From positions 16,257-23,745 of the forward strand of contig CAYJVY010000005.1 of the NCBI GenBank assembly GCA_964373795.1: a stretch of DNA of 7,489 bases, given 5' to 3'. A program made the position numbers and the translations under genes. Position 1 is the stretch's first letter. The number at the start of each line of letters is the position of its first letter. The DNA is from an uncultured archaeon (GTDB taxonomy: Archaea; Iainarchaeota; Iainarchaeia; Iainarchaeales; DATDZZ01). The notes beneath the pieces are model-generated. The model saw nothing but the letters and a program-made list of their open reading frames with translations. It did not search any database and was not told where the DNA came from. This document shows, one piece after another, positions 1 through 7,489 of this stretch.

Positions 1-54
1 GCTTCAGTCAAACAGCAAACGCAACTAATTAATATCAAATTGCACATTATTTAA
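1..54 (+). CDS. 3' end of an upstream gene entering from the left edge (last 17 codons, ...ASVKQQTQLINIKLHII, stop TAA 52-54). Product unknown.
   Basis: Frame 1 is open from base 1 to TAA at 52-54. The stop lies 3 nt before the ATG of the next gene, an operon-like junction. Too short to assign a function or to prove it is coding. Confidence 0.35.
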   Translation, partial: ASVKQQTQLINIKLHII

Positions 55-57
55 TGC

Positions 58-1539
58 ATGTTGAATGAAAGAGCTTTCACTTTATTCACTGCATTGATTT
101 CATTTATTTTAATTGCTTTAACAATGCTGTTAATTTCAAGCATGACTGCTACCTCTACGAATACTGAAAACATTATTGCTTCAATTGAAGAGCAAACAAA
201 AATGCAGGCATTAGCTGATTTAGCTAGAGCAGATGCAGTGCAAACATTTAATTATGGAGTGAGAAGAAGATTTGAAGAATATTTTTTAGGTGAAAGCAGG
301 GTAACAATTACTAGAGGGCAAACCTGGGAAGACATTAAGAAAGAGTTTGCTAGAACTTTTTTTGCTTCAGAGCCTTCAACTGAAAACCCTTATGGAGTAA
401 GAGCTTTTGCAGATAATGCTACTGCATACATTGAAGACATTTTAAGTAATTCTCCTGCAATTCCAGGATTTACTGTTACTTTAACTAAAGGAGCTACAAA
501 AGAATTAAACGATGTATTGCAAAAATCTGTTTTAAAATCTTTAAGTGATCCGTCAAAAAAATTTTTTGAAGTAGTTGAATGTGAAGGAATAATAAGTAAC
601 TGCGTTATTGGAACTTTTTTTGTAAACCTGGATTTAAGTGAAGTAACAGATAAAGAATATGAAAAACTTCCTCAAATAAGGGTTGAAAATGATTCAACTG
701 GCCGCGTTATAAAAGAACCAATTCTGCCTAGAACTAATTACAGAATTTATTTTCCAATAAGAATTTTTAAAGCAATTGCAATTGGAAGAACAATTTCAGA
801 TCCTGGAACAGGGTTATTAAGTTCTGGATTGAAGACTCAAATTGAAAGCTATGGAATAGGTTTCTGTGATCCAAATCAATGCTCTCCAAGAAATGAAATT
901 TTGCCAGGCAAGCTTTCAACAAAAGTAGGCCTTTGCCCTGGAGACAGTGGAGCAAGTACTTTAGTAAATTTTGCAAATGAAACAATTGACCCAATTCCTT
1001 TTACAACAGGGTATCATTCTTCAATTAAAGAATATAGAGCTACAAGCTTGGATAGTGGGCAACCAGTTTTAAGAGACAAGATTTTGGAAAAAATTTGCAC
1101 TCATGCAACTACTTCAATTCCTTCTCTAAGCGGGCATAACGTTGAATTAATTGGAACAAAATGTGGAGGAAAAATTCAAGACATTTCATTAATACTTGAA
1201 CAACAAGAAACAGTTACAGTTAAAGGAGAACTAGAAATAACTGCAGGAGCAATTCCTTCTTTTGGAGGAAGCTCAGCAACTCCTGGAACAACTACTAGAG
1301 GGCCTTATACCTTGAATTGTTTAAAGCCATCCAAGATGGAGATAACTTTTCTTGTAAGAGAAAAAGACAAAAAATACATGGTGAATGAAAGAAATTATTC
1401 AACCAATCCATTAGCTGGATTTAAGATTGAAATTCAAGACAAGTATACTCCTTCAAGCACTAAATGGAATTGTCTTTCAAAATGCACTAAATCAGATATT
1501 TCTCCAGGATGCCAAGTGAAAACTTGTAATCCGATTTAA
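58..1539 (+). CDS. Secreted cysteine-rich protein with a type IV pilin-like (class III signal peptide) N-terminus. Putative large minor or tip pilin-like surface protein.
   Basis: 493-codon ORF from the track. The N-terminus MLNER-A|FTLFTALISFILIALTMLLISS has a short charged leader, R at -2 and A at -1, then F plus about 22 hydrophobic residues, which is the prepilin-peptidase substrate layout. All 12 Cys lie after the helix, including the C-terminal cluster WNCLSKCTKSDISPGCQVKTC. It carries N-x-S/T sequons (NAT, NDS, NET, NYS). There is no SD upstream; the ATG sits 3 nt after the upstream stop, suggesting translational coupling. Coding status is strong; the functional call is inference. Confidence 0.8.
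   Translation: MLNERAFTLFTALISFILIALTMLLISSMTATSTNTENIIASIEEQTKMQALADLARADAVQTFNYGVRRRFEEYFLGESRVTITRGQTWEDIKKEFARTFFASEPSTENPYGVRAFADNATAYIEDILSNSPAIPGFTVTLTKGATKELNDVLQKSVLKSLSDPSKKFFEVVECEGIISNCVIGTFFVNLDLSEVTDKEYEKLPQIRVENDSTGRVIKEPILPRTNYRIYFPIRIFKAIAIGRTISDPGTGLLSSGLKTQIESYGIGFCDPNQCSPRNEILPGKLSTKVGLCPGDSGASTLVNFANETIDPIPFTTGYHSSIKEYRATSLDSGQPVLRDKILEKICTHATTSIPSLSGHNVELIGTKCGGKIQDISLILEQQETVTVKGELEITAGAIPSFGGSSATPGTTTRGPYTLNCLKPSKMEITFLVREKDKKYMVNERNYSTNPLAGFKIEIQDKYTPSSTKWNCLSKCTKSDISPGCQVKTCNPI
76..141 (+). other. N-terminal hydrophobic helix of the 58-1539 product (FTLFTALISFILIALTMLLISS), the predicted class III or prepilin-type signal core.
   Basis: An uninterrupted run of about 22 hydrophobic residues directly after the ER-A motif, read from the translation. 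Confidence 0.55.
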
Positions 1540-1545
1540 ACTTCC

Positions 1546-1562
1546 TGTATAATACAATGTAT
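1546..1562. promoter_or_regulatory. Three-arm palindrome TGTAT-a-ATACA-a-TGTAT. Candidate operator for the RHH antitoxin.
   Basis: Read directly: TGTAT (1546-1550), ATACA (1552-1556) and TGTAT (1558-1562). Adjacent arms are perfect inverted repeats with 1-nt spacers, placed immediately upstream of the TATA-like box. RHH antitoxins classically autoregulate through such repeats (established knowledge). The assignment here is inference. Confidence 0.35.
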
Positions 1563-1566
1563 ACTA

Positions 1567-1574
1567 TTTATATT
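1567..1574 (+). promoter_or_regulatory. TATA-box-like element TTTATATT upstream of the toxin-antitoxin pair.
   Basis: AT-rich octamer close to the archaeal TATA consensus, about 40 nt upstream of ATG 1614. A bacterial-type TATAAT also occurs at 1548-1553. AT-rich spacers produce such matches by chance. Confidence 0.3.
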
Positions 1575-1601
1575 GTTAGATGACTATTAAATAGATATTG
1601 A

Positions 1602-1606
1602 GGTGA
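1602..1606 (+). promoter_or_regulatory. Shine-Dalgarno GGTGA for the antitoxin gene.
   Basis: GGTGA lies 7 nt upstream of ATG 1614. The same GTGA core precedes 1855 (4 nt spacing), 2167 (5 nt) and 2336 (6 nt). Confidence 0.55.
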
Positions 1607-1613
1607 ACATTAA

Positions 1614-1850
1614 ATGAACATAAATCTTGGAGAACCATACAACGTAATAATAAAAAAAATTATTGAAGATGGTTATGCCGGAAATTATACAGAAGTAATT
1701 AGGCAATCTTTGCTAGCCTATGAGAAAATGCTTAAAGAAGAAGAAGTTAATCTTGTAAATAAAGGCATTGAAACTGAAATGCAAGAAATTAAATCTAAGC
1801 AAATAAAAACAAAAACTTTGGAACAATTGAAAAAGAAATACAAGCTGTGA
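1614..1850 (+). CDS. Type II antitoxin, ribbon-helix-helix (ParD/CopG-like).
   Basis: 78 aa. The N-terminus MNINLGEPYNVIIKKIIEDGYAGNYTEVIRQSLLAYEK fits the strand-helix-helix pattern of ParD-type RHH antitoxins, with the G-Y-x-x-x-x-E-V-I-R-x-x-L signature. The C-terminal tail is long and K/E-rich. It has an SD, and its stop lies 4 nt before the toxin ATG. Confidence 0.7.
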   Translation: MNINLGEPYNVIIKKIIEDGYAGNYTEVIRQSLLAYEKMLKEEEVNLVNKGIETEMQEIKSKQIKTKTLEQLKKKYKL

Positions 1851-1854
1851 TTTA

Positions 1855-2115
1855 ATGCAAGTAATTTTTTCAGAAAAAGCAGAAAAAGAATTGGATAAAA
1901 TGGATCATTTGTTTAGAAAGCTTTTTTTTAAGAATATTGAAAAAATTAAAGAGTTTCTTCCAAGAAGACATTTAAGATTTGGTTTGCCATTCAACGTTGA
2001 AGAAGTAACAAAACAAGCACGGATTGTTTACCAAATAGAAGAAAACAAACTATTTATACTCCATTGCTTTGATACTCACAAAGAATATGAAAAATGGTAT
2101 AAATCATTTAAGTAA
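1855..2115 (+). CDS. Type II toxin, RelE/ParE superfamily.
   Basis: 86 aa. MQVIFSEKAEKELDKM... followed by ...ARIVYQIEENKLFILHCFDTHKEYEKWY matches the family pattern (x-I-x-F-S-x-x-A-x-K-x-L near the N-terminus; R-I-[IV]-Y-x-I-x-x-x-x-[IL]-x-I-L-x-x-x-x-H-[KR]-x-x-Y near the C-terminus). Size and position directly after an RHH gene are typical. It ends with tandem in-frame stops TAA CTC TAA (2113-2121). Confidence 0.75.
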   Translation: MQVIFSEKAEKELDKMDHLFRKLFFKNIEKIKEFLPRRHLRFGLPFNVEEVTKQARIVYQIEENKLFILHCFDTHKEYEKWYKSFK

Positions 2116-2126
2116 CTCTAAATCAC

Positions 2127-2250
2127 AGATTGTGGCAAACAGTCTCGCGTGGTTAACGTGAAAACAATGCAAGTCATGCATTTAAATGAAGATCTTGCGC
2201 TTGCCAAGCCCAAGGCGTTTTACACTCGCCTGATTGGCAGGATAGGAATA
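2127..2250. other. G+C-rich island in the spacer. Candidate structured RNA, leader, or relic of foreign sequence.
   Basis: Hand count: 55 G+C in 2131-2250 (46%) and 28 of 50 in 2191-2240 (56%), against 17 of 80 (21%) in 2251-2330. It contains competing hairpins built on the segment CCAAGGCG (2210-2217). No tRNA T-loop or rRNA-like motif was recognised. Confidence 0.3.
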
Positions 2251-2319
2251 GGTTTATATATAAAATACCCTTTAAATTATTATATTAAAGACTTAAGAGT
2301 TAACTCTATAATTAAATGA
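2167..2319 (+). CDS. Possible 50-aa small ORF (MQVMHLNEDLALAKPKAFYTRLIGRIGIGLYIKYPLNYYIKDLRVNSIIK). Hypothetical.
   Basis: Below the track's size cutoff. ATG 2167 is preceded by GTGA (2158-2161) at 5-nt spacing, like the other genes here. The start context AATGCAAGT is identical over 9 nt to that of the toxin gene at 1854-1862. Against it: it is short, its composition changes abruptly midway, and it would overlap the TATA-like box of the giant gene. Confidence 0.2.
   Translation: MQVMHLNEDLALAKPKAFYTRLIGRIGIGLYIKYPLNYYIKDLRVNSIIK
2198..2221 (+). terminator. Hairpin followed by T4. Possible terminator of the toxin-antitoxin transcript.
   Basis: CGCTTG (2198-2203) pairs with CAA(G)GCG (2211-2217), with one bulged G and the loop CCAAGCC, followed by TTTT (2218-2221). 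The stem is short and only four T follow. Confidence 0.25.
2253..2265 (+). promoter_or_regulatory. TATA-box-like element TTTATATATAAAA upstream of the giant gene.
   Basis: A match to the archaeal TATA consensus (TTTATATA), preceded by the purine-rich GGAATAGG (BRE-like), about 75 nt upstream of TTG 2336. Chance matches are common in AT-rich DNA. Confidence 0.35.
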
Positions 2320-2324
2320 AGTGA

Positions 2325-2329
2325 AGTGA
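2325..2329 (+). promoter_or_regulatory. Shine-Dalgarno AGTGA for the giant gene.
   Basis: The GTGA core lies 6 nt upstream of TTG 2336, with the same motif and spacing class as in front of 1614 and 1855. Confidence 0.45.
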
Positions 2330-2335
2330 GCTTAT

Positions 2336-5300
2336 TTGAGTTTTTTTGAAGATTTAGAAGATAGGTTTTGGAAGTTACTAGAAGACTTGCAAGATAAAGG
2401 AATTCCTTTAATTAAACTCGCGTATTTTTTAGATGATAGAAAAATTCCTGCAATGCCGGTTTTTGCTTTAATTACATTATTAGTTCTTAGTGTATTAGGA
2501 TTTGGAGTTTATAATTTATTTCTTCAACCACAAGCAAGTGTTACTTTAACTGTTTTAGGCGTTGAATCAAAGCCTTTAGATTCAGTTGAAGTAAAATTAA
2601 AAGTAAACGATGAATTAAAAACCTTGCAAACAAAGGATGGAAAGATTCAATTAAATGTTCCAATTGGGGCAAAGCTTTCAATTGAAATTGAAAAAGAAGG
2701 ATATGAAAAAAAAGAAAAAAGTTTTACAGTTGATGAAGTAAAATTTGAGCAAACACTTACTTTATTGCCTGTTTCAGCAACTATTTCTAAAACAATTAAA
2801 TTAGTGAATGCAGATAAATCTTTATTTGATAAAAGTGTTACTGCTTCTTTTAGTTGTAGTAATAATACTGGTTTTTCTAAAAGCGAAATAGTTGAAAAAG
2901 GAGAAGTAAAACTAGACAACATTCCAAGCGATTGTGGAAATTTATCTGTTTTTGTAGAAAAATTTAATGTTAAAAGTAATTCAATTAATTTAGATGAAAA
3001 AGGCGCTGCTCAAATAGTTGTAGAGCAAGTGAAAAAAGATTTTGGAAAAGTAAGAGTTGAAGTAAAAAAGGATTCAGGAGAAGCATTGTCAGGAATTAGT
3101 GTAGAACTATACACTTCTCAGAGAATGGCTTATACTAGAGGAATTACTACTCAAGATGGAACAGTTGTATTTGAAAACGTTGAAGTAGATAATTATTACG
3201 TTGTTGCATCAGATGGAAGTGGAGAGTTTTTAACATTTGATGGAAGTGCAAATAAAAAAGATGTATTAAAGGATCAAACAACTTCTTTCACTGCAACAAT
3301 GAAGAAAGGAGTTAAAGGAGAAGTAAAACTTAAAGTAATTAATAAGCAAACTTCTTTGCCTGTTGCAAACGCAATTATAACTTTATTGAAAGCAGATGGA
3401 TCAAAGCATTCCGAACCAAAACAAAGCGATGCAGAGGGAAAGGTTTCATTCAATGTTCCAGATGCAGCTTCATATAAAGCAGTAGTAGATCATCCTGATT
3501 ACTTGTTTCAAGAAAAAGGAGATTTAAGAAAAACAGAGTTAGATGAATTTACTTTAATTCCTGTAACAGAAGCAACAGCTGATAATAGGAAAAGCTTGCT
3601 TGTAAGAGTTTTAGATGAAAAAGGATTACCAGTTGATGCAGTGAAAACAGTTCTTCAAACAGGGGATGGAACTCCTCTTGGATTGGAAAAAATTACTGGA
3701 GCAGATGGAATTGTTTCATTTGGAAACTTGAAGGAAGGAGAATACTTAATTTTTGCAGTTAAAACAGGGTTTAAAGGAGTGTTAAGTCAAAAAGTGCAAG
3801 TAAAGGATAGAAAAGTTAATACTTTAGATGTAAAAATTTCTTTAGGAACTGGAACAGTTGAATTAACTGTTTTAGATGAAGATAATCAACCTATTTCAGG
3901 AGCAACTGTAACTTTATTTGATTATTTTACTGATGAACAACTTGAAAAAGAAAAATTAGTTGACTCTCAGGGAAAGGTTTCATTCACTGTAAGAGCTGAT
4001 AAAAAAATTTATTTAAAGGCTTCAGCAAACAATTTCTTAAACTATGTAACAATTCCATTACAATTAGCTAATAATGTTACAATTAAAAAAGAAATTAAAT
4101 TAGTTGACGATGTTCCAAGCGTTGAAGCAAAACTAGTTGGATTATTTGTTTCAACTCAAGAAGGAGATCAAGAAGTAAAAGATTCTTTAAATTCTGGAGA
4201 CAAATACAAGGTTAGACTTCAAGTAATTACTCCAAAAAATAGTTCTTTTGAAGAAATAGGTTTACATGTTAGAACAGGAAAACAAGAAGAAAATAAAACA
4301 AATATAATGGAAGCAGATCCTTTATTCATTAAAGAAGTTTTCAGTTCTGCTTCTCAAATAAGAAAAGGAACTAGTTTTACTCCTTCACTAGGGTTTTCAA
4401 ACGATGCAACTCATTTAACAAGCGGAGCAGCTAAATGGATTAATTCTACTTGGAGAAAACCTTTAGCAGGAGTATATGAATTGGAAGCAGAGATTCAAGT
4501 AAACAAAGTAGAAGCAAGAGATGACTTGAAATTATATTATAGAGCATGGGGTAAAAGCGGAAGCTATGTAAGAGATCCAGCAGACAAAGAATTAGGCAAT
4601 GCAGCTAATACTGCTAAAAAACAAGAATTATATGCTCATTCAAAGGAAAAAACTTATTCAGTTGGAGTAGCATCAAATGTATGCGTAAGAGAATTTTGCA
4701 GTAGTTTAACAATTGAAGACTTGTTTTCAAATCTTGAAACAGGAATAGTAGACCAATACAGTGCAAAAATTACAAACAATTACAAGTTAAGATTTAATTT
4801 AGTTAATAGTTCTACTTCAACTTTTAGTGGATTAAAATTCAAGGTATTCAATGAATTAGGAGGAGTAGAACTTCAAAACTATAAAATTGAAGTGCAAGGA
4901 AAAGAGCTTTTAGGAAACGCGGAAAATAATGAAATTAATTTAGATGTATTAAAGTTAACTGGAGACGAACCAATTTCAGGAGAAATTAATTTCAAAACCT
5001 CAAAGGATGGACAGTCAAAGATTGTAATGCAATTAATTTCTGGCAGAGACACTTTATTTGAAAAACAAGTATTAGTTGATGTAAGCCCTGCGCAAACACT
5101 TAAAGTAGAAGTAGTGCCAAAAGCAGTTGTTCCATTCATTAACAATCAATTTGTATTCAAAGTAACAAAACCAGAAGATAATTCTGCTATTCCAAATGCA
5201 TTAATTAGATTAATGTTAAATGAAACACTTGTAGTAACAGGGAATACTAATTCAAGAGGAGAATTTGAATACACTTTAACTGCGCCTTCAAGTGGTGCAA

Positions 5301-7489
5301 AGCTTTCAATTGAAGTAGAAAAAAATGGATTCCAAAAAGTAAAAAAAGTAATGAATGTAGCAGAAGAAATTCTGGATATAAATCCATTAAACATTGTTGA
5401 AACATTAATTGTAAGCGGAATAGAAGCAAAAACAAATGGTTTAACTATATTCAATGACACTGAAATTCCTTTAAAAATATCAAAGGTTGATGCAACAGGG
5501 GATTTCACTGGATTAGTTAAAGTAGAATTTAGAGAGAATTTAATTGACTTGGTTTTAAATCCTAAAAGAGATTATAATTTCCAATTAGATTTAGGTTTAA
5601 CAAGTAAGGGAAAAGAAGTAAGCCAACCTCAAAGACTGCAAGGAAAAATTGATTTACATTTAACTAATGAAGCATTTAATAAGACTTGGATTAATTCAAT
5701 TCCAGTTGAAGTAAAAATTGCTTTTGGTTCTGCAATAGATCAAAAAGATTGTTTAACAGTAAATCCATTGAATTGGAATGTGTTTACAAGCAATGAAGTT
5801 AAAACATTAGATGTTGCAGTGAAAAACTCTTGTGAAGTGCAAGGCAAGCCAGTTGACTTGCAAGGACTAGAAGTAAAAATTAATAGAGGAAATGAAAACG
5901 AATTAGGAGCATTCAAGTTAAGAGATGAATTAACTGAAAAAGAAGTAACCTTAACAAATGTATTCCAAAAAATTTCAACTCTATTAAAACATAACGCAGA
6001 CAATGTTTACACTATTAGGTTTGAACCAAAAGAAGTAACTTCTTCAACCTCAGAGCCAAAAATTATTTTCAGAGCAACTCATAGAACAGCTAACGGAGAC
6101 GAAGTAATTGAAAAACTAGTGAAAGTAAAAGTTGAAATAAATGATTTAATTAAATGTGTTGAAGTAAAGGATACAGGAAAATTATTAGTTGAATCTTGTC
6201 CATACAATACAGGGTTTTCAGCTGCAAGATTCAGTGTTCCAATTCAAGGAGCCTTACCAGAACATGTTTTAACTAGTGGAACTCTTTCCTCGGATAGAGT
6301 TTCATTGCTTCAAAATAGGAATCCAATATTTCCTAACCTTGATTACACTGGAAGATTATTTGATTCATATAATCAAAACCCTGCAGCTGCAGGAATCTTT
6401 GCATGCCAAGACACTCAATTCAGAATTGAAAACAATTGTTCAAGCATTGTTTCAGTTGATTTAGCTCAAGACTCTGCATTAAATGTAGCTGAAAGCGCGT
6501 TTGATATAGAGCCAGGAAAAGACAAAGTAGTAACAATTGGGCAAAGCTATAAAATGGGAACTTATAAAGTTAGAGTGCAAGCAAAAATTAAAGGAGCAAA
6601 TCAAGCAAGTCAAGAAATTAAAACTCTTTCAGTAAGCGTTAAAAGCTCTAGTCAAGCAACAGCTAATTGTATTAAGTTAAGTGATCCAGGAGACGGAGTA
6701 TTCAGATTTAATGATTTATTCCAAAAACCTGTAAGAGGAGTTTTAACAAATGAATGTGTTGCATCAGGAGTATACTTGTATAAAAATTCTTTAGATACTT
6801 CAAGTTTAGTGAGTTATACAGGGCAACAAATGCAAATGGCTTCAAGACTAATAACTGAAGGAGATCCAGATCCTACTACAAGATTTGATGGAAAAGAAAT
6901 TCAAGAACTAAAATTCAGGGTTGAAAAAAATTTATTTTACAAAAAAGCAGATTCATTAAATCAATTAAAAGAAGCTAGAGGCCCATTAGATTTAGTTACA
7001 GGAGTAAGAGCTGTTCTAGCTCAAGGATATGTAACAGTAAACGAAGCAGGATATTTAAAAGTAAATTACACTGATGGCTTTTCTCAATCAAAATCAAAAG
7101 AAATTAATGTAACATTCCAAGACTATTTTAGGTCAACTGAATTCCTTGAAACACAGTATGGAAGCACTAAATGGACTACAGCAGCTGACTTGCAAGCTCA
7201 TTGTTTAAGGCCATTATATTTAGGAACTTTAACTGACACTGACTTTGGAAACACTGACACTATTACTAAACGTCCTGCAGATGACTTAGTAATAGTTGGA
7301 GCAGAAGCATGTGGATCAACAGATGGTTTAAGTAATTTAAAAGTTAATCCAAACATGTTACGCGAATTAAGCGAGAAAGGATTGGATTTAAGTTTTAGAA
7401 TAACTGGTGGAAGGCTAACTGGAAGAAACCAAACAATTGAAGCAGTAATAACTAGAACAGATAAATTTGTTGAACCATTAACAATTGAT
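2336..7489 (+). CDS. Giant signal-anchored surface protein, truncated at the 3' window edge (at least 1,718 aa). Multi-domain CarboxypepD_reg/PEGA-like adhesin-like protein.
   Basis: Not in the supplied track. Hand translation of frame 2 shows no stop from the TGA at 2327-2329 to base 7489. The frame was re-checked against coordinates at 2582, 3002, 4022, 5042, 6002, 7022 and 7487. TTG 2336 is the only canonical alternative start (ATG/GTG/TTG) close behind the SD-like AGTGA; the first in-frame ATG is 2453, which would begin inside the TM helix. The translation starts (M)SFFEDLEDRFWKLLEDLQDKGIPLIKLAYFLDDRKIPAMPVFALITLLVLSVLGFGVYNLF. It is K/E/V/T-rich throughout, with alternating beta-strand-like patterns. 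There are 14 Cys, in seven local pairs. There are at least 14 N-x-S/T sequons. Confidence 0.9.
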   Translation, partial: MSFFEDLEDRFWKLLEDLQDKGIPLIKLAYFLDDRKIPAMPVFALITLLVLSVLGFGVYNLFLQPQASVTLTVLGVESKPLDSVEVKLKVNDELKTLQTKDGKIQLNVPIGAKLSIEIEKEGYEKKEKSFTVDEVKFEQTLTLLPVSATISKTIKLVNADKSLFDKSVTASFSCSNNTGFSKSEIVEKGEVKLDNIPSDCGNLSVFVEKFNVKSNSINLDEKGAAQIVVEQVKKDFGKVRVEVKKDSGEALSGISVELYTSQRMAYTRGITTQDGTVVFENVEVDNYYVVASDGSGEFLTFDGSANKKDVLKDQTTSFTATMKKGVKGEVKLKVINKQTSLPVANAIITLLKADGSKHSEPKQSDAEGKVSFNVPDAASYKAVVDHPDYLFQEKGDLRKTELDEFTLIPVTEATADNRKSLLVRVLDEKGLPVDAVKTVLQTGDGTPLGLEKITGADGIVSFGNLKEGEYLIFAVKTGFKGVLSQKVQVKDRKVNTLDVKISLGTGTVELTVLDEDNQPISGATVTLFDYFTDEQLEKEKLVDSQGKVSFTVRADKKIYLKASANNFLNYVTIPLQLANNVTIKKEIKLVDDVPSVEAKLVGLFVSTQEGDQEVKDSLNSGDKYKVRLQVITPKNSSFEEIGLHVRTGKQEENKTNIMEADPLFIKEVFSSASQIRKGTSFTPSLGFSNDATHLTSGAAKWINSTWRKPLAGVYELEAEIQVNKVEARDDLKLYYRAWGKSGSYVRDPADKELGNAANTAKKQELYAHSKEKTYSVGVASNVCVREFCSSLTIEDLFSNLETGIVDQYSAKITNNYKLRFNLVNSSTSTFSGLKFKVFNELGGVELQNYKIEVQGKELLGNAENNEINLDVLKLTGDEPISGEINFKTSKDGQSKIVMQLISGRDTLFEKQVLVDVSPAQTLKVEVVPKAVVPFINNQFVFKVTKPEDNSAIPNALIRLMLNETLVVTGNTNSRGEFEYTLTAPSSGAKLSIEVEKNGFQKVKKVMNVAEEILDINPLNIVETLIVSGIEAKTNGLTIFNDTEIPLKISKVDATGDFTGLVKVEFRENLIDLVLNPKRDYNFQLDLGLTSKGKEVSQPQRLQGKIDLHLTNEAFNKTWINSIPVEVKIAFGSAIDQKDCLTVNPLNWNVFTSNEVKTLDVAVKNSCEVQGKPVDLQGLEVKINRGNENELGAFKLRDELTEKEVTLTNVFQKISTLLKHNADNVYTIRFEPKEVTSSTSEPKIIFRATHRTANGDEVIEKLVKVKVEINDLIKCVEVKDTGKLLVESCPYNTGFSAARFSVPIQGALPEHVLTSGTLSSDRVSLLQNRNPIFPNLDYTGRLFDSYNQNPAAAGIFACQDTQFRIENNCSSIVSVDLAQDSALNVAESAFDIEPGKDKVVTIGQSYKMGTYKVRVQAKIKGANQASQEIKTLSVSVKSSSQATANCIKLSDPGDGVFRFNDLFQKPVRGVLTNECVASGVYLYKNSLDTSSLVSYTGQQMQMASRLITEGDPDPTTRFDGKEIQELKFRVEKNLFYKKADSLNQLKEARGPLDLVTGVRAVLAQGYVTVNEAGYLKVNYTDGFSQSKSKEINVTFQDYFRSTEFLETQYGSTKWTTAADLQAHCLRPLYLGTLTDTDFGNTDTITKRPADDLVIVGAEACGSTDGLSNLKVNPNMLRELSEKGLDLSFRITGGRLTGRNQTIEAVITRTDKFVEPLTID
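2453..2521 (+). other. Single transmembrane helix (signal anchor) of the giant protein.
   Basis: MPVFALITLLVLSVLGFGVYNLF is 23 mostly hydrophobic residues preceded by DDRK (positive-inside). Everything downstream is hydrophilic beta-type sequence with paired Cys and sequons, consistent with an extracellular location. Confidence 0.7.
2540..4105 (+). repeat. Six tandem protein modules of about 80-88 aa, of the carboxypeptidase-regulatory-like / PEGA-like (transthyretin-type beta-sandwich) kind.
   Basis: Approximate module boundaries: 2540-2770, 2771-3028, 3044-3307, 3317-3565, 3590-3847 and 3851-4105. They share a recurrent pattern. One example is GTVELTVLDEDNQPISGATVTL...DSQGKVSFTV. Another is LLVRVLDEKGLPVDAVKTVLQTGDG...TGADGIVSFGNLKEGEYLIFAVKTGF, which is the CarboxypepD_reg signature (strand, small residue plus V-x-L, D-G-x-x-x-F, G-x-Y). 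The repeats are at protein level. DNA identity is limited to an 18-nt match, 3435-3452 = 3969-3986, encoding the GKVSF motif. Confidence 0.7.
4106..5098 (+). other. Central region of the giant protein (about 330 aa) with no family I can name.
   Basis: Starts DDVPSVEAKLVGLFVSTQEGDQEVKDSLNSGDKYKVRLQVITPKNSSFEEIGLHVRTG and includes AAKWINSTWRKPLAGVYELEAEIQV, LKLYYRAWGKSGSYVRDPADKELG and the close Cys pair VCVREFC (4682-4699). It looks beta-rich but does not follow the module pattern on either side. Confidence 0.4.
5099..5359 (+). repeat. Seventh, displaced CarboxypepD_reg/PEGA-like module.
   Basis: LKVEVVPKAVVPFINNQFVFKVTKPEDNSAIPNALIRLMLNETLVVTGNTNSRGEFEYTLTAPSSGAKLSIEVEKNGFQKVKKVMNV. It shares GAKLSIE(I/V)EK(E/N)G(Y/F) with module 1 and an exact 18-nt DNA match, 2669-2686 = 5297-5314. 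Confidence 0.6.
5360..7489 (+). other. Distal region of the giant protein: beta-type modules each bracketed by a cysteine pair. Family unassigned; continues past the window.
   Basis: Cys codon pairs at 5750/5831, 6155/6197, 6404/6437, 6668/6755 and 7202/7310. In three pairs the second Cys sits in a hydrophobic-x-N-x-C motif (VKNSC, IENNC, LTNEC) followed by a beta-strand-like run. This resembles the strand-N-x-G layout of CARDB-type sandwiches, but with Cys in place of Gly. Confidence 0.45.

Follow-up and report, generated by a model that had tools for sequence, protein, structure and literature searches.

What do the two large proteins encoded in this stretch of DNA (the window, 7,489 nucleotides) build, and does the product serve contact with other cells? 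A preliminary description had proposed an attachment module, made of a pilin-like tip protein and a giant anchored adhesin, in a DPANN archaeon. The reading we favor, at about even confidence, is that the window covers the middle of a chromosomal cluster, conserved across the small-genome phylum Iainarchaeota, that would build a cell-surface fibre complex. All named homologues belong to Candidatus Iainarchaeum/Diapherotrites (Iainarchaeota, DPANN), in agreement with the suggested archaeal origin, and all features of the window lie on the plus strand (Table 1). The co-directional genes for a 493-aa Cys-rich protein with a prepilin signal and for a signal-anchored multi-sandwich giant, 1,718 aa of which fall in the window, were recovered as described, and so was the extracellular topology of both products.

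Table 1. Features of the window, with nucleotide positions, strand and the evidence used.
Feature	Position	Strand	Evidence
Probable 3' end of upstream gene (giant A orthologue)	1..54	+	synteny; translated frames
Pilin-like gene, 493 aa, unannotated Iainarchaeota-specific family	58..1539	+	family search, alignment, AF2 model
Short charged leader MLNERA, predicted prepilin-peptidase cleavage after Ala6 (R-A/F)	58..75	+	family motif
Hydrophobic N-terminal helix of mature protein, aa 7-34	76..159	+	hydropathy, AF2 helix, weak ComGF matches
Putative RHH/ParD-type antitoxin, 78 aa	1614..1850	+	sub-threshold profile matches
Putative RelE/ParE-superfamily toxin, 86 aa	1855..2115	+	sub-threshold profile matches
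GC-richer segment between toxin gene and giant gene	2113..2260	.	GC content, folding prediction, Rfam
Giant B, first 1,718 aa, cut by window end	2336..7489	+	ORF call, orthologues
Cytoplasmic N-terminal motif and single TM helix	2336..2527	+	alignment, hydropathy
Array of about six prealbumin-like (CarboxypepD_reg/SpaA/SdrD_B-type) beta-sandwich domains	2531..4105	+	profile matches
Conserved central domain	4133..4735	+	invariant columns, AF2
Further beta-sandwich modules with conserved Cys pairs	4736..7135	+	AF2 DSSP/pLDDT, Foldseek, Cys conservation

The linkage of the two genes extends to relatives. Across the Iainarchaeota species representatives of GTDB the order giant A, pilin-like gene, giant B is kept: of the species-level loci that extend far enough, 30/30 have giant B 3' of the pilin-like gene (median gap ∼130 bp), and in 23/23 giant A lies 5' of it (median gap ∼46 bp). 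The exception is a close relative (L061), in which no giant adjoins the pilin-like gene within 1.6 kb downstream and the 67 nt upstream of it appear intergenic. In that relative a DsbA-like gene adjoins the pilin-like gene, consistent with extracellular disulfides. The module exceeds the genes of the window: it has three or four giants that are paralogues of one another, together with a 4-TM protein and, in many cases, a gene of the archaeosortase family. Its full order is archaeosortase-family gene, giant A (∼2,800 aa), pilin-like gene (∼500 aa), giant B (∼2,500 aa), 4-TM protein (∼155 aa) and giant C (∼2,400 aa), the last two often coming after giant B; the whole cluster measures ∼26 kb, or some 2% of a genome of 1.2 Mb. 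The coupled gene that had been postulated on the left is not visible in the window itself, since all three frames carry stops near its start (nt 26-28, 30-32 and 52-54). Synteny does argue for it: in relatives a gene of ∼2,400-2,900 aa ends a median of 46 bp 5' of the pilin-like gene, and frame 3 of the window, FSQTANATN followed by a stop, bears a weak likeness to the C-terminal end that the upstream gene has in one of them (L060), ...NAFGETIQT followed by a stop.

The giants are paralogues. In each, a short, conserved N-terminal motif is cytoplasmic, a single TM helix follows, and at least 15 beta-sandwich domains, in which Cys pairs are conserved, make up a long ectodomain. The N-terminal anchor motif is common to all three paralogues and to giants of Micrarchaeota. 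The reading frame of giant B starts with TTG at 2336 and runs without a stop through the window end; its orthologues have 2,401-2,763 aa, and it is 34-35% identical to the “middle” giants of two other loci (L004, L005) versus 21% to the upstream giants. Its motif reads xEDKYYxxLDxLDxKGIPxY...IPSFP, with RK on the N-side of the single TM segment (aa 35-64), and the predicted topology is N-in, C-out. Beyond the membrane the domain array matches CarboxypepD_reg (9.5e-32, five stretches), SpaA (1.4e-11), SdrD_B (2.5e-9) and Big_1 in Pfam, with sub-threshold beta-sandwich similarity to bMG3/MG3 and MG4, and the sole PDB sequence match of the CarboxypepD_reg-type array region is NOMO2. The central domain, which carries the motif YRAWGKxGxYVRDPxDxELG and a Cys783/Cys788 pair, recurs in giant A and in the Micrarchaeota giants; it is mostly beta in the AF2 model (pLDDT 70-87) and found no family match in profile or PDB sequence searches. 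The distal string of modules is broken at aa ∼1290-1356 (nt 6203-6403) by a linker that the model gives with low confidence. With a medium-confidence AF2 model (pLDDT 67.7, built on 6 sequences), Foldseek returned for the modules only generic multi-Ig/MG-domain proteins at TM-scores of ∼0.1. Of the clues first cited for an extracellular location, the cysteines hold up, as giant B has seven close pairs, 5-36 residues apart, most of them kept in orthologues. The N-glycosylation sequons do not, since the two large proteins contain 4 and 14 of them versus 4.2 and 14.9 in shuffled sequence, the frequency expected by chance.

Two identities suggested by these domains were rejected. Against an alpha-2-macroglobulin stand the lack of a conserved thioester CxEQ in the giants (a lone, non-conserved CYEQ occurs in one protein, P0029), the sub-threshold level of the MG3/MG4 matches and the low Foldseek scores. 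A sortase-anchored adhesin of the SpaA/SdrD type is contradicted by the archaeal nature of the organism and by the absence of LPxTG from every giant examined. Bacterial giant beta-sandwich and Gram-positive SpaA/SdrD-type adhesins are nonetheless similar in being long rods of tandem prealbumin/Ig-like domains with a distal binding region, and the SpaA, SdrD_B and Big_1 matches agree with that likeness. Unlike them, giant B shows no LPXTG/sortase signal, near-identical tandem repeats or thioester motif, and it has an N-terminal TM anchor, whereas the bacterial beta-sandwich adhesins are held in the cell wall or outer membrane.

Closer parallels come from other DPANN archaea. The SPEARE proteins of Nanohaloarchaeota are giant and mostly extracytoplasmic, are held by a single membrane anchor and contain numerous adhesion-type domains; they occupy several per cent of a ∼1-Mb genome and have been proposed to act in host contact (Hamm et al. 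2019, PMC6642349). The giants of the cluster share their size, extracytoplasmic location, single anchor, wealth of adhesion-type domains and large share of the genome. SPEARE proteins, however, are usually anchored C-terminally and the cluster giants N-terminally. Serine-protease, laminin-G and cytoplasmic restriction-endonuclease domains, which SPEARE proteins contain, were not detected in the giants here, and reports on SPEARE proteins mention no pilin-like partner. A second parallel, by description, is offered by the large lytic-transglycosylase proteins of DPANN archaea (fam00969), which reach ∼3,000 aa, are predicted to be extracellular and, according to a published proposal, attach to bacterial walls or break them down where cells touch (PMC8204110; PMC10936187). 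Giant A carries an SLT domain in 2/21 species and a glucosaminidase domain in 1/21 (a match in P0033 is sub-threshold), which points to an action on foreign, bacterial cell walls. In contrast to fam00969 proteins, neither giant B in the window nor a full-length orthologue (P0028) contains an SLT domain, and the phylum is a different one. Neither PMC8204110 nor PMC10936187 describes giants in a fixed pairing with a pilin-like gene, an N-terminal anchor motif common to them, or an operon of several giants.

The cluster could also encode a core envelope scaffold, with the giants acting as S-layer-associated or spacer fibres of the cell's own wall and nothing in the cluster being specific to hosts, an alternative that we regard as unlikely. 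The cluster occurs with its order kept in essentially every Iainarchaeota species sampled, which is typical of housekeeping envelope genes and not of variable adhesins. Moreover, a gene of the exosortase/archaeosortase family, an enzyme class that processes archaeal S-layer glycoproteins, often, if not always, heads the cluster (at least 13 genomes), and Iainarchaeota have been put forward as potentially free-living (PMC10936187). However, an archaeosortase substrate or S-layer glycoprotein was also among the identities we rejected, because the only TM segment of full-length giants and pilin-like proteins is N-terminal, and their last 60 aa contain neither a TM-type sorting signal nor a PGF motif; relatives' full-length giants served for this comparison, as the C-terminus of the window giant lies beyond the window. 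The giants are in addition N-terminally anchored and far larger than known archaeal S-layer proteins, a survey preprint gives Iainarchaeota an S-layer protein (10.1101/2024.05.28.596244), and the peptidoglycan-hydrolase domains of giant A would have no substrate in an archaeal wall.

The partner of the giants begins as a prepilin would. Its N-terminus reads MLNERA/FTLFTALI (the slash marks the predicted cleavage), in longer form MLNERA/FTLFTALISFILIAL, and the protein contains 12 Cys and a single hydrophobic segment (aa 4-34). Its family numbers ∼247 clusters at E<=1e-3, and 121/161 members have the motif [KR][GA]/F[TN]LFTAL; leaders are 4 to 51 aa long (median 6), and conservation starts exactly at Phe+1. 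A short charged leader that closes with [KR][GA], with cleavage predicted ahead of a hydrophobic helix, was found (MLNERA/FTLFTALISFILIALTMLLI), and the short basic leader and ∼20-residue helix are those of archaeal class III signal-peptide proteins in general. These include proteins that serve no filament, such as the sugar-binding “bindosome” proteins of Sulfolobus. The FTLFTAL start resembles bacterial pilins of the GFTLIE type, but Thr occupies position +5 in 118/121 members where bacterial pilins have Glu, a residue that archaeal pilins do not require. According to the AF2 model (pLDDT 79.8, pTM 0.73), a helix at aa 4-77 is followed by an alpha/beta domain, so that the protein is best modeled as an N-terminal helix of ∼70 residues carrying a globular, Cys-containing domain without detectable relative. 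Searches gave no Pfam match at E<=1, no PDB sequence match and no pilin or other fold by Foldseek at E<0.2. As the preliminary description had anticipated, neither large protein could be assigned to a curated family by Pfam/profile, PDB sequence or Foldseek searches.

The 493-aa protein might be a true minor or tip pilin, as the preliminary description had read it, served by type IV pilus machinery encoded elsewhere in the genome, the giants being independent adhesins that are merely co-regulated. We consider this quite improbable. The prepilin-type leader and the invariant FxLFTAL start favor it, as do the predicted “lollipop” shape with a long N-terminal helix and the weak matches of 19/23 family members to the N-terminal models of the minor pilins and pseudopilins ComGF (best E 2e-4), ComGE, ComGD and HpsC. 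The window protein itself scores 17.7 bits against the ComGF model (cut-off 80), and it passed none of the curated pilin N-terminal models (N_methyl, TIGR02532, Class_IIIsignal, pilin equivalog). Bacteria are known to have large modular minor pilins and tip adhesins, and such proteins have been predicted for archaea too (PMC4858521, PMC8179133); the predictions for archaeal T4P loci include large Cys-containing “pilins” as well as adhesins (PMC4858521). Unlike the pilins of such loci, however, this gene has no linked assembly ATPase or platform: within ±10 kb in ∼50 loci there is no recurrent gene for a pilus ATPase, a platform protein, a peptidase or a small major pilin, and the invariant neighbors are the giants. 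The gene is apparently single-copy per locus and embedded between two giants (L061 excepted), and its globular part matches no pilin fold and has no structural relative. A role as a “tip protein” is not supported by these results, and the filament that it would cap is hypothetical.

The remaining genes of the window, a TA-like pair between the two large genes, were correctly noticed as such. The architecture fits a type II system of ParD/RHH and RelE/ParE, with the antitoxin first and the 86-aa ORF beginning 4 nt past the stop of the 78-aa ORF. The profile matches are consistent but all below curated cut-offs: RHH_8 (0.021), ParD_antitoxin (0.033) and TIGR02606 (E=7.7e-5) for the antitoxin, and ParE_toxin (0.0025), Gp49 (0.0056) and HigB (E range of the three 0.0025-0.08), plus YoeB and CARF_RelE, for the toxin, three of its matches falling in families of the RelE/ParE clan. 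PADLOC reported a RelE-type match for the 86-aa ORF; unlike established systems, the pair has no sequence match to a solved structure in the PDB. The antitoxin-like gene is missing at the same position in relatives, and in other lineages the same spacer carries other accessory genes (AAA_14 with DUF4143, Fic/DOC, GGDEF), which identifies the cassette as an insertion. The ParD/RelE-like pair is thus an unrelated, lineage-specific accessory and stands outside the module. The GC-richer segment behind it (GC 42% vs 31% for the window) has above-average predicted folding (z = -2.55) and no family in Rfam.

That the locus is instead a polymorphic-toxin system for contact-dependent antagonism, in which the giants deliver variable C-terminal effectors and small neighbors such as the TA-like pair act as immunity or addiction factors, is highly improbable: giant A C-termini do vary strongly between species (SLT, glucosaminidase or unrelated tails; 15% mean column identity) and TA-type genes recur near giants (the window, L004, Fic/DOC in L025, AbiE and MNT/HepT in the Micrarchaeota contig L059), but the gene directly after giant A is the conserved pilin-like gene and not a variable immunity gene, the window pair has the ordinary RHH plus RelE/ParE form, the C-terminus of giant B is conserved in orthologues (a VC[VI]...WNP motif), and the inserted genes vary in kind and position between lineages, which looks like random accretion of the mobile accessory genes that abound in such genomes (PMC6393860).

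Under the fibre-complex reading that we prefer, the giants would be rods that reach out tens of nanometres beyond the membrane, with a common stalk in all of them and different distal “heads”. A prepilin peptidase encoded elsewhere would process the pilin-like protein, whose hydrophobic helix may stay in the membrane, or form a short pseudopilus-like stub, in association with the anchors of the giants. The pilin-like protein would then be a dedicated partner of the giants and not a subunit of a general pilus, and the complex may mediate contact with other cells or surfaces.

In conclusion, a cluster conserved almost universally could equally be a core envelope structure or an adhesin. Attachment to a host may be its purpose; Iainarchaeota have also been argued, as cited in PMC10936187, to be capable of free-living life, and the contact partner may consequently not be a host. 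The presented data support a surface module in a DPANN archaeon, and make the cluster a good, if unproven, candidate for a cell-contact apparatus.

The two large genes of the window are both members of a tightly ordered gene cluster that extends across the phylum Iainarchaeota. The archaeal DPANN placement offered in the preliminary description held: among 27 homologues of the 493-aa pilin-like protein obtained by homology search, every named one belongs to Candidatus Diapherotrites/Iainarchaeum, the complete genome of GW2011_AR10 included, and the organism belongs to the Iainarchaeota (DPANN). Genomic context, read from relatives' gene tables around the homologues, gave a recurring order of giant A (∼2,800 aa), pilin-like protein, giant B (∼2,500-2,700 aa), the 4-TM protein (∼155 aa, four predicted transmembrane (TM) helices, recurrent in at least 11 loci) and giant C (∼2,400 aa), with a fourth giant in some clusters. 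A scan of GTDB species representatives returned 49 loci, nearly all labeled Iainarchaeum, Diapherotrites or "archaeon"; the exceptions are two short contigs binned as Chloroflexi and one contig binned as Micrarchaeota. The proposed linkage of the pilin-like and giant genes was borne out by synteny across relatives. Where enough sequence was available, a same-strand gene of 1,200 aa or more with the motif EDKYY...KGIPxY...IPSFP lies downstream of the pilin-like gene in 30/30 loci (median gap ∼130 bp), and a giant lies upstream in 23/23 (median gap ∼46 bp). The additional gene thought to be coupled on the left corresponds to giant A in all 23 of these loci; in the window itself it cannot be read, since only 57 nt precede nt 58 and all three frames are stopped within nt 26-54. 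The sole synteny exception seen is L061, the locus of the closest named relative (42% identity), where the pilin-like gene is followed not by giant B but by a gene for a DsbA/Thioredoxin_4-like protein with a signal peptide, and by a divergently oriented LPG-synthase gene. The DsbA-like neighbor fits disulfide formation in Cys-rich ectodomains.

Coordinates of the window genes and of selected features in homologous loci of relatives (L, loci; P, giant proteins from such loci)
Feature	Location	Strand	Remark
Pilin-like gene	58-1539	+	ORF, 493 aa
78-aa gene	1614-1850	+	ORF; 86-aa gene follows after 4 nt
86-aa gene	1855-2115	+	ORF
Giant ORF (giant B)	2336 to last base	+	TTG start, 1,718 aa, no stop
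Spacer insert	L014:11743-12948		AAA_14+DUF4143 ATPase
Spacer insert	L025:11381-12511		Fic/DOC protein
Spacer insert	L040:3339-4439		GGDEF protein
DsbA/Thioredoxin_4-like gene	L061:1610-2188		after pilin-like gene
Giant A 3' end	L037:9058-9957; L039:9050-9949; L041:9083-9982		examples
Archaeosortase-family gene	L005:278-826; L008:1-528; L015:582-1142; L039:482-1060		examples
Giants on Micrarchaeota contig	L059:1119-8366; L059:10001-18649		MNVG01000019.1
Giant C-terminal motif	C-termini of P0028-P0032; L004:11778-19787; L007:17518-24102; L009:7023-9974		examples
Small multi-TM proteins	L009:17276-19041		five, 78-134 aa

The 493-aa protein has a prepilin-type N-terminus, MLNERA/FTLFTALISFILIALTMLLI, and is without a detectable relative outside the phylum. 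Its single hydrophobic segment spans aa 4-34 by hydropathy. Searched exhaustively with a profile, 1.84 billion representatives yielded a family of 247 clusters at E<=1e-3, nearly all 350-620 aa in length. The motif [KR][GA]-F-[TN]-L-F-T-A-L is present in 121 of the 161 members retrieved, preceded by a leader of 4-51 aa (median 6), and conservation sets in exactly at the Phe; such a pattern marks a prepilin or class III signal peptide. At position +5 stands Thr in place of Glu, and the protein passed none of the curated pilin models. Weak matches to the ComGF minor pilin N-terminus were obtained in 19/23 members (best E 2e-4), alongside a few to the ComGE, ComGD and HpsC pseudopilins. The AlphaFold2 model (pLDDT 79.8, pTM 0.73, from a 23-sequence alignment) has a predicted helix over aa 4-77, after which come mixed alpha/beta structure and long beta-hairpins. 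Foldseek against the PDB gave no fold match for this model below E=0.2, and a profile search of PDB sequences gave no match. Of the 12 Cys, eight are conserved across 18 or more of the 23 aligned sequences.

The giants are paralogues of one another, rods of beta-sandwich domains anchored at the N-terminus. After its TTG start, giant B reads (M)SFFEDLEDRFWKLLEDLQDKGIPLIKLAYFLDDRKIPAMP and continues into one TM helix (aa ∼38-64) with Arg-Lys on its N-side, for which an N-in, C-out topology is predicted. Five CarboxypepD_reg stretches (Pfam, 9.5e-32) with SpaA and SdrD_B prealbumin-like matches occupy aa ∼66-590; a strongly conserved domain follows at aa ∼600-800, with the motif YRAWGKxGxYVRDPxDxELG and a Cys783/Cys788 pair, which matched no family. 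AlphaFold2 predicted aa 590-1718 to be a chain of sandwich domains, almost entirely beta in structure, with a disordered linker at aa ∼1290-1356, from 6 sequences only (pLDDT 67.7). A more specific fold could not be assigned to this region, for which Foldseek gave only generic multi-Ig/macroglobulin (MG)-domain proteins at TM-scores of ∼0.1; the sole PDB sequence match of the giant was NOMO2, another transthyretin-like repeat protein. Matches to bMG3 and MG4 suggested an alpha-2-macroglobulin-like protease trap, a candidate rejected because no thioester motif is present; LPXTG and PGF motifs were likewise absent. The 14 Cys of giant B form seven close pairs, most of them conserved. N-glycosylation sequons lend no weight to an extracellular state, as had been argued, or to glycosylation, their numbers in both large proteins being equal to the shuffled expectation. 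The window giant is 34-35% identical to giant B of relatives over 1,300-1,660 aa (BLAST) and 21% identical to giant A, which identifies it as the giant B orthologue; as orthologues measure 2,401-2,763 aa, about a third of the protein lies beyond the window. Beyond that end, the middle and downstream giants share a conserved motif at the extreme C-terminus, ...VC[VI]xxxxxxxLxWNPxx.

Two giants on a Micrarchaeota contig (L059) also carry the N-terminal anchor motif (EDRYY...PSFP) and the central domain, and no pilin-like partner was detectable there; the giant family thus reaches past Iainarchaeota and the pilin-like family does not. A profile of the 63-aa N-terminal anchor motif of the giants returned only three short fragments in a large homology search.

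The pair of small genes in the pilin-like/giant B spacer may reasonably be read as a type II toxin-antitoxin (TA) module, given its antitoxin-first order, 4-nt spacing and profile matches, a reading that falls short of proof. All of these matches are sub-threshold: RHH_8, ParD_antitoxin and TIGR02606 (7.7e-5) for the 78-aa protein, and three RelE/ParE-clan families (ParE_toxin 0.0025, Gp49, HigB), YoeB and a RelE-containing PADLOC model for the 86-aa protein. Neither protein matched the sequence of a solved structure. The pair is an insertion, accessory cargo that does not belong to the module. First, the pilin-like/giant B spacer measures 796 bp in the window (1540-2335) and 90-280 bp in most relatives. 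Secondly, spacers of 1-2 kb in five other loci include three with identified inserts of other kinds. Finally, the giants of contig L059 are interleaved with AbiE and MNT/HepT TA pairs. Accessory genes have landed repeatedly in this spacer, and in one locus (L004) a RelE-like pair also lies a short way upstream of the cluster. Coding capacity in the window was judged real on the + strand only, and no tRNA, Rfam family or tandem repeat was found across it. Intergenic segment 2113-2260 has 42% GC (31% in the window, 23% in the other spacer) and a predicted RNA fold of z=-2.55 with no Rfam match; a questionable ORF of 56 aa (nt 2149-2319) overlaps with it.

We hypothesized that the cluster proteins form one surface complex, in which the pilin-like protein, cleaved by a peptidase encoded elsewhere, would serve the giants as their own membrane-proximal or pseudopilus-like partner and not be the tip of a general pilus, and that this complex mediates contact with other cells. 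No type IV pilus ATPase, platform protein or peptidase recurs in the cluster flanks (within 10 kb, ∼50 loci). The main alternative is a core role in the envelope, which would agree with the universal conservation of the cluster and with its archaeosortase-family neighbor. A gene for a ∼190-aa protein of the exosortase/archaeosortase family immediately precedes giant A in 11 of the scanned loci and in L005 and L008 (at least 13 genomes); the protein scores 42 bits on TIGR04178 (cut-off 23) and has candidate Cys, Arg and His residues. However, despite this neighbor, no cluster protein carries a C-terminal TM sorting signal, which speaks against the envelope role. No further families recur in the flanks. 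One candidate, the "novel secretion system" arCOG01314 (Makarova et al. 2015, PMC5898192), is defined by the combination of DUF4350, MoxR ATPase and vWA proteins; it was dropped since these families are not recurrent there. On one 160-kb contig (L009), five small, highly hydrophobic multi-TM proteins follow the last giant.

The suggestion that the contact is with bacteria comes solely from putative peptidoglycan-hydrolase domains of giant A in some species, as such enzymes in an archaeon imply a bacterial target. The last 300 aa of giant A are highly variable between species (15% mean column identity). Of 21 species, Pfam gave an SLT match in two (best 2.5e-14) and a glucosaminidase match in one (2.5e-9), and one giant (P0033) was sub-threshold for SLT. 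Some ten further C-termini align to an SLT-like pattern, several with Lys for the catalytic Glu; the top PDB matches of this group profile, MltC and a phage cell-wall hydrolase, reached only E∼0.1. Neither domain was found in the giant A end of L060, the nearest relative of the window with upstream sequence. Lytic-transglycosylase domains have been described in large proteins of Pacearchaeota and Woesearchaeota (PMC8204110) and of ODZ DPANN MAGs (PMC10936187). In its fullest form, the contact hypothesis posits an archaeal contact organelle not described before, in which a non-filamentous, novel-fold pilin-like subunit would bundle or prime three to four N-anchored giants at the membrane. With these, among them giant A with its hydrophobic, Gly-rich distal segment and the peptidoglycan hydrolase that it carries in several species, Iainarchaeota would fasten themselves to the wall of a bacterial partner or prey and open it locally. 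We regard this organelle as unlikely.

Giant surface proteins are already known from DPANN (PMC8204110, PMC6642349), as are class III signal-peptide proteins from archaea (PMC4858521). Literature searches outside subscription journals gave no account of the cluster as a conserved unit, of the pilin-like family and its fixed pairing with giants, or of the N-terminal anchor motif that the giants share, which is not proof of novelty.

In conclusion, the analysis defines an unannotated family of ∼250 clusters with no detectable structural relative, and a conserved N-terminal anchor motif common to giants from two or more DPANN phyla. We know of no cultured member of the Iainarchaeota, and whether they are free-living or host-dependent is disputed. 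A phylum-wide cluster taking up ∼2% of a 1-Mb genome offers a handle on that question, with the pilin-like family, the three giant fibers, the 4-TM protein and the archaeosortase-family enzyme as concrete targets for antibodies, proteomics and cryo-ET, and the peptidoglycan-hydrolase ends of giant A predict a bacterial partner, which can be tested. Should the contact organelle exist, it would be an apparatus distinct from type IV pili, SPEARE proteins and known secretion systems, and Iainarchaeota would gain a bacterial-host lifestyle together with an apparatus of their own.

Follow-up and report, generated by a model that had tools for sequence, protein, structure and literature searches.

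The window, i.e. the whole stretch of 7,489 nucleotides analyzed here, carries three smaller genes and the first part of a giant open reading frame (ORF), all on the same strand:

58–1539, + strand: partner gene, encoding a Cys-rich protein of 493 aa with a prepilin-type (class III-like) N-terminus, MLNERA/FTLFTALISFILIALTMLL
1614–1850, + strand: candidate RHH/ParD-like antitoxin, 78 aa (TIGR02606, 22.7 bits, cut-off 46.2; weak Pfam matches to ParD and RHH_8)
1855–2115, + strand: candidate ParE/RelE-fold toxin, 86 aa (Pfam ParE_toxin, 18.8 bits, GA 23; weak matches to Gp49 and HigB)
2325–2329, + strand: Shine-Dalgarno-like AGTGA, 6 nt before the TTG and overlapping an in-frame TGA, found by reading the sequence
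2336–7489, + strand: 5′ part of the giant ORF, 1,718 codons starting with TTG, type B of a giant surface-protein locus with four paralogues
6276–6464, + strand: short listed ORF outside the frame of the giant ORF

The giant ORF was missing from the list of ORFs, and the initial annotation had put this down to the absence of a stop codon within the window. This turned out to be correct: the listing rule drops ORFs that reach an end, and the frame runs past the end of the window. Machine translation also bore out that frame 2 of the + strand is free of stops from position 2330 to the window end. The nearest preceding in-frame stop is the TGA at 2327–2329, and direct translation of 2336–7489 gives 1,718 codons with zero stops; the remaining five frames contain 194, 198, 175, 59 and 114 stops over the same interval. 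The probability of such a run arising by chance, as estimated from the base composition, is about 9e-70, and the GC content of the three codon positions (45, 34 and 15%) is a strong coding signal. The earlier statement that only short antisense ORFs are listed across this region holds with a single exception, the short + strand ORF at 6276–6464. Full-length homologues align collinearly with the translation at 22–32% identity (E-values down to 1e-255), with none of the retrieved relatives nearer than 32%. The giant ORF is hence confirmed as a real protein-coding gene of a DPANN-type (small-genome) archaeon, of which the window holds the 5′ ~70%. It illustrates that the main gene of a window can hide in an open-ended ORF at the end of a contig.

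The start codon proposed earlier, the TTG at 2336, stood up equally well. It is the sole ATG, GTG or TTG between the stop at 2327–2329 and the family motif; since this motif is conserved from residue 3 onward, the TTG is the only possible canonical start. An independent gene caller picked the identical TTG on a Logan contig. The AGTGA at 6-nt spacing fits as well, since GGTGA/AGTGA-type motifs lie 4–8 nt upstream of the giant-gene starts in many related loci (L001, L003, L004, L007, L011 and L013). Such a motif also precedes the window gene starting at 1614 by 4–8 nt.

The initial annotation had allowed for a chimeric assembly, but no sign of a misjoin was found. Positions 1–5586 of the window are reproduced by an independent Logan assembly with 99.93% identity and positions 2–2310 by a second one, while between 5587 and 7489 the collinearity with homologues is kept up to the last residues. 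It is true that the sequence stops inside the giant gene, and that both other assemblies likewise break at window position 1, which indicates a region that is hard to assemble. However, it seems extremely unlikely that chimeric assembly produced the frame, or that it is a decayed pseudogene kept open by luck. Such an artefact would have to account for an open frame with a chance of ~1e-69 and a strong codon-position signal, for the agreement of two independent assemblies over 1–5586, and for collinear homology with invariant residues up to the final codons. A search for the 3′ extension with an exact 50-mer of the window end found no match in genome or metagenome contigs, and exact-protein look-ups of the three upstream genes returned shorter Logan contigs only; an identical copy of the 493-aa partner protein is on record on an NCBI contig of 102,258 bp. 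About 700–1,000 C-terminal residues (~30% of the protein) are absent from the window, and the full protein would have a length of roughly 2,500 residues. Short-read assemblies break precisely at giant paralogous genes. No matches pointing to a phage or plasmid origin were found, and no tRNA or Rfam family lies within the window.

The N-terminus of the giant protein consists of a conserved motif of ~50 aa (2336–2485, + strand, FFEDLEDRFWKLLEDLQDKGIPLIKLAYFLDDRKIPAMP...). A leave-one-out HMM built from 19 other proteins, without the window sequence, detects it at aa 3–50 (34.4 bits, E=7e-13). Its family consensus reads LEDKYY.FLD.L..KGIPVY..vD.iE..nIPSFP, and it is located at residues 1–57 in 123 of the 140 family representatives that start with M, including all four paralogue types A–D. 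No Pfam model spans the motif. It could act as a marker for the family, for which current annotation offers a generic domain name only. The single transmembrane (TM) helix, a signal anchor, is encoded at 2456–2524 on the + strand (aa ~41–63, PVFALITLLVLSVLGFGVYNLFL) and is the only hydrophobic segment according to Kyte-Doolittle analysis of the available 1,718 aa. Exactly one hydrophobic segment is also present in 92 of 110 full-length relatives, starting at aa 30–50 in most. Together with the all-beta sandwich models described below, this helix justifies the earlier designation as a membrane-anchored beta-sandwich giant.

An N-in/C-out topology is suggested by the lone helix near the N-terminus and by an Ig ectodomain rich in Cys, and the ~40 residues of the motif that precede the helix are predicted to be cytoplasmic. 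The charge bias flanking the helix is not decisive for topology, and N-glycosylation sequons show no enrichment, with 14 present against 15 expected. A class III signal peptide on the giant itself was considered and rejected, because G or A at position -1 is not conserved: I-P-S-F-P is preceded by G, N, K, S, R or V in members of the family and by K in the window.

Beyond the helix, the giant protein is organized as follows:

2534–4105, + strand: transthyretin-like/CarboxypepD_reg Ig-like array, aa 67–590 (Pfam)
4106–5380, + strand: family signature module of three beta-sandwich domains, aa 591–1015 (AF2 and profile)
5381–6205, + strand: two further beta-sandwich domains, aa 1016–1290 (AF2 block, pLDDT mostly 80–92)
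6206–6403, + strand: disordered variable linker rich in Y, N, Q, S and G, aa ~1289–1356 (AF2 pLDDT 26–43)
6404–6655, + strand: one more beta-sandwich domain, aa ~1357–1440 (AF2 pLDDT 78–90)
6656–7489, + strand: conserved region of uncertain, mixed alpha/beta fold, aa 1441–1718, cut off by the window end

The Pfam model PF13620 (CarboxypepD_reg) matches with 109.6 bits (GA 32.3) in five stretches within aa ~70–590, and the SpaA, SdrD_B and Ig_DR_A0283-like models likewise score above GA. The PF13620 match defines a domain, not a function. All invariants of the signature module (H..R.G, KW, YR.W, R.P, LYA and C....C) are present in the window ORF. Its AF2 model is all-beta with a mean pLDDT of 83.5, and the Foldseek matches are generic folds of tandem Ig adhesins or of the MG type (PrgB, AgI/II, E. 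coli A2M). For aa 1016–1290, the Foldseek matches comprise ciliary central-apparatus chains, the CfaB pilin, the SPD-2 domain of CEP192 and PrgB, which we take to be ASH/PapD-like Ig folds. The linker varies in length among homologues and forms a gap-rich, low-complexity stretch in the alignment. In the domain that follows it, Cys1368 is invariant and an NNC-type motif is conserved in the consensus. The last region (aa 1441–1718) has a pLDDT mostly below 60 and no Pfam or PDB sequence match; its conserved columns reach the end of the ORF, with R1558, D1596 and G1609 invariant. The giant protein contains 14 Cys residues, 8 of them at invariant columns. According to these models, the ectodomain would comprise at least 11 beta-sandwich domains, the disordered linker and the lower-confidence region. 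The domain repeats noticed in the initial annotation are thus real at the profile and structure level (the five CarboxypepD_reg stretches and the sandwich domains) but not at the sequence level: self-BLASTP revealed no internal repeats at E<0.01, and no DNA tandem repeats were found. A search for relatives of solved structure by sequence found none for the giant protein, and Pfam showed no enzyme domain in either the window ORF or any of 15 full-length relatives.

A profile of the signature module retrieved 433 clusters at E<=1e-30, with the module nearly always at ~aa 590–1020. The relatives, at least 433 clusters in all, are mostly 2,300–2,800 aa long (median 2,431 aa), and the conserved C-terminal region of the full-length members ends in a C...L.W-N motif. 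The family size is taken from this exhaustive profile search; a word-indexed search with the full-length sequence gave just 6 true relatives, and the alignment of the N-terminal motif used as a word-indexed query gave only 15 short contig-end fragments. One word-indexed alignment query returned no relatives at all, probably because it was swamped by low-complexity linker words. The only taxon names attached to relatives are Iainarchaeum/Diapherotrites (Iainarchaeota) and Micrarchaeota, which fits the earlier assignment to a reduced-genome symbiont.

Some relatives (MDD5148124.1, MFH1255676.1, MFH0954801.1 and MBI4052687.1) have been automatically annotated as "carboxypeptidase regulatory-like domain-containing protein" or "hypothetical protein". 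They share with the window gene the N-terminal motif, the single TM helix, the CarboxypepD_reg array, the position of the signature module at ~aa 590–1020, the collinearity and the synteny after a pilin-like gene. The window copy differs from them in that it covers ~70% of the full length, starts with TTG and has a ParD/ParE-like pair inserted 5′ of it. In the literature searched, whose coverage is incomplete and does not prove absence, we found no description of the family or the locus.

An all-against-all comparison revealed four orthologous types of giants whose order is fixed, and the pilin-like gene separates A from B. The complete conserved order is giant A, pilin-like protein, giant B, small 4-TM protein, giant C and giant D. 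The window gene belongs to type B: three type-B genes (L015_10001, L007_9974 and L003_805) came out as its best reciprocal relatives, and it directly follows the pilin-like gene save for the toxin-antitoxin (TA)-like pair, an order seen in at least 10 loci. The locus spans ~33 kb and adds up to ~11,102 aa, ~2.8% of one contig of 1.19 Mb. The TA-like pair is an insertion between the partner and giant genes, and the antitoxin candidate is absent from this place in all related loci. Only 4 nt separate the antitoxin stop from the toxin start; sizes and spacing fit a TA pair, with both scores below threshold.

Homologues of the partner protein (490–630 aa) are encoded directly 5′ of the orthologous giant in L001, L007, L011, L013, L015, L016, L020, L021, L022 and L024; the L001 homologue matches with E=1e-60. 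The partner shows the layout of a class III signal peptide, i.e. a short charged N-terminus, a [KR]-[GA] site and a hydrophobic helix of ~20 aa, and in an alignment with four homologues the N-terminal [KR][GA]-F-[TN]-LFTAL and the helix are near-invariant. It has one hydrophobic segment (aa 4–34) and 12 Cys residues. There was no Pfam match and no curated pilin model above threshold, the sole model match being a weak one to the ComGF minor pilin (17.7–18.8 bits, cut-off 80). Fast divergence is a known trait of pilin sequences (PMC4858521).

Upstream of related loci, we could also observe genes for pilus assembly. A FlaI/TadA-type ATPase (T2SSE 48–70 bits, GA 24.9; FlaI model 138–150 bits) is found together with TadC-like proteins and small proteins with a class-III-like N-terminus in L016, L018, L019 and L022. 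No pilus-machinery genes are present within 10 kb upstream in L020 and L024, so the link to pili is frequent but not universal. The window itself, where the sequence ends at position 1 on the upstream side, contains no pilus-machinery gene.

Beyond what is established (a real gene with its start and its anchor, the class of fold, the size of the family and the synteny), we consider it fairly probable that the window encodes a membrane-anchored giant B that forms a surface assembly with a pilus-like filament and serves in attachment. Because the genes of the family cluster conservedly beside pilus-assembly genes, the giant protein is a reasonable, if unproven, candidate for cell attachment. It is the genomic context that suggests a role in adhesion or host contact, including the cell-cell contact considered in the initial annotation, and assembly with the pilus system. 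The first ~40 residues would stay in the cytoplasm, the helix at ~41–63 would act as an uncleaved signal anchor, and everything past it (~2,400 residues in full-length relatives) would lie outside the cell. This outer part would be a long chain stabilised by disulphides and made of at least 11 Ig-like domains, with a flexible linker and, towards the C-terminus, a conserved region of no recognisable fold that is mostly absent from the window. The four giants, held in the membrane via their common N-terminal motif, may form long surface fibrils or a hetero-complex. They would cooperate with a type-IV-pilus-like filament that incorporates the pilin-like partner by its N-terminal helix, and the assembly would be used for attaching to surfaces or host cells.

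The same genes could instead encode a structural envelope, in which the four giants make up an outer coat (an S-layer substitute or a spacer canopy) and the pilus genes belong to an unrelated surface-gene neighbourhood. This is a possible reading, though not a likely one. The locus is conserved, apparently single-copy and very large, and one anchor motif is common to all four types. Architecture and length are unusually uniform over the 433 clusters, more like a housekeeping component of the envelope than a fast-evolving adhesin; nearby pilus genes are missing in L020 and L024, and the S-layer protein SbsB is among the fold matches. However, the S-layer proteins known from archaea usually combine a Sec signal that is cleaved off with an anchor or PGF-CTERM at the C-terminus, whereas the anchor here is N-terminal and the homologues' C-termini lack a TM segment or basic tail. 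A chain of 11 or more Ig domains together with a disordered linker suggests a long flexible fibril and not a lattice, and a pilin-like gene is embedded within the locus, both of which speak against a coat.

Two other identities are much harder to reconcile with the data. A "mini-exosortase" gene of the exosortase/archaeosortase family (164–178 aa), in which Cys, Arg and His are invariant (YLCTG, FN..RI, HD..FR), is located directly 5′ of giant A in L002/L008, L016, L017, L018 and L022. The P-[SA]-F-P directly before the helix in all four giant types resembles PGF, and the giants might be substrates of this enzyme, with "IPSFP + TM helix" as a new N-terminal sorting signal that is cleaved or anchor-swapped. 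This seems improbable: known exosortase signals lie at the C-terminus and carry their motif on the outer face, whereas here it would lie on the cytoplasmic face of an N-terminal anchor; there is no exosortase gene in the window, and gene adjacency alone is weak evidence. The PGF-CTERM/PEP-CTERM layout is absent as well, as the inspected full-length type-B relatives end in soluble sequence with no TM segment or basic tail (the window does not include the C-terminus). A membrane-anchored protease trap of the alpha-2-macroglobulin (A2M) type is brought to mind by weak Pfam matches to bMG3 (33.9 bits) and MG4 (22.6 bits), by E. coli A2M, CD109 and complement C3/C5 among the fold matches, and by an N-terminal anchor and a disordered "bait-like" linker that recall the A2M layout. 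Both MG scores are below GA, however (34.9 for bMG3, 24.7 for MG4), and a thioester is not conserved, since any CxEQ is confined to 6 of 110 full-length relatives. Pfam detected neither a thioester domain nor A2M in 15 full-length members, and the A2M-type fold matches are uninformative, because MG domains are generic sandwiches. We therefore reject this identity, which comes close to being refuted; its probability is minimal.

For the attachment reading that we favor, one can think of a wider version: a previously undescribed, DPANN-wide apparatus in which four giants of ~2,500 aa with a shared N-terminal cytoplasmic docking motif, a large pilin-like adaptor, the small 4-TM protein, a dedicated mini-exosortase and a FlaI/TadC-type motor build the structure with which Iainarchaeota and Micrarchaeota attach to, or penetrate, their hosts. 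The "IPSFP-TM" element could then be a new N-terminal sorting signal. We regard this extension as unlikely. To our knowledge, there are few molecular candidates for host attachment or exploitation by DPANN archaea outside the Nanohaloarchaeota. The locus is large, its gene order is kept in at least 10 independent loci and it often lies beside pilus-assembly genes, which makes it a concrete, testable candidate for the apparatus that Iainarchaeota and Micrarchaeota may use for attachment.

Giant surface proteins of a DPANN lineage also include the SPEARE proteins of Nanohaloarchaeota, which were reportedly described by Hamm et al. in 2019, are said to carry serine-protease, adhesion and restriction-endonuclease domains and have been proposed to function in host interaction. 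According to Pfam, neither the window ORF nor any of 15 full-length relatives contains a domain of a protease or nuclease. Bacterial fibrillar adhesins (PrgB, antigen I/II, SdrD and SpaA-type pilins) share with the giant the projecting strings of Ig- or transthyretin-like domains; PrgB and antigen I/II-type adhesins are the top fold matches, and SpaA and SdrD_B are among the Pfam models above GA. In contrast to them, the giant is archaeal, has an N-terminal TM helix in place of LPXTG/sortase anchoring or T1SS, and consists of divergent domains without repeats at the sequence level.

Large accessory proteins, described as surface proteins or adhesins, are a known component of type IV pilus loci in archaea (Makarova et al. 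2016, PMC4858521), and "specific surface proteins" have been described for pilus loci of DPANN archaea (PMC6393860). These, too, are large extracellular proteins, Cys-rich and beta-rich, encoded beside a FlaI/TadA-type ATPase, TadC and diverse pilins, and they have been proposed to be adhesins, minor pilins or S-layer-like parts (PMC4858521, PMC6393860). The described accessory proteins are single and have a signal peptide, a DUF2341 domain or a C-terminal TM segment, whereas the locus described here encodes four paralogues of ~2,500 aa in fixed order, with a common, predicted cytoplasmic motif and a signal anchor. The giant protein is best seen as a member of a real, large and uncharacterised family rather than as a new kind of system.

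Translation of 2336-7489 (+) gave 1,718 codons without a single stop. The preceding in-frame stop is a TGA at 2327-2329, the other five frames of this interval carry 59 to 198 stops each, and the probability of a random open frame of this length, calculated from base composition, is about 9e-70. The GC content at the three codon positions is 45/34/15%. As the initial annotation supposed, the ORF was missing from the ORF track because ORFs running off an end are not listed there. Its statement that the track shows only short antisense ORFs over this region fails for 6276-6464, which is on the + strand. The annotation had also named a chimeric assembly as a possible ground for rejection. Window 1-5586 matches a Logan contig assembled independently from ERR3478686 (99.93% identity), 2-2310 matches another from ERR4904391, and the remainder of the ORF beyond 5586 is collinear with homologues, with invariant residues up to the end. 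Open-frame statistics, independent assemblies and collinear homology speak strongly against an artefact or chimera, which we regard as extremely improbable. The giant ORF is a real gene that is truncated.

The first ATG, GTG or TTG past the TGA is TTG 2336. Members of the family share a strongly conserved N-terminal motif (consensus LEDKYY.FLD.L..KGIPVY..vD.iE..nIPSFP), and a profile built from 19 other proteins, with the window sequence left out, matched residues 3-50 of the ORF (34.4 bits, E=7e-13). Translation therefore has to start at or before residue 3, which leaves TTG 2336 as the sole option. Gene calling on the Logan contig picked the identical start. This check of N-terminal conservation bears out the start codon proposed initially. 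The AGTGA six bases upstream is likewise present as described, and GGTGA/AGTGA-type motifs precede window gene 1614 and many homologous giant genes at a distance of 4-8 nt.

The encoded protein is organized as follows (GA, Pfam gathering threshold).

Regions of the giant protein
aa 1-40: conserved N-terminal motif, without a Pfam model
aa ~41-63: sole hydrophobic helix
aa 67-590: transthyretin-like/CarboxypepD_reg Ig-like domains (PF13620, 109.6 bits, GA 32.3; SpaA, SdrD_B and Ig_DR_A0283-like above GA)
aa 591-1015: signature module of three beta-sandwiches (AF2 pLDDT 83.5)
aa 1016-1290: two further sandwiches (AF2 pLDDT mostly 80-92)
aa ~1289-1356: disordered and variable linker (AF2 model)
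aa ~1357-1440: additional sandwich (AF2 model)
aa 1441-1718: conserved, poorly modelled region (AF2 model)

The fold matches of the signature module are generic Ig strings (PrgB, antigen I/II, A2M MG domains, integrin). A second structure model matched ciliary central-apparatus proteins, CfaB pilins, the CEP192 SPD-2 domain and PrgB, which we take to be ASH/PapD-like Ig folds. The domain repeats reported initially are seen by profiles and structure prediction; at the sequence level no repeats were found in the protein, nor any tandem repeats in the DNA. A domain-model search detected no enzyme domain in the giant ORF or in 15 full-length relatives, and apart from weak Ig-domain matches no solved structure matched the ORF by sequence. 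Eight of its 14 cysteines occupy invariant columns. The giant protein is anchored by a single N-terminal helix, and its long ectodomain is built from Ig-like sandwiches, in line with the membrane-anchored beta-sandwich giant that had been proposed.

A word-indexed search recovered no more than six relatives of full length (2,392-2,763 aa, 22-32% identity, E down to 1e-255). An exhaustive profile search with the signature module as query yielded 433 clusters (50% identity) at E<=1e-30. The best 150 of these all have E<1e-79, with a median length of 2,431 aa, and in nearly all of them the module lies at about aa 590-1020. Given the length of its relatives, the giant ORF represents ~70% of a full-length member, with roughly 700-1,000 C-terminal residues missing. 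Exactly one TM-like segment is present in 92 of 110 full-length relatives, starting at aa 30-50 in most. Where the sources name an organism, it is Candidatus Iainarchaeum, Diapherotrites, Micrarchaeota or just 'archaeon'. The ORF belongs to a large, uniform DPANN family.

An all-against-all comparison of the loci (L numbers) resolved four orthologous types of giant, arranged in a constant order: giant A (~2,500-2,900 aa), pilin-like protein (~490-630 aa), giant B, small 4-TM protein (~160 aa), giant C and giant D. The window giant is type B, and the N-terminal motif is common to all four types. The pilin-like protein of the window (58-1539, 493 aa) has a prepilin-type N-terminus, MLNERA|FTLFTALISFILIAL, and in many loci its homologues immediately precede the orthologous giant gene. 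The six locus products of a 1.19-Mb JGI contig total 11,102 aa, ~2.8% of the contig. The giant ORF thus belongs to a conserved locus in which a pilin-like gene is embedded among four giants.

The window and the two Logan assemblies (ends of L005 and L006) all break off at one base, window position 1, 57 nt 5' of the pilin-like gene. Since a type-A giant paralogue occupies the place just upstream in related loci, the shared end probably reflects an assembly break caused by a repeat or paralogue. An identical 493-aa pilin-like protein (window 58-1536, P0021) is recorded on a 102,258-bp NCBI contig, and public data may therefore contain the complete giant gene.

Several features of individual loci were also observed. 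In four loci (L003 9108-9575; L004 860-1345; L012 7403-7909; L015 17708-18187) giant B is followed by a small multi-pass membrane protein of ~155-170 aa, in which about four hydrophobic segments can be made out by eye. The four proteins share a YAG...G motif and matched no family; the gene would be expected just past the 3' end of the window. Type-A giants (L013 506-8671, P0006; L001 621-8066) have C-termini unlike those of type B. The type-A protein of L001 shows additional hydrophobic stretches late in the sequence (by eye), and the extreme C-terminus of P0006 has a weak lytic-transglycosylase (SLT) match (18 bits, GA 21.3), a hint that one paralogue may have a tip that cuts cell walls. The type-C giant of L004 consists of two adjacent ORFs (1484-7006 and 7023-9974; 1,840 and 983 aa), which could be genuinely split or result from a frameshift or an error in sequencing. 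In L022 the large pilin-like gene between giants A and B is duplicated in tandem (18791-21895; 553 and 477 aa).

Between the pilin-like gene and giant B, window 1614-2115 encodes a ParD-like (78 aa) and a ParE/RelE-like (86 aa) protein, both matches being weak and below model thresholds. No insertion was found at this place in any related locus. The spacer 2116-2335 (220 nt) upstream of the giant gene contains a patch (~2120-2250) that reads more G+C-rich than its AT-rich surroundings, folds somewhat better than shuffles (z=-2.5), has no Rfam match and overlaps with a 56-aa ORF (2149-2319) that is unsupported. TATA-like AT-rich strings lie at 2253-2260 and 2280-2287. The spacer may serve as a promoter or leader, or may be left over from the TA insertion.

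Scanning with the N-terminal portion of type A added ten loci. Pilus-type genes occur within the upstream 10 kb in L016, L018, L019 and L022: a FlaI/TadA-type ATPase in the first three (PF00437, 48-70 bits, GA 24.9), a TadC/T2SSF-like protein (755-825 aa, score slightly under GA) in L016 and L022, and small proteins with class-III-like N-termini in L022 and L018. The ATPases of L018 and L019, the only two scanned with NCBIfam, score 138-150 bits to the FlaI model. The L016 ATPase (2452-6231, -) is 1,258 aa long because it holds an intein with a LAGLIDADG homing-endonuclease domain. The four-giant locus often adjoins type-IV-pilus-type assembly genes. Directly 5' of giant A, five loci carry a mini exosortase/archaeosortase-family gene (164-178 aa).

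Mini-exosortase genes
L002 (also L008): 1-528
L016: 9030-9524
L017: 1351-1875
L018: 6245-6781
L022: 7531-8064

Their invariant residues are Cys (YLCTG), Arg (FN..RI) and His (HD..FR). The locus proteins showed no obvious sorting signal at the C-terminus, and L020 and L024 have neither pilus-type genes nor a mini-exosortase within 10 kb upstream. In L022, a 582-aa LVIVD-repeat protein (8110-9858, 139 bits) lies between mini-exosortase and giant A.

We propose that the giant is an uncleaved signal-anchor protein, with its N-terminus inside and the remainder exported. The giants may form surface fibrils or a hetero-complex, which the pilin-like partner would link to a pilus-like filament by entering it via its N-terminal helix. 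Such an assembly could be used for attachment, plausibly to a host cell. The uniformity and size of the locus favour a structural envelope coat instead, but its proteins' anchoring at the N-terminus, the flexible linker and the pilin gene embedded in the locus argue against it, and we consider a coat less likely. It is speculative that 'IPSFP + helix' is an N-terminal sorting signal for the mini-exosortase: the gene is adjacent and its catalytic triad is intact, but known exosortase signals lie on the opposite membrane face. An alpha-2-macroglobulin-like trap is close to refuted, the MG matches being below threshold and no thioester being conserved.

A literature search found no experiments on the giant family. 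The shared N-terminal motif, the fixed four-paralogue locus with its large pilin-like partner and the link to a mini-exosortase appear to be undescribed in the literature searched, the coverage of which was incomplete. The gene is not new as a sequence, since relatives are already public, annotated where named as 'carboxypeptidase regulatory-like domain-containing protein' or 'hypothetical protein'. Its kind is known as well, both from giant Ig-rich surface proteins and from archaeal pilus loci, which carry large accessory proteins of adhesin-like or S-layer-like character (PMC4858521, PMC6393860); the attachment mechanism proposed here agrees with these accessory proteins.
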